This document shows, one piece after another, positions 1 through 64,000 of a stretch of DNA of 64,000 nucleotides. Under the pieces are notes generated by a model. That model made no database searches. It saw nothing but the letters and a program-made list of their open reading frames with translations, and was not told where the DNA came from. Position numbers and translations under genes: made by a program. Location of the stretch: NCBI GenBank assembly GCA_032249235.1, contig JAVVGF010000001.1:96001-160000 (forward strand), given 5' to 3'. Position 1 is the first letter of the stretch. Every line of letters starts with the position of its first letter. The stretch is from Thermoproteota archaeon. Lineage in GTDB: Archaea; Thermoproteota; Thermoprotei; Gearchaeales; Gearchaeaceae.

Positions 1-591
1 AGGAAATATAGCTCTCAAATTGAATTAGCTTTAGATATTTTTGAAAAAAGAGGAACCGAAGTTTTAGTTATTGAAATTGAATATCCAAAAATTCCTCCAG
101 ATCAATTTTGGGGTGAAATTAAAAGAGCAGAGCGAAGTTTAAACAATTTCTTACAAGTATATGATTTTGAGATTTTAGATTCTTTAACTTATTCTGATGA
201 AGAAAAAGTTGCTGCAATAATTTTGGAATTGCGATCTAAAGAATTGAAAGAATTGAGAACTTTAGTAGGACCTCCGCTTAGCGAGTTGAAGAATGTGAAA
301 TCTTTCATAAAAAAACATTCACTTGAACCGATCTTTTTAAGAAATGGAAGACTTCATGTTTTGACAAAAAGAAAGATAAGCTCTTTCAATGAAGCTTTCA
401 ACAAATGGATAGTTACTCAATCATTACCTAAGGACTTAATTTATCCTTTGAAAAATGCTAAAATATATTCAGCTCAAGAAGCTAATGATAAGGGAATAAA
501 AAGGAGAATATTCGATTTGGCATTCAAGGATTTTTGGTGGGTAAGAGAAGATCTGATAAAGCATTACAATATAGTTTTTGATGAGATTTGA
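1..591 (+). CDS. cca: CCA-adding enzyme (archaeal class I), C-terminal part; 5'-truncated by window edge
   Basis: Frame 1 is open from base 1 (RKYSSQIELALDIFEKRGTEVLVIEIEYPKIPPDQFWGEIKR...LVGPP). The D-x-x-WG-x-x-x-R and GPP motifs match the body/tail of archaeal CCA enzymes, and the gene is followed by a kinase gene as in many archaea. Confidence 0.8.
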   Translation, partial: RKYSSQIELALDIFEKRGTEVLVIEIEYPKIPPDQFWGEIKRAERSLNNFLQVYDFEILDSLTYSDEEKVAAIILELRSKELKELRTLVGPPLSELKNVKSFIKKHSLEPIFLRNGRLHVLTKRKISSFNEAFNKWIVTQSLPKDLIYPLKNAKIYSAQEANDKGIKRRIFDLAFKDFWWVREDLIKHYNIVFDEI

Positions 592-1291
592 AGAACTCAT
601 TTGCTATCCAAAATTCTCTAAAGAAGAATTCGAGAAAAGATATGCCGAGCTGAAATCTTTAGGAATTGAAGAATTAGTTGAAGGAGGGAGAACAATCATT
701 TCAGGCTATAAAATTTTGGGTAAAGGAACTACAAGCTTAGTCATTAAAGCAATTTATAAAGGAAAAAATGTAGCCTTGAAAATAAGGAGAACTGATTCGA
801 ATAGAGAATCGATGTATGAAGAAGCAAAAATTCTTGAAATGCTAAAGAATAAAAATATTGCTCCTGAACTATTTGCCTATTCAAAAAACTTCATAGTTAT
901 GGAATACCTTGAAGGTAGGAATATCGACGAATTCATTATGAATGCAAATAGTATAGAATTAATTAAGGCAATTAAAAAACTAATTGAGCATTGCATAATA
1001 CTAGATAAGCTAGGAATAGATCATGGAGACTTGAGCATTGCATCTGATCATGTAATAGTTTATGATGATGAAGTAAGAATTATCGATTTCGAATCTGCAA
1101 GCTTGAATAGAAAGCCGCAAAATTTAACAAGCATAATTTCTTACTTATTTTTATCAAAGAAACCTTTTTCAAATAAACTACTTGAAGCCTTTAACTTAAG
1201 TAGAATTGAAGTATTAGAGTTTGCAAGAGAATATAAAAAAGGAAATATTGAACCTATAATGTTTCTAATCAGAAAACTAGAAAACTATTAG
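578..1291 (+). CDS. RIO/Bud32-like Ser/Thr protein kinase
   Basis: LGKGTTS Gly loop, VALK lysine, HGDLS catalytic loop, IIDFE; overlaps the cca stop. Confidence 0.85.
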   Translation: MMRFEELICYPKFSKEEFEKRYAELKSLGIEELVEGGRTIISGYKILGKGTTSLVIKAIYKGKNVALKIRRTDSNRESMYEEAKILEMLKNKNIAPELFAYSKNFIVMEYLEGRNIDEFIMNANSIELIKAIKKLIEHCIILDKLGIDHGDLSIASDHVIVYDDEVRIIDFESASLNRKPQNLTSIISYLFLSKKPFSNKLLEAFNLSRIEVLEFAREYKKGNIEPIMFLIRKLENY

Positions 1292-1309
1292 GATAATTTA
1301 TTAAGAAAT

Positions 1310-2089
1310 TTAGCGAAATTTTTGCATGTTTCTTTTCTCTATTCTTCTTCCAAAATAAATAGTTCCTTCATACAAAGCATATATTGGAATCAACAAAGGT
1401 ATTACGCTAAGAAAAGTTGGATCTGGGCTTATTAAACCTGCAATGAATGCTATTATCAAGTATAGCAGAATTCTATTCTTAGATAAAGTTCTTGTGCTCA
1501 GGATTCCGACTTCAATTAAAGGTAAAACAAAGGTTGGTAAAGCGAATAACAATCCTCCCAAAATCACCATTAAAACTACGATATTTATGAAATCATTTAG
1601 ATTGATGAATAACGCAATATTTAAAGGATAATATAGAAAGATTAGAGCTCTGAAAGTAAGAGGTAATACAATTATGATAGTATAGATCATGCCAGCAATA
1701 TATAACAAAGAGAATGGCATGAGGTATTTTTTAATTACAGCCTTTTCTCTTCTGTATAAAGCAGGAGAAATGAAAGCATATATTTCTCTAAACGCAACAG
1801 GTATTGTTATTGCTAGAGATAAATACAAAGCCATTTGTAATATAGCGAAAAGAGGAGCAGTAACAGATGTTACAATAAGCATCGATTCAGGAGGTAGATA
1901 CGCTTCTTCCATTTTTCTAATTATCCAAAAAATCAAGGTATCATAGAACAAAATGCTCGAGCCCTTTATTCCAAAAGGATTAGGACTAGGAATTGCTAAG
2001 AATGCAATTAATGAAGCTATGAATATTACAATTATCCTTTTTATTCTTTTAGCAAGTTCATCGATATACTTCCAGATTTCTGGTTCCAT
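1310..2089 (-). CDS. tatC: Twin-arginine translocase subunit TatC
   Basis: About 6 TM helices; ELAKRI, FISPALYRRE, ISPDPT and LYE motifs; adjacent to tatA. Confidence 0.92.
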   Translation of the reverse strand: MEPEIWKYIDELAKRIKRIIVIFIASLIAFLAIPSPNPFGIKGSSILFYDTLIFWIIRKMEEAYLPPESMLIVTSVTAPLFAILQMALYLSLAITIPVAFREIYAFISPALYRREKAVIKKYLMPFSLLYIAGMIYTIIIVLPLTFRALIFLYYPLNIALFINLNDFINIVVLMVILGGLLFALPTFVLPLIEVGILSTRTLSKNRILLYLIIAFIAGLISPDPTFLSVIPLLIPIYALYEGTIYFGRRIEKRNMQKFR

Positions 2090-2127
2090 TACGAATATAC
2101 ATATATTACCTTATTCATTATTATGTT

Positions 2128-2457
2128 ATGGATTTGATATATAATGCTTGGGGGCCAACTGAATGGATATTGTTAATTTTCATACTATTAATACTATTTG
2201 GTTCAAGGAAAATTCCTGAAGTTGCTAGAAGCTTAGGAGAAGCTGTTAGAGAATTCAGAAAGGCGATGAGCGAAACAGAACAAGCTACTAAGCAGATGGT
2301 TCAACAGGAATATAAAGAAAGAGTTGTAAGCGAAAGAAGTGATGATCCTTTAATTGATTTAGCTAAAAGAAAAGGTATAAATGTTGAAGGTAAAAGCAGA
2401 GTTCAAATTGTCGAAGAATTAGCTAAGAAAATAAGAGAAGAGGAATCTACTTCTTAG
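2128..2457 (+). CDS. tatA: Twin-arginine translocase TatA/E
   Basis: GPTEW-TM-LFGSRKIPEVARSLGEAVREFRKA signature. Confidence 0.93.
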   Translation: MDLIYNAWGPTEWILLIFILLILFGSRKIPEVARSLGEAVREFRKAMSETEQATKQMVQQEYKERVVSERSDDPLIDLAKRKGINVEGKSRVQIVEELAKKIREEESTS

Positions 2458-2866
2458 TTTTGTTCAAAATCTCAACGATTAATTTTTCAAGTGCTGTAAC
2501 ACGCTCTTTAATTTCATTTATACTCTTCTCATTATTTGCATTCTTTGAATTCAGTTCTTTAATGAGTTCGTAAGTAACTAAAATTTCGTTATTCATTTTC
2601 TTTAAATTATTGATCAGCTCGTCTGTATATTCTTTGACATTTCTTCTTAGCGAATCTTCAATGTTCCAAAATATGAAATAAGAAGTCGCAACAATTGAAA
2701 TGATGATTGCAAGGAATACATGAACTCCTCCAAGCTTTTGCGATATATCTGAAAGTGAATATTGAGGTAGCGAAAGGATATAAGATAGTATTATAATCGT
2801 TATGAAGAAAGCAAATATAGCTACTAAGCCTGTCAATATTGACCTAATTATCGTTGAAGTGCTCAT
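2447..2866 (-). CDS. Hypothetical membrane protein (2 TM + coiled coil)
   Basis: Two hydrophobic segments followed by a heptad-like charged helix; fills the gap between tatA and purB. Confidence 0.65.
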   Translation of the reverse strand: MSTSTIIRSILTGLVAIFAFFITIIILSYILSLPQYSLSDISQKLGGVHVFLAIIISIVATSYFIFWNIEDSLRRNVKEYTDELINNLKKMNNEILVTYELIKELNSKNANNEKSINEIKERVTALEKLIVEILNKTKK

Positions 2867-2933
2867 GTAATTGCAATATCATATACGAATATAAATTTCA
2901 CAGTAATATAATGAAAATTCATTAATAACACAT

Positions 2934-4283
2934 ATGTCTTGTCCAGTTTATTCAAGATACGCCACAAAAGAAATGCTATCGATATTCAGCGAGGAAGCAA
3001 AAATTGAAAGATGGTTAAAAGTTGAAGCTACTTTAGCTAGAGCTCAAGCTGAACTAGGAATGATACCCAAAGAAGCTGCAGAGGAAATAGCTAAGAAAGC
3101 TAATTTGAAATTTGTTAAAATCGAGAGAATTAAAGAAATTGAAAAAGAAATTGACCATGATCTATTAGCTGTAGTTAATGCATTAGCTGAAGTATGTGAA
3201 AAGGATTATGGAAGATTTGTACATAAAGGCGCAACGAGCTATGACATCGAAGATACTGCATGGGCATTAGCATTCAAAGATGCCTTAAATTTAATAAAGA
3301 AGAGATTAGAAGAATTATTGTCAATTTTGCTAAGAAGAGCAAGGGAAAATATAGATTTGGTATGCATAGGGAGAACTCATGGACAACATGCTTTGCCTAC
3401 AACTTACGGAATGAAGTTTGCTCTATGGAGCTATGATATTTATAGGATTCTTCAAAGACTTGATTTCTTTTTAGAATTGGATATACTTGGAAAAATGAGT
3501 GGTGCTGTAGGAACAATGGCTGCTTTTGATGAAAAAGGAATTGAATTACAATCTAAAGTTATGGAATTATTAGGAATGAAACCTGCTTTAATATCTAATC
3601 AAGTAGTTCAAAGAGATGCTTTTGCTGATATCATATATCTTGTTGCCTTGACTTCTTCTTGTTTAGAAAAGATAGCAAAAGAAATAAGGAATTTGCAAAG
3701 AACTGAAATAGCAGAAGTAATGGAACCTTTTCATACTAAACAAGCTGGTTCTTCAACAATGCCGCACAAAAGGAATCCGCATAGATCAGAAAGAATTTGT
3801 AGCTTAGCTAGATATCAAAGAGCACTAGTTCAAGTAGCTTTAGAAAATATAAGCTTAGAACATGAAAGAGACTTGACGAATAGTGCAAATGAAAGAATAA
3901 TGCTTAGTCATTCATTCATGTTATTAGATTTTATGTTAAAAGAAATGATCGAGATAATTTCTGGTCTTGAAATAAATTATACAAACGTTAAAAAGAATTT
4001 GGAACTCTTGAATGGAATTTATATGGCTGAGCGTGTAATGCTAAAGCTTGTTGAAAAAGGACTTTCAAGAAATGTAGCATATAACTTAGTTAAAGATTTA
4101 GCTATAAAGTCTTATCAAGAAAATTTGAATTTTGCAGAGGAACTTGCAAACAATGAAATTATAAGAAATTATTTAACGCAACAAGAAATAAAAGATCTTT
4201 TAAATCCTTATACATACATAGGTCAAGCAAAAAAGATTGTAGAAAATGTAATTTCAGAAATTGAGAAAAAATTGAAAAATTAG
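2934..4283 (+). CDS. purB: Adenylosuccinate lyase
   Basis: GSSTMPHKRNP fumarase-superfamily signature, HKGATSYD, GRTHGQHA, HERDLTNS. Confidence 0.96.
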   Translation: MSCPVYSRYATKEMLSIFSEEAKIERWLKVEATLARAQAELGMIPKEAAEEIAKKANLKFVKIERIKEIEKEIDHDLLAVVNALAEVCEKDYGRFVHKGATSYDIEDTAWALAFKDALNLIKKRLEELLSILLRRARENIDLVCIGRTHGQHALPTTYGMKFALWSYDIYRILQRLDFFLELDILGKMSGAVGTMAAFDEKGIELQSKVMELLGMKPALISNQVVQRDAFADIIYLVALTSSCLEKIAKEIRNLQRTEIAEVMEPFHTKQAGSSTMPHKRNPHRSERICSLARYQRALVQVALENISLEHERDLTNSANERIMLSHSFMLLDFMLKEMIEIISGLEINYTNVKKNLELLNGIYMAERVMLKLVEKGLSRNVAYNLVKDLAIKSYQENLNFAEELANNEIIRNYLTQQEIKDLLNPYTYIGQAKKIVENVISEIEKKLKN

Positions 4284-4288
4284 CAAAT

Positions 4289-4828
4289 CTAAGTTTTCCA
4301 AACTATACTACATCCAAACGGTCTAGTTATTGGTTCTTGGATATCTTTACCTTCTAATAATGAATCTAAAGCTTTTCTAAGATCGTTGCTCTTAACTAAA
4401 CTAGGATTTCTATTGTCATCAATCCTTCCTTGATATCTAAGTTGCCTTTTTTCATCAAAGACAAATACATGCGGAGTGCATATAGCTCCTAACTGTTTAG
4501 CTAATTCCTGAGATTCGTCTTTCAAATAAGGGAAATTATAGCCTTTTGCAATAGCTCTCTTTTTCATTTCTTCAATATTTTCATCATATCCTGCATTTGA
4601 ATTTATCGCAATTACTTGAACGCCCTTGTTTCCATAATCCTTTTGGATTTGAATGATTCTATCTTCATAATCTCTATAAACTGGACATTTGTTTGAAGCA
4701 AATATAAGAACCAAGATTTTCTTATCCTTGAAATCTACTTCGCTTATTTCTTTTCCATAAATATCTTTTAGTTTAAAGCTAGGCATCGAATCTCCTATTT
4801 TCATTTTGAAAGATGGAGAAACGCTCAT
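4289..4828 (-). CDS. Thioredoxin-fold AhpC/TSA (redoxin) family protein
   Basis: GDSMPSF, SNKCP (SxxC), AINSN, TPHVFVFD, YQGRIDD and C-terminal GCSIVWK. Confidence 0.88.
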   Translation of the reverse strand: MSVSPSFKMKIGDSMPSFKLKDIYGKEISEVDFKDKKILVLIFASNKCPVYRDYEDRIIQIQKDYGNKGVQVIAINSNAGYDENIEEMKKRAIAKGYNFPYLKDESQELAKQLGAICTPHVFVFDEKRQLRYQGRIDDNRNPSLVKSNDLRKALDSLLEGKDIQEPITRPFGCSIVWKT

Positions 4829-4863
4829 AGTAATATTTTTAATTTGCTGTGTTTATTTGTTTT

Positions 4864-5205
4864 ATGGCTTTATCTACTGTGCCTTTGGATAAAGTAAAGA
4901 AGGACATCGTAAGTATTTTGAAAAGCTTAGGAATAGATGCAGAAGAAGTTGCTTCTTGCATTGCAAACATAAAGAAAAGAAAGGGGTATACTACATATAT
5001 CTATTCACATGAATATGCTTCTTTAGAATCAAGATTAAGGGCGTTTATCGAAGATGTTGAATATAAACAATTAAAAAGCAAAGTATATGTTTGGTCTGAA
5101 TATGAAGGTCAATACAGATATGTTCAAGTTGGATACTTTTTACCGAAAACAGATGAAGGTTTAACGCAGCTTGTTGTTCTTACTGTAGGCGTAGCGCAAG
5201 CATAA
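4864..5205 (+). CDS. Hypothetical protein
   Basis: ORF with genome-typical composition; ATG at 4864 preferred over GTG at 4849; no motif recognised. Confidence 0.6.
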   Translation: MALSTVPLDKVKKDIVSILKSLGIDAEEVASCIANIKKRKGYTTYIYSHEYASLESRLRAFIEDVEYKQLKSKVYVWSEYEGQYRYVQVGYFLPKTDEGLTQLVVLTVGVAQA

Positions 5206-6328
5206 ATGTCAAAGTTAAGATAGAAGAAATGACCAAAGCAGCAAGAGATAGCAAATAAGGATAGAAAATACCAAAGTTTAATAAAATTCCTGAAAAGCTT
5301 GCTCCAATAGCAACACCTGCTAAAGTAAAAATCTGTAATATCCCGCTTGCAGTACCTCTTCCCTCTTGACCTACAGATGAAACTATATAACTAGATGTCA
5401 AGAAAGCAAATCCTAAGGCTATACCCCAGATCGGAGATGCAACAATTAAATATAAGTTTATGTTCGTAATCATTACTAAATTAGCGATTAAGCCTATAAT
5501 TGAGGCTATTAAAAGAGAAATTAATGGATTCTTTCTTTCGCATATATAGCTGGATAAGAAGTATGCAGGTATACCAACTAGTCCTGAAATAGTTAGAAAT
5601 ATTCCAACATATGCTCCTGCAGTTTCTTTTTTAAGGTTGAGTAATTGTTGAAGTGTCAAGCCTAGGCTTCCTGTTATAACACCGTTGAATAAATAAACAG
5701 AAAACATTGTAAGGAATGCGGGAATTAACAATTTAGAATTTAGCTTAACCTGCCTAACGGAATCAGGCAATCTAAATCCTGCAACTTCTTTTATTCTTTG
5801 GGCATAAATTAGATAAAACGTTATTAGATGAATTAATATCAGAATAACAAAGACATATCTAAAACCTAAGTATAGCGTAGTAAAAGAGGATAAGAGTGCT
5901 CCTATTACGACGCTTATTGAAATTAAGCTATAGAACAATGAAAGAGGATAACCTCTTTTCCTGAATTGATCACCTATAATAGCTATTGCAGAGGGGAATA
6001 TGATCGAATCGAAGAATGCATGTACAGATCTAGCTATAATCAATAGTGAATAATTGAAAGCTAAAAAATATATCAAGAAGGCTATGATATCGCCTGGTAT
6101 GGCTATCATTAAGGCTTTTCTTCTTCCAATTCTATCGACTAAGTATCCCAAAGGAAAACTTACAAAAATGGCTACAATGGAATATAGTCCTGCAATGAAG
6201 CCTGCAATAGCAGAACTTGCACCTAATTGAGATGCATACGTAGAAATAATGGGAGAGATCATAGAAGTATCTATAATGCTAGCAAATCCTAGAAAAGCGA
6301 TGATTGGTAATATTCTCTGTGTCTGCAT
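5180..6328 (-). CDS. MFS transporter
   Basis: About 12 TM; motif A GYLVDRIGRR; RGTASG in the second half. Confidence 0.92.
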   Translation of the reverse strand: MQTQRILPIIAFLGFASIIDTSMISPIISTYASQLGASSAIAGFIAGLYSIVAIFVSFPLGYLVDRIGRRKALMIAIPGDIIAFLIYFLAFNYSLLIIARSVHAFFDSIIFPSAIAIIGDQFRKRGYPLSLFYSLISISVVIGALLSSFTTLYLGFRYVFVILILIHLITFYLIYAQRIKEVAGFRLPDSVRQVKLNSKLLIPAFLTMFSVYLFNGVITGSLGLTLQQLLNLKKETAGAYVGIFLTISGLVGIPAYFLSSYICERKNPLISLLIASIIGLIANLVMITNINLYLIVASPIWGIALGFAFLTSSYIVSSVGQEGRGTASGILQIFTLAGVAIGASFSGILLNFGIFYPYLLSLAALVISSILTLTFMLALRLQ

Positions 6329-6391
6329 TATCTACATCTTCTTTGTTTTAAAATTAATAAATGACTATATTCAGGAATATACAACTTAATA

Positions 6392-8104
6392 CTAATAGCC
6401 AGGTATATCTAATTTTAATAAGCTTTTTTCATAGTAATCCTTTATTTCTTTTGTAAACTCCTTATAATCTATGATATTTAGTATAGCAGGTAGTCTTATA
6501 GCTTCACCATATACAAGAGCCTCTTTTCTTTTTAAATTTGAAATGACAGGAATGAACAAATTTTGAAATTTTAATCCGCGTGTGCATGCTTCAATATCTT
6601 TTTCACTGGTTAATGTGAAAATGAAATAATTCCAAAGCATTGCTAAAACATCTTCATGAATTTGCGAAGGTCTTTGATCAATTATGCAAAGAACAATACC
6701 TCTTTTCCTTAGTTCTCTTGCAATGTTTCCAAATGCGGTTTTGTAATAAAGTTCGCCAGATAAAAACTTATGAGCTTCTTCAAGGAAAATAATCAATTTA
6801 TACTTGAGCTGTTTGCCTTCCATTATATCGCTTATAGCTCTCTGCCATATCTTTTTAGATAAAAGATGTGCGATCAACGTATAAACTCTTGCATCATCTC
6901 CATATCTTCCAAAGCTTATTATAATGCTTCTTTCGCCTTTAAATAGCTCCTCTACGATTTCTTTCACACAATCTTTCTTATTTGGATTTAAGAATTCATA
7001 TCTTCTTAATTGATTTAATCTAACTTTTCCTGATCTAAATGACTGTACAGCTCCAGCTCCTAGCTTTTGTATCTCTTCTTCAATTTTACCTTCTAAATAT
7101 GCTTTCCTCTTTTCAAAATCTTCTCTATTTTCAAAAAATCCCAACAAATACAATATCCAAGTATGATCCTTTTTGTAAATTTCATCTCTCAGAACGCTAT
7201 CCTTTTCGAATATTTGATTGATTATTCTTCTGTAGCTACCTAAATAATCTATGAATGCATCTGACAAATTCAAATTTTCTTTTAAAATTTCTATATCTTC
7301 CATTGTGAGCTCTTTAGGGTCAATCGTAAATTCTTCTAAACCAAACTCTCTAGCTAAAATCGAATCAGGTGTATATACTTTAAAATCGTTCTTAAAAAGC
7401 AATCCAACACCATCTGCATAGTCGTTACCATGCATATCTTTTACTTTTAGCCCATACTCGCTATGCATATCGAATATTAAAAGCTTCGTTTTCTTATCTT
7501 GATCATGAAATCTATTCGTTAAAATAATCAATGAAGCTAAGATATTGCCTAAATGAGTCTTACCTGTCCCAGATTTTCCAAATATACCGAAGGATCCTCT
7601 AGTTATTAATTCAACGTTAATGGGTATTTTAACCTTTAAGTCTAATTCTTTTATTGCATGCTTTGTATATCCTATGCCCCAACTTGTCTTATTATCCATT
7701 TTTCCATAGAAATTCTCTATATCTTCCTCTTTCGGTAAATAAATTCTACTTTCATGTACAGGAATTGTATCTACTTCTTCAACACTACTTTGGTTTGTTT
7801 GAGCTAAAGGTATTATTAAAAATGAAGTTGAAAACTTACCTAAATTACTATAGGTCTTTATAGTCGTTTCAGCAATTTTTTTGCTTTCTCCTTCTTTAGC
7901 TAGTTGTTTAGCTAATTCACTAGCTTTATCTGAACCTGATGAATGGAAGATCTCGGCTACTAAACCCAAATATTTTCTCTTTGCACCTTCAACTACTATC
8001 AATGAGTTTGTTGCAATATCTTCTGTTAAGTTATAATCCTTTAATTGAGCAGTTAACCCACGTGTAGAGCTTGCATCAACTATATAAGCGAATTCTTTAT
8101 CCAT
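6392..8104 (-). CDS. herA: HerA/FtsK-family helicase-translocase
   Basis: N-terminal HAS barrel, GKSGTGKT Walker A, IFDMHSEYG, LEEAH Walker B, IARELRKRG, DQRP. Confidence 0.92.
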   Translation of the reverse strand: MDKEFAYIVDASSTRGLTAQLKDYNLTEDIATNSLIVVEGAKRKYLGLVAEIFHSSGSDKASELAKQLAKEGESKKIAETTIKTYSNLGKFSTSFLIIPLAQTNQSSVEEVDTIPVHESRIYLPKEEDIENFYGKMDNKTSWGIGYTKHAIKELDLKVKIPINVELITRGSFGIFGKSGTGKTHLGNILASLIILTNRFHDQDKKTKLLIFDMHSEYGLKVKDMHGNDYADGVGLLFKNDFKVYTPDSILAREFGLEEFTIDPKELTMEDIEILKENLNLSDAFIDYLGSYRRIINQIFEKDSVLRDEIYKKDHTWILYLLGFFENREDFEKRKAYLEGKIEEEIQKLGAGAVQSFRSGKVRLNQLRRYEFLNPNKKDCVKEIVEELFKGERSIIISFGRYGDDARVYTLIAHLLSKKIWQRAISDIMEGKQLKYKLIIFLEEAHKFLSGELYYKTAFGNIARELRKRGIVLCIIDQRPSQIHEDVLAMLWNYFIFTLTSEKDIEACTRGLKFQNLFIPVISNLKRKEALVYGEAIRLPAILNIIDYKEFTKEIKDYYEKSLLKLDIPGY

Positions 8105-8759
8105 GTTTATTTATTTTCAATGCTTTTTCAAATGCTCTATTCACAGAATCTATGAGATCTCCAAGATAGTTTTCTTCCAAATTATTATGTAGCGTTCTTA
8201 AAAGTATGTACATTTCCTCTTCATTAAAATATTTCATAAGATTTCTAAAATAAACTTCGAGAAAATAATTGAATAAGTTCCTTTCGTCGCTTGGCAAAGT
8301 GTTATATATAATCGGTATATAACGAATTCCTTCTTCATTTATCAAATGCATATCCCTTATCAATTCCTTATCAGGAATAAAAACGAGATCATGGATAAGT
8401 GGGATTTTATTAGGTCTTCCTTGTTTTATTCCATTACTATCTACATATGCTACTATAATAGCTCCGCATGTTATAGCGAATTTATCAAGAATGTCTTTAT
8501 AATCCATACCTAATTCTTCTCTCTTTCTTCTTAATGGTTTTAGTCTATCAGTAAGAGGGATTAAAGGCTCGATTGCTTGAGACGTAACAATTCCGATATG
8601 AATTTCATCTCCTGCTAGAGCTGCTACAAATGAAGAATAATCTGGAATGTGATAGAAATCATAAAGTTGGAATTCAAAATACTTATGTTGTGCTTTTAAT
8701 ATTTCTCCTATTGCTTCCTTTGATTCTTTACTCTTGAATATTTCAACCCAATTTTTCAT
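8097..8759 (-). CDS. Stand-alone HAS-barrel protein (HerP-like)
   Basis: Between nurA and herA with overlapping start/stop codons; GEI..F.F....P.YSSFV...IGIV...QGRP..IP.IHD.V pattern of HAS barrels; no ATPase motifs. Confidence 0.7.
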   Translation of the reverse strand: MKNWVEIFKSKESKEAIGEILKAQHKYFEFQLYDFYHIPDYSSFVAALAGDEIHIGIVTSQAIEPLIPLTDRLKPLRRKREELGMDYKDILDKFAITCGAIIVAYVDSNGIKQGRPNKIPLIHDLVFIPDKELIRDMHLINEEGIRYIPIIYNTLPSDERNLFNYFLEVYFRNLMKYFNEEEMYILLRTLHNNLEENYLGDLIDSVNRAFEKALKINKHG

Positions 8760-9874
8760 ATTATTCTTAACAGTTTTCTTTCAAGCTTTTTGCTCATCTT
8801 AACAGGATATATACCAGGAAGTTCCTTATCTAGCATGCTTAAAATGAATCTTTTTTCTCTTTCAGATAAATAAGCTTGTTCATGTGCTCTTTCCATGCAA
8901 TATGGATAACCGCCGCCTATTATGCTTTGTAAAAACACGATTTTGCTTATTTCATCTACCATGTTTTCAAGTTCTTCAGGAATTTCTACACGAAGTACGT
9001 TTCCTTCAGATACTTTAATGTAAAACGTATAGATTGTTTTATTAATCAGAGTGCATGGTAAGTTTTCAATCTTCAAAAGAGGGCTTCTTTGACCCACTTT
9101 AAGGATCTTATCGAAAAGTTGTTTATCGCTGATCTTTATTTCCTCTAGCTTGGTATCTTTATTAAGGAAATTTATAAAAGGTCTAGCCATACTATAAAAG
9201 ACTGCAATAGGATAAGTTCCTTTTTTAATCATCAAGTTTATGTTTTCAAATAATTTCTCCATTATTTTTTCAATAACATTTTCTTTCATGCTAGCAAGAA
9301 AACTGGAAGATAAACTTTCATCTAAGAAAACGTAGGAGCCTTTTATATCTATCCTTTTGCTAATTTCTTCAATTATATTTGCATATTCCTCCAATCTTAA
9401 ATATTGTAGAATCCAAGAAGAAATCCTGCTTTCCTCGATTATTTCCTCAACTTTTTTCTTTGTATAAAACTTTGGAATGCTCTCTTCTAGGTATTGATTT
9501 TTTTCATAATCGTAGAAGAAATAGCCAATATTTATTAAGATGAAATAAGGCGTGATATGATGAGAAGTCATTTCGCTAGTATCTAATGCAAGTACTTTTT
9601 TATTCCTTATTCTATCGAAAGCCCATCTATTTTCGCTCAGATTTTGATTTATGTTAGTTATATCAATGCAATTCTTGAATTTGATCCCCTCAACTGGATA
9701 AGCAAACTCCTTTCTTTTATCCTTGATAAGCCAACTCTCTAATGCTTCATCCTTAAATTCAAAATAAGCTTTTTTAAGTCTATCAAGAACATTTTTCTCA
9801 AGTTCCATATCTTCAATTAAATCTGAGCTTACTTTCTTAATCACTTTTATAATTAAAGCTTGATTCAGCATCAA
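8756..9874 (-). CDS. nurA: NurA 5'-3' nuclease
   Basis: ALDTS, FLDESL, LRVE and GYPY-x-x-x-x-AHE motifs; upstream of herA. Confidence 0.88.
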   Translation of the reverse strand: MMLNQALIIKVIKKVSSDLIEDMELEKNVLDRLKKAYFEFKDEALESWLIKDKRKEFAYPVEGIKFKNCIDITNINQNLSENRWAFDRIRNKKVLALDTSEMTSHHITPYFILINIGYFFYDYEKNQYLEESIPKFYTKKKVEEIIEESRISSWILQYLRLEEYANIIEEISKRIDIKGSYVFLDESLSSSFLASMKENVIEKIMEKLFENINLMIKKGTYPIAVFYSMARPFINFLNKDTKLEEIKISDKQLFDKILKVGQRSPLLKIENLPCTLINKTIYTFYIKVSEGNVLRVEIPEELENMVDEISKIVFLQSIIGGGYPYCMERAHEQAYLSEREKRFILSMLDKELPGIYPVKMSKKLERKLLRII

Positions 9875-9901
9875 TCTAAAATGAACAAATCAATATTTAT
9901 G

Positions 9902-10431
9902 TTAGCTTTTTTTCAAAACTTTAATTAGCTCATTATATAGCTCATTAAAAATTCTGTTCCAGTTTTCTCTTGTTAAAAAGATCAATTTCTTTTCTCCTAT
10001 AACCATGTTCGCGTAGTTCAAATATTTTCTATGCAATGTTGCAAGCAAATGTTTTTCAGACCTTAATATTTTTTCAATAGTTATTTTAAAATTAATGCTC
10101 ATGAATTCCATTGCACCAATTTCATCACAAACAATTAAATCGCTTTCATTTAATGCTCTCTCTAAAGCTTTTACACCTATTTCTTCTAAATCTTTTAGGT
10201 TTATTATATAAGCGCCAAACTTAGGTCCTTGGAATATTTGTTCTTTTGATGCCAAAATTCCCTTTTCATTATATTTCAAATCTAGAATGCTAAAGCCTAT
10301 TCTTGTATTATTTTTTCTTATTTCCTGCGTTACGAATCCATCATATTTTATTCCTTCAGTCTTTAGTTTCTCTATCAAGTTAAGTATTAATGTAGTTTTA
10401 CCTGATCCAGGCTCGCCTGTTATTAACCATT

Positions 10432-10441
<10 letters not shown>
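9902..10441 (-). CDS. Nucleoside-triphosphatase (THEP1/NTPase_1 family)
   Basis: ITGEPGSGKTT, GFVTQEIR...RIGF, DEIGAME. Confidence 0.92.
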
Positions 10442-11574
<1,133 letters not shown>

Positions 11575-11581
11575 CTAATTG

Positions 11582-12388
11582 CTAATTCTCATTTAATATA
11601 ATATCTTTTATTTTTTTAGCCAACTCTTCGTTATTCGTAACAAGAACAGCAACTCTCTTATTTTCTAGAATACTTACTTTATTTAAATCATCATTTAAGA
11701 TTTCAACATATCCTCCTGCATTTTTAACCATGAACATTCCTCCTACTATATCAAGTAATCTTACTCTAGGTGTAGGAACAATGAATGCATCTAACTTTCC
11801 TGATGCAACGTATGCTAAATCTAATGCTATTGCTCCGAAAAACCTAATATATCTAATAGCTTCGAGTATTTTATTCAAAGTCTTACCATATATAATGGTT
11901 TCTTTCGTCAGCTTAACATCAATGCTCGCAATTACTTCATTTAGATCAACTGTCTTAGAAGTCTTAACCTCTTTACCGTTTAGATAAGTTTTATTACCGT
12001 CTGAAATGAACATATCTCCACGAATTAAGTCAATAGTTCCCGATATTATAATATCTTGAAATCTTTCTCCTTTTGCTAATACTAATGTAGTTGCACAAAA
12101 TGGTAAGTCTCTAAAGGTATTGGTGCTTCCATCTACAGGATCAACGATTGCAATTCCTTCCCCATAACCTTCAATTATTCCTTTTTCTTCTGACAAAATT
12201 TTACCTACTTTATCTTTTAATTCGTTGATAATGACCTCTTCAACATATTCATCAAAATAAAGCGTTATGTCACCTCCATATCCTTTTTTAATCTTTTCTT
12301 TGAACTTTTGAGACTGTTTTACTTCATGGAACGCATTATATGCTTTATTCAATATATTTTCAGCCAGCTCAATGTAATTCATATGCAA
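11582..12388 (-). CDS. Bifunctional fructose-1,6-bisphosphatase/inositol monophosphatase
   Basis: SEE, DPVDGSTN, R.FGA.ALDLAYVASG, LDIVGG. Confidence 0.9.
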   Translation of the reverse strand: MHMNYIELAENILNKAYNAFHEVKQSQKFKEKIKKGYGGDITLYFDEYVEEVIINELKDKVGKILSEEKGIIEGYGEGIAIVDPVDGSTNTFRDLPFCATTLVLAKGERFQDIIISGTIDLIRGDMFISDGNKTYLNGKEVKTSKTVDLNEVIASIDVKLTKETIIYGKTLNKILEAIRYIRFFGAIALDLAYVASGKLDAFIVPTPRVRLLDIVGGMFMVKNAGGYVEILNDDLNKVSILENKRVAVLVTNNEELAKKIKDIILNEN

Positions 12389-12420
12389 GACTTATAAGAA
12401 TTCTTAACTCTATATAAATT

Positions 12421-12903
12421 GTGCTTCCTGAAGCAATAGAAAAACTTTTTGAAGAAGCTCTAGTTGCTGAGTTCGCAACTATAGATCATCATGGTATAAT
12501 TCATGTTCATCCAATGTTACCTTTGTATAAAAAAGGTCAAGGATATTTGGTTTTCACTTCAAGCATTTTATTCAGTAAGAAAGTAGAGTACATAAGAGAA
12601 AATCCAAAAGTCTCTGTTTTCTTCAATAATGAAGCAGGTGTTAGAACTAAAGAATATTTTCCAGTCTTAGTCAAAGGTTTAGCAAGCTATGATGATTCAG
12701 ATATCCATGAAAAATGGATGAAATATTTAGATTTATGGAAAAGAAAAGAACCATACATTGGTAAGTTATTAAAACAGAGATTTGCATTGCCTCTTTTCTG
12801 GGAAAGAGTGATCATAGAAGTAAAACCTATCAAGATTTATGCATGGAGGAATGGAGCTATAAATGAAGAACCAATAGTAATCGATGCTGAAAATGAGATT
12901 TGA
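12421..12903 (+). CDS. Pyridoxamine 5'-phosphate oxidase-like (FMN/F420 split-barrel) protein
   Basis: AEFATID..G....PM, SKKVEYIRENPKVSV, VLVKG.A, IEVKP. Confidence 0.82.
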   Translation: MLPEAIEKLFEEALVAEFATIDHHGIIHVHPMLPLYKKGQGYLVFTSSILFSKKVEYIRENPKVSVFFNNEAGVRTKEYFPVLVKGLASYDDSDIHEKWMKYLDLWKRKEPYIGKLLKQRFALPLFWERVIIEVKPIKIYAWRNGAINEEPIVIDAENEI

Positions 12904-14227
12904 AGATCTAATTAAATATATAAAAGAAAATTTCAAGGAGAAGCCATCAATCCATTTCATAGATGAAGATGGATTTCCTATAGCATATGCTGTAGATGTA
13001 GAGATATCGCATGAGATAATAATCAAAACTCCAAAATATTTGAATATTAAGGATAAAGAAGTAAATCTCGTCTTCAATCATATAACCGAGATTCCTAGCG
13101 GCGGTTATACTGATAGGAGATATATTGTAATAAGGGGTAAAGTTCAAGATATCGAAGGGAATTTAGTATTAAAACCAACTAAATATTACAATTGGGATGA
13201 AAAACAATTACCATTCGTTAGCTATTGCGAAAAGAACGTAAACAGAGCCAAAGAGTATCTAGAGAATTTATCTAAGTTGAAAGGAAAGCCTGTAAAACCA
13301 AAAATCGGAGGCTTTTGGTTGATATTCAAAACGATAAGGTTACCTTTCTTAATTGCAAGTATAATTCCTGCTCTAATAGGAATAATGATCGCTATCAACG
13401 AAGGTTTCATAGATATAATTTCTGCATTTTTGATCGTAGCAGGCGTAGCTATAATACATGCGGCATTGAATGTTGCGAACGATTATCATGACCACATAAC
13501 AGGAGCTGATGTGATCAATTTAACACCTACTCCTTTTTCAGGAGGCTCTAGAGTAATTCAACATGGTCTTATTGAACCTTCAACTTCCTTCAAGATCTTT
13601 TCATCTCTTTACATCGCTGGAATAGCAATAGGATTATACTTCACTCTATTAAGGGGCATTTGGGTTCTAATAATATTAAGCATAGGAGTTTTCATAAGCT
13701 ATTTCTATAGTGCAAAGCCTTTGAGATTCGCAGAAAAAGGATTGGGAGAAATAATGGTAGGAATAGGTTTCGGTCCAATAATAACACTAGGTTCATATGT
13801 AGCGATGACAGGTAAGCTATCTCTCATTCCTTTATTAGTTTCGATACCTATAGGTACACTTATAGCTTTAATATTATATGTCAACGAAATACCTGATAGA
13901 GAATGGGATATTAAAGCAGGAAAATTAACTTTAGTTGCAAGAATGAAAAAAGAAAAAATAGCCAAAGGCTATTTGATCGGGATAATAATTACTTATCTTT
14001 CTTATGTATTATGTCTATTTTTAAGAGCATTACCAATTTATTCTCTTCTTGTTTTAGCATTGTTACCTTTGGCAATCAAAGTCTATAAAGGAATAAAATC
14101 TGGATATCATGATCCATATTCGATGATTCCAGTATGCGCGACACATATAAGCTTTTATATCTATTTTGCTCTCCTAGTATTGCTTTCTTTAATTTTAAAT
14201 CTTATGTCGGTTAATTTACCACTTTAA
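12884..14227 (+). CDS. menA: MenA/UbiA-family prenyltransferase with ~140-aa N-terminal split-barrel-like domain
   Basis: C-terminal ~300 aa carries NDYHD...GAD, FSGGSRVIQ, YS..P.R..GLGE, NEIPDREWD..AGK.TL and multiple TM helices. The N-terminal soluble beta-rich domain contains DEDGFP and IRGKV. Confidence 0.8.
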   Translation: MLKMRFEDLIKYIKENFKEKPSIHFIDEDGFPIAYAVDVEISHEIIIKTPKYLNIKDKEVNLVFNHITEIPSGGYTDRRYIVIRGKVQDIEGNLVLKPTKYYNWDEKQLPFVSYCEKNVNRAKEYLENLSKLKGKPVKPKIGGFWLIFKTIRLPFLIASIIPALIGIMIAINEGFIDIISAFLIVAGVAIIHAALNVANDYHDHITGADVINLTPTPFSGGSRVIQHGLIEPSTSFKIFSSLYIAGIAIGLYFTLLRGIWVLIILSIGVFISYFYSAKPLRFAEKGLGEIMVGIGFGPIITLGSYVAMTGKLSLIPLLVSIPIGTLIALILYVNEIPDREWDIKAGKLTLVARMKKEKIAKGYLIGIIITYLSYVLCLFLRALPIYSLLVLALLPLAIKVYKGIKSGYHDPYSMIPVCATHISFYIYFALLVLLSLILNLMSVNLPL

Positions 14228-14228
14228 G

Positions 14229-14302
14229 TGGGGTCGCCAGGATTTGAACCTGGGACCACGCGGTCCCAAGCCGCGCATTCTACCAAGCTAAACTACGACC
14301 CC
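14229..14302 (-). tRNA. tRNA-Pro(TGG)
   Basis: Reverse complement GGGGTCG...GCGG-CT-TGG-GA-CCGC...GGTTCAAATCC...CGACCCCA; no intron, no encoded CCA. Confidence 0.96.
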
Positions 14303-14356
14303 TTAATTTTTTTAAATAAAGACCAATTTTAATTTTTCTTCATCAATAAAAGATTT

Positions 14357-15391
14357 GTGATCACTAAGATAATCAAAGTCAATCCTTTAAACTTCACAAA
14401 AGATGAAATTAAGGAGGCAATAGAATTAATAAGAAACGGTGAACTTGTAGCTTTTCCTACCGAGACAGTCTATGGATTAGGAGCTGATGCGACTAATTCA
14501 AATGCAGTCAAAAAAATATTTTTTACAAAGAGAAGACCTTTAGATAATCCTGTAATTGTTCACATCTCTGATTTGAATAATCTAATAAACGTAGCCTTAG
14601 AAGTGCCTGAAGAAATCTTTGATTTAGCAAGAAAATTCTGGCCAGGACCTTTAACTTTTGTTCTTAAAAGAAATCCCTCAATAGCTCCTGAAGTTTCAGC
14701 AGGCTTAGATACAGTTGCTGTTCGTTGTCCTGCACATCCAGTAGCTCTTGAATTGATCAAATCTTCAGAAAAGCCAATTGCTGCGCCTAGTGCAAATAAA
14801 GCAGGCAAACCTAGTCCTACTAGAGCTGAGCATGTGCTTGATGATTTCAAAGATGAAATTCCTCTAATAATAGATGCTGGAAGCACAATTTATGGTGTTG
14901 AATCAACAGTTATTGATGTTACAAAAAAACCTCCTGTTCTTTTAAGACCTGGCGCAATGCCAATTGAAGAAATAATGAAATATATCGGCGAGATTCATAT
15001 ACCTGAATTTGTAAGAGGACTAGGTAAATTTGAAGGTCCTGCATTATCTCCTGGCTTGAAATATAGACATTATTCGCCTGAGAAACCTTTAATTTTGGTC
15101 GAAGGAGAAGACAAACTCAATGCTCTAAAGAAACTGTTAGAAGAATACAAGAATGCAGGTTTAATACTTACGAAAGAAACTGCAAATTTCTTTAAAGATC
15201 AAAAAGAGCTAATAATTATAGGTAGCAAAGATAATCTTTTTGAAATCGCATTCAATCTATTTTCTTCCCTAAGAGAAATGGATAAAAGGAATATCGATGT
15301 AATAATCATCGAAGGGGTTGAAGAAAAAGGAATTGGTTTAGCTATCATGAATCGCTTAAGAAAAGCTGCGAGCAAAATAATAATAAGCTAG
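14357..15391 (+). CDS. sua5: Threonylcarbamoyl-AMP synthase Sua5
   Basis: VAFPTETVYGL, KRRP.DNP, WPGPLT, APSAN, SPG.KY.HYSP, IMNRL.KA. Confidence 0.96.
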   Translation: MITKIIKVNPLNFTKDEIKEAIELIRNGELVAFPTETVYGLGADATNSNAVKKIFFTKRRPLDNPVIVHISDLNNLINVALEVPEEIFDLARKFWPGPLTFVLKRNPSIAPEVSAGLDTVAVRCPAHPVALELIKSSEKPIAAPSANKAGKPSPTRAEHVLDDFKDEIPLIIDAGSTIYGVESTVIDVTKKPPVLLRPGAMPIEEIMKYIGEIHIPEFVRGLGKFEGPALSPGLKYRHYSPEKPLILVEGEDKLNALKKLLEEYKNAGLILTKETANFFKDQKELIIIGSKDNLFEIAFNLFSSLREMDKRNIDVIIIEGVEEKGIGLAIMNRLRKAASKIIIS

Positions 15392-16344
15392 TGAAAGTTT
15401 CTAACATCATGAAATACATAACTTTAGAAAGTCTTGATGTAAAAGTTTCAGCTATAGGTTTAGGATGTTGGCAATTCGGAGATCCTAATTGGGGCTGGAG
15501 TAGTGAACTGAATGAAGAAAAAGCAATTAAGATTATTCAAGAAGCCTTCAATTTAGGAGTCAATTTCTTTGACACTGCAGAGATTTATGGCGAAGGTATT
15601 TCAGAACAAGTGTTAGGAAAAGCGTTGAAGGGAATAAGGGATGAAGTTGTCATAGCTACAAAAGTTGCTCCTTTTCATTTAAGATACAAAGACGTAATCA
15701 AAGCTTGTGAAGGAAGTCTTAAAAGGTTGAATACGGATAGGATAGACTTATATCAGATCCATTGGCCTCACAATTATATTCCTTTAAGAGAAACTGCAAA
15801 AGCATTGGATGAATTATATCTTCAAAACAAGATTAGAGCTGTAGGCGTAAGCAATTTTCCCGTCCCTATGATAAGAGAATTGAAAAGATACTTGAAGCAT
15901 GCTCCGCTAGTATCGAATCAAGTTCAATACAATCTCATTGAAAGATTAGCAGAAAAGGAAATCATAAGATATTGCAAAAGAATGAAAATGATCATAATAG
16001 CTTACAGTCCTTTAGCGCAAGGATTGTTAACAGGAAAATATAACTTAACAAACATTCCTACAGATAATATAAGAAAAGGTAAAGCGTGGTTCAAAAAAGA
16101 AAATTTTGAAAAGATAATGAATGTATTAAAGGAACTTGAAATCATAGCTAAGAAGTATGAGAAAAAGCTCAGTCAAATTGCTCTAAATTGGATCATTTCG
16201 CATTCAAATACGATAGCCATACCTGGAGCTAAAAGCATTGAGCAGCTTAGAGAAAATATTGAAGCTGGAAATTTTCAGCTTAAAAGAGAAGATTTCAGAT
16301 ACATCTCAAAGCTTACAGAAAATTTAGAATTAGACTATTTTTAA
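15391..16344 (+). CDS. Aldo/keto reductase
   Basis: GLGCWQ, DTAEIYG, IATK, DLYQIHWP, GVSNF, AYSPLAQG, IPGAKS. Confidence 0.95.
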   Translation: MKVSNIMKYITLESLDVKVSAIGLGCWQFGDPNWGWSSELNEEKAIKIIQEAFNLGVNFFDTAEIYGEGISEQVLGKALKGIRDEVVIATKVAPFHLRYKDVIKACEGSLKRLNTDRIDLYQIHWPHNYIPLRETAKALDELYLQNKIRAVGVSNFPVPMIRELKRYLKHAPLVSNQVQYNLIERLAEKEIIRYCKRMKMIIIAYSPLAQGLLTGKYNLTNIPTDNIRKGKAWFKKENFEKIMNVLKELEIIAKKYEKKLSQIALNWIISHSNTIAIPGAKSIEQLRENIEAGNFQLKREDFRYISKLTENLELDYF

Positions 16345-16371
16345 ACTTTTTAGTCTCTTTATTTATTTTTA

Positions 16372-18249
16372 TTGTTTATGAAACTCAAATTCATTAGTGG
16401 TTGTTCAGCTGGAAAGCCAAATTTGTTATTGCTAGTTAAAGATAATGGAAAATCTGCTGTTTTCGATTGTGGTTTTCAAAACGAAATGCCAGATTTCAGC
16501 AAAATAGAAGGCGAAGTCGAAGAAATATTCATAACACATGCGCATGCAGATCATATAGGCGGTCTAACAATTCTCAAAAGGATGTTTCCTAATGCAAGAA
16601 TATTCATGAGCGAACCTACTATTGAGATAGGTAAAATTACAATTAGTAGCTTAGAAATTAAGAGCAAATACAAGATACCTATGAATGAAATCGAAGAAGT
16701 TATGAGCGATGTTGAAACGATAAGAGATGGAATTATTTTAAAATTCGACGATTATAAGGTATTACCGATATATGCAGGACATTTGTTAGGTGCATTGTCT
16801 TATTTGATAAAATTTGATTCTCATACTTTACTCTACACAGGAGATATAAGCATTTCAGAACTTCCTCTTGCGGGGAAATTTGAATTAGCACAAAGCAACA
16901 TCGACTTGATAATTTCTGAGAGTAACTTTAGTTTAGGCTTAGATACTTTTAGGTCTTCATTGGAGAAAATTTCGCAAATAATTGCTTCTGCAATAAAAGT
17001 TAAAGGAAGAGTTGTTATGCCTTTGCCTGCAGCAGGAAGAGCACAAGAGATAGCTGTTTATTTATCTTACAAGATGCTAGCAGGAGAAATTCCGCATACT
17101 ACAATATATGTTGATGGAAGCGTCAAAGATGTGATGCGAGTTTATGATAAATATTCATCCAATTTAAGAGGATATTTAAGTGAATATTATACAAAAGTGC
17201 GTTCTGCAGGTTTGATAAAACTTGTCTCGGATGATATGAGAAAAGAATTAGTTAGAAATGAAAGGCCTTTCATCGTGCTAACTACATCTGCGAATCTAAA
17301 ATATGGACCGAGCGTTTATTATGCAGAGGAAGTTTTTCTTGATGAAAATTCATTAATCTTATTCACAGGTCGTGTTGATGAAAAAACACTTGCAAAGAAA
17401 ATTCTATATTCAAAAAAAGGTGAGCTAGTTGAGTTTCGTGGAGTAGCTTTAAGCAGGAAATGCAATGTTCAAATGAATGAATTAAATGAACACGGAAATG
17501 CAACTGATCTAATTGAAATGGTAAATAAAATTTCTTCAAAATCAATCCTGCTTACACATGGCAATGATGTTGTGAAACAATACTTAATGCAGTATTTTCT
17601 AAAAGAGAATTCAAGATTTTCGGTATTTGATCCTTTAGAAGGAGATTTTATTAACTTAAATTTGTTATTTTCCATAGTTAAATCACAGAAAAAATTTGAT
17701 GACGAAGAGTTTTTTGAAGCCTTATTGGAGAGAATTATAGAATCGATAAGAATCGAATATGATAAAGGTAAAATCCTTACGCGCGATTTTATAGAAGAAT
17801 TGCTGAGCAAGAACGATATATTATATGAAATACGTAATATAGAAAAAGCAAAACAACTATTTTTCATCGCATTTAGATATGGGGTTAAATATTCATACAA
17901 AAATCACAAAATAGATTTCAAATTCGTAAGCGATCTCATGGAAATCATCTCAGAAATCATCTCAGAAATTCTCGGTAAAAGTGCTTCGAATAAACTCTTC
18001 AACCAATTGAATGAGACCTCACCAAAATTCTTTAAGAATCTCGTTTTAAAAGGAGGGACGATGAAAGCTAACTTGGGCGTAGAAATAATTTCCTTAGAAA
18101 ATCTGAAAGAGATATTGAATGATTTCGAAACCAATTTCTCTAGATTTGGAATTAAGGCCCCTTCTATTAGCGAAATTAAAAAGCTCTGTGAGCAAGAATT
18201 GATCATCGATAATTCACTTAGGAATAATTATTTGAGAGTATTCGGTTAA
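16372..18249 (+). CDS. beta-CASP metallo-beta-lactamase nuclease (aCPSF-like) with C-terminal extension
   Basis: DCG, THAHADH, AGHLLG, YTGD, ES, GRAQE, EHG and THG motifs; ~190 extra C-terminal residues; no KH domains. Confidence 0.85.
   Translation: MFMKLKFISGCSAGKPNLLLLVKDNGKSAVFDCGFQNEMPDFSKIEGEVEEIFITHAHADHIGGLTILKRMFPNARIFMSEPTIEIGKITISSLEIKSKYKIPMNEIEEVMSDVETIRDGIILKFDDYKVLPIYAGHLLGALSYLIKFDSHTLLYTGDISISELPLAGKFELAQSNIDLIISESNFSLGLDTFRSSLEKISQIIASAIKVKGRVVMPLPAAGRAQEIAVYLSYKMLAGEIPHTTIYVDGSVKDVMRVYDKYSSNLRGYLSEYYTKVRSAGLIKLVSDDMRKELVRNERPFIVLTTSANLKYGPSVYYAEEVFLDENSLILFTGRVDEKTLAKKILYSKKGELVEFRGVALSRKCNVQMNELNEHGNATDLIEMVNKISSKSILLTHGNDVVKQYLMQYFLKENSRFSVFDPLEGDFINLNLLFSIVKSQKKFDDEEFFEALLERIIESIRIEYDKGKILTRDFIEELLSKNDILYEIRNIEKAKQLFFIAFRYGVKYSYKNHKIDFKFVSDLMEIISEIISEILGKSASNKLFNQLNETSPKFFKNLVLKGGTMKANLGVEIISLENLKEILNDFETNFSRFGIKAPSISEIKKLCEQELIIDNSLRNNYLRVFG
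17941..17973 (+). repeat. In-frame 12-nt tandem repeat (GAAATCATCTCA x2 + degenerate third copy)
   Basis: Read directly from the sequence; encodes EIIS-EIIS-EIL. Confidence 0.7.
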
Positions 18250-18288
18250 AATTAGATTAATAAGATTTTCCTTATTTTAAATAAATTA

Positions 18289-18390
18289 GCGGGAGTCATC
18301 TAGCCTGGCTATGATGCCGGACTCATAATGCAAAGCCGGGGCAGGCATGCGTGGAATCCGGTGTCCCGGGTTCAAATCCCGGCTCCCGCA
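18289..18390 (+). tRNA. tRNA-Met(CAT), elongator type, with 28-nt intron (about 18329-18356)
   Basis: GCGGGAG/CTCCCGC-A acceptor stem; CCGGA-CT-CAT-AA-TCCGG after intron removal; GGTTCAAATCC T arm; G1:C72 argues against an initiator tRNA. Confidence 0.9.
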
Positions 18391-18426
18391 TACGTTTATT
18401 ATTCTAATAGTCTATTCTAATCATAA

Positions 18427-19460
18427 ATGAAGATTGCAATAATAGGCGCAGGACTGCAGGAGCTAATTGTGCATATTGGGCTGCAAAAGAAGGTCATGAG
18501 GTAATCTTATTCGAAAGAAACAAAACATTAGCTCATAAACCTTGTGGGGAAGCTGTTTTTAAAGAAGCTTTCGATTACGTTCCTATAAAACCTGAAGGAT
18601 CTAAATGGTATTTAAATTATGTACACAAGGCTGAAATTTACTTTGATAATAAACTGATCATTGAAGTCGATACAAAACCTTTTGAAGGTTTTATAGTAAA
18701 TAAAAGGATGTTCCTTGAAGAACTTGTAAATGAAGCGAAGAATGAGGGTGCTAAATTAAAATTAGGTGAAGAATTCAATGAAAAAGAAAATTATGATTTA
18801 ATAATCGATGCTGGAGGATTTGCTTCTACATATGCAAGAAGGAAAGGCTTACCTTATCATGGCTATAAGCTAGCGCCTGCAATTTGTGGTTATGGAAGGT
18901 CGAATAAAATCAAGGAAGATACATTATACTTCGAAGTTTATAGTTTCGGCTATGCATGGATATTCCCTTACGGTAAAAATTATTGCAATTTCGGAATTGG
19001 AGGGCATACTATTTTTAAAGAGGAGTTGCTCGTTAATCTAAAGAGATTTCTAAAATCGAGATGAATTCTAAGCTTGAAGGAGCAGGCTTTCCTTCATATG
19101 GTCTTTAGAAAAATTAAGTATAGGTAACATAAGAGTTGCTGAGACTCTGCAGGTATGGTAATGCCTATAAGCGGTGAAGGGATAAGATTTGCATTGTATG
19201 CTGGAAAGATATGCTACAAAGATGATTATGAAAAATTATTTTCAGAGAAATATGGTAAAAATCTGAAGGAAGGTAAGAAGATACTTGATTTATGGCTAAG
19301 CTTAAATCAAGATGAGCAAAAAGAATTATTGAAGAGCTTAGATCCTAAAATTTTACCAAGAATTTTTCTTGAAGGATATAGACCTAATTTGATGGAGGCT
19401 TTGAAATTGGTTGTAAAGCCAAACATATTGAAGAAATCGATTAAGCATTTTATTAAATAG
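18427..19460 (+). pseudogene. Geranylgeranyl reductase-family FAD oxidoreductase, frameshifted
   Basis: MKIAIIGAG/[fs ~18455]/AGANCAYWAAKEGHEV.LFE...KPCGE...IDAGG...GYAWIFP...NFGIG; further breaks at ~19060-19110 and ~19141 before (G)DSAGMVMPISGEGI. Confidence 0.85.
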
Positions 19461-19475
19461 AAGCATAATAACTTC

Positions 19476-20447
19476 ATGGTTGGTTGGGTTGACATATTGA
19501 CTGCAAAGCAGGCTCATTTTTTTAAACATTTTATAGATAGATATAAACTCCTTGCTACTACAAGGCAATATAGCGAAAGTCTTGCAGCTATAAATTTTCT
19601 GAATATAAAATGTGATGTAATAGGTAAGCATGGCGCAAATGTATTAGAAAAGCTAATTAACAGCATTGAGAGAAGCTATGCATTATTGAAATGGTTTTTA
19701 GATAAAAAACCAAATTTTTTAATTTCGCATGGAAGCGTTGAAGCAACAAGGATAGCATTTCAAGCAGGAATTCCAATATTTGATTTCAATGATACACCTG
19801 AATCTATATTTGTTGCTAGACTTACAGCTCCTTTGACTACTTTAATGATCGTACCAAAAGATTGTGGTGAAGGCTTTAGAAAGTATGGTGCTCAAAATGT
19901 GATAGAATATGATGGATTAACACAAGTAACTTGGTTAAAGAGATATAAATATGACATTGAGATTGTTAAAAAATTGAATTTGGACGAGAATAAAATCACT
20001 GTCATAGTAAGAGAACCCGCTTATTTAGCTTCACATATAGAATCTGATTCATTACATTTCAAGAGAATTGTGAGCATGCTTAAGGAATTTTCCGATGAGA
20101 TAAATCTCATTGAAATTGAAAGATACAAAGGAAAGTTCATAGACGTTCCTTCGTTGTTGAATAAAGCAGATATAGTAATTGCAACAGGCACAATGGTAGG
20201 TGAAGCAATAGTGAGCGGTGTTCCTTTGGTTATTGATTATTTTCCAGTATTACAAAGTATGTATAAGCGCTTTTATAAAGAAGAATTCTTTTTGCATAGC
20301 ACAAACTTAGAAACAATTATTTCGCATGTAAAGAATTTCATAAGGGATCCTAAAAAAAGAAGAGAACCTATGTATTACAAAATGGAAGATCCGTTAGATA
20401 TATTCGATGAAATAATTCGAGAAAAATTCCCTAATTTGCTTGAATGA
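19476..20447 (+). CDS. DUF354 family GT-B-fold protein
   Basis: WVDIL..KQAHFF, IGKHG...LEKL, D.PE, GTM..EA..GVP. Confidence 0.8.
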   Translation: MVGWVDILTAKQAHFFKHFIDRYKLLATTRQYSESLAAINFLNIKCDVIGKHGANVLEKLINSIERSYALLKWFLDKKPNFLISHGSVEATRIAFQAGIPIFDFNDTPESIFVARLTAPLTTLMIVPKDCGEGFRKYGAQNVIEYDGLTQVTWLKRYKYDIEIVKKLNLDENKITVIVREPAYLASHIESDSLHFKRIVSMLKEFSDEINLIEIERYKGKFIDVPSLLNKADIVIATGTMVGEAIVSGVPLVIDYFPVLQSMYKRFYKEEFFLHSTNLETIISHVKNFIRDPKKRREPMYYKMEDPLDIFDEIIREKFPNLLE

Positions 20448-21412
20448 AAATAAAGATAATTGGAGGAGAAACTTTAGGTACGAGAAGTTTATCTAGCTTT
20501 ATTGAATGTAGCGATATAAGGATACTTATTGATCCAGGTGTTGCATTAGGTCCTAGATTCAACCTTTTACCCCATCCTATTGAATATGAGAATTTAATGA
20601 AAACGAGGAAGGAAATAGAAAGTTATGCCATGGAAAGCGATGCTGTTTTTATATCTCATTATCACTATGATCATTTCACTCCTTTTTGGAGAGAAATAGA
20701 TAATTTATGGACCTTTGCAGACTTAAGGAGTGCAGAGAAAATATACAAGAATAAGCAGGTATTCATCAAAGATCCTTTTAATAACATAAATGAAAGTCAA
20801 AAGTCAAGAGCAAGAGAATTTTTACCTAATTTGAGAAATGTTGCTAAAGAAGTTAGAATAGCTGATTTTAAAGAATACAAAATAGGTAATACAAAGTTAG
20901 TATTTTCAAATCCTCTTCCTCATGGTGAAGACAATACTCCATTGGGTAAAGTTTTAATGTTATGCATTGAAGATAAAGGTGAGAAGTTTTTATTTGCTAG
21001 TGATGTTGAAGGTCCTATAAGCGAGAAAGTATTCGAAGAAATAGTCAGAATGAAACCTAATTATATGCTCATTAGCGGCCCTCCTTTATATCTTTTAGGT
21101 ACTAAGCTTTCTCATAATAATTTCCAAAAGGCAATCGATAATTTATCCAGACTTTTAAAACATGTAGATATAATAATTTTAGACCATCATTTTCTGAGAA
21201 GCCATGAATCATTGAATTACATAAAGAAACTTAAAGAAACAGCAGATAATTATGGTTCGATGTTGATGACTATTGCTGAATTTAATAATATGGAGATAAA
21301 AATGCTCGAAGCATATAGAAAAGAACTTTATAGAGATAAGCCACCTAGTGAAGAATTCATTGAATGGACTAGAAAAAAGAATGGGATACCTCCTATTTCA
21401 TATAAAAAATAA
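20444..21412 (+). CDS. UPF0282-type MBL-fold hydrolase
   Basis: ETLGTRS, IDPGVALGP, ISHYHYDH, PHG, ASDVEGP, GPP.Y, DHH.LR. Confidence 0.88.
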   Translation: MKIKIIGGETLGTRSLSSFIECSDIRILIDPGVALGPRFNLLPHPIEYENLMKTRKEIESYAMESDAVFISHYHYDHFTPFWREIDNLWTFADLRSAEKIYKNKQVFIKDPFNNINESQKSRAREFLPNLRNVAKEVRIADFKEYKIGNTKLVFSNPLPHGEDNTPLGKVLMLCIEDKGEKFLFASDVEGPISEKVFEEIVRMKPNYMLISGPPLYLLGTKLSHNNFQKAIDNLSRLLKHVDIIILDHHFLRSHESLNYIKKLKETADNYGSMLMTIAEFNNMEIKMLEAYRKELYRDKPPSEEFIEWTRKKNGIPPISYKK

Positions 21413-21475
21413 AATTTATGTTAAGATTATTACTAAATTATGATTTAATAATTAAAGCTTTTTAAAAGTTTAGTA

Positions 21476-21697
21476 ATGAATATACTTAAGTACGCTGGAT
21501 ATGCCTGTGAAAATGAATTGTTAGCTTTGCTATAACTCGATAGGATAAAAGTTATTAAGCCTAGCAAACCGATAATTCACGTTTTAAAAGAGAGAATGTC
21601 AAATCTTTTAATCTAACTGATCAAAAAGCTTAAGGAGTTTGGGTTAATAATCTCTATAACTAAATGCGATATTCAAAGTTTCGGAAAACTTTATTAA
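21476..21697 (+). pseudogene. Possible decayed ORF fragment (wHTH-like)
   Basis: One frame reads MNILKYAGYACENELLALL*LDRIKVIKPSKPIIHVLKERMSNLLI*LIKKLKEFGLIISITK... with two TAA stops, inside an unusually long (~325 bp) intergenic gap. Confidence 0.3.
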
Positions 21698-21737
21698 GAA
21701 TAAGGCTTAAATTAAGGGAATCCTTAGCTATTAAAGC

Positions 21738-22073
21738 ATGAGCGGTAAAATAAAGATTCAAAATCTACCAGCGGAGCTAAGGAGAAAAGGCTTAGAGGAA
21801 AAGCTGGCAGCGATCTATAAAAAGAATGATATAGTGTTTATGGCTATTTTCGGTTCCTTTGTTGGAGGATAGCAAAATAGAAAAAGCGATATTGATATAG
21901 CCATCGAATTTGATCGAGATAGCCAAAAGAGTCTTATTGATTTAGTCAGAATAGAAAATGAACTAAGAAAGATATTTAAAAGAAAGGTCGATCTCATAAT
22001 TTTCAGTAGTTTAAGCCCATATATAATAGAAGATGTAAAAAAAGAAATGAAACTCATTTATGAGAAGAGATGA
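21738..22073 (+). pseudogene. MNT (minimal nucleotidyltransferase) antitoxin with internal stop
   Basis: AIFGSFVGG*QNRKSDIDIAIEF...KVDL; TAG at 21870-21872 where Glu is usual; absent from the ORF track. Confidence 0.88.
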
Positions 22074-22250
22074 AGCTTACTTAAAACATATTCTAGATGC
22101 GATTTCTAACATAGAGAGATTTACAGAAGGTTTGACTAAAGAAGAATTTTTTAGAAACGTAGAGAAGCAATATGCTGTCTTAAGGGAGCTTGAGATAATT
22201 GGTGAGCATCTAAGAATTTAAACAAAGAGCTAAAAGCGCGAATAACTTGA
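22060..22250 (+). pseudogene. HEPN (DUF86) toxin, frameshifted and truncated
   Basis: MRRDEAYLKHILDAISNIERFTEGLTKEEFF...YAVLRELEIIGE, then a frameshift at ~22206 (SKNLNKELK in another frame); the RxxxxH active site is missing. Confidence 0.87.
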
Positions 22251-22279
22251 ATTCTTTTTTACTGAAAATCGTAATTCGA

Positions 22280-22352
22280 TGGGCCCAATGGGATTCGAAC
22301 CCATGCCATTGGCTCCGAAGGCCAACGCTCTATCCAGCTAAGCTATGGGCCC
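22280..22352 (-). tRNA. tRNA-Arg(TCG)
   Basis: Reverse complement GGGCCCA...TTGGC-CT-TCG-GA-GCCAA...GGTTCGAATCC...TGGGCCCA. Confidence 0.96.
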
Positions 22353-22430
22353 ACTAATATAAATTTTCAATAGAACTCGGCTTAAATTTAACAATTTATT
22401 AATCAGAATAGCTATTAAGACTTATTAGTA

Positions 22431-22751
22431 ATGAACTTAAGAAAAGACATTCTCTTTCATAATACTGTAGATGTTTGGATCAATTTTTGTGAAGCTTATA
22501 ATATAGATTGGGATAATGTAGAAGCTTATTTATCATTCATAAATTTCTTATCTTCTAAAGGAGTCAAAATGAACCCCATGAATCTTTGTATAAAAGAAAC
22601 AGGAGGTTTATATCAAAGAGGCAAGAAAAAAGCCGATTTCTTGGATAAACTCAGTAAATTGAAAATATCTAGACCTGTATATACTATAAAGCTTGATCAG
22701 AATTTAGAAAGTATACTCAATGAATATTTCAAATCTTTAGTTAAGAAATGA
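22431..22751 (+). CDS. Hypothetical protein, translationally coupled to srp54
   Basis: ATGA overlap with the srp54 start; TATA-like TTTATTAA about 30 bp upstream. Confidence 0.7.
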   Translation: MNLRKDILFHNTVDVWINFCEAYNIDWDNVEAYLSFINFLSSKGVKMNPMNLCIKETGGLYQRGKKKADFLDKLSKLKISRPVYTIKLDQNLESILNEYFKSLVKK

Positions 22752-24058
22752 GTTTCTTAAAAGACTTTTCCAAATCCCTTTTAGATGCGATAAATAAGCT
22801 TAGAGGAAGTACAGGTGATGAAGCTGCATTAAAAGAATTCATTAGAGATATACAACGAATTCTCTTAAAAGCTGATGTAAATGTTAACATTGTACTTGAA
22901 ATAAGTAAAAAACTTCAAGAAAAAATCAAAGAAGAACCTCCTCAAGGCTTTACGAGGAAAGATCTAATTTTAAAAGAACTTTATGATAGCTTGATTGAAA
23001 TTTTAGGAGGAAGAACAAAGCATAGATTGCAACTAAATCCTGATTCTTTAAATGTAATAATGCTAGTTGGAATTCAAGGTAGTGGTAAAACTACTACAGC
23101 TGCAAAATTAGCTTATTATTTAAAAAACAGGAACTACAAAGTAGGTTTGGTATGTGCAGATACCTATAGATTGGGTGCTTATCATCAATTGAAGCAATTA
23201 GCTGAGAAGATAAATGTCCCTTTTTATGGCGAACCTGATGCTAAAGATTCTATAGAATTAGCATTAAAAGGCATCGAAGCACTTTCAGATAAATGCAATG
23301 TAATAATCGTAGATACTGCAGGAAGACATAAGAACGAACAAGCTTTGATAGAAGAAATGAAGCTAATGGCGAGCAAAATCAATCCTACGCATGTCATTCT
23401 AGTAATAGATGCGACAATAGGTCAAGCTGCATATAATCAAGCTAAAGCTTTTAATGAAGCAACGAAAATAGGAAGTATAATATTAACGAAGCTAGATGGT
23501 TCTGCAAAAGGAGGAGGCGCAATAAGCGCTGCCAAAGCTACGAATTCAAGAGTTATCTTCGTAGGATTAGGAGAAAAAATTGAAGAATTTGAAGAATTCG
23601 ATCCTGTTTCTTTCACTAATCAACTTCTTGGATTAGGAGATATTGATCTTTTATCTAGAAAGATAGAAGAAGCAAGGATTGAGCAAAAAATTAAAGCCGA
23701 AAAATTCATGCGTGGCGAATTCAATTTAAAAGAATTAGTTGAACAAATAAAGGAATTCAGAAAGCTAGGGCCTTTAAGTAAGTTGTTAAGTCTTCTTCCA
23801 GGTTTTTCTATCGAACTTCCTGAAGACGCTTTAAAAGAAGCTGAAAAGAACTTGGATAAATGGGAAGCAATAATTAATTCAATGACTAAGGAAGAAATTG
23901 CAAATCCTAAAATCATAGATAAAAGCAGAGCGCGAAGAATTGCAAGAGGCTCTGGTACTGATGTCAAGGATGTAGAAAAACTTTTAATGGCATATAATAT
24001 GATGAAAAGAAATGTTAAACGTTTAAAAAGACTGGGCTTTAATGTCCCAATTAAATAA
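22748..24058 (+). CDS. srp54: Signal recognition particle protein SRP54
   Basis: GIQGSGKTTT, DTAGRH, TKLDGSAKGGGA, INSMT, RIARGSG. Confidence 0.97.
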   Translation: MSFLKDFSKSLLDAINKLRGSTGDEAALKEFIRDIQRILLKADVNVNIVLEISKKLQEKIKEEPPQGFTRKDLILKELYDSLIEILGGRTKHRLQLNPDSLNVIMLVGIQGSGKTTTAAKLAYYLKNRNYKVGLVCADTYRLGAYHQLKQLAEKINVPFYGEPDAKDSIELALKGIEALSDKCNVIIVDTAGRHKNEQALIEEMKLMASKINPTHVILVIDATIGQAAYNQAKAFNEATKIGSIILTKLDGSAKGGGAISAAKATNSRVIFVGLGEKIEEFEEFDPVSFTNQLLGLGDIDLLSRKIEEARIEQKIKAEKFMRGEFNLKELVEQIKEFRKLGPLSKLLSLLPGFSIELPEDALKEAEKNLDKWEAIINSMTKEEIANPKIIDKSRARRIARGSGTDVKDVEKLLMAYNMMKRNVKRLKRLGFNVPIK

Positions 24059-25301
24059 CCTAATTTTAAATAAAGCATCAGAAATAATAGAAAGATACAA
24101 TATTTGTCCAATTTGTCTGGGAAGATTGTTCTATAATAATGAAAAAAAATCCATCTTAAAATTTTCAAAGATATTGTATATAAACTTAAATAAAGATTTT
24201 AAATATATTTTTTCAAAAAATAAAAAGTGTTATCTATGTAACAATTTTTTCTTTAATTTATTTAAAGTAATAAATTGGATTGTTGATAGAGTAGAATTTT
24301 ATGAATTTTATAGCCTTAATTTTGGTACTAGAATACCAGAATATTTAGTTATTAGAGAAGATTATATTCGTTCAAAGTATGAAATAAATGGTGGACTATC
24401 ATTAAAAAGTTTTATTAATACACATATTTCAAAAATTTTATCGAGAATTTTAAATAGAAAAATTGATTCAAAGAATCCTGATTTAAAAGTAATTTATGAT
24501 TTGGAAAAAAGTTCTCTAGAGATCATCCCTTCAAATGTATACATATATGGAAGATACTTAAAGCTAAAAAGAGGTATTAGGCAAACAAGACAATATTGCA
24601 AGTTTTGTAAAGGAAGCGGATGTAGCGAGTGTAGCTATACAGGCTTTACGAACGATCCTTCGATTGAAGGTTTTTTATTAAAAGAATTCAGAGATCGATT
24701 TTTGGGAGAAGTTAGCATATTTCATGCAGCTGGAAGAGAAGATTTGGATGTCATCACCGTTAACACAGGAAGACCTTTCGTAATTGAAGTGCGTAGACCT
24801 TTGAAAAGAAAAATAAATCTAAAGGAATTAGAAGAATTTTTAAATAAAGTAAATGAAGGTTATGTTTTGATTAAAAACTTATGTTATGTTGATAGGAAAA
24901 TTATGGAAAAAATTAATGTATTTTCAAAATACGATGAGAAAACCTACAGATTAGTAGTGAAGTTCAATGGAGAAATTGATGAAGATGCGCTTAGGAAAAT
25001 AGAAGAAGAGCTAAGAAATCGAGTTATAATTCAAAGAACACCTTTACGAGTTCTCTATAGGAGAGTAGACAAATACAGATATAAGATGGTCTATGATGTG
25101 AAAGCGAATAAAATTGGAGAAAATCTAGTTGAATTCATAATTAGGTGCCAAGGAGGTCTTTATGTTAAGGAACTCGCTCATGGAGATCAAGGAAGAACAC
25201 AACCTAGCATTTTTTCAATCACAGGAATTCCTTTAGAAATAATATCTTTGGATGTTATTTCTGTTGCACCTGAACTTGAGAAGAGACTAGAGATTGGTTA
25301 G
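24042..25301 (+). CDS. pus10: tRNA pseudouridine(54/55) synthase Pus10
   Basis: CPIC...CYLC, GRYLKLKRGIRQT, FHAAGREDLDV, GRPFVIE, QRTP.RV..RR, GGLYVKEL. Confidence 0.95.
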   Translation: MSQLNNLILNKASEIIERYNICPICLGRLFYNNEKKSILKFSKILYINLNKDFKYIFSKNKKCYLCNNFFFNLFKVINWIVDRVEFYEFYSLNFGTRIPEYLVIREDYIRSKYEINGGLSLKSFINTHISKILSRILNRKIDSKNPDLKVIYDLEKSSLEIIPSNVYIYGRYLKLKRGIRQTRQYCKFCKGSGCSECSYTGFTNDPSIEGFLLKEFRDRFLGEVSIFHAAGREDLDVITVNTGRPFVIEVRRPLKRKINLKELEEFLNKVNEGYVLIKNLCYVDRKIMEKINVFSKYDEKTYRLVVKFNGEIDEDALRKIEEELRNRVIIQRTPLRVLYRRVDKYRYKMVYDVKANKIGENLVEFIIRCQGGLYVKELAHGDQGRTQPSIFSITGIPLEIISLDVISVAPELEKRLEIG

Positions 25302-25587
25302 AAGTTGCTTTATATTTCATTATATGTTCTTTCGTTGTGATTATTTGCTTAGTTTTACTTCCTAGTTTAACTTCTATTATGTATGCTTTTCCTCTTTTAC
25401 CTATTATTTTACCCACCATTCCTTGATATCTTTTATGAGGTGCTGTGCTCATGTTGATTGGATTTATATTAATATGTACAAGCTCTCCTATTTCGTATTC
25501 TATCATATATTGTGATAAGCCTTTTCTCATTCTCCTTTTCGAAAATAGCTTTCTCATTCTTTTTCTATATCCTTTCGTTGCTGGCAT
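25255..25587 (-). CDS. rpl21e: 50S ribosomal protein L21e
   Basis: KGYR...RKLF, GELVHI.INP, PH.RYQG.VG.I....G.AY, EH; on the opposite strand to its neighbours. Confidence 0.93.
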   Translation of the reverse strand: MPATKGYRKRMRKLFSKRRMRKGLSQYMIEYEIGELVHININPINMSTAPHKRYQGMVGKIIGKRGKAYIIEVKLGSKTKQIITTKEHIMKYKATSNQSLVSSQVQVQQK

Positions 25588-25640
25588 GGTTATTAAATAG
25601 ATAGATATACTTTTATGCTTATTAGTTTAATTAACTTAGA

Positions 25641-25958
25641 ATGAAGATCATCTTTTACAAGGATATTACAATGCATGAAGCTTTAGAGATATTGGAAAAA
25701 AGGCTAGCTGAAGAAAATGTCAAAGAAAATCAAAAGAAAATGTATGATTATCTTAAAAAATTCTCGAGTTTAAGTGCAGATAAAGCGAGAGCTTTGGTTG
25801 AAAAACTTGTTACTGAATTTAATGTTCCTAGATCTGATGCTGTTCAGATGGTCAACATGATGCCAAGTAATGTTGAAGAATTGAGGAATATAATTCAAAG
25901 TGATAGATATTACACTACTGAGGAACTTCAAAAAATTTTGAAAGTTCTTAAAGAATAG
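25641..25958 (+). CDS. rpo4: RNA polymerase subunit Rpo4 (RpoF)
   Basis: YDYLKKFS, AVQMVNMMP.NVEELR HRDC-like motif; synteny with rpl21e and DUF655. Confidence 0.92.
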   Translation: MKIIFYKDITMHEALEILEKRLAEENVKENQKKMYDYLKKFSSLSADKARALVEKLVTEFNVPRSDAVQMVNMMPSNVEELRNIIQSDRYYTTEELQKILKVLKE

Positions 25959-26585
25959 TTGATGTCTGGTTTTATTAAGAAAAGATTTTATTATGAAGAA
26001 TTCGCAATAATATTAAGCTATAATATACCACAAAAATTTATAAAAGAGAAGAGGCAACAGCTCTATTTTCCTCGATTAAAGGAAGTTTATTCACAGGCTA
26101 TAGGCAAAGATTATTATACTTTATTAGAGATTGTTTCAGATCCGACAATTGTGCTTCAAAAAGGAGAAATGGTATATATTGGCAAAGGAAGTCCTAAAGT
26201 TAAAAGAGTCAGTGCTAGATTGATTTATGATGAACTATCTGATGATGCAAAACTATTCCTCGATGAGGCTTTGAGGAGATTAGTGAAAGAGAATGAGAAA
26301 AAATTCGTAGATTTTTTCAACAATGCTGGGCCTTTGTCTCCTAGAGCACATGCTCTTGAGATGCTTCCCAGAATAGGTAAAAAGACAGTTGAGAAAATAC
26401 TCATCGAAAGAAATATAAAATTTTTCGAAAGTTATGAAGACATTAAAAAAAGAGTTGGCATATCAAATCTTGAAGATATAATTTTTGAAAGATTAAAGAT
26501 TGAAGTAACATCGAAAGAAAAACTCAATTTCTATCTATTTGCTAAAGGTGTACAAAACACAATTGAAGAGAGAACCTCTATATAA
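25959..26585 (+). CDS. DUF655 putative RNA-binding protein
   Basis: QAIG..Y.TLLE, FVDFFN.AGPL..R.H.LE.LP.IGKK. Confidence 0.92.
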   Translation: MMSGFIKKRFYYEEFAIILSYNIPQKFIKEKRQQLYFPRLKEVYSQAIGKDYYTLLEIVSDPTIVLQKGEMVYIGKGSPKVKRVSARLIYDELSDDAKLFLDEALRRLVKENEKKFVDFFNNAGPLSPRAHALEMLPRIGKKTVEKILIERNIKFFESYEDIKKRVGISNLEDIIFERLKIEVTSKEKLNFYLFAKGVQNTIEERTSI

Positions 26586-26666
26586 TCCTTATGCAATGTT
26601 TCATAATTTTTGTTCTCATTAAAAAGAAAAGATTTATAAAGGATTAAGAGAAGTAGCTATGTAAAA

Positions 26667-27095
26667 ATGGATAAAATAAAATTTGCACTAGCGTGTCTGG
26701 CAGTACTAGCATTGTTCATATCTTTCAGTGGGCAAGCTTTACCAATATATGGCTTATCTACAATCTTAGGTACGATAATCATCATATCTACAACATTGAT
26801 AACTACAACAATCGTCTCTACGACAATAATAAGCTCAGTATTGATGGGTAGCAATGCTACAGTTTTGTTAAGTCCTTATTTCGCAGCATATAATACAGGA
26901 ATATACATGGCTCAAATTTTAATAGCCTTAGGCACAATAGCATCTCTTATTTATATGGAGCTCACAAATCCGCATGCTGTAGGTAAAATTGGAAATAAGG
27001 CATTGGAGCTTAGAAGAGTGTTGCTTCCATTTGCAGCAATTACAGTGTTAATATTCTTTATAACGTTCATAGTAAAAGTAATTCTAGCCTTATAA
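26667..27095 (+). CDS. Hypothetical membrane protein, Thr/Ser/Ile-rich
   Basis: 3-4 hydrophobic segments; strong BRE-TATA (AAAAGATTTATAAA) about 27 bp upstream. Confidence 0.65.
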   Translation: MDKIKFALACLAVLALFISFSGQALPIYGLSTILGTIIIISTTLITTTIVSTTIISSVLMGSNATVLLSPYFAAYNTGIYMAQILIALGTIASLIYMELTNPHAVGKIGNKALELRRVLLPFAAITVLIFFITFIVKVILAL

Positions 27096-27107
27096 TAAAT
27101 AAAATTT

Positions 27108-27497
27108 TTATTTAATTCTAGAAATAAACTTATATCCCAGTACTTCCCATACTTCTACTTCCATCCCTGCAGCGAGTTTATCTGCTAATTCTTGTGGTTT
27201 ACTTACTTCATAAAATTCGTATGTTTTCAAATCCATCAATTGAACTGTATCTTTACCAACGTTTATTACCTGTGCAAATTTTTTATCTATTATTGGGATA
27301 TTAACTTGAGCATCTGAAGGGACAGTTAATACTTTCTTAGTATTATCTATTATGCTAACCCCAACGATTCTTACTTTGGTAGAACCATGTTTTCCTGTTT
27401 TAGATTTTTCAACTTCTACAACTCTACAAGGTACATCTTCAATAACTATATATGAACCTTCTTTAATTGAACCTGCCTCAGCTATTTTTACGCTCAT
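27108..27497 (-). CDS. eif5a: Translation factor aIF5A
   Basis: KTGKHGS hypusine loop, QLMDL.TYE. Confidence 0.96.
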   Translation of the reverse strand: MSVKIAEAGSIKEGSYIVIEDVPCRVVEVEKSKTGKHGSTKVRIVGVSIIDNTKKVLTVPSDAQVNIPIIDKKFAQVINVGKDTVQLMDLKTYEFYEVSKPQELADKLAAGMEVEVWEVLGYKFISRIK

Positions 27498-27555
27498 ATG
27501 CTATAGATTGAATTGAAATTTATATAAATTATTTTATTTCAAATAAAAAACATAT

Positions 27556-28365
27556 TTGGGCATGCAAATAGGACTAATATCGAAAAAGGATAACAATTCA
27601 ATTTTGACTGTAAATAAATTAATAGAATTACTTAGAGGTCATACGATTTATTTTGACGAAGAATTGGCTTCTTTGCTTAATAAAAAGGAAATCATCGATT
27701 ATGCTAATCATTTGGATTTAATAATATGGGTTGGAGGCGATGGAACTTTACTAAAGTACGTCAACAAAATAAAAAAATTCGGAGCAAGCCTATTAGGTAT
27801 AAAAACGGGCGGCGTAGGTTTCTTATGCGAAATAAGTCCTGAGGAAATCGATCAATCTTTTAAACTATTATTTGAAGGAAAATATTATTTAGAGAATAGA
27901 AAATTACTAGAAATATCTCATGATAAAGAGGTATATTTTGCGTTGAATGAAGTTTTTGTATCAAATTCTGAAATAGGAAAAACTTCAAAATTTTTGGTAT
28001 TGAAAGACAGTGTAGAAATATTCAAAGGCAAATGTGATGGTATTATCGTCGCTACAAGCCTTGGCTCAACAGCTTATATAGCTAGTCGTGGAGGCCCTAT
28101 AGTAGATCCATCTTTAGATGTTTTGATTTTAGATCCTGTAAATCCTTTAAAATGGGGCTCAAGATTTATGATATTACCATTTGATTCATCGCTTGAAATA
28201 ATATCTGAAAAAGACTATAATTTGATTATAGACGGGAATATTATTAAAGCAAGTAAAAAACATGAATCAGTTAAAGTTAAGGGTTCGAATGAGCATTTTA
28301 AATTTGTTCGTTTCAGAAAAAGCTTCTATGAAAAAGTGAGAAAAAGAGTAATACTCGATGTCTGA
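27556..28365 (+). CDS. nadK: NAD(+) kinase
   Basis: GGDGT, G.GFL, NE, DGII.AT..GSTAY..S.GGP. Confidence 0.94.
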   Translation: MGMQIGLISKKDNNSILTVNKLIELLRGHTIYFDEELASLLNKKEIIDYANHLDLIIWVGGDGTLLKYVNKIKKFGASLLGIKTGGVGFLCEISPEEIDQSFKLLFEGKYYLENRKLLEISHDKEVYFALNEVFVSNSEIGKTSKFLVLKDSVEIFKGKCDGIIVATSLGSTAYIASRGGPIVDPSLDVLILDPVNPLKWGSRFMILPFDSSLEIISEKDYNLIIDGNIIKASKKHESVKVKGSNEHFKFVRFRKSFYEKVRKRVILDV

Positions 28366-28846
28366 AACAATCTATATTGCAGATTCAAGCTTCTTTATCG
28401 AAGATCATAATATAAAAATAGAAGAAATCCATACTACAGAGAGTGTAATTCAAGAGTTGAAAAGTCTAAAAGCCAAGTTGAAGTTTGAAGCCTTTTCTCC
28501 CTTTGTAATTTTCCATAAACCATCTGAAGAGTCGATAAATAAGATAAAAGAAATTGCTAAAAATCATGGCGAAATTTCTTTGTCTCAAGTTGATGTTGAG
28601 ATTTTGGCAATAGCTCTTGATCTTTCAAAATCTAAAAACGTAGTAATATTAAGTGATGATTATTCAATACAAAATATTTGCAAATATTTAGGTATTGAAT
28701 GTAAAGGAATATCAAAGAAAATCATTAAGAAAAAGATAAAATGGGAGTTATATTGCAAGATTTGCGGAAACAAATTACCATCTTCAGCAATTACATGTAT
28801 CTATTGCGGAAGTAAAGATGTCGCTAGAAGACCTTCATCAGATTAA
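28358..28846 (+). CDS. nob1: Nob1 endonuclease (PIN + Zn ribbon)
   Basis: ADSS, LS.VD...LA.AL, SDDYSIQN, CKICG...CIYCGS. Confidence 0.9.
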   Translation: MSETIYIADSSFFIEDHNIKIEEIHTTESVIQELKSLKAKLKFEAFSPFVIFHKPSEESINKIKEIAKNHGEISLSQVDVEILAIALDLSKSKNVVILSDDYSIQNICKYLGIECKGISKKIIKKKIKWELYCKICGNKLPSSAITCIYCGSKDVARRPSSD

Positions 28847-29963
28847 AGCGCCGCAATGGCTAATTCAAATATTTAGAAAATCTTTTAATGATGAATATAT
28901 TGAAGTATTGAAAAGTCTGCTAAAACCTACTTGGAAATATTATTTAAGAGTTAATTCTTTAAGAAGTGAAACCGATGAAATTATTAAATTGCTCAAAGAT
29001 GATGGTATAGTTGCTATTAAAGATGATTTAGTCGAAGATGCAGTTTATATTGAGGGATATGAAGAGCTTAATCCTCTTCTCCTCGAATCTTTAGTAATAG
29101 CTAAAATAGATGCTGCAGAGAGCACTTCTGAAGGAGCAGATCTATACAGACCAGGCACTATTTCGATTAAAAATGCTGAAAAAGGCTCCAAGGTAAGCAT
29201 CGTAACTCCTGATCTAGCAGTAGCAGCTGAAGGGATATTGATGATGGATGAGAAAGAATTCAAGAATTCCAAGAAAGGATTGGTTGTGAAAAATACTAAA
29301 CCGAAGTTCAAGAGGTCTTCTGTACATAACTTAAAAGCATTCCAACAAGGACTTATATATCCTCAATCCTATCCTTCAATTTTAACAATACATGAATTAG
29401 AACCGAAAGAAAATGAAACCATCGTTGATATGTGTGCTTCCCCTGGAGGAAAGTTATCACATATTATTCAGATGACTAAAGGTAAAGCTAAAATAATCGC
29501 ATGCGATAAATCTCATTCTAAAATTAACAAAATCAAAGATACGCTAGCACGCTTAGGTTTTCCTGAACCATTCTTATTGAAATGTGATTCAAGATACCTA
29601 GATTTAATTTTAGGTAAAGAGATAGCAGATAAAATCACACTCGATCCTTCTTGTTCAGACTTAGGTTTAAGACCTAGAATTACTTTTAATATACCTAAGA
29701 AAAATCCTAAAGACTATTCAGAGTTTCAAAAACAGTTGCTTAGGGCTGCATATAATTTACTGAAAAAAGGGGGTATTCTTTGTTATAGCGTTTGTACAGT
29801 AAGCTATGAAGAAACTTATGAAATTTACAACTATGCTATAGAGGAATTAAAAATGGAAGCTTTACCTTTAAAATTTACTGATGAAAAAGAGTCAATTCAT
29901 CTTTTCAATCCATATAAAGAAGATACTCCTGGATATGCGATTTTTAAACTTAAGAAAATTTAG
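28818..29963 (+). CDS. PUA-domain RNA m5C methyltransferase (RsmB/NSun6-like)
   Basis: PUA (GADLY.PG), DMCASPGGK, DPSCS..G.RP, YSVC. Confidence 0.9.
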   Translation: MSLEDLHQIKAPQWLIQIFRKSFNDEYIEVLKSLLKPTWKYYLRVNSLRSETDEIIKLLKDDGIVAIKDDLVEDAVYIEGYEELNPLLLESLVIAKIDAAESTSEGADLYRPGTISIKNAEKGSKVSIVTPDLAVAAEGILMMDEKEFKNSKKGLVVKNTKPKFKRSSVHNLKAFQQGLIYPQSYPSILTIHELEPKENETIVDMCASPGGKLSHIIQMTKGKAKIIACDKSHSKINKIKDTLARLGFPEPFLLKCDSRYLDLILGKEIADKITLDPSCSDLGLRPRITFNIPKKNPKDYSEFQKQLLRAAYNLLKKGGILCYSVCTVSYEETYEIYNYAIEELKMEALPLKFTDEKESIHLFNPYKEDTPGYAIFKLKKI

Positions 29964-29998
29964 ATAAGTTTATACATTTTGTCAAAGAAGTCTTCTCA

Positions 29999-31711
29999 AT
30001 GAGTGAAAGAATTCGAGGTAATGCTTGGAAAATAAAATGGAATTCATGGAGCAAAGAAGCTTTTGAAAAAGCAAAGAGAGAAAATAAGCTAGTGCTTTTA
30101 AGCTTAGCTGGAGTTTGGTGTCATTGGTGTCATGTCATGGATGAAACAACCTATTCTGATGAAGAAATAATAAGTCTGATAAACGAAAACTTCATACCAA
30201 TAAGAGTTGATGTTGATGAAAGACCTGACATTAGCGAGAGATATAATTTTGGCGGCTTTCCTACCTTTGCATTTTTAACGCATGAAGGGGATGTAATAAC
30301 AGGAGGAACATACGTTCCTCCTGCTCAGTTCAAGGAGATAGTTAAAGAAATGATAGAATTGAACAAAAAAGGAGATATTAAAGATTTAATTGCTTCTTCA
30401 GTTTCAAAGAAAAGTGAAATAAGAAAGGCTAATCCGAATGAAAAGATCATATGGGATGTTGTTGATATACTTATATCTTATTTTGATGAAAGTTATGGTG
30501 GTTTTGGAATAGAACCTAAATTTCCTATTTCTGATGCTATACTATTCTTAGAAAACATGTATAGCATTACTAAGAAAAATGGCTTCAATGTAATGGTTAA
30601 GAAGACTCTTGAAGGTATGTTGAATGGAATTTATGATGAAATTGAAGGCGGCTTCTTTAGATATAGTGTTACAAGAGATTGGAAAAATCCTCATTATGAA
30701 AAAATGCTGGAAACAAATGCTAATTTGCTACTCTGTTATGCATATTACTATTATCTAAGCGGTGAAAGAAAATATAAAGATGTTGTTGAGAAAACTGCAA
30801 ATTATTTAATAAAAAACTTGAGAGATAAAGATACAGGATTGTTTTATAGCAGTCAAGATGCTGATGAAGTTTATTATTCATTAAATTTAGAAGAAAGAAA
30901 GAAAAGAAATCCTCCTTACATCGATAAAAACATATATTCATGTAAAAATTCTCTTTGTGCAATTTCTTTCTTGAAATCTGGAATATTATTAAACAATGAA
31001 GATTATATTAATATAGCATTAGAGGTATCAAAAAAATTATACAATGAATATTTAACCAAAGAAGGAATTTTACATTCAAAAAATTTAAATATTTCTTATT
31101 TAGATGATAATGTTTTATTTCTAGATTTATTGCTCAATCTTTATAGTTATTATTTAGATGAAGAATATCTAGAAAGGGCTAAAAATATTGCTGACATAAT
31201 AGTAAAGGAATATATCGATTCAAATGGTTTGCTCAAAGATAGAAAACCAAGCGAAGATTCTTTAGGTTTGCTAAAAGAACCCTATCATCCTCTTAATGAG
31301 AATTCTCTTGCTGCTAAAGATCTCTACATACTTGGAGAGCTTATAAGCGATGAGAATTTAAAAAAGATTTCACAAGAAATAACTTCAATTTTATCTGCAA
31401 ATTACGCAAGCTATAGCTTATTCGCTTCTTCTTTTGCAAATTCTTTATTATTTTTATTAAATCCTATTGAAATTAGACTTGTTTTCAGCAATAAGGATGT
31501 TGCTAAAAATATAATCAAAGAGAACAAGTTAATTCTCGATCCTCTTGTTTATATAAAGTATATAGATTTTAACTCTGAAGATTCAAAGCGAGAATATAAC
31601 AAAGAAGGAATCTATGTGTGTAAAGGAACGTTATGTTATCCTCCTGTTTATACTTCTGATGAACTAAACAAGCTAATGGAGAAGATCTTAAAAGAAAGTT
31701 TGAAGTTTTAA
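29999..31711 (+). CDS. DUF255/YyaL thioredoxin-domain protein
   Basis: W..EAFEKA, WCHWCHVM, DERPDI, GGFG..PKFP, GGFFRYSV..DW..PHYEKML. Confidence 0.9.
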   Translation: MSERIRGNAWKIKWNSWSKEAFEKAKRENKLVLLSLAGVWCHWCHVMDETTYSDEEIISLINENFIPIRVDVDERPDISERYNFGGFPTFAFLTHEGDVITGGTYVPPAQFKEIVKEMIELNKKGDIKDLIASSVSKKSEIRKANPNEKIIWDVVDILISYFDESYGGFGIEPKFPISDAILFLENMYSITKKNGFNVMVKKTLEGMLNGIYDEIEGGFFRYSVTRDWKNPHYEKMLETNANLLLCYAYYYYLSGERKYKDVVEKTANYLIKNLRDKDTGLFYSSQDADEVYYSLNLEERKKRNPPYIDKNIYSCKNSLCAISFLKSGILLNNEDYINIALEVSKKLYNEYLTKEGILHSKNLNISYLDDNVLFLDLLLNLYSYYLDEEYLERAKNIADIIVKEYIDSNGLLKDRKPSEDSLGLLKEPYHPLNENSLAAKDLYILGELISDENLKKISQEITSILSANYASYSLFASSFANSLLFLLNPIEIRLVFSNKDVAKNIIKENKLILDPLVYIKYIDFNSEDSKREYNKEGIYVCKGTLCYPPVYTSDELNKLMEKILKESLKF

Positions 31712-31732
31712 TACTTAAAAATAATATTTATT

Positions 31733-32701
31733 GTGCAAGAATATAAGTGGTGGAAAAACAATTTTCCTATAATCGAGATTAAGAAAGCCAAATCTATTTT
31801 ACATGAGTTTAAAACTGTTGAACTCGTAGATTATGGACTTGCTATTAATCCTTACATCGGATGTCAACATAGATGCTTGTATTGTTATGCAACATACGAA
31901 TGGGCTCCAGATTTTTATGATAAGATATATGTGAAGGAGAATGCGGATAAAATCCTCAAAGTTGAGCTACCTTTACATGGAATTAGCACTCCCGTAATGA
32001 TAGGTACTTCTACTGATTCATATCAGCCAGTTGAATTGAAATTCAAAATTACAAGAAGAATTATTGAAATATTGCAAAAACATCAAGTTACATACTACAT
32101 ATTTACAAAATCAACTGCTGTATTAAGAGATTTAGATTTGCATGCAAAATATAAAGATAAATGCTTCATAATTTGGTCTCTTACAACGATTGATGAGAAA
32201 ATTAAAAGAAAAATTGAACCCTTCGCAGCGTCTGCAAGTAAAATATTTGAAGCTATGAGAATAATGAGAAAAAATGGAATTACATGCGGAATAAACATCG
32301 ATCCTATAATGCCTTGTATAAATGATGATAAAGCAATGCTTTCAGAATTGTTATTGAAAGCTAAAGAAGCTGATTGCTCATTTGTTTCATCTGGAATATT
32401 AAGATTGAGAGAAGATATATGGCAAAGGATGAAAATTTTCTTTGAATCTGAAGGAAGAAAGAACATAATTAATGTATATGAAAAGATTTATTTTGAAGAA
32501 CCTAAGAAAATAGGCTATTATTATTTCGCAAAAGAAGAATATTGTGAAGAGATTACAGATTTCATAATTGAACAATGCAAAAGACTTGATTTGCATTACG
32601 GTTTTCCTTTCTTATCTAATAGTAAAATTAAATTAAACTTCCAGAAATCATTACTTGAATATATCCATGGGCAAGCTTGTACGTGCACATCTATTCATTG
32701 A
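31733..32701 (+). CDS. Radical SAM protein, SPL (spore photoproduct lyase)-like family
   Basis: [22 protein letters not shown]...ITR, TKS..V.RD.D. Confidence 0.88.
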
Positions 32702-32948
32702 AGGATTAGTTCAAGGAGTTTTCTTCAGGGCACATACTAAAAGTGTAGCTGACAAATATGGAGTAAAAGGATTTGTTAGAAATTTACCAGATGGTAGAGT
32801 TGAAGCTTTATTGGAAGGTGAGGAAGAAAGCGTTAATAAAGTAATAGAATTTTGTAAACGAGGCCCTCCAGGAGCAATTGTTACAAATGTAGAAATAATA
32901 TGGGAAGAATATAAAGGAGAATATAATGATTTTAAAATTTTAAGATGA
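32667..32948 (+). CDS. acyP: Acylphosphatase
   Basis: G.VQGVFFR, GFVRNL.DG.VE, GPPGA.V; ATG at 32667 preferred. Confidence 0.95.
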
Positions 32949-32954
32949 TTTAAT

Positions 32955-32968
32955 AAAAGCTTATATAC
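32955..32968 (+). promoter_or_regulatory. BRE-TATA promoter of queD
   Basis: AAAAGCTTATATA ending 22 bp upstream of ATG 32990, consistent with a leaderless transcript. Confidence 0.6.
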
Positions 32969-32989
32969 GTTAATTTTTACTTCTCTACT

Positions 32990-33445
32990 ATGACAGATGA
33001 AGCTACTGGAATATTCATAGAAGAAGATTTCGATTATGCTCATTTCATACCTAATCATCCTAAATGCTATCCCTTACATGGGCATACTGCGAAAGTTGAA
33101 ATAAGATTATTTGGTAAAAAGGAAGCATTCGATATGATATTAGACTTCGGTGAATTGAAGAACATTTGTAAAAAGGTCATTTCAAACTTCGATCACAAAT
33201 TAATTGCATCGAAAAAGTATGTTAAGGCAATACAAAATGGTTTGGTTGAAATAGAATACAGCAAGTTTAAGTTGATCATTCCTTTAGAAAATATTTATAT
33301 ACTAGAAAATGAAGTAACAAGCGAAAATTTATCTGAGGAACTAAGCAAAGCGTTGCTTGAAAATCTTCCTTCTAATGTAGAGATCATTGAGGTTAGAATA
33401 TATGAAGGAAATAGAAAAGGAGCTTTTACAATTAGGAGAAGATAA
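32990..33445 (+). CDS. queD: 6-carboxytetrahydropterin synthase QueD
   Basis: F..AH.....KC..LHGH, DFG.LK, DHK, TSEN, E.RIYE. Confidence 0.9.
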   Translation: MTDEATGIFIEEDFDYAHFIPNHPKCYPLHGHTAKVEIRLFGKKEAFDMILDFGELKNICKKVISNFDHKLIASKKYVKAIQNGLVEIEYSKFKLIIPLENIYILENEVTSENLSEELSKALLENLPSNVEIIEVRIYEGNRKGAFTIRRR

Positions 33446-34094
33446 ATCTTGTGTTTTGCTTTTTTCTGGAGGAATAGATTCAACTATATTGTTATTTTTA
33501 TTGAAAAAATTAAATTATAAAATAAATGTTTTAACAATAAATTATAATGGAAGAAATCCTAAAGAATTGGAAGCATGTGAAAAAATTATTGATTTAGCTA
33601 AACCTGACAATTATATTATTATAGATTTAAATTTTTTAAAAGAAAGCATAACCTTATGGGAAGAATTGAAGAACAGTACTATGAAAGAAATAATTTCAAA
33701 TTTACCTAGTTATTACATACCTGCTCGCAATATTATTTTCTTTTCAATAGCAGCTTATTATGCAGAATCTTTTGGTGTAAGTTTCATATTTACAGGTCAT
33801 GTTAAAGACGATTCAGGTATATTGCCTGATGTGAATGAAAGGTTCGTTGATCTTTTCAATGAGATTTTGAAGAATGGAACTTATTTAGGTAGAAATAAAA
33901 GGCTCGAAATAAAAATGCCTTTTTTGAATCTAAATAAGCTAGATCTTGCGGAGCTAGCATTAAAATATGAAGTTCCTTTGCAATATACTTGGAGTTGTCA
34001 TGAATTAGCTGAATTGCAATGCGGAAATTGTAGAGGATGCATACAACGCAAGCATTTCCTTGAAATGTATGATGAAATTAAACGTAAGAGATAA
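33402..34094 (+). CDS. queC: 7-cyano-7-deazaguanine synthase QueC
   Basis: SGGIDS PP-loop, YIPARN, PD, TWSC...CGNC.GC; start uncertain (TTG 33387 or ATG 33402). Confidence 0.93.
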   Translation: MKEIEKELLQLGEDKSCVLLFSGGIDSTILLFLLKKLNYKINVLTINYNGRNPKELEACEKIIDLAKPDNYIIIDLNFLKESITLWEELKNSTMKEIISNLPSYYIPARNIIFFSIAAYYAESFGVSFIFTGHVKDDSGILPDVNERFVDLFNEILKNGTYLGRNKRLEIKMPFLNLNKLDLAELALKYEVPLQYTWSCHELAELQCGNCRGCIQRKHFLEMYDEIKRKR

Positions 34095-34123
34095 ATGCAA
34101 GTTCTTCACTCATTAAATAGGCT

Positions 34124-34840
34124 ATGAACTTAGATCTATCCAAAGTAAAAGATATACATGAGGAAGTCCGCGACAGCATAGTACTTGCAGGCATATCTAA
34201 TCTAAAAGTCTTACTGAAGTTGAGAGATATGAAATTACCAGTAACCCTTACAATACTTATCCCAACTTCTAAAAGAGGTGTTCACATGAGCAGATTAATA
34301 AAAGCAGTAAAGGATGTAGCGATGGATGATGATTATATTGAAAATATACTTTTGAAAATGTGTGATAAAATTAATAATCTCCATAATTCAGAATGTAAAA
34401 TCATAGCTAAATTTGATTATCCTATTAAAGATTCCGATCAGTTCATGAAAGTCAAGATTGAGATTCAAAGAAATGCACCTATAAAATATTTGTTCAAAAG
34501 GCTTGGAATAACTGCATGTCCATGTAGCAAAGAATTAACAGGAATTGGTCATATGCAAAGAGCATGGTTAATAATAGAAATAGAAAGCGAATCTATTTTA
34601 GATTTCGACGAAGTAGCTAGCAAAATGGCAGAATGCTTCTCGGTAACTCCTGCTGAATATTTGAAAAGACCTGACGAAGCAAAGCTCATATTAGAATCTC
34701 AAGAAAATGCAAGATTTGTCGAAGATGTTGTTAGAGAAGCATTGAAAAGGTTTAAGAATGCTAATAAAATAATAGCTAAAGCTTTAGAATCAATACATTC
34801 ACATGATGCTTATGCTCTTTGGTACAAAGGATTGACTTAA
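34124..34840 (+). CDS. folE2: GTP cyclohydrolase, FolE2/MptA family
   Basis: RGVHMSR, TACPCS, H.QR, KRPDE, FVEDVVR, ESIHSHDA. Confidence 0.9.
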   Translation: MNLDLSKVKDIHEEVRDSIVLAGISNLKVLLKLRDMKLPVTLTILIPTSKRGVHMSRLIKAVKDVAMDDDYIENILLKMCDKINNLHNSECKIIAKFDYPIKDSDQFMKVKIEIQRNAPIKYLFKRLGITACPCSKELTGIGHMQRAWLIIEIESESILDFDEVASKMAECFSVTPAEYLKRPDEAKLILESQENARFVEDVVREALKRFKNANKIIAKALESIHSHDAYALWYKGLT

Positions 34841-34873
34841 AATTTTTTATAAAAACAAGATAAATATAAAATA

Positions 34874-34958
34874 GCTCCGGTAGCTCAGCTGGGAGAGCGC
34901 CCGGCTGAAGAAGCTTTCGGAAACCGGGAGGTCGCTGGTTCAAATCCGGCCCGGAGCA
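34874..34958 (+). tRNA. tRNA-Phe(GAA) with 12-nt intron (34911-34922)
   Basis: GCTCCGG/CCGGAGC-A acceptor; CCCGG-CT-GAA-G|AAGCTTTCGGAA|A-CCGGG; CTGA pairs with intron TCGG (splice helix). Confidence 0.94.
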
Positions 34959-35004
34959 TATTTTTATTAAAACCTATATATTTCTTGATAATATGATAAT
35001 ATAG

Positions 35005-35137
35005 CCCCCGGTAGCGTAGCCTGGTAACGCATCCGGCTGTAGGGGTTCCCCGTATAGGCAAGGAGGTCTATGACCGCCGATGAGCCTATATCAAGGCAGA
35101 AACCGGAAGATCGCTGGTTCAAATCCGGCCCGGGGGA
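35005..35137 (+). tRNA. tRNA-Tyr(GTA) with 59-nt intron (35043-35101)
   Basis: C1:G72 acceptor CCCCCGG/CCGGGGG-A; TCCGG-CT-GTA-G|intron|A-CCGGA; CTGT pairs with intron GCAG followed by an AA|A bulge. Confidence 0.94.
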
Positions 35138-35176
35138 TTCAAAAATTTAAGTTCCTTTTAGATAATTTTTCATTAG

Positions 35177-35251
35177 GCGACCGTAGTCTAGCCAGGACTA
35201 GGACATCGGCTTTCCGAGCCGAGGACCCGGGTTCAAATCCCGGCGGTCGCA
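35177..35251 (+). tRNA. tRNA-Gly(TCC)
   Basis: GCGACCG/CGGTCGC-A acceptor; TCGGC-TT-TCC-GA-GCCGA; GGTTCAAATCC. Confidence 0.96.
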
Positions 35252-35272
35252 TAGAAAAGTTTATAACTATTC

Positions 35273-35653
35273 ATGAAAAGATTCAATATAGTGAAGGACG
35301 ACATTGGCTCTTTATATAAAAAAATAAAAGAAAAAATAGGAACACTTGTAGAAGTGAGAACGATTGATGACAGGATAATAATAGGTAAATTGGCTTCATT
35401 TAATCCTGAAGATGGAAGTATTTTACTTGAAAAAGCAATTGAGAAGAATAGAAGAATTCCAAGTATTTATATCAGCGGTGTAGCAGTTGCTCAAATTAAC
35501 TTTTTCGAAAAAGAAAATAAAGAAGAAGAAATAGATGATAAAGTTGCTGCTTTATTAAAGGTTGATCCTAGTTTGACATATGAAGAGATAGCTAAGATTT
35601 TAGATATACCTATTCAAGTTGCCCAAAGGATAGTTAAAAGATTGATGAAATGA
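35273..35653 (+). CDS. Sm/Lsm-fold protein fused to a C-terminal helix-turn-helix
   Basis: Sm1 (IGTLVEVRTIDDRIIIGKLASFN...SILLEKA) and Sm2 (IYISG..V.QI), then IDDKVAALLKVDPSLTYEEIAKILDIP..VAQRIVKRL. TATA at 35260-35267 suggests the real start is GTG 35291. Confidence 0.78.
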   Translation: MKRFNIVKDDIGSLYKKIKEKIGTLVEVRTIDDRIIIGKLASFNPEDGSILLEKAIEKNRRIPSIYISGVAVAQINFFEKENKEEEIDDKVAALLKVDPSLTYEEIAKILDIPIQVAQRIVKRLMK

Positions 35654-35703
35654 TGAAAAAGCCCCTATGACCTAGGAATGATTAGGATCTTGAGTGCTGA
35701 TCA
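35648..35703 (+). ncRNA. C/D-box guide sRNA
   Basis: Box C ATGATGA 35650-56, guide AAAAGCCCCT, D' ATGA 35667-70, C' ATGATTA 35678-84, guide GGATCTTGAGTG, D CTGA 35697-700; canonical archaeal spacing. Confidence 0.88.
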
Positions 35704-35859
35704 ATCATCTGGAAAATAATATACCAATTCTATTCTGAAGTTGTTTCCTTCTTTTTTCATTACATAATTTGTATAGCATGCATTACAAAATACAATGAAT
35801 TTCTCTGAATTAATTTCAAATTCAAGATCTTTGCCACATCTGCATTTCATTTTAGCCAT
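35701..35859 (-). CDS. 52-aa zinc-finger microprotein (CxC...CxxC)
   Basis: MAKMKCRCGKDLEFEINSEKFIVFCNACYTNYVMKKEGNNFRIELVYYFPDD*; fills the gap exactly; below the ORF-track cutoff. Confidence 0.75.
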   Translation of the reverse strand: MAKMKCRCGKDLEFEINSEKFIVFCNACYTNYVMKKEGNNFRIELVYYFPDD

Positions 35860-35885
35860 TTAAATTCAATAATGATAATTTATCA

Positions 35886-36914
35886 ATGAAAGTAATAAGG
35901 CTTTACAGCCATGGAAGTGTAGAAAATCTAAAGTTAGAAGAAGAAGAGATACCTAAAATCAAACCAAATCATGTCTTAATAAAGATAATTGCTTGTTCTT
36001 TGAATAGGTTAGACATTTGGACAAGGATTGGTTATCCTGGAGTTAAAGTACCTTTCCCTATAATATTAGGAAGCGATATAGCTGGCGTTATAGAAGATGT
36101 AGGTGAAGGGGTTGAAAGATTTAAAAAGGATGACAAAGTAGTTTTGTATCCTGCAATTACATGCAATAACTGTGAATATTGCATTGCAGGTGAACATTCT
36201 TTGTGCGATAATTTAAAAATCTTAGGACATCTAACAGATGGAGGATATCGTGAATATATGCTTGCACCTATAGATATTGTTTATAAATTCAATCCAGATA
36301 GAAGCTTTGAAGAGGCAGCTTCTTTACCTGTTACAGGTACAACTGCATGGAGAATTGTTTTTAACAAAGCCAATCCAAAGCCAGGCAACATAGCTTTCGT
36401 TTGGGGTGCAAGTAGCGGTACAGGGATCATGCTCATTGAATTGTTAAAGTTAATAGGTTGTAAAGTAATATCGACTGCAGGAAATGAAGAAAAGATTGAG
36501 AAAGCATATAAACTTGGCTGCGATCTTGTGATAAATTATAAGACTGAAGATGTACTGAGCAAGGTTAGTGAATTCACGAATTATAAAGGTGTTGATTTGG
36601 TCGTTGATAGCGTTGGATCATCTACTTTTGAAACTAGCTTGAAAATATGCAAAAAAGGCGGAAAAGTTATATTTTTTGGAGCTACGAGTGGAGATCAGGT
36701 TAGTTTCAGTATCAGACCTCCTTATAGAAAACAAATTTCGATTATAGGTTCTTATCTAGGAAGCAAGAGTGATTTTAATGAGATCCTTAAGCTTTTCAAT
36801 GAGAATAAAATCAAACCGATCATAGATTCTGTTTTTAAATTAGAGGAAGCTCCGCTAGCTCATTCAAGAATGGAAAAAGGCTTGCACTTCGGTAAGATAT
36901 TGCTAAAGCCTTGA
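35886..36914 (+). CDS. MDR-family zinc-binding dehydrogenase/reductase
   Basis: ILGSD.AG, structural Zn C.NCEYC..G.HSLC, WGASSG.G, HFGKILL. Confidence 0.92.
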   Translation: MKVIRLYSHGSVENLKLEEEEIPKIKPNHVLIKIIACSLNRLDIWTRIGYPGVKVPFPIILGSDIAGVIEDVGEGVERFKKDDKVVLYPAITCNNCEYCIAGEHSLCDNLKILGHLTDGGYREYMLAPIDIVYKFNPDRSFEEAASLPVTGTTAWRIVFNKANPKPGNIAFVWGASSGTGIMLIELLKLIGCKVISTAGNEEKIEKAYKLGCDLVINYKTEDVLSKVSEFTNYKGVDLVVDSVGSSTFETSLKICKKGGKVIFFGATSGDQVSFSIRPPYRKQISIIGSYLGSKSDFNEILKLFNENKIKPIIDSVFKLEEAPLAHSRMEKGLHFGKILLKP

Positions 36915-37396
36915 AAATACTAGTTACATGCAAGCCTTACAAAGAAAAGAAAGCAGTTGAAGAAATATTGAGCTTACTATTTCAGTTCGATCCTTCTTCA
37001 AAGCTAGATGATATTCAAATAAAGCCTGGTTTGTTTTCTGTTGAAACACAAGCGAAAAAAGAAGATATAGTAAAAGTTTTGCTAAAATACAGAAGATCTT
37101 ATATTTATAAAGTTCTTCCAATTGATTTAATAACGAATAACTTAGATGAAATTTCAAAAATATTTGATTTAATTGAAGAAAATAAGAGCTTAGCCATTAG
37201 ATGTAGAAGCAGGTTTGGGATTAGTGCAGGCGAGATAGAAAGAAAGCTAGGTGAAATTGCTAAAAATAAAGGACTTAAAATAAACTTGGAAAATCCAGAT
37301 TATGTAATCATCATAGAACCAGTTAAAAGTAATTTTTATATTTCATTTTTAACCTTTTTTCAATACAAAATTTTGACAGGTAAGAAATCGTTATAA
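36911..37396 (+). CDS. Stand-alone THUMP-domain protein
   Basis: KVLPID, AIRC.SR, EIER.LG, INLENPD.V..IE. Confidence 0.85.
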   Translation: MKILVTCKPYKEKKAVEEILSLLFQFDPSSKLDDIQIKPGLFSVETQAKKEDIVKVLLKYRRSYIYKVLPIDLITNNLDEISKIFDLIEENKSLAIRCRSRFGISAGEIERKLGEIAKNKGLKINLENPDYVIIIEPVKSNFYISFLTFFQYKILTGKKSL

Positions 37397-37431
37397 ATCA
37401 TTTAGAATAAATATTTCATAGATAATCGAAA

Positions 37432-38616
37432 ATGAATTTCGAAGAATATTTCAGAGGCTCAACTTTATTCATAGATGAAAGTAAGTTATTCCCTGAATAT
37501 GTTCCTCCTTATTTACCTTTTAGAGAAGAACAAATAAAAAAATTAGCAATATTTTTTAGAGGGATTCTAGAATTAGATAATTTTTCTTTTTATAGAGCGA
37601 TTTGTCATGGACCAGCTGGTACCGGTAAAACTGCTGTGGCTAAGTTTTTCGGAAAGTTAATCAGCGATGAAGCTAAAAAAAGAGGTCTTCAGCTTTATTT
37701 TATTCATATTAATTGCCATTTAGAAAGAACCTACTTCATGGTCGTTAGCAAAATAGCAGAACATTTGATTCCCGGAATACCTAAAAGAGGTTTTTCTCCT
37801 AAGCAATATTTAACTTGGATTTTGGATTATTTAGAAGAAGAAAACGCAAAGCTTTTATTGTGTCTAGATGAGGCTGATTACATAATTAGGAATGATCCTG
37901 AGCTTCTCTATGATTTGACTCGAATACCTGAATTAGGCATTAATAAAATTAGGATGAATTTGCTTTTGATATTAAGAAATATTTCAAACTTATATTCACT
38001 AGATGAAAGTATTCTAAGTACTTTACAGAGAAACATCAATCCATTCAATCCGTATAGTTATTTTGAAATCAAAGAAATAATTAAAGAAAGAGCTCAAGAA
38101 GCTTTCGTTGCTAATGCAGTAGATAATAGTGTAATAGAAACGATTGCGATGAAATCTGGAATAGATAAAGGTGGTAGAGGCGATGCAAGATTTGCTTTAG
38201 AATTATTGTGGAGAGCTGGTAAAATAGCCGAAATTGAAAATTCTAATAAAGTAAAGATTGAACATTTAAGAAAGGCAATGAGCGAAATATATCCTGGTCT
38301 ATCCATAGAAGTGTTTGAAACCTTGCTTGATGAAGAAAAGTTGATTTTGTTATCGATTTGTAGGGCTTTAAGAGAAGAAAATAATTCTCATGTTAGCATA
38401 AAAAGAGTAAGAGAACATTATGAATTAATATGTGAAAAACTAAAGCGAACTCCTAGGAAATATACACAGTTCTGGAGTTATATACAAAGCTTGAAGAACA
38501 AGAATTTGATAAACGTATCAGTAGTAAATGAAAAAAGAGGTAGGAGAAGTTATATTTCAATAGATGTTCCTTTAGATACACTAGAAAATAAACTACTAGA
38601 ATATGTCAAAACATAG
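37432..38616 (+). CDS. cdc6: Orc1/Cdc6 replication initiator
   Basis: P.YVP..LP.REEQI, GPAGTGKT, LDEAD, GDAR.ALE, C-terminal wHTH with RGR. Confidence 0.95.
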   Translation: MNFEEYFRGSTLFIDESKLFPEYVPPYLPFREEQIKKLAIFFRGILELDNFSFYRAICHGPAGTGKTAVAKFFGKLISDEAKKRGLQLYFIHINCHLERTYFMVVSKIAEHLIPGIPKRGFSPKQYLTWILDYLEEENAKLLLCLDEADYIIRNDPELLYDLTRIPELGINKIRMNLLLILRNISNLYSLDESILSTLQRNINPFNPYSYFEIKEIIKERAQEAFVANAVDNSVIETIAMKSGIDKGGRGDARFALELLWRAGKIAEIENSNKVKIEHLRKAMSEIYPGLSIEVFETLLDEEKLILLSICRALREENNSHVSIKRVREHYELICEKLKRTPRKYTQFWSYIQSLKNKNLINVSVVNEKRGRRSYISIDVPLDTLENKLLEYVKT

Positions 38617-38878
38617 CATTTCTGAAGAACTATTAGGAAGTAAATGGAAAATAAGATTGATAAAAGAACTCATAAATGAAGGAGAAATCAATATAAGTGC
38701 TTTAGTAAAACGTTCACGTTCTTTTTTTAAAAATGCCACAGCATATTTAGATTTCTTGAAAGAACTAGGTATTGTTAAAGAGAAAAGATTCGGGAAAGTT
38801 AGGATAGTAATAGTAAATCAAAATTCAGAAACTTATGTTTTGCTAAAAAGATTACTTGACATATTAGATAAAAGCTAG
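38603..38878 (+). CDS. Small winged-helix (ArsR-like) protein
   Basis: LLGSK..IR.IK.L...GEINIS.L.....L..LGIV.E.RFG..RI; overlaps the cdc6 stop. Confidence 0.8.
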   Translation: MSKHSISEELLGSKWKIRLIKELINEGEINISALVKRSRSFFKNATAYLDFLKELGIVKEKRFGKVRIVIVNQNSETYVLLKRLLDILDKS

Positions 38879-38917
38879 AAAGTTTATTTCAATTTAAAAA
38901 GAATTAATTAAGGAGGA

Positions 38918-39886
38918 ATGAGTGAAGAATTACTTTGGATAGAAAAATATCGTCCTAAAAGATTAGATGACATAGTAAACCAGGAAGACGTAGTAAGAAG
39001 TTTGAAAAAATTGATAGAAGAAAAAAACATGCCCCATTTATTGTTTACAGGTCCGCCTGGCGTAGGTAAGACTGCTACAGCTTTAGCATTTGTTCGAGAT
39101 TTATATGGTGAGGAATGGAGAAATAATGTACTTGAGCTCAATGCAAGCGACGAAAGAGGAATAGATACCATAAGAGAGAAGATTAGGGAAAGATTTGCAA
39201 AAACGTTGCCTTTGGGCGATATTCCTTTCAAAATAGTTATTTTAGATGAAAGCGATGCCATGACCAGCGAGGCTCAAACAGCATTGAGAAGGATAATGGA
39301 AATATATGCAAAGAATATTCGTTTCATTTTAACATGCAATTATGGCAATAGAATTATAGAACCTATTCAATCTAGAACTGTTGTATTGAGATTTTCTCCT
39401 CTTGAAAAAGAACATGTAATAAAAAGGCTTCTATTTATTGCTCAAAATGAGAAAGTAAAAGTAAGTAACGAAGCATTAGAAGTGATTTATGATTTAAGCG
39501 GAGGAGATTTAAGAAGAGCAATCAATTTACTTCAGAGCTCTTCGCTTTTTGGCGAGGTAACACCTGAAATAGTATATAAAGTAGCAGGTGCAGTTAAACC
39601 TAGAGAAGTAAGAGCAATATTCGATAATCTTCTGAAAGGAGATTTCGAAAGTGCTAGGAATGCTATTCTTAAAATGTTATTCAACGACGGAATCTCAGGC
39701 TCCGAGATAATATATCATTTATATCGTGAAACATATAGATTAAACGTACCTGATGAATGCAAACTACAATTGATCGAAATTCTTGGAGATTATGAATATC
39801 GAATTCTCGAAGGTTCCAGCGAAGAAATACAATTAAATTCAATGCTTGCACGAATGCAATTAATATTGAGAAATTATACTAGATGA
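38918..39886 (+). CDS. rfcS: Replication factor C small subunit
   Basis: WIEKYRP, GPPGVGKT, LNASDERGI, DE.D.MT..AQ.ALRR, IQSR; SD-like AGGAGG upstream. Confidence 0.97.
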   Translation: MSEELLWIEKYRPKRLDDIVNQEDVVRSLKKLIEEKNMPHLLFTGPPGVGKTATALAFVRDLYGEEWRNNVLELNASDERGIDTIREKIRERFAKTLPLGDIPFKIVILDESDAMTSEAQTALRRIMEIYAKNIRFILTCNYGNRIIEPIQSRTVVLRFSPLEKEHVIKRLLFIAQNEKVKVSNEALEVIYDLSGGDLRRAINLLQSSSLFGEVTPEIVYKVAGAVKPREVRAIFDNLLKGDFESARNAILKMLFNDGISGSEIIYHLYRETYRLNVPDECKLQLIEILGDYEYRILEGSSEEIQLNSMLARMQLILRNYTR

Positions 39887-41142
39887 GCATTAGGAGGGAA
39901 GAAATCTGGACTATTAAGCATAAACCAAAAAGAATTGAGGATATCGTAGGTAATGAAGAAGCAAAAAAAGCATTTCTAGATTGGTTAAATATATGGCTCA
40001 AGGGTAAAGTTCCAGTAAAGAAAGCTATATTGTTGTACGGTCCTCCTGGTATAGGTAAGACATTATTGGCAGAAACAGCAGCCTTGCAATTCAATTTAGA
40101 ATTGATTGAAATAAATGCTGGCGACATTTATAGCGTAGAATTCGTCAAGAAAACTGCTTTGGCAACGAGCAAAGAGACAAGCTTTGTTAATAAAACTAAA
40201 TTAATATTAGTCGATGAGCTAGATAGCATTGAAGGACCTAAAGCGAATTATGTTTTATCTGTGCTCGTTGATTTGATTAAAGAATCGAGATATCCTGTTG
40301 TTCTAATTGCAAACGACGGATGGAAGCCAAACTTATTCCAAATTAGAAATTTGTGCTTGATGATTGAGATGAAAAGACTTTCTACAAGATTGATTGTGAA
40401 TTATTTAGCAAACATATGCAAGAAAGAAAACTTGAAGTATGAAGAAGAAGCATTGAAAATCATTGCAGAAAGATCTGAAGGAGACATGAGAAGTGCAATA
40501 TTAGATTTGCAGTTTTGTTCTATTTTTGGAAGAATAGGTGTAAGAGAAGTCAATTTGTTATCTCCTAAAGATAGACAAAGCGATGTTTTTAATTCTATAA
40601 GGAAATTAATTTATGCAACTAATTTATTCTCTGCAAAAAGCGTATTAGATGAATTTCCTTATGATCAAGATACGCTATTACTATGGATCGAGGAGAATTT
40701 GTTTAGATTTTATACAAATCCTAAAGATTTAGCTTTGGCTTATGATAAGTTGTCAAAGGCAGATATATACAGAGCTAGGGCTAATAAAGAGCGATATTGG
40801 CGCTTCTTGCTATACTTTTCAGATTTGATTACAGCAGGAGTTGCATTATCGAAATCACAAAAGCCTACCTATGCAAAAATGCAATTTCCTCAGACGCTTA
40901 AAGTATTATCTAGCCAAAAAAGAATTAGGGAGCTAAGAGATGCGCTTTTAGAAAAAATTTCTAAGAAAAATCATCTTTCGAAATCTAAAGCCTTGAATGA
41001 GATCTTTTGGTATTTACCTGTAATGTTTAAAAATGAAAAGTTTGCAAACGATTTCATCAAAAAATATGAGGTAAACGATGAACTAGCTGATTATTTGAAA
41101 AATCTATCTTCAAATATTGACTTGAAATTAAAAACTAAATAG
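39883..41142 (+). CDS. rfcL: Replication factor C large subunit
   Basis: W..KHKP, GPPGIGKT, DELD, GDMRSAI.DLQ, WIEEN, LSKAD. Confidence 0.95.
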   Translation: MSIRREEIWTIKHKPKRIEDIVGNEEAKKAFLDWLNIWLKGKVPVKKAILLYGPPGIGKTLLAETAALQFNLELIEINAGDIYSVEFVKKTALATSKETSFVNKTKLILVDELDSIEGPKANYVLSVLVDLIKESRYPVVLIANDGWKPNLFQIRNLCLMIEMKRLSTRLIVNYLANICKKENLKYEEEALKIIAERSEGDMRSAILDLQFCSIFGRIGVREVNLLSPKDRQSDVFNSIRKLIYATNLFSAKSVLDEFPYDQDTLLLWIEENLFRFYTNPKDLALAYDKLSKADIYRARANKERYWRFLLYFSDLITAGVALSKSQKPTYAKMQFPQTLKVLSSQKRIRELRDALLEKISKKNHLSKSKALNEIFWYLPVMFKNEKFANDFIKKYEVNDELADYLKNLSSNIDLKLKTK

Positions 41143-42147
41143 CTTCCATAATTCTTCTTCCTCATCTTCTTTCATAACATCGATTATTCCATCTTTACTT
41201 ACTATTTCGCAACCGGATTCCTTCAATTCTCCTATGATTGAATATGCTATCTTATTTCTTTTCATAAATTCTTCGAAATCATCTTTTTTATTCTTTTTTA
41301 TTACGCAAATCATGCAACCTGAACTTAAAGATTTCAATGGATTCAGATTCAATTCTTTTAATATTTTCTTAGTTAAATCTAGGATTAACATCTTTTCTTC
41401 ATAAACTTTAAATCCTACCTCTAAAAATTCAGCTAATTCTTTCAAAGCTACAATCATTCCTCCTTCTGTTGGATCATGTGCATAAACAGCTAACCTATTC
41501 TCAAAAATTTTTAAGCCTACATCATATATAGAAAGTTCTTCGATTAGTTTCTTTGCTTCCTCTATTTCTTCCTTCTTGATTTTGCTGGAAAGTTTATCTT
41601 CGTAATCGTAAGCTAATATTGCAGTGGCTTCAAGAGCTAATGGCTTAATTTGAACAATCAAATATTCCTCTGGCTTTTCTTTTATCCTTTTTAATTCTTT
41701 TAATCTTTCTTCATAATCTTCTAACATCTCTCCAACTATCGTCGTTACTACCAAGGGATTATTGACGATAGGACTGAATTCTACATGTCCTCCTACAATA
41801 GAGATGTTCATTTTTCTAGCTATGTTGCTTGCCTGTTCTTGTATTTCCTCAGCATCTTCTATTGAAGAGTTTTGTGGCAAAATTATGCATAGCGTTGCGA
41901 ACTTTGGTTTAGCACCAATAGCTACAATATCATTACTTGCAATCATCATAGCAAGTTTTCCAATATTCTTCTTTGCTCCTGTTATAGGATCACTATGGAT
42001 CGCTATAACTTCTTTTGTTTTCAAAATCGCAGAATCTGCACCTACCTTAGGTCCTAGTAAAACTTCTTTGCCTAGTATTCCTACTTTATTCAAAATTTTT
42101 TCTCTTATTTCCTTTATTCTCAATTTTCCTAGTCTTTTATTTTCCAT
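41128..42147 (-). CDS. AIR synthase-related (PurM/HypE-like) protein
   Basis: GP.VG.DSA, DPITGA, NDI...GA.P, VGGH.E, HDPTEGG, SSG. Confidence 0.85.
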   Translation of the reverse strand: MENKRLGKLRIKEIREKILNKVGILGKEVLLGPKVGADSAILKTKEVIAIHSDPITGAKKNIGKLAMMIASNDIVAIGAKPKFATLCIILPQNSSIEDAEEIQEQASNIARKMNISIVGGHVEFSPIVNNPLVVTTIVGEMLEDYEERLKELKRIKEKPEEYLIVQIKPLALEATAILAYDYEDKLSSKIKKEEIEEAKKLIEELSIYDVGLKIFENRLAVYAHDPTEGGMIVALKELAEFLEVGFKVYEEKMLILDLTKKILKELNLNPLKSLSSGCMICVIKKNKKDDFEEFMKRNKIAYSIIGELKESGCEIVSKDGIIDVMKEDEEEELWKLFSF

Positions 42148-42184
42148 GATATGATTTTTTATCTAAAAAGGAAGTTATAATTAG

Positions 42185-42724
42185 ATGGAGGAGTTATTGA
42201 TTGAGAATTATTTCAGTTATGAAACATCAAAAGTTAAAGTTAAGGTTCTGAAGGATCATGCTCAGGTAACTTTCTTAGGTAATGTATATGGACCTTTTAT
42301 CAAAGATAAGGAAATAGAATTACCTAGAGCCTTAGCTAGGATTTTAGCAAGTGAAGGGATAACAGAATATCCCCATCCTCAAATTACTTTCGATGATATA
42401 AGGAAAAGGCATCATCAGGAAAGACAAGCTAAGAATGAATTGAAAAAATTAGAAGAAGATTTTTATTTACAGGCTAAAGATCTAATATTTCTTGCTGAGA
42501 AAAAAATAATAAATGAGAATCCTAAAGAAATAAAACAGCTTATAAATGAAATATGTCTTGTGAGATTAGAGAAAATGATGAGGGGGATCTTATATGTTGA
42601 AGATTTCAATAAGATATCACAGCTTCTAACTTATGAAGAGCGATATCTCTTTTCATCATTAAGAGAAATAATTAGAACATGGTTAGATGACGTATTGAAT
42701 AATGCTATCTTGAGAAAAGTATAA
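42185..42724 (+). CDS. GINS complex subunit (Gins23-type)
   Basis: N-terminal beta domain (VKVLKD...GPF...ELP...A..L) then helical domain (L.EDFY, R..K, LT.EE); directly upstream of mcm. Confidence 0.85.
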   Translation: MEELLIENYFSYETSKVKVKVLKDHAQVTFLGNVYGPFIKDKEIELPRALARILASEGITEYPHPQITFDDIRKRHHQERQAKNELKKLEEDFYLQAKDLIFLAEKKIINENPKEIKQLINEICLVRLEKMMRGILYVEDFNKISQLLTYEERYLFSSLREIIRTWLDDVLNNAILRKV

Positions 42725-44763
42725 TGGGACAGGAAATAAAGGATTACAAGCAACTTTATAAAAAATTTTTTAAAGAATATACTGAAGAGGATAAGCCTGT
42801 TTATTTATCGAAGATAGGAGAAATGATTTTCTTGAACAATAGATCACTAACAATTTCTCATAAACATTTATTTTTCTTCGATAAAGAATTAGGCGACTTA
42901 CTTCTTAGGAATCCTGAAGAACAATTATATTTTGCTGAAGAGGCTTTGAAAGAGATTATAATTGAAAAAGATGAGGAGTTTCTAGAAAAAGCTAAAAAGA
43001 TTTTCGTAAGGGTTAAGGACATTTATCTTGATGAATACAGGCTAAAAATAAGGAACATTCGTGCAAATTACATAGGTTCTTTAATAGAAATTAGAGGAGT
43101 AGTAACGAAGAGCAGTGCAATCAGGCATAAACTCATAAGCGGAAAGTTCTTGTGCGATAGTTGTGGTAGTATATTTAGTGCAGATTTGGCTTCAATTAAG
43201 AAGATAGATGCAATTCGTTGCATTAATTGTGGTTCAAAAGTATCAAAGATATTAGAAAAGAACTTCATAGATGTTCAAAGAATAATAGTTCAAGAACCTT
43301 TAGAAGAAGTTCCTGCAGGCCAAATACCTAGAACAATAGAAGTATATCTTGAAGGGGATATTGTAGATTTAGCATATCCTGGAAATCATGTTACCATCAC
43401 AGGTATATTAAAAGAAAAAAGAGTTTCTTCACAAGATGAGCTTACTTTCTCATCTTATATTCACGCAGTAAACTTGGAAGTCAAGGAAAAAGGTTTTGAA
43501 GAAGAAGAAGTGACACAGGAAGATTTAGAAGCGATAGAAAAATTAAAATCAAATTACAGAAACATAGGTGATGCAATAGTTGATTCTATTGCTCCTTCAA
43601 TACATGGCTTAAGGCATATAAAGAAAGCTTTAGCCCTTCAGCTATTTGGTGGTGTGCCAAAATTAATGCCAGATGGTGTTAGGATAAGAGGAGATATCCA
43701 TATTTGTCTAGTAGGTGATCCAGGTACTGCGAAAACACAACTTCTTCGCTATATGGTTCAATTAGCACCAAAAGGCATCTATACTACAGGCAAAGGAGTT
43801 TCGGCAGCAGGTTTAACAGCTGCTGTAGTAAGAGATAAATCTTCTGGAGAATTCTATTTAGAAGCTGGTGCATTAGTTTTAGCTGATCAAGGATTGGCTG
43901 CAATAGATGAAGTCGATAAAATGAGGAATGAAGATAGAGTAGCTATGCATGAAGCGATGGAACAGCAAACAGTGAGCATTGCAAAAGCGGGAATTGTAGC
44001 AACACTTAATGCTCGTTGTGCTATACTTGCAGCAGCGAATCCTTCACTAGGTAGATTTGAGAGGAATAAAACAATAGCAGAAAACATAGATTTACCCATT
44101 ACTCTTCTTTCAAGATTCGATTTAATATTTCCCATCATAGATATTCCAAGCAAAGAAAGCGATGCTAAACTTGCATTACATATCTTAGCTATTCATTCAA
44201 ATAGCGAAGAACCATTCAAGAATATTATCCCGCCTGAACTTCTCAGAAAATATGTAATATATGCGAGGAAGACGATTCATCCTAAATTATCTCAAGATGC
44301 TCAAAAAGAAATTTATGATTTTTATTTGAAAATGAGAGAAATCTCAACAGAAGGACCTGTTGCAATAACACCTAGACAGCTGGAAGCATTAATAAGATTA
44401 ACAGAAGCCCATGCTAGAATGAATTTGAGGAATGAGGCTACAAATGAAGATGCTAGAGAAGCCATAAATCTTATGAAATACATGATGGATACCACAATGA
44501 TAGATTATGCAACTAGAAAAGTTGATGTAGATATTTTAATGTCAGGATTACCTAAATCACAAAGAGATAAATTTGTAAAAATTAGGGATATATTGACTGA
44601 ATTAAATTACGAAAGAGAAGCAGTTGATCTACAAGAAGTGTTGCAAAGAGCTGAAAAGGAAGGGATACCTAGCGAGGAAGCTAGGAAAATAATTGAAAAG
44701 ATGAAAAACGAAGGTGATATTTTTGAGCCTAAAAAAGGTTTCATTAAGAAAACTCCTTCTTGA
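42724..44763 (+). CDS. mcm: MCM replicative helicase
   Basis: C4 zinc finger, GDPGTAKTQ, IDEVDKM, HEAMEQQ, LLSRFD, TPRQLE; no intein. Confidence 0.98.
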   Translation: MGQEIKDYKQLYKKFFKEYTEEDKPVYLSKIGEMIFLNNRSLTISHKHLFFFDKELGDLLLRNPEEQLYFAEEALKEIIIEKDEEFLEKAKKIFVRVKDIYLDEYRLKIRNIRANYIGSLIEIRGVVTKSSAIRHKLISGKFLCDSCGSIFSADLASIKKIDAIRCINCGSKVSKILEKNFIDVQRIIVQEPLEEVPAGQIPRTIEVYLEGDIVDLAYPGNHVTITGILKEKRVSSQDELTFSSYIHAVNLEVKEKGFEEEEVTQEDLEAIEKLKSNYRNIGDAIVDSIAPSIHGLRHIKKALALQLFGGVPKLMPDGVRIRGDIHICLVGDPGTAKTQLLRYMVQLAPKGIYTTGKGVSAAGLTAAVVRDKSSGEFYLEAGALVLADQGLAAIDEVDKMRNEDRVAMHEAMEQQTVSIAKAGIVATLNARCAILAAANPSLGRFERNKTIAENIDLPITLLSRFDLIFPIIDIPSKESDAKLALHILAIHSNSEEPFKNIIPPELLRKYVIYARKTIHPKLSQDAQKEIYDFYLKMREISTEGPVAITPRQLEALIRLTEAHARMNLRNEATNEDAREAINLMKYMMDTTMIDYATRKVDVDILMSGLPKSQRDKFVKIRDILTELNYEREAVDLQEVLQRAEKEGIPSEEARKIIEKMKNEGDIFEPKKGFIKKTPS

Positions 44764-46892
44764 AATTGGATATTTCAGAATTAGAAAAATTTGGAATTCC
44801 TTCAGAACATATAAATAAGTTAAAAGAAAACGGCTATGTTAGTTTATATCCTCCTCAAATTTTAGCAATAGAAAAAGGAGTTTTAGATTTTAGGAATGTA
44901 TTGTTAGCAACTCCTACAGCTTCAGGAAAGACATTCGTTGCGATATTAGCGAGCATTAAGCATTTAATAAATGGAGGAAAAGTTTTATATTTATGTCCTT
45001 TAAGGGCCCTTGCTTCAGAGAAATATGAAGAATTCAAAAATTTACTTGAATTCAAGACTGCATTATCGATAGGAGACTATGACAGTGAAGATCCATGGTT
45101 GAAGAATTACGATGTAATCATAAGCACATATGAAAAGGCAGATAGTTTATTGCGACACAAAGCTCCATGGATAAGCGATGTATCACTAGTAGTTATAGAC
45201 GAAATACATATGCTTGATAGCGATCGAGGGCCTACACTTGAATTTCTAATAGCTAGATTAAAGAAGCAAGTTAAAGATGCACAGTTCATTGCATTAAGCG
45301 CAACTGCGGTAAATGCTAAAGAGTTGGCTGAATGGTTATCTGCAGAAGCAATTATAAGTAGTTGGAGACCGGTTCCTTTGAAAGAAGGAGTTTATAGAAA
45401 TGGTGTAATATATTATAAAGATAATTCTACTAAGAAAATACCTATTCGAAGTGGTATTGCTTTCATTGACTTAGCGCTTGATATCTTAGATGAGGGAGGA
45501 CAGGCTTTGATATTCAATTCAACAAGAGCAAATGCTATGAAGAATTCTGAGAGATTAAAAGATTTTGTTAAAAAATATCTGACCAAAGATGAATTGAAAG
45601 AGCTCAAAGCTCTTGCGGAAAAAATTGAAGAGAATGATTGGCTATCTTCAACACTTAAAGATCAAATAATCAACGGGGTTGCATTCCATCATGCAGGATT
45701 ATCTTATAATGCGAGAAGAATTGTTGAAGAAGGTTTTAGAAGTTCTCTTATAAAGGTAGTCTCATCTACCACAACATTAGGAGCAGGCATAAACGTTCCA
45801 GCTCGTAGGGTTATAATAAATGAAATATCAAGATATTCTGCAGGTCTTGGTTATTCAGAGATAATGACTGTTAATGAATATAAACAGCTTGCAGGAAGGG
45901 CAGGAAGGCCTAGATATGATATTTATGGCGAAGCGATCATTGTAGCAAAGGGGAAATATGATGTTGATATATTACTTGAAAATTACATCAAAGGTGAAGG
46001 AGAGCCTATTTCTTCGCAAATAAAAGATGAAAAGAGTCTGCGTTCCCATATTTTATCGTTGATAGCAAATGAAATAGTTACAAATGAAGAAGAATTGAAG
46101 AATATTTTGCGTGAAACTTTTGCTTCAAAGCAAGTTGGCATTCTATTTCTAGAAAGAATTGCAAATAAAGTAATCAATTATTTACAGCGTGCATCTTTCA
46201 TAGTTGTTAAAAATCATTACGTTGCTACTCCTTTGGGGAAAAGAGTTTCTGAATTATACATAGATCCTTTAACTGCTGAGCAAATAGTTAAAGGATTGAA
46301 GAATTTATCTTTTGAATATGTTAATGATGATTTCTATTATCTTTTATTGATATCTTCAACAGAAGACATGCAAAGATTATCAGTTTTTAAAAGCGAAATA
46401 GATATCTTGAGAGATGAATTGGAAATAATTAACAGGAAATATCCTTTCAAATTCGATATATATGAAGATGAATCACTTTCAATAATTAAAACAGCGAAGA
46501 TGTTAAAGAGTTGGATAGACGAAGAAAGAGAAGATGAGATTGCAGATAAATATAGTATTGGTTTAGGTGATTTGTACAATCTTATTCAAATTGCTAGTTG
46601 GATTTGTCATGCTGCAAAGGAAATCTCAAAATTGCTCGGTCATCAAGAAGCTTATAATAAATTGAGCAAGCTAGAAGAGAGAATTGAAAATGGTGTAAGA
46701 GAAGAACTTTTAGAATTAGTTAGAATACCTAAGATTGGAAGAATAAGAGCTAGAATTTTATACAATGCAGGCTTCAGAGATATAGAAAAGCTAAGCAAAG
46801 CTAAAGAAGAAGAAATAATTTCTTTGCCGATGATAGGGATCGAGACATACAAGAGCATAAAAGAATTCCTTACAAAAATGAAAACCTTTTAA
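44760..46892 (+). CDS. hel308: Hel308/Ski2-like SF2 helicase
   Basis: PTASGKT, DEIH, LSAT, FHHAGL, GRAGRP.YD, IGR.RAR.LY. Confidence 0.95.
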   Translation: MKLDISELEKFGIPSEHINKLKENGYVSLYPPQILAIEKGVLDFRNVLLATPTASGKTFVAILASIKHLINGGKVLYLCPLRALASEKYEEFKNLLEFKTALSIGDYDSEDPWLKNYDVIISTYEKADSLLRHKAPWISDVSLVVIDEIHMLDSDRGPTLEFLIARLKKQVKDAQFIALSATAVNAKELAEWLSAEAIISSWRPVPLKEGVYRNGVIYYKDNSTKKIPIRSGIAFIDLALDILDEGGQALIFNSTRANAMKNSERLKDFVKKYLTKDELKELKALAEKIEENDWLSSTLKDQIINGVAFHHAGLSYNARRIVEEGFRSSLIKVVSSTTTLGAGINVPARRVIINEISRYSAGLGYSEIMTVNEYKQLAGRAGRPRYDIYGEAIIVAKGKYDVDILLENYIKGEGEPISSQIKDEKSLRSHILSLIANEIVTNEEELKNILRETFASKQVGILFLERIANKVINYLQRASFIVVKNHYVATPLGKRVSELYIDPLTAEQIVKGLKNLSFEYVNDDFYYLLLISSTEDMQRLSVFKSEIDILRDELEIINRKYPFKFDIYEDESLSIIKTAKMLKSWIDEEREDEIADKYSIGLGDLYNLIQIASWICHAAKEISKLLGHQEAYNKLSKLEERIENGVREELLELVRIPKIGRIRARILYNAGFRDIEKLSKAKEEEIISLPMIGIETYKSIKEFLTKMKTF

Positions 46893-46911
46893 ATCTTCTC
46901 ATAATTCTTCA

Positions 46912-48075
46912 TTGATGTTGAGGATAATCCATACTGCAGATCTTCATTTGGGCATAAGCTTTTCAAACATTTCAAATTCTCCTTCATTTGAGAATATTAG
47001 ATTTCAAGATTTCTTCAAAAATTTTGAATACATAAAGGATTATGCCATAAAAAACAAAGCAGACTTATTCATAATTGCAGGAGATATTTTCCATAATCCA
47101 AGACCTTCAATAGAAGCTTTCAATGCTTTCTCGAAGATAATCGGAGATTTGATTAAAAATGGAATTCAAGTAGTTGTAACGCTAGGAAATCATGACAGTA
47201 GCAAAACTAGAGAGGCTTTGAGCTATTTAAAAAGTTATGTTAATGTTGGCCTAGAGCGTTTTATTCTCTTCGATGTTGCAAGCAAGAAGATTATAGCTCT
47301 GCATAATGGTGAGAAAGTTAAAATAATTGGATTGCCGTATCCTCATTTCCAATCTGCTTATTCATATCAAGAATTCGTTAGCTTCTTTGAAAATAAACTC
47401 CAAGAATTGAAAAGCAACGATACCGCAGACTATATGATAGTAGTAGGTCATATATTTGTAGAAGGAGGCAAGATTGGTTCTGAACAAAGGATTGCTTCAT
47501 TAAGAGATCATCCTATACCTAAGAGATTATTTAAGGATGTTGATGTTGCATGTTTAGGTCATCTTCATACACCTCAAGAATTAGATAGTAATATTCTATA
47601 TTCAGGTTCGATTGAAAGAATAGATTTCGGAGAAGAAAATGAAGAAAAAAGTTTCTTAGACATAATTTTAGGAAGCAAATTGGAATTTAAGCGAATTCCT
47701 TTGAAGCTAAGACCTATGAAGACTTTCTATCTTAATTTTGAAAATGCATCTATTAATGAAATAAGCGATAAAATTAAAGCACTCAAATTAGAAGAGGATT
47801 CAATAGTAAGATTAAGAATAGAAGTATCTAAGACCACAAATATTTCAGCCTCTTATATTGATAAAATTATAAGAGAGAATTTCAAGCTTGCAGGTTATAA
47901 AATTGAAATAACAAGAAAGAAAGTTGAAGAAACGAGGCTTGCAGCAAAAGCATCAAGTTTCAATGAATATCTTGAAAATTATTTGAGAATTAAATACAAG
48001 AAATCGGATGAATGGATAAGAAATGTAATCGAAGAAGCTAATAGAATTATTGAAGAAGTAAGGATTAAAAAATGA
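46912..48075 (+). CDS. mre11: Mre11/SbcD nuclease
   Basis: HTADLHLG, AGD.F, GNHD, GH, LGHLH, YSGSIERIDFGE. Confidence 0.92.
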   Translation: MMLRIIHTADLHLGISFSNISNSPSFENIRFQDFFKNFEYIKDYAIKNKADLFIIAGDIFHNPRPSIEAFNAFSKIIGDLIKNGIQVVVTLGNHDSSKTREALSYLKSYVNVGLERFILFDVASKKIIALHNGEKVKIIGLPYPHFQSAYSYQEFVSFFENKLQELKSNDTADYMIVVGHIFVEGGKIGSEQRIASLRDHPIPKRLFKDVDVACLGHLHTPQELDSNILYSGSIERIDFGEENEEKSFLDIILGSKLEFKRIPLKLRPMKTFYLNFENASINEISDKIKALKLEEDSIVRLRIEVSKTTNISASYIDKIIRENFKLAGYKIEITRKKVEETRLAAKASSFNEYLENYLRIKYKKSDEWIRNVIEEANRIIEEVRIKK

Positions 48076-50501
48076 GGATTCATAAAATTTCTCTAGAAAA
48101 TTTTGCAAGTTATAATAAGGAATCTTTAGATATTGATAGCTTAGGCAGTATCATAAACGTTTTTGGTTCAACAGGTGCAGGTAAAACTACTTTGCTTGTA
48201 GATTCTATTTCTTTTTGTCTTTTTGGCAAAGCATATGGCGAAGATGAAATAAGCTCAGGTAAAAGAGTAATAAGACCTAATCAAGGAAAAGCAAAGGCTG
48301 AAATAGAATTCAGTATTGATGACAAAAGATATAAAATCATAAGAGAAGTCTATAAAGATGCAACTTCTAAAGTACTTCTTCTAGAAAGAATAGAAAACGA
48401 ATGGCGAAACAAGGCAATAGGAACAAAAGAAGTCCAAAACTTTGTAGAAAACGTGCTCAATATGGATTATGATATTTTTCTTAACAGCATTGCAATAAGA
48501 CAAGGTGATGTGGTATCTCTCCTTGAAGCTACTGCTTCTGAAAGAAGAGAAATATTTTTAAAACTTCTTAACTTGGATTTCAAGAAAGAAAAAGAGAAAG
48601 TTGGAGAGTTAAGAGATAAGATTAAAGGTGATATACAAAACATAACAGGAAGGATTTATCAAATTAATGAAGAAATTAAAAAAGAAGAAGATATCAAAAA
48701 AGATATTAAAGATCTTGTAGATCAATTGAAGATATTAAATGAATATAGAGTCAAAATAGAAAATGAAATAAGTGAATTAGAAAAACAATTTTTAGAAAAA
48801 CAAAATAAATATAATGATTTAAAGACAAAGTTAGAAATCTATTATGAAAATAAAAGATTATATGATGAAAAAAAGAAAAAAGAACAAGAATATTTAAAAG
48901 AGATAGAAAATGTTGAATTAATTCTTAAAGAAGGAAACAAATTACAAACCACACTTAGTGAACTAACAGATAAACTATCCAAATTAAATAAATTTAAGGA
49001 AATTCTTGTTAATTTGAAGTTTTTGGTTGAAAGAGAAAAGTCATTACAAAAAGATATTATTAAATTGGAAGAAGAACTGAAAGAAATTGAAAATGCAGAA
49101 AAAGAATTAAGAGAAGTAAATGAGAAGAAATTGAAACTAAATGAGCTTGATAAAGAAATTGAAAAAATAAAATCAGATGCAGATAATTGCATGCGCGATT
49201 TAAGCGAGATAAAGGCTAAATTGGAGCAAGTAAAAAGGCTTAAGGAAGCTTTAGAAAATGCAAATATTGAAGAAAGAAGATGCCCGTTATGTGGTTCTCC
49301 TTTAAACGAGGAGACTTTCGATGAACTTTTCCATCATTTTATCGAAGAAGAATCGAAACTTAAAGAAGAGTACACAAAGAAAATAACTTACAAGGTAGAA
49401 TTAGATAAGAAAAAGGAAAAATTAGAGAAAGAAAGAGATGTTTTGAACAAATTTATAGCTAAGGAAGACTATCTTAAAAAAATAATTAATAAAAAAGATA
49501 AGAATAATATAATTAAAGAGATAAATACAAAGGAAGAAGAACTTAAGAAAATTTCTCAAGATATCAATAATTACAAAGAAGATGAATTATATATTCAATT
49601 TAAAGATTATCAAAATAATATAGATGAAGTGATTAACAAAACTGAAGAATTAAGAGAACAAGTAGAAAATGATTTAAGAAATTTAAGTAAAGCTGAAGGT
49701 AGGAAAAGAGAAATAGTAAAAAGTTTAGAGGATATTCGCAAGGAAATCGCATTGCTTGAAGAGAAATTTAAGGAAAAGCCTGATGAGAATTTGATTAGAT
49801 CATTGGAAGATGAGCTCAAGAAATTAGAATCGTTAAGAAAAGATTTAGATAAAAAAATCAATGAAATCGCTAGGGGTATTGGAGAGATAAATGGAAAAAT
49901 CAAAGAGAAGGAAGACATTCTTAAAAAAATAGAAGAATATAAATTTGAGAAGGAAAAATTAGAAAAGGAATTAGAAAATAAAAATAAAAGACTAGAGATT
50001 TTAAACGTTCTCTACAGTGATATTTTCAATGAAAGAGGTTTCCCATTAAGTTTGCTAGACGATTATTTAAACGATTTAAATCAAATTGCAAATTCAGAAT
50101 ATCTTGCACCGCTTTTGAAAAATAAGAGAGTAGAAATAAAAAGAGTAGAAGATAAAATAGAAATAAAAGTATTCGACGATATTTACGAACGAGACCTTTC
50201 AACTTATTCAGGTGGAGAAAAAACCGCTATAGGTTTTGCTTTGAGATTGGCGATAGCTAAAACTCTTACATTGAGGAGAGGAATATCTCCAAAATTTTTA
50301 ATCATCGATGAAGGATTTGGTCCTTTAAGCTTAGAAATTCGAGATCTTATCTTAAGATTGATTTTGAATCTAAAAGATGAGTATGAAAAAATATTTGTAG
50401 TTTCACATCTTGAAGATATTCAAGAAAATCCTATATTTGATTCAGTGATTAGAATATACAAAGATGAAAATAATGTAAGCCATATCGAAAAAATAAAGTA
50501 A
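48072..50501 (+). CDS. rad50: Rad50/SbcC ATPase
   Basis: G.TGAGKTT, RQGD Q-loop, coiled coils around CPLCG zinc hook, YSGGE, IDEGFG, VSH. Confidence 0.94.
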   Translation: MRIHKISLENFASYNKESLDIDSLGSIINVFGSTGAGKTTLLVDSISFCLFGKAYGEDEISSGKRVIRPNQGKAKAEIEFSIDDKRYKIIREVYKDATSKVLLLERIENEWRNKAIGTKEVQNFVENVLNMDYDIFLNSIAIRQGDVVSLLEATASERREIFLKLLNLDFKKEKEKVGELRDKIKGDIQNITGRIYQINEEIKKEEDIKKDIKDLVDQLKILNEYRVKIENEISELEKQFLEKQNKYNDLKTKLEIYYENKRLYDEKKKKEQEYLKEIENVELILKEGNKLQTTLSELTDKLSKLNKFKEILVNLKFLVEREKSLQKDIIKLEEELKEIENAEKELREVNEKKLKLNELDKEIEKIKSDADNCMRDLSEIKAKLEQVKRLKEALENANIEERRCPLCGSPLNEETFDELFHHFIEEESKLKEEYTKKITYKVELDKKKEKLEKERDVLNKFIAKEDYLKKIINKKDKNNIIKEINTKEEELKKISQDINNYKEDELYIQFKDYQNNIDEVINKTEELREQVENDLRNLSKAEGRKREIVKSLEDIRKEIALLEEKFKEKPDENLIRSLEDELKKLESLRKDLDKKINEIARGIGEINGKIKEKEDILKKIEEYKFEKEKLEKELENKNKRLEILNVLYSDIFNERGFPLSLLDDYLNDLNQIANSEYLAPLLKNKRVEIKRVEDKIEIKVFDDIYERDLSTYSGGEKTAIGFALRLAIAKTLTLRRGISPKFLIIDEGFGPLSLEIRDLILRLILNLKDEYEKIFVVSHLEDIQENPIFDSVIRIYKDENNVSHIEKIK

Positions 50502-50563
50502 ATAATTACATAGCAATGCCAATCAAGGTATAGCTTAATATAATCTGATTTCGAAATTAGAAT

Positions 50564-52009
50564 ATGAAAGGTTCTATTATAGGAAATGAAGTTGTAATAA
50601 GAGATAGAACTTATGACGTAATAAATCCTGCAAATGAAGAAGTTATTGAAAAAATATCGCTCGCGACACCTGATGATGTTAAGAATGCTGTTGAAGTTGC
50701 AAAAAGAGCATTTGAAACGTGGTCAACGACTCCTTTATACAAAAGAATTGAAATGTTGTATAAAATTGCAGATTACATAAGCTCAAATAGAGAAGAATTT
50801 GCGAAAATCCTCTCACTTGAGGCGGGTAAACCGATTAGAGATGCAAGAGTAGAAGCGATGAGGACTGAAAAAGTATTTAGATACTCAGCAGAAGCTGCGC
50901 GTTTTCTTTTAACAGGTGAAACACCAAGACTTGATGCCTTTGAATATCCTTTGGGAAATGAAAATAGAATTGCGATGATAAAAAGAGAACCTATGGGTGT
51001 AGTTGTAGCTATAACACCTTTCAACTTTCCTTTAAATTCTTTTGCTCATAAAGTAGCACCTGCTTTAGCTGTAGGAAATACTGTTGTTGTAAAGCCTAGT
51101 CTGTCAACGCCTCTTTCTGCATTAAATTTAACAAGCGTTATGCTTAAGCTAGGTTTGCCTCCTGGCGTAGTAAATGTAGTTGCAGGATATAGCAGTGAAA
51201 TAGGCGACTTACTCGTAACCCATGAAGATGTTAGCTTGATAACTTTCACAGGTTCAACTGAAACAGGTCTTAAAATTGCCTCGAAAGCTGCAGGTCTTTC
51301 AAAAAGAATGATTATGGAACTAGGAGGTTCGGATCCTATGATTATATTAGATGATGCTGATGTTGAAAGAGCAAGTGCTGTTGCTACAAGAGCTAGATTC
51401 GAATATGCAGGTCAAAATTGCAATGCTGCAAAAAGAATAATTGTTCAAGAGAAGGTCTTTGACACGTTCATTGAAAAGTTTAAAATTAAAGCTTCAAGTT
51501 TGAAGCTTGGTAATCCTTTAGATGAGAATACTGATGTAGGTCCTTTGATAAGCGCTGAAGCAATTAAGAACATGGAAAGATTTATCGAAGATGCTTTGAA
51601 CAAAGAATCTGAGCTAGTAATAGGAGGTAAGAGAGCATATCCAAGAGGTTTCTTCTTTTTGCCTACTGTAATAAAAGCCTCTACACCTGATTTGAAAGCT
51701 CTTCAAGAAGAGGTTTTCGGTCCTGTAGCTCCAGTTGTTAAAGTGAAAGATGAAGAAGAAGCAATAGCAATTGCGAATAAAACGAAATATGGATTGCAGG
51801 CTGCAATATTTACAAGAGATTATAAAAAGGCATTGAAAATGGCTGAAAAAATAAAGGCAGGAGCTGTCATAATAAACGATAGCACTAGGTTAAGATGGGA
51901 TGCTCTTCCTTTTGGAGGAGTAAGATTTACAGGCTTCGGTAGAGAAGGTGTTAAATATACAATGCAAGAAATGACTGAAATTAAATTAGTAGCACTTAAC
52001 CTTGAGTAG
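50564..52009 (+). CDS. NAD(P)-dependent aldehyde dehydrogenase
   Basis: ITPFNFP, FTGS, ELGG, GQNC, EEVFGP, PFGG. Confidence 0.95.
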   Translation: MKGSIIGNEVVIRDRTYDVINPANEEVIEKISLATPDDVKNAVEVAKRAFETWSTTPLYKRIEMLYKIADYISSNREEFAKILSLEAGKPIRDARVEAMRTEKVFRYSAEAARFLLTGETPRLDAFEYPLGNENRIAMIKREPMGVVVAITPFNFPLNSFAHKVAPALAVGNTVVVKPSLSTPLSALNLTSVMLKLGLPPGVVNVVAGYSSEIGDLLVTHEDVSLITFTGSTETGLKIASKAAGLSKRMIMELGGSDPMIILDDADVERASAVATRARFEYAGQNCNAAKRIIVQEKVFDTFIEKFKIKASSLKLGNPLDENTDVGPLISAEAIKNMERFIEDALNKESELVIGGKRAYPRGFFFLPTVIKASTPDLKALQEEVFGPVAPVVKVKDEEEAIAIANKTKYGLQAAIFTRDYKKALKMAEKIKAGAVIINDSTRLRWDALPFGGVRFTGFGREGVKYTMQEMTEIKLVALNLE

Positions 52010-53705
52010 ATTTAAGTTCTTTTTCTATCAAAGCTCTCTTTAATATTTTTCCGACTAAACTTTTAGGCAAATCTTCTTCGAATGAAATTTTTTTAGGTAC
52101 TTTATAAGGTGCTAATTTATCTTTCAAATAATTCAATATTTCTTCTTCGCTGACTTTTCCTTTATATTCTCCTTTAAGAACTATATATGCTTTGACAATT
52201 TCCCCTACTACTGGGTCTGGAATTCCTACAACTGCAGCTTCTTTCACTGCAGGATGCTGATATAAGATTTCTTCAATTTCTCTGGGATAAACAGAATATC
52301 CTTTATACTTAATTATTTCTTTCTTTCTATCAACTATGTAAAAATATCCTTCTTCATCCATTTTAGCCATATCTCCTGTTCTTAACCATCTTATTCCTCC
52401 ATATTCAAAGAATACATCTTTATTTTCTTCACTTCTTAAGTATCCTTTCATAACTTGTGGTCCTGCTACAATTAATTCGCCTATTTCTCCAACTTTTAAC
52501 AATTTATTTTCTTCAGGATGAGCTATTGCAGCAAGCGTATTTGGAACAGGTATTCCAATTGAACCTTCTTTATATTTGCCTTTTATTGGATTGCAATGAG
52601 TAACTGGACTTGCTTCAGTCAATCCATATCCTTCTCTTAATTTTCCTCCTGTTAGTGCTTCAAACTTTTTAAGAACTTCTACAGGCAAAGCTGCTGCTCC
52701 GCTAATACAAACTTCTATGCTTTTTAAGCTATATTTCTTAGCATAAGGTGAATTAATTATAGCATTGTATAATGTTGGTACACCAGGTAAAAGATTTACC
52801 TTGTATTTTTGTACGTTTTCAAAAAGAGCCTTGAGATCCAATCTTGGCATCAAGACAATCGTAGCTGCTCTTAGTATTCCTAGATTCATAACTACAGTTT
52901 GTGCATAAATATGGAAGAAGGGAAGAACTGCTAGTATAACATCCTTTGCTTCTCTTTTCTCAACCAACTCACCGGCTTGATATGCATTGGCAAGTAAATT
53001 ATAATGAGTTAGCACTGCAGCTTTAGGAATTCCAGTAGTTCCACCTGTATACATGTAAGCTGCAGGATCGTTTATAGGATCTATACTTAGAGGCTCATAT
53101 TTTCCTCCTTTGTTTAATAAATCAACAAATCTCAAAGTATTTTCATCGTATGTTACTTTAACTCTGAATTCCTTTTTTAATGGATATAATAATCTTTTAA
53201 TTCCCTTTAAGTAATCTCTAATGCTCGTTACTATTACCTTTTGTAAATCAGTTTTTGCTCTTATTTCTTCCAAATTCTTATAAGCTAAATCCAATACGAT
53301 TGCAATCTTAGCACCTGAGTTATTAATTATATACTCAAGTTCAGCAGGTTTGTAAAGGGGATTTATAGGATTTACTATTGCTCCGATTTTCAATGTCGCA
53401 TAGTATGCGATAACGAATTGTGGAGAATTAGGTAATATTAAGCTTACAACATCTCCTTTTTTTACACCAAGCTCGCTTAAAGCACCTGCAAATCTTTCAA
53501 CTGATTCTTTTAAATCTTTATATTTTATTGTATTTCCGAAGAAAATTAAAGCATTATGATCTGGATATTTCTTTGCAGACTCATCTAAAATTGAATATAA
53601 CGGTCTAGGTTCTATTTTTATTTCAGGAGAAACCCCTTCATCATAAAACTTTATCCATGGTTTTGATAAAATAAATTCAAGAATTTCATCTTTCAATTCT
53701 TGCAT
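51996..53705 (-). CDS. fadD: Long-chain fatty-acid--CoA ligase
   Basis: YTGGTTGIPK, EGYGLTEASP, TGD, DRKK, LPKS.VGK. Confidence 0.92.
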   Translation of the reverse strand: MQELKDEILEFILSKPWIKFYDEGVSPEIKIEPRPLYSILDESAKKYPDHNALIFFGNTIKYKDLKESVERFAGALSELGVKKGDVVSLILPNSPQFVIAYYATLKIGAIVNPINPLYKPAELEYIINNSGAKIAIVLDLAYKNLEEIRAKTDLQKVIVTSIRDYLKGIKRLLYPLKKEFRVKVTYDENTLRFVDLLNKGGKYEPLSIDPINDPAAYMYTGGTTGIPKAAVLTHYNLLANAYQAGELVEKREAKDVILAVLPFFHIYAQTVVMNLGILRAATIVLMPRLDLKALFENVQKYKVNLLPGVPTLYNAIINSPYAKKYSLKSIEVCISGAAALPVEVLKKFEALTGGKLREGYGLTEASPVTHCNPIKGKYKEGSIGIPVPNTLAAIAHPEENKLLKVGEIGELIVAGPQVMKGYLRSEENKDVFFEYGGIRWLRTGDMAKMDEEGYFYIVDRKKEIIKYKGYSVYPREIEEILYQHPAVKEAAVVGIPDPVVGEIVKAYIVLKGEYKGKVSEEEILNYLKDKLAPYKVPKKISFEEDLPKSLVGKILKRALIEKELKSTQG

Positions 53706-53735
53706 ATGTAAAAATAAAAAATAAAATTAAAAAAT

Positions 53736-54197
53736 TTAAGAAGTTGCAGTTAAAAGCACAACGTTTTGCATTTTACCATTTAGAGCGTGCCAAGGACCAC
53801 AGAAATATAGACAGTTAATTTTATACGTTCCTGCAACATTAAGTGTTATAACTGTATCTGTAGTTCCACCAACATTAGTAGCTAAGGATGCTATTTGATT
53901 ACCATTAGGATCAAGAATTGCAAATCCATGAGGTCCTTTAGGATAATCAGTATAATTCACGTTTAAAACTATTTTTATTCTATCACCTACTTTAAATGTT
54001 TGATTTGCAGGTGTTACGATCCAATAAAGTTCAGATTGATCACCTGAACCTCCTGCATGCCCAACATAAACTGTCAATGTAGCTTTGGGTGGTGCTTGTT
54101 GCATTAAACTTAAAAAATACCCAGCTATTCCTGCTACAGCAATAATTACTACGATAATAACTATTAGCAGTGTTCTAGAAATTGCTTTTATGTTCAT
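53736..54197 (-). CDS. Membrane-anchored cupredoxin (CuA-like ligand set)
   Basis: N-terminal TM/signal; HGF ... C-x3-C-x3-H ... M. Confidence 0.8.
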   Translation of the reverse strand: MNIKAISRTLLIVIIVVIIAVAGIAGYFLSLMQQAPPKATLTVYVGHAGGSGDQSELYWIVTPANQTFKVGDRIKIVLNVNYTDYPKGPHGFAILDPNGNQIASLATNVGGTTDTVITLNVAGTYKINCLYFCGPWHALNGKMQNVVLLTATS

Positions 54198-54248
54198 AAG
54201 AAAAAAGATATGTTTGGGTTTATTAATCTATCTATACAGATATATATA

Positions 54249-55622
54249 ATGTTAGAATTATCATATTCAGCTGGAACGATCATAGTTAGAGGTGATCATG
54301 ATTTTGACTTATCATTGCTATCTTTCTTGACATATGATCCTAGAATTGATTCCTATCGTTGTTATGCTTGCAAATATGAAGAATTAATAAAATATCTGAA
54401 TGAGAGAAAAATTTCCTATGTTGATAACGTCTTAAAACCTATTGAGGGAAATATTATACAAAAAAAGGATTTATCTTTAAAAGAATATCAAGAAGAAGCT
54501 CTTGAAGCATGGTTATTGAATAATAAAAAAGGAATAGTAGTCTTACCTACAGGAACAGGTAAGACATTTGTTGGTCTTGCAGCAATATCAAATGTTCGAG
54601 CTCCTACATTAATCGTTGTTCCAACTTTAGAATTGATGGAGCAATGGTATTGGAGAGTTAAAGAATTCTTCGATGTAAGCATTGGTAGATTCGGCGGCGG
54701 ATATAAAGAAATAGAGTATATAACTATCATAACATACGACTCTGCATACATCAACGCTGAGTATATAGGAAACAAGTTTGAATTAATGATCTTTGATGAG
54801 GTTCATCATTTACCAAGCGAAGGTTTTAGACAAATAGCTTTGCTATCAGCTTCTCCTTATAGGCTAGGTCTGACTGCTACTCCTGAAAGAGAAGATGGAC
54901 TTCATGAGCTTTTGCCAAGTCTAGTTGGGGATATTGTTTATCGAAGAAGTGTAGTTGAAATGAAAGGTAAGTATCTTGCTCCTTTTGAAATAGTAAGATA
55001 TTACGTAGATTTAAGTGAAGAGGAACGAAAAAAATATGAAGAATTGAGAAAGAAATTTAAGAAATTTTTCGATGAGCATGGAATTAAGCTTGATAGTCTT
55101 GAAGATTTTTATCAAATGATTCTTAAGAGCGGAAAAGATAGGAAAGCAAGGGAAGCTTTAATTGCATGGAATGAGGCGAGAAAATTAGCTTTGAATGCAT
55201 CGAATAAATTAAATGCGTTGGAAAAGATTTTAGAAAAACATAAAGGTGAAAGGATAATAATATTTACTGAATATAACAGCTTTGCTAGATTAATTTCTAA
55301 AAAATATTTAATTCCTGAAATTACTTATCGTACTCCAGAAAAAGAAAGGATTATAACGATGGAAAGATTCAGAAAAGGCATTTATAATGTCCTGGTAACC
55401 AGTAAAGTTCTAGAAGAAGGTATCGATGTGCCTAGTGCGAATGTGGGAATTATATTAAGTGGAAGCGGAAGTAAAAGAGAATTCATTCAAAGATTGGGAA
55501 GAATATTAAGACCTATGAAAGACAAGAATGCGATACTTTATGAGATAGTTACAAGAAATACTTCAGAAGTCAACGTTTCTTATAGAAGAAGAAGGGAATT
55601 ACTAAGCGAATTCTTTGATTAA
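54249..55622 (+). CDS. xpb: XPB/Rad25 helicase
   Basis: YQ, LPTGTGKT, DEVHH, GLTATPER.DG, EGIDVP, QRLGR.LR; ATG at 54249 preferred. Confidence 0.94.
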   Translation: MLELSYSAGTIIVRGDHDFDLSLLSFLTYDPRIDSYRCYACKYEELIKYLNERKISYVDNVLKPIEGNIIQKKDLSLKEYQEEALEAWLLNNKKGIVVLPTGTGKTFVGLAAISNVRAPTLIVVPTLELMEQWYWRVKEFFDVSIGRFGGGYKEIEYITIITYDSAYINAEYIGNKFELMIFDEVHHLPSEGFRQIALLSASPYRLGLTATPEREDGLHELLPSLVGDIVYRRSVVEMKGKYLAPFEIVRYYVDLSEEERKKYEELRKKFKKFFDEHGIKLDSLEDFYQMILKSGKDRKAREALIAWNEARKLALNASNKLNALEKILEKHKGERIIIFTEYNSFARLISKKYLIPEITYRTPEKERIITMERFRKGIYNVLVTSKVLEEGIDVPSANVGIILSGSGSKREFIQRLGRILRPMKDKNAILYEIVTRNTSEVNVSYRRRRELLSEFFD

Positions 55623-56836
55623 TGCTAACTAGTGATTTATTAAGAGTAAAAATCATAAAAAATGAACATATACAACCATTATTCGTTGAAATAAATGAAG
55701 AGAATTTGTTTATTGCAGATACATTAATAGATTTATACCGCTCATCGGTATCTAAGAAAGTTTCTGATCTAGAAGATAAATTAAAAGAAATTGAATATAA
55801 TGCTGAAAGCTTAGGTTATGATTTCAAGCTATTTAGGGGTTTGAAGTCATTACTTGATAGAAGGCTTATAATAGAAGAGAACGATGAGAGCGATGCAATA
55901 AAAATAAGAGCTATGATTTTTGAATTAGTAAATCAACATTATAAAGGAATTATCTTAAAAGAAGAAGAAAAAGAAAGAATATTTTTACTTGTTTCCCAAA
56001 AAATCGGCAAGGCACCTGATAGAATAAAGGAAATATTTAATTCAATATATGAAGAAGAAAAAAAGATCAAAGACTTTCTAAACATTAATGCTGAAGATCT
56101 GCTTAGACAATATAATTTGTCTTTATTGCAGACTTTATTGTTCAAATGCAGAAAACTATTCGTCGATCTGGAAGTTAGCGGACATGAAATGAGGAATATA
56201 CTTTGGATGATTAAAAAGCTCAATTTACTTTTCTTAGCTGAGAAAAGTTATATTGGATTAAATTTAGCTATTGATGGTCCCGCTTCTGTAATTAAACAAA
56301 CCGAAAGATATGGCACACGTATTGCTAAATTATTGCCTCACTTATTCAAAGCAAGGAATTGGCATATAAGAGCATATATCGCTTATAAAATTAGGAATAA
56401 AAAGAAGATATTTAAGCTAGAATTATCCAGGCGAGAAGCTCAGAATTTATTACCTCATGTTATTAATGAGGAAATAGAGTATGATAGCTACGTTGAAGAA
56501 GATTTCTCCAAAAAATTTTATTCTATTGGAGGTGAATGGCAAATAATAAGAGAGCCTGAGCCGATATTAATAGGAAGAGATATTTTCATTCCTGATTTTG
56601 TATTGATAAAAAATGATAAGAAAGTTTATCTTGAAATTATGGGATTTTGGAGCGAAGATTATATTAAAAGGAAGATTGAAAAGCTGAAAAAATTGGCTGA
56701 TATCAATTTAATACTTGCAATAGATTCCTCTCTTGGAAATATTGAAATAAATAATCTTAATCCAAATATATACATTATAAAATATAATAGAAAAATTTCA
56801 ATAGCAGATATAATTAAAGTACTAAATAAATTTTAG
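55622..56836 (+). CDS. bax1: Bax1 nuclease (DUF790)
   Basis: ML..DLL, YNLSL.QTLLF, DGP.S.....RYG, DS.VE, REPE, IPDF...EI.GFW; downstream of xpb. Confidence 0.92.
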   Translation: MLTSDLLRVKIIKNEHIQPLFVEINEENLFIADTLIDLYRSSVSKKVSDLEDKLKEIEYNAESLGYDFKLFRGLKSLLDRRLIIEENDESDAIKIRAMIFELVNQHYKGIILKEEEKERIFLLVSQKIGKAPDRIKEIFNSIYEEEKKIKDFLNINAEDLLRQYNLSLLQTLLFKCRKLFVDLEVSGHEMRNILWMIKKLNLLFLAEKSYIGLNLAIDGPASVIKQTERYGTRIAKLLPHLFKARNWHIRAYIAYKIRNKKKIFKLELSRREAQNLLPHVINEEIEYDSYVEEDFSKKFYSIGGEWQIIREPEPILIGRDIFIPDFVLIKNDKKVYLEIMGFWSEDYIKRKIEKLKKLADINLILAIDSSLGNIEINNLNPNIYIIKYNRKISIADIIKVLNKF

Positions 56837-57775
56837 TTATTTTGTTTTCCTTTCCTTAATTTTCTTTATTAATATAGGCAAAAATTGATATAAGTCAGCT
56901 ACTATACAATAATCTGCATAATTGAATATGGGTGCGCTTTTTTCTTTATCTAAAGCAACAATTATTTTAGAATCTTGTATACCTCCAATATGCTGTGGGG
57001 CTCCTGAAATTCCAATCGCGAAATAAAGATTAGGTTTAATTATTTTTCCTGAAATTCCAATCCATCTATCTTCAGGTAGCCATTTGTAATCTGCTGCAAC
57101 AGGTCTTGAAGAACCAATTTGTGCATTAATTAACGAGGCAAGTTCTTCTGCAAGCTTCAAATCTTCTTTTTGTTTAAATCCTCTACCTACTCCTATTACT
57201 ATTTCAGCTTGTGAAATATCTACACCGCTTAAAGCTTTCTTTTCAACTTTTTCAAATTTAATGTTCGAAGCAGGCAATTCTTCTATGTATCTTATTTTAG
57301 TTTCGCTTTTAAGTTCAATATCTAATTTCTTTGAAGAAACAGTAAGAGCTATCGATTCCTTCTTGTTTATGGATATTTTGCTAATAGCTTTTCCTCCAAA
57401 AACTTTTCTTGTTAAAATTAAATTTTCTTCTTCGATATCAATTTGATAAACATCTGTGAACATCGGTAAGTTTAGATGCGCTGCTATTCTTGATATTATG
57501 TCATTATCGTTACTCGAAGAACTTCCAATAATATACTTGAAATTTTTATTAGTTACTTCATTCTTTAATATTGCTTCATACTGATCGAGAAGCGCTTTCT
57601 TCTTAATCAAAATTAGTTCATCTACTCCTTTATTAATGATTTCATCTTTGATTTCTGAATCTAAAGTTATCGCAACAAGATTTTGGCCTAATTTAGATTT
57701 GAGCAAATAAGCAAAGCTTAAAGGATATATAACTCGCTTTGGTTCATCTGAAAATACAATAATTGAAGAGCTCAT
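56837..57775 (-). CDS. etfA: Electron transfer flavoprotein alpha subunit
   Basis: GVGRG, G.SRP, IG.SG....P.LY.A.GISGA.QH, APIF..AD. Confidence 0.95.
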   Translation of the reverse strand: MSSSIIVFSDEPKRVIYPLSFAYLLKSKLGQNLVAITLDSEIKDEIINKGVDELILIKKKALLDQYEAILKNEVTNKNFKYIIGSSSSNDNDIISRIAAHLNLPMFTDVYQIDIEEENLILTRKVFGGKAISKISINKKESIALTVSSKKLDIELKSETKIRYIEELPASNIKFEKVEKKALSGVDISQAEIVIGVGRGFKQKEDLKLAEELASLINAQIGSSRPVAADYKWLPEDRWIGISGKIIKPNLYFAIGISGAPQHIGGIQDSKIIVALDKEKSAPIFNYADYCIVADLYQFLPILIKKIKERKTK

Positions 57776-58572
57776 ATTTTTATCACACCTTCTTCGAGCA
57801 ATTTATCTATCAATTTATCTGCTACTTCTTCAAGATTCTTTCCTTCAATAAATATTCTTTTTCTTTTCACTTGCAATGCTAAATATTCTTGTTTGATAGC
57901 TTTTTTATCCAAATTGACGCCTAACGATTTAAGATCATACTTAATCAAGGGTTTATTTTTAGCTTGTAGTATTTGTCTTAAAGTTGGTATTCTTGGTTGA
58001 TTTATCTCGCCTGTAACGCTTAATACACATGGCAATTTTACTCTTAATGTTTCTATTTCATATTCAGTACTTCTTTGAACGATTGCTTCTTCACCTTGAA
58101 TTTCTATTTTATTGACGAATGTAACTACAGGTATTCCAAGGAGGGTAGCTAATCTAGAAGCAAATTGTGAAGAAGTCGTATCTTGAGAATACTCGCCTGC
58201 TAAATATATATCGAAACTTCCTATTTTCTTTATTAAGCTACATGCAACAATAGCTGTTTCTCTCGTAGTAGCATTTACAACGTTATCATCTATTACTAAA
58301 TGAAATTCATCTGCCCCCATCGATAAGACTTCTCTTGCTATTTTTTCTGCATCTGAAATTCTTTTTTGAACCGGCCCCCAAGTTAATATAGAAAAAGCTG
58401 AAACCTTTCCTCCATATTTTTCTTTTATTCTTATAGCTTCTTCAACTGCATTTTTATCATATTCGCTTATCGCTAATGGAGTTTCTTCGATGTTGACTTT
58501 TCCTTCGCTTTCCATTTTCAATAAATTCAAGTTTAGAGCAGGCTTAACGAAGACTGCGATGTTGAATGGCAT
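57772..58572 (-). CDS. etfB: Electron transfer flavoprotein beta subunit
   Basis: IAVFVK, YD.NAVEEA, MGAD, G..S.D, NQPR.P; the real start is ATG at 58572 (MPFNIAV). Confidence 0.94.
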   Translation of the reverse strand: MPFNIAVFVKPALNLNLLKMESEGKVNIEETPLAISEYDKNAVEEAIRIKEKYGGKVSAFSILTWGPVQKRISDAEKIAREVLSMGADEFHLVIDDNVVNATTRETAIVACSLIKKIGSFDIYLAGEYSQDTTSSQFASRLATLLGIPVVTFVNKIEIQGEEAIVQRSTEYEIETLRVKLPCVLSVTGEINQPRIPTLRQILQAKNKPLIKYDLKSLGVNLDKKAIKQEYLALQVKRKRIFIEGKNLEEVADKLIDKLLEEGVIKI

Positions 58573-58650
58573 ATCTGCCTTATTATAAAACTGTTTTCTA
58601 TAAATATTTCGTAGAGTTAAGTTAATTACTAATAAAGAAGGAAATATCGT

Positions 58651-59832
58651 ATGAGAAAAGTAGGAATAATAGGAGTAGGTCATTCAAAATTTGGAGTTAG
58701 AAATGATGTGAACATGAATGAGCTTGTTCTAGAAAGCTTTAAGCCAGCCTTAGATGAGGCAAATATTGATCTCAAAGATATTTCTTTTCTTGTAGTATCT
58801 AATGTTGGACTTTGGAGTAGTGAAGAATTACCCGCGATAACGATAGCTGAATATTTGGGCTTAACAGGCAAAGGAGCTATGCGTATAGAAGCTGCATGTG
58901 CATCAGGAAGCGCCGCCTTGAAAGTTGCTCATGATATGATTAGCTCAGGCGAAGCTGAGATTGTAGCAGCTATAGGTGTAGAGAAAATGAATGAAAGCTT
59001 TACTCCTAACGTTGTTGAGATAATTGGAAGGGCTGGAAATTATTTCTGGGAATTTGAAAACTTCGGAATGACTTTTCCTGGTTATTATGCGATGTATGCC
59101 ACAGCTTATATGAGTGTATATGGTGCTACGGAGGAAGATTTAGGCGAGGTTGCGATAAAAAATCATTTTTATGGTGCTAAGAATCCTTTAGCCCATTTCC
59201 AAAAAGAAATAACGATGGAAGATTATCTTAAATCAAAATATGTAGCGTGGCCAATTAAACTTTTAGATTCAACACCTATATCTGATGGTGCTGTAACTGT
59301 AATATTAGCCAGCGAAGATGCAATAAGAAAAATTGGCTCTAAAGATGTTATTTGGATAAAATCAATTGGTTATTCGACTGATACTTCTAATCTGAGTAAA
59401 AGAAGTGATTTTCTTAGTCTTGAAGCCGCTAGAAGGGCTGCAGAAATAGCATATAAAAAAGCATCTATCGATCCTAGTAAAATAACTAATTTAATAGATG
59501 TTGCAGAAGTACATGATTGTTTCACAATAGCTGAAATTTTAGCATATGAAGATCTTGGTTTCTTCAAAAGAGGAGAGGGTTTTCTTGCGTTAAGAGAGAA
59601 ACAAACATATAGAGGTGGAAAAATACCTGTGAACTTAAGTGGAGGCCTAAAGGCTAAAGGTCATCCCATAGGCGCAACAGGACTATCAATGATAGCTGAG
59701 TTGACCAAACAATTAAAAAGACAAGTTGAGAAATCAAGACAGGCAGACATTAAAAATGGATGGGCTTTGGCTCATAATGTAGGAGGAACAGGTCATTATG
59801 CATATGTAACTATTTTATCTACGGAGAAATGA
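58651..59832 (+). CDS. Archaeal thiolase (SCP2-like acetyl-CoA acyltransferase)
   Basis: EAACASG, GVEKM, SDGA, EVHDCF, NLSGGL..KGHP.GATG, HNVGG. Confidence 0.94.
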   Translation: MRKVGIIGVGHSKFGVRNDVNMNELVLESFKPALDEANIDLKDISFLVVSNVGLWSSEELPAITIAEYLGLTGKGAMRIEAACASGSAALKVAHDMISSGEAEIVAAIGVEKMNESFTPNVVEIIGRAGNYFWEFENFGMTFPGYYAMYATAYMSVYGATEEDLGEVAIKNHFYGAKNPLAHFQKEITMEDYLKSKYVAWPIKLLDSTPISDGAVTVILASEDAIRKIGSKDVIWIKSIGYSTDTSNLSKRSDFLSLEAARRAAEIAYKKASIDPSKITNLIDVAEVHDCFTIAEILAYEDLGFFKRGEGFLALREKQTYRGGKIPVNLSGGLKAKGHPIGATGLSMIAELTKQLKRQVEKSRQADIKNGWALAHNVGGTGHYAYVTILSTEK

Positions 59833-60404
59833 AATCCCAAAAAGAGCAGTTTGATGAATTCTTAGAAACACTAGATAAAGCTGTTAAAGAAGCAAAAAGA
59901 GCAATAAAACTACCATTAATACCTGATCAAAAAACAGGCAAAATTCTTTGGATATCAAATAGAGAGCTAAAATTAAGATATGTCTTAAGTGTTGAAAACA
60001 TAAAAGAATTTTTTGAAGGACTGCTTCAAGGAAGATTGCTTGCATCGAAGTGCAAGCAATGTAATTCAATATATTTTCCTCCGCAAAAGTATTGCAATAA
60101 ATGTAAAAGTTCAGAAATGGGATGGCAAGAATTGAGCAATGAGGGAGAACTTTTAACCTTTACAAAAATTTCTGTAAAGCCTTATAGTTTTTCACATCTT
60201 GAAGACTATATTATTGGGATTGCAAGATTAAAAGAAGGAATTAATGTTCTCGCTTGGATTGATGAAAAAGACATATCTAAACTTAAGCGAGGCATGAAAG
60301 TAAAGTTAAAAGTTATTGAAAGAAGTGAAGAAGGATATCTAACTTACGGATTTATACCTGAATATAGTAATCTTGATTCAAGCTCAAAAGTATTCGAATC
60401 TTAG
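59829..60404 (+). CDS. DUF35 Zn-ribbon/OB-fold thiolase partner
   Basis: FFEGL..G.L.ASKC.QC...YFPP...C.KC, G.LLTFT; coupled to the thiolase gene. Confidence 0.9.
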   Translation: MKSQKEQFDEFLETLDKAVKEAKRAIKLPLIPDQKTGKILWISNRELKLRYVLSVENIKEFFEGLLQGRLLASKCKQCNSIYFPPQKYCNKCKSSEMGWQELSNEGELLTFTKISVKPYSFSHLEDYIIGIARLKEGINVLAWIDEKDISKLKRGMKVKLKVIERSEEGYLTYGFIPEYSNLDSSSKVFES

Positions 60405-60411
60405 CTTACTG

Positions 60412-61170
60412 CTAGTATCTTAAATACTTAATTTTAGGAAAAACCAAAACTTCTCCTTCTACGCTTATAGCTACCATTTCATCTATATCTATTTTTCTAA
60501 GAAAAGGCGATAATAATTCTTCTTTAGGCAATAAATTTATCTCTGTACCGCTCGCATAGTAACATATAGCAGGTAGGACTAGAATTTCTTTGTCTAACTT
60601 TCCATAAAGAAAACATTTCACTTTAATCTTGCTGCCCGTTTCAGAATATAAAACAATAGCTGGGTGTTCATGAGCCATTATTAAGAAATCTGCATTCCTC
60701 ATCAATTCTTCGCTTGGCATTTCTTCACCGTGAAAGAAAAGATAATTCATCATGAGAAATTCTTGTCTATAGACTTTCAATCTTAATTCTTTTGCAAATG
60801 CATCTACGTAGTTATCATGATTTCCTTTGATTAAGATGATTTCAACATTTTCGTTTAAAATTTCATTTCTAACATAGTTAACGAATGAATATAATTCGTC
60901 GATTTCTGAATCATCTACTTCATCAAATTCGTTTTTGATATCTCCAACGACTATAATTCTTTTGATATTTCCTTCTTTACTTACTTCTCTTACAACATTC
61001 TCTATTTGTTCAATAATATACTTTAGATTTAACTTCGGTAAAAAAACACCGTTTTTTGCAGCCACCCCTTCGTAACCTAAATGAAGATCAGCTAAAACAA
61101 TAGCGCTAAGGCTTTTTATATAAATTAGATAAGAATCCTTAAAAATAACAACATCTCCTTTAATCTCCAT
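60412..61170 (-). CDS. Metallophosphoesterase (Lhr-associated MPE type)
   Basis: ADLHLGYE, GD.K, GNHD, HG, HEHP, LPA. Confidence 0.88.
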   Translation of the reverse strand: MEIKGDVVIFKDSYLIYIKSLSAIVLADLHLGYEGVAAKNGVFLPKLNLKYIIEQIENVVREVSKEGNIKRIIVVGDIKNEFDEVDDSEIDELYSFVNYVRNEILNENVEIILIKGNHDNYVDAFAKELRLKVYRQEFLMMNYLFFHGEEMPSEELMRNADFLIMAHEHPAIVLYSETGSKIKVKCFLYGKLDKEILVLPAICYYASGTEINLLPKEELLSPFLRKIDIDEMVAISVEGEVLVFPKIKYLRY

Positions 61171-61226
61171 GATACATATTTTAGCACTTCGAAATAATAT
61201 TAAAATATTTTCATGTATTTGTTCTA

Positions 61227-61670
61227 TTGCTGGCGATGTATGAGGAGAAGCTAACAGGCAAAACTTTGCTTGTATATATGTATTTATTAAATAAAAATAG
61301 AGTTACTGCAAGAGAAGTAAAAGACGCCTTAGGATTATCAAGCACGAGTTTAGCTATTTATTATTTAGAAAGGTTATGTCAAATGGATCTTGCAGATAAA
61401 GAACCAGGTGGGCATTATGTTTTAAAGAAAAAAGTAGATATAGGCATATATAGTTTTTATGTTGGATTATATGGGTTTTATTTGCCAAAATTCTTACCTT
61501 ATGCAATTTTCTTTACTGTTCTTTTAATATCATATATTTATTTTTATTTGGATTCAATAAATTTATTTGCCTTATTTGCATTAATCTCTACATCTATAAT
61601 ATTTTGGTATGAAACTTTAAAATTATATTTTAAATTAAAATCACTATATAAGGGAAGAATTAAGCGCTAG
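61227..61670 (+). CDS. wHTH protein with C-terminal TM helices
   Basis: LTG.TL.VY.YLL.....AREV...LGLSS.SLA.Y.LE.L; two hydrophobic helices at the C-terminus. Confidence 0.75.
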   Translation: MLAMYEEKLTGKTLLVYMYLLNKNRVTAREVKDALGLSSTSLAIYYLERLCQMDLADKEPGGHYVLKKKVDIGIYSFYVGLYGFYLPKFLPYAIFFTVLLISYIYFYLDSINLFALFALISTSIIFWYETLKLYFKLKSLYKGRIKR

Positions 61671-64000
61671 CCAATTTTGTTCTTGCAATTACTAATTTAT
61701 CCAAATCCTCTTTGCTTATATTTAATTTCTGTAATATTGCTTGATGCAATTCTCTTAACTTCTTTCTTCTGTCTTTCATTAATATTACATCTGCTTCTCC
61801 AAACGTTATTAAAGTATGAGAGAATGGCGAAGGTACTTTTGTAGAAATGACTTTGTATTCAATTTCTTTATTTTTTATACTTTCTAAGATTTTCTTTGCA
61901 TTCGGCAAATCCATTATATCTTCTAAAATTTCTCTTATTGTTTCTTCAATTATAGGGAAGTTTGGATCTATTTTCTTGCATGCTTCTAATAGTATTTGAG
62001 AATTTATTTGTTGCTTATTTACACTTATTTTATATCCTTTATAATTTCTCAAAACTAAAAAGCTCCTTGTTGAATTATGTCTGAATTTTCTTTTCATCAA
62101 TTCTGTATATTCTAAATATTCCCTCAACAAATCTTCTAAGTTAGTATTGTATATTTCTTGGAATATTTCTGAGATTATTTTTTCATTAATTTTGCCATAA
62201 ACTTCTTTTGGTAATATAATTGAGAAACCATTATCATGAACAATAGTTCCTACATCAACATCAAATTTTCTACTTAAGATTATAGCAAATATTCGTGCAA
62301 GTGCATCGTTAGTCCTACGTCCATATAAAGCGTGGAATATGAGATGGTATCTTCCATCGAGATCCATCGTTTTTTCGATAAGCAATAGTTTATCATTGGG
62401 TATTACCTTTGCAAAAAGGAATTGCTCTAAAAAATATGACTTCATAGCTTTCTTTGAATGTTCATCTACAGGTAATTGATCTATTAACTCGCTGAAGTCT
62501 TCATTCTTTTTCAATTTCTCATATACTTTCCTTCTGAATTCTCCAATCCTCATTGCTAAATCGAAATTTAAAGGAAGTTGTTCAGAGAACCAAGGAGGTA
62601 TAGTAGGTGCTTCATTTTCCGTGCGCTCGACATAGCATCTCATACCTTTGCTATGGGAAAATCTATAAGTTTTACCTCCTAAGACAAATACATCGCCTTT
62701 CTTAAGTCTCATTAAGAATTCCTCTTCTATGTTTCCTATCCACTTCTTTTCAGGTAACAAAAATACATCTACTGAAACTTCATCTGGAATTGTACCTATG
62801 TTTAAAAAGTAAATTGTTCGAACATATCTTCCTCTTCTTCCGAACATTTGATCAGCTTCATCAAACCAAATTTTACCATAAACTTTTCTATCTTGCAATT
62901 CAACATAATGTCCAGCGAGGTATTTTAGAAGTTTTATGAATTTCTCTTCACTTAAATCCTTATATGGATAAGCTCTTCTTATTACTTTCAGTGCCTCATC
63001 TACATGCCATTTCTTATTAATAGCCATGCCTACAACATGTTGAGCTAAAACGTCTAGGCAATTTCTAGGCATATAAAATCTATCTAGTAAACGTTTATTC
63101 GCATAATACAACATAATAGCACATTCAACTAGATCATCTCTGTTCATTACGATAATTCTCCCAATTGAGACATCTTGGAATTTATGCCCACTTCTTCCTA
63201 TTCTTTGAATAGCTCTTGTAATAGATTTGGGCGATCCTAATTGAACCACAGTTCTTATATAACCTATATCTATACCTAATTCTAAACTAGTAGAAGAAAC
63301 TACTGCTTTTAACAATCCTTTTTTTAATCTCTCTTCAACATCCAATCTAACAATTCTCGATAAAGATCCATGATGAGCTGCAATTTCTTCATCTGTATAT
63401 TTGAATTTCTTCTTTAAGTTGAAAACTACCCTTTCTGTGCCACTTCTAGTATTTGTGAATATCAGTACAGTAGGAGAATTGGTTATGATTTCATGCAGAA
63501 TTTCATACATTCTATTTTCTATGACATCATCAGGAGTATAGATTAAATCTTCAACAGGAGAAATAACCTTCAAATCATATTGTTTTTCCCATGATACATC
63601 TACAATCCAGCATTCTCTGAAGTTTCCGTTATCATCTAAACCCATTAAAAACTTAGCAGCTTCTTCTATAGGGTGTAATGTTGCTCCCAAACCTATTCTT
63701 ATAAAGTCTCTTCCTAATAATTCTCTTAGTCTTTCAAGCGATACGGCTAAATGGACTCCTCTTTTATTGTTTGCTAATTCATGTATTTCATCTACTACTA
63801 CATATTTCACATTTTTTATCTTCTCAATGAACTTTGGTGAATTCAAGATGATAGCAAAGCTTTCAGGCGTCGTAACTAAAATATGTGGGGGCTTTTTGAG
63901 TTGTTTTTGTTTTTCGGAAGGAGATACGTCTCCGCTCCTAACTGCTACACGTATCTCAGGAATTTTTATGCCTTCTTTCTCTATCATAGCCTTAATTTCG
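61660..64000 (-). CDS. lhr: Lhr-family helicase (N-terminus beyond window edge)
   Basis: TTPES, DEIH, FTNTR, HHGSL, SLELGID.G, QRIGRSGH, DVLAQH, GTIPDE; frame open to the window end. Confidence 0.95.
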   Translation of the reverse strand, partial: EIKAMIEKEGIKIPEIRVAVRSGDVSPSEKQKQLKKPPHILVTTPESFAIILNSPKFIEKIKNVKYVVVDEIHELANNKRGVHLAVSLERLRELLGRDFIRIGLGATLHPIEEAAKFLMGLDDNGNFRECWIVDVSWEKQYDLKVISPVEDLIYTPDDVIENRMYEILHEIITNSPTVLIFTNTRSGTERVVFNLKKKFKYTDEEIAAHHGSLSRIVRLDVEERLKKGLLKAVVSSTSLELGIDIGYIRTVVQLGSPKSITRAIQRIGRSGHKFQDVSIGRIIVMNRDDLVECAIMLYYANKRLLDRFYMPRNCLDVLAQHVVGMAINKKWHVDEALKVIRRAYPYKDLSEEKFIKLLKYLAGHYVELQDRKVYGKIWFDEADQMFGRRGRYVRTIYFLNIGTIPDEVSVDVFLLPEKKWIGNIEEEFLMRLKKGDVFVLGGKTYRFSHSKGMRCYVERTENEAPTIPPWFSEQLPLNFDLAMRIGEFRRKVYEKLKKNEDFSELIDQLPVDEHSKKAMKSYFLEQFLFAKVIPNDKLLLIEKTMDLDGRYHLIFHALYGRRTNDALARIFAIILSRKFDVDVGTIVHDNGFSIILPKEVYGKINEKIISEIFQEIYNTNLEDLLREYLEYTELMKRKFRHNSTRSFLVLRNYKGYKISVNKQQINSQILLEACKKIDPNFPIIEETIREILEDIMDLPNAKKILESIKNKEIEYKVISTKVPSPFSHTLITFGEADVILMKDRRKKLRELHQAILQKLNISKEDLDKLVIARTKLASA

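Follow-up and report, generated by a model that had tools for sequence, protein, structure and literature searches.

A K-turn hairpin in the tRNA-Tyr intron of Thermoprotei that may be an H/ACA-like guide for its own precursor

Why does the tRNA-Tyr(GUA) gene of an archaeon from an uncultured hot-spring lineage carry a long intron built around a hairpin, and could that intron act on the anticodon beside it? The gene lies in a stretch of 64,000 nucleotides (contig JAVVGF010000001.1, positions 96,001 to 160,000), called the window here, of an AT-rich Thermoproteota genome of 1.43 Mb in 18 contigs that is 91% complete (GCA_032249235.1). Sequencing runs that contain the stretch are mostly labelled hot springs metagenome. 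An earlier note on this DNA proposed that the intron folds into a cis-acting H/ACA-like guide that targets U35 in its own pre-tRNA and that this fold competes with the one used for splicing. Our analysis of the locus and its relatives confirms part of the observation behind the proposal and supports part of its interpretation.

The gene was identified with two programs. The Rfam tRNA model aligns it with a 62-letter insert at the anticodon loop, and ARAGORN, which misses it under default settings, calls an intron after position 37 when introns are allowed. The intron, 59 nt long as the earlier note had it, is 35043-35101, and the cloverleaf with an intron at the 37/38 site puts the gene in the class of intron-bearing archaeal tRNAs. 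When Rfam was run over this gene, the loci of its relatives and a candidate H/ACA motif on another contig (C4, see below), no family apart from tRNA reached its threshold. The intron hairpin element is present in a single copy in the source genome. The features of the locus, in window coordinates, are as follows:

35005..35137, + strand: tRNA-Tyr(GUA) gene with intron (Rfam tRNA model, 52.5 bits, E 2.2e-10; ARAGORN with introns allowed, (gta) i(37,59))
within 35005..35137, + strand: acceptor pair C1-G72 and discriminator A35137 of the tRNA-Tyr(GUA) gene
35005..35042, + strand: 5' exon, tRNA nt 1-37 (sequence, cloverleaf)
35039-35041, + strand: anticodon G34 U35 A36; the proposed target U35 is 35040
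35043..35101, + strand: 59-nt intron at the canonical 37/38 site (Rfam tRNA model, ARAGORN with introns)
35043..35051, + strand: 5' flank of the hairpin; CCC 35049-51 forms a short 5' arm with G37 and the two G that open the intron (35042-44) (MFE)
35052..35059, + strand: 5' strand of the 8-bp stem, the K-turn NC stem and equivalent of an upper stem (MFE folds, RNAalifold)
35060..35061, + strand: non-bulged K-turn strand A(2n) A(1n), facing A35083 and G35082 (comparison with relatives)
35062..35078, + strand: apical hairpin, K-turn C stem and loop (MFE; small helix in RNAalifold, columns 63-65/71-73)
35079..35083, + strand: bulged K-turn strand G-A-U (L1-L3), then G(1b) A(2b); the GAU bulge is 35079-81
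35084..35091, + strand: 3' strand of the 8-bp stem, closing pair G52.U91; exactly 8 nt from A2b to the first arm letter
35092..35093, + strand: 3' arm CA, C with G34 and A with U33, 2 bp (invariant in alignment A1)
35096..35102, + strand: GCAG, pairing with C32-U35 as the central splice helix, and the 3-nt bulge A-A|A with the 3' splice site (MFE)
35102..35137, + strand: 3' exon, tRNA nt 38-73 (Rfam tRNA model, MFE cloverleaf)
35108..35110, + strand: AGA, tRNA nt 44-46, 16 nt after the stem (sequence)
34874-34958, neighbour on one side: tRNA-Phe(GAA) gene with a 12-nt intron, misnamed by ARAGORN
35177-35251, neighbour on the other side: tRNA-Gly(UCC) gene

The 8-bp stem described earlier (35052-59/35084-91) appears in the MFE folds, and it continues into a predicted K-turn. 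A standard K-turn has a 3-nt bulge followed by tandem G.A/A.G pairs, set between a C stem and an NC stem (PMC5061560). The window intron contains the 3-nt bulge, read correctly at the outset as GAT, along with G82-A83 and A61; its 2n position is an A, so that A.A replaces A.G. The tandem G-A pairs had been assigned to 35063-64/35082-83. The G-A at 35082-83 stands, but the partners at 35063-64 do not, as a sequence of the same genus (G001) has GU there. Because in relatives the stem is followed at once by GA or AA, which corresponds to 35060-61 in the window, we place the pairs at A60.A83 and A61.G82, with the C stem beginning at G62-G63/C77-C78. From the sheared pairs to the closing pair, the stem then measures 10 nt on both strands, a 10-layer GA stem. 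We infer that the K-turn is a binding site for L7Ae.

By itself, the single window sequence is unexceptional. The whole pre-tRNA folds with a z score of -2.19, and 5/200 shuffles fold equally well; for the intron the z score is -1.64, with 11/200 shuffles folding equally well. A loose version of the hairpin pattern matches 31 places in the source genome. It is the comparison with relatives that makes the hairpin real.

BLAST with the gene gave full-length matches in 10 relatives, and a covariance model built from 14 sequences (alignment A1) was run over all 120 class genomes available and over 151 from the phylum. Of the tRNA-Tyr precursors extracted, 44 belong to the class Thermoprotei and 29 to other classes; 32 of the former and 2 of the latter have a K-turn hairpin designed like that of the window. 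These 34 introns, 50-81 nt long, span 24 genera and 14 families, and their sequences are related, not independent. The other 12 members of the class (family f8, genus g39 of family f4, and family f15) have shorter introns of 27-46 nt that lack the K-turn hairpin. In genera g7 and g13 of family f4, tRNA-Tyr was not located: the best matches, 10 loci from five genomes, were other tRNAs, the only tRNA-Tyr among these family f4 loci being that of genus g39 (G118). A broad tRNA-Tyr pattern scan across genome contigs, in which the matches listed were mostly chance bacterial ones, was set aside.

Within this set, the hairpin changes in sequence while keeping its form. RNAalifold on 10 order-level sequences found compensatory changes on both sides in 7 of the 8 stem pairs, and in the bulge-free introns layers 4-10 are paired in 18/18, with 3-4 pair types per layer. 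Both AUGA 35080-83 and the arm CA 35092-93 are invariant in the 14-sequence alignment. Across the 34 introns the bulged strand always reads N-A-U-G-A, with L1-L3 being GAU (21), AAU (9), CAU (3) or UAU (1), and position 2n is mostly G (26), with A in 7 (window included) and U in 1; the parse itself demanded A at 1n. For four introns (G004, G024, G021 and G036) a parse that allows a mismatch over-extends the stem, and we therefore used the strict parse and a position-only test there. Of the stem, the K-turn and the pocket, on whose conservation the earlier note had let its reading depend, the first two are shared by the 34 introns, and a 3' pocket arm of at least 3 bp by 30 of them.

The proposed pocket is formed by the letters that flank the stem. 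In the window, the pairing of CCC 35049-51 with 35042-44 is present in the MFE fold, as had been proposed, and CA 35092-93 lies opposite U33-G34, an arm of only 2 bp. Because the 3' flank pairs from G34 and the 5' flank from G37, U35 and A36 stay unpaired at the stem's foot. The original claim that exactly these two letters stay unpaired holds across the relatives. This layout, with the target strand upstream of U35 held by the 3' flank and the strand from G37 onward by the 5' flank, is the H/ACA arrangement.

The 3' arm is longer in most relatives, where it pairs with tRNA nt 34, 33, 32 onward over 3-12 bp (30/34 introns). In a position-only test, an offset of exactly 8 nt after A2b gave at least 3 bp of pairing down from G34 in 30 of the 34 introns, compared with 0-12 of 34 at offsets 3-7 and 9-14, where the values at 11-13 come from the distal splice-helix copy. 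When the offset was fixed at 8 and the anchor was moved through nt 24-45, only nt 34 worked (30/34); the others gave 0-2/34. The mean arm is 5.76 bp against 0.78 bp in shuffled sequences, and 0 of 2000 shuffles reach the observed value. The four exceptions to the 8-nt rule are three sequences of the window's own genus, with the 2-bp CA arm, and one intron with an offset of 9 (G046). Read by eye in the 12 introns with arms of at least 8 bp, tRNA nt 27 faces arm letter 8 as C-G in 6, G-C in 4, U-A in 1 and U.G in 1. Also by eye, G28 faces C in G124, whereas C28 faces G in the other long-arm introns. In one intron (G052) the guide arm coincides with the splice helix.

Other parts of a guide are less evident. 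The 5' arm is 3 bp in the window and 0-4 bp in relatives, without covariation; the final flank letter before the stem is C in 26/34, facing G37, and RNAalifold predicts this G37-C pair and the adjoining one, each GC in 9/10. Complementarity of the CAGCC type to nt 30-34 also occurs in tRNA-Tyr introns without a K-turn (12/44 in the class and most of 27 from other classes), so part of the arm signal may serve another purpose. The AGA that had been taken for an ANA box is indeed at 35108-10, 16 nt after the stem, but an ANA triplet 14-16 nt from the stem is found in only 7/34 introns; 5 of these 7 belong to the window's own family, where it is simply tRNA nt 44-46. An H/ACA lower stem (7-9 bp) is absent from the pocket fold, and in relatives the long lower helix is the duplex between the arm and the tRNA.

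Splicing makes its own demands on the same letters. The MFE structure of the window precursor (-57.0 kcal/mol) is a cloverleaf with a splice helix, CUGU/GCAG (35037-40/35096-99), followed by the 3-nt bulge 35100-02; the helix had been predicted in the earlier note, and its pairs are kept in 14/14 relatives. The 5' splice site lies outside any clean 3-nt bulge backed by an outer helix, and we therefore regard the motif, a 4-bp helix with a 3' bulge, as a relaxed form. Mutual exclusion of splice helix and pocket, as first suggested, applies to the 2-bp CA arm but not to the GGG/CCC arm, which coexists with the splice helix in the MFE fold. Constraining the window precursor to the pocket gives -49.5 kcal/mol, 7.5 less stable. 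The pocket fold is the MFE in 11 of the 34 precursors. Constrained folding of 14 precursors gave it as the MFE in 7, ahead of the cloverleaf-constrained fold by 1.4-7 kcal/mol. According to these predictions, the pocket fold truly competes with the cloverleaf/splice fold in the long-arm relatives, where the arm resembles a second copy of 'CAG + anticodon-stem 3' strand' placed upstream of the splice-bulge copy. The notion of a modify-then-splice switch draws support from this competition, but in the window itself the predicted switch is feeble, with its 2-bp arm and its cost of 7.5 kcal/mol.

A hairpin of this kind need not guide anything. It could be an L7Ae-binding structural module that controls the folding, stability or splicing timing of pre-tRNA-Tyr without pseudouridylation; it might, for instance, keep the anticodon arm out of the cloverleaf fold until the protein has bound. 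The competition between pocket and cloverleaf folds would suit such a module, as would the minimal guide arms of the window, the anticodon-arm complementarity of introns that have no K-turn, an intact Pus7 (see below) and the fact that the K-turn is the best conserved part of the element. However, a structural module leaves unexplained both the constant 10 layers, maintained while the flanks (1-16 and 5-30 nt) and the introns (50-81 nt) vary in length, and the way in which pairing always stops at G34 and resumes at G37. The available part of PMC5539422, moreover, names no tRNA intron among the partners of L7Ae. We consider this explanation unlikely, yet serious enough to keep in view.

We also looked at the enzymes that could modify U35. 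The source genome encodes Cbf5, Gar1, Nop10 and L7Ae. It also encodes Pus7/TruD, for which the earlier note had raised absence or degeneracy as a point to check; neither is seen, as the 454-aa ORF is full-length (371.9 bits), has no stops and has motifs IIIa and II intact. Compared with M. mazei TruD (1Z2Z), the basic residue of motif IIIa is kept and motif II reads KDRRA. Pus7 occurs in 111/120 genomes of the class and in 73/73 of the good-quality ones, and the motif IIIa basic residue is kept in 46/46 aligned loci (50 examined). The defect described for Sulfolobales aPus7, an I at motif IIIa and A-N in motif II (PMC2651775), is not seen here, nor is any sign of the kind of deficiency held to make a guide necessary. 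Motif II is KD-R/K-R in the window's order, except in G011, and KD-T/S/A-x elsewhere, and both of its basic residues are lost in most genomes of family f8, whose introns lack the K-turn. This variation does not match the pattern expected if guides had replaced a weak Pus7.

A Pus7 that, judging by its sequence, looks active could itself be the enzyme served by the intron. The intron might present the unpaired U35-A36 beside a helix to stand-alone Pus7, in a eukaryote-like manner, with the K-turn merely stiffening the scaffold. The anticodon loop fits the preference of P. abyssi Pus7 for a UA dinucleotide (PMC2651775), and in the family f8 introns, which lack a K-turn, CAGCC likewise pairs with nt 30-34 and U35 A36 G37 U is looped out. 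Yet P. abyssi Pus7 also modified intron-less tRNA-Tyr (PMC2651775), which means that this enzyme does not need the intron, and neither the K-turn nor the 10-layer ruler has a known role for Pus7. We judge a presentation role for Pus7 improbable.

Guides acting in trans were also considered. For U35 in the source genome, a crude search with AUGA-CAGCC(GG) patterns matched only coding DNA or the antisense of tRNA genes. Just upstream of the 5' end of 16S rRNA, on contig C4, lies a candidate canonical H/ACA motif whose lower stem has 9 bp and whose pocket is 7/6 nt; it further shows 8 bp + GA, an 18-nt apical hairpin, GAUGA and ACA, and its upper stem is of the same design as the tRNA-Tyr intron hairpin. 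The only other long tRNA intron that ARAGORN reports in the genome is that of tRNA-Trp (54 nt), which carries the box C-like GAUGAUGA and, after it, a stretch antisense to its own anticodon arm; by these letters it is the known intron-as-guide arrangement.

Could the intron, once excised, be a guide for something else? It might be a stable trans-acting small RNA, possibly circularised, that serves a different target, for instance rRNA, in which case the fit to U35 would be secondary. In one metatranscriptome run (X19), a single 93-letter contig covers 35042-35104, with no contig over the exons or flanking spacers and no joint; these contig data are uninformative on splicing, RNA ends, circles and strand. 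Pairing is possible between the flanks of the window's own genus and CCUUG-U-C-GGG, which stands in a 23S-like stretch of contig C10. We rejected this target, as the match is at chance level, with the core pattern occurring 52 times in the genome, and the same pattern would misfit the CAGCCGG arms of most relatives. The covariation of the arm with nt 27/28 of tRNA-Tyr likewise argues against a different target, and we regard such a trans-acting RNA as very unlikely.

Taken together, these results lead us to propose that an atypical H/ACA-like guide lies within the tRNA-Tyr intron and targets U35 in the same precursor. The conserved structure of the stem, the 10-layer ruler, the register at nt 34 and the covariation at nt 27/28 support this reading. 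Also in its favour are the precursors whose MFE is the pocket fold, the H/ACA proteins encoded in the genome, the upper stem of the C4 candidate, the tRNA-Trp intron and the published atypical and Psi35 guides. It is weakened by the intact Pus7, by the short, non-covarying 5' arm, by the CAGCC match in K-turn-less introns, by a 3' arm that is vestigial in the window's own genus, and by the missing lower stem and unconserved ANA. For the class, we see the case as evenly balanced; for the window's own genus taken alone, our confidence is lower. There, the element, its 3' arm shrunk to CA, would be either a weak guide or a relic kept for L7Ae binding. Contacts this short are reported to suffice for self-modification: atypical guides of S. 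islandicus are modified by Cbf5 at U's in their own 5' flank via 3'-guide duplexes of 2-4 bp (PMC11077068).

In the proposed mechanism, L7Ae would bind the intron K-turn, Cbf5-Nop10-Gar1 would dock on the stem, and U35 would be isomerised, either in cis or on a second precursor molecule. The precursor would then refold to the cloverleaf with its bulge-helix motif and be spliced; the modification fold would have to be resolved before the splicing endonuclease could act. More tentatively still, we suggest that pre-tRNA-Tyr guides its own Psi35 formation, as a modify-then-splice RNA switch, in much of the class and in at least two further families. If so, this would be a cis-acting form of RNA-guided pseudouridylation in which competing folds tie the order of modification to splicing, and the tRNA-Tyr introns of these hyperthermophiles, unusually long and conserved, would have a function. 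The hypothesis is directly testable by established reconstitution assays.

How does such an element compare with described systems? To our knowledge, archaeal H/ACA guides are all encoded by separate genes. The available text of three reviews names only the box C/D intron of tRNA-Trp as a guide embedded in an intron (PMC11408192, PMC4090602, PMC7991803), and in the mainly open-access literature searched we found no earlier account of an archaeal tRNA-Tyr intron that holds a K-turn or an H/ACA-like element. An H/ACA-like guide inside the tRNA intron of its own target may therefore be new relative to these systems.

By the definition of classic H/ACA guides, the intron has a GA stem of about 10 bp with a K-turn but lacks the lower stem and a conserved ANA box. 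A GA stem of 10 bp is reported for every H/ACA RNP crystal structure and for 14 of the 15 productive folds of P. abyssi, against 8-13 in the H/ACA-like RNAs of Pyrobaculum (PMC4652768). A classic bipartite guide pairs over 3-10 bp on either side of an unpaired U-N; the intron has the right orientation and the unpaired U35-A36, with 2 bp (3') and 3 bp (5') in the window. The closest structural relatives of the intron element are the atypical guides of Pyrobaculum and S. islandicus (sR109, sR136, sR148 and sR563), which share with it a single K-turn hairpin whose stem is flanked by guide sequence. Like them, the intron element has no lower stem and no conserved ACA, and its GA stem of 10 falls within 8-13. 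Many of the introns also have the extra nucleotide 3' of the GA pairs that figures in the descriptor of Pae sR204/208/209/210 (PMC4652768). [quoted passage not shown] Proteins of P. furiosus are also reported to function with foreign atypical guides (PMC11077068). The atypical guides are, however, free-standing sRNA genes with mostly rRNA targets, whereas the present hairpin with its putative flanking guide is embedded in a tRNA-Tyr intron, and the one complement with which it covaries is the host tRNA's anticodon arm.

The target has a guide elsewhere. Psi35 of pre-tRNA-Tyr is made with trans-acting classic H/ACA sRNAs in Sulfolobales and A. pernix (PMC2651775), and deletion of sR115 abolishes it in S. 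islandicus (PMC11077068). The earlier note had cited an intron-based model for Sulfolobales, but these sources describe separate, trans-acting sRNAs, of which Sso1 and sR115 pair with the anticodon arm and intron of pre-tRNA-Tyr (PMC2651775, PMC11077068). Sso1, Sto1, Sac1, Mse2, Ape7 and sR115 share with the intron element, as proposed, the target U35 and the substrate strand (PMC2651775, PMC11077068), and in both arrangements the 3' guide lies on the anticodon stem-loop and the 5' guide on the intron, leaving U35-A36 unpaired. The intron element differs in acting, as proposed, in cis, without a lower stem or a conserved ACA. Moreover, the Psi35 sRNAs occur where aPus7 motifs IIIa and II carry substitutions, whereas the Pus7 of the intron's host looks intact. 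If our reading is true, the intron could be an evolutionary source or sink of the free-standing Sulfolobales guides. In yeast and plants, Pus7 likewise acts on intron-containing pre-tRNA-Tyr before splicing (cited in PMC2651775), but there recognition is by protein only, without a K-turn or guide pairing.

The box C/D intron of tRNA-Trp offers a parallel in design: it is a K-turn guide aimed at the anticodon arm of its host (PMC11408192, PMC4090602). It belongs to another class of guide, directing 2'-O-methylation by fibrillarin. The consensus of that class is RUGAUGA and CUGA with a single-stranded guide ending upstream of box D/D' (PMC5539422); the tRNA-Tyr intron contains GAUGA but no CUGA, the letters adjoining its boxes form the stem, and its complementary stretch flanks the stem instead of lying between boxes, which places the window intron outside the class. 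If it does guide the modification of U35, the tRNA-Tyr intron would be to pseudouridylation what the box C/D intron of tRNA-Trp is to 2'-O-methylation.

The K-turn hairpin in the intron of the window's tRNA-Tyr(GUA) gene, a proposed H/ACA-like guide to U35, is not a general feature of tRNA-Tyr introns. It is absent from introns of 30-46 nt at loci L183, L185-L189, L191, L196, L197 and L200, which belong to family f8 and to genus g39 of family f4. These introns begin with (U/C)CAGCC, a motif able to pair with G30-G34, and such pairing leaves a 4-nt loop made up of U35, A36, G37 and the first letter of the intron. The K-turn is also missing from 27 of the 29 introns of 42-58 nt that represent other classes of the phylum (L210-L238). 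Most of these 27 share a common first hairpin followed by YCAGC(C/U)-N3-CNRGC, which could form a small hairpin of its own upstream of the splice helix. Theirs is a separate conserved intron architecture.

Two observations concern relatives from the window's own family. The homologue of Pus7, the stand-alone synthase, has one in-frame TAG within its match in genome G004 (locus L245); recoding, a pseudogene or an error in sequencing could each account for it. In genome G008, a tRNA with the Thr anticodon CGU (locus L190) has a long intron in which a GA ... UGA hairpin bears a loose resemblance to a K-turn; the tRNA-Thr(CGU) of the window's own genome is intronless.

The tRNA-Tyr gene of the window lies in a compact group:

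34874-35251, + strand: trio of tRNA genes Phe, Tyr and Gly(UCC), all on the same strand and inside 380 nt
34874-34958, + strand: first member, tRNA-Phe(GAA), with an intron of about 12 nt after position 37

In the Rfam alignment, the first member is a tRNA with a 15-letter insert. ARAGORN named it Leu(aag) when introns were off and, once they were allowed, Ser(gga) i(35,12); both names were set aside for tRNA-Phe(GAA). The spacers within the trio are AT-rich, and the genes could form a single transcription unit or three close-set ones. One 93-letter contig from a hot-spring metatranscriptome run (X19; depth 8.9) matches 35042-35104 with one letter different, and its other 30 letters do not fit the window.

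Elsewhere in the window's own genome (G000), two further guide-like elements lie outside the window:

contig C4, about 345-450, - strand: candidate canonical H/ACA motif (locus L293)
contig C1, 300476-300604, - strand: tRNA-Trp(CCA) with a 54-nt intron

In the H/ACA candidate the lower stem is 9 bp long and the pocket measures 7/6 nt; the upper stem has 8 bp plus GA, and GAUGA and an ACA are also present. The 5' end of the 16S rRNA lies about 40 nt downstream, so the motif is possibly inside the pre-rRNA leader. It matched no Rfam family, and a strict pattern found no target for it in the assembled contigs. In the tRNA-Trp intron, a box C-like GAUGAUGA precedes a segment that is antisense to the anticodon arm of the same tRNA. 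This layout recurs in a same-family relative (locus L199) and corresponds to the known euryarchaeal arrangement of box C/D introns.
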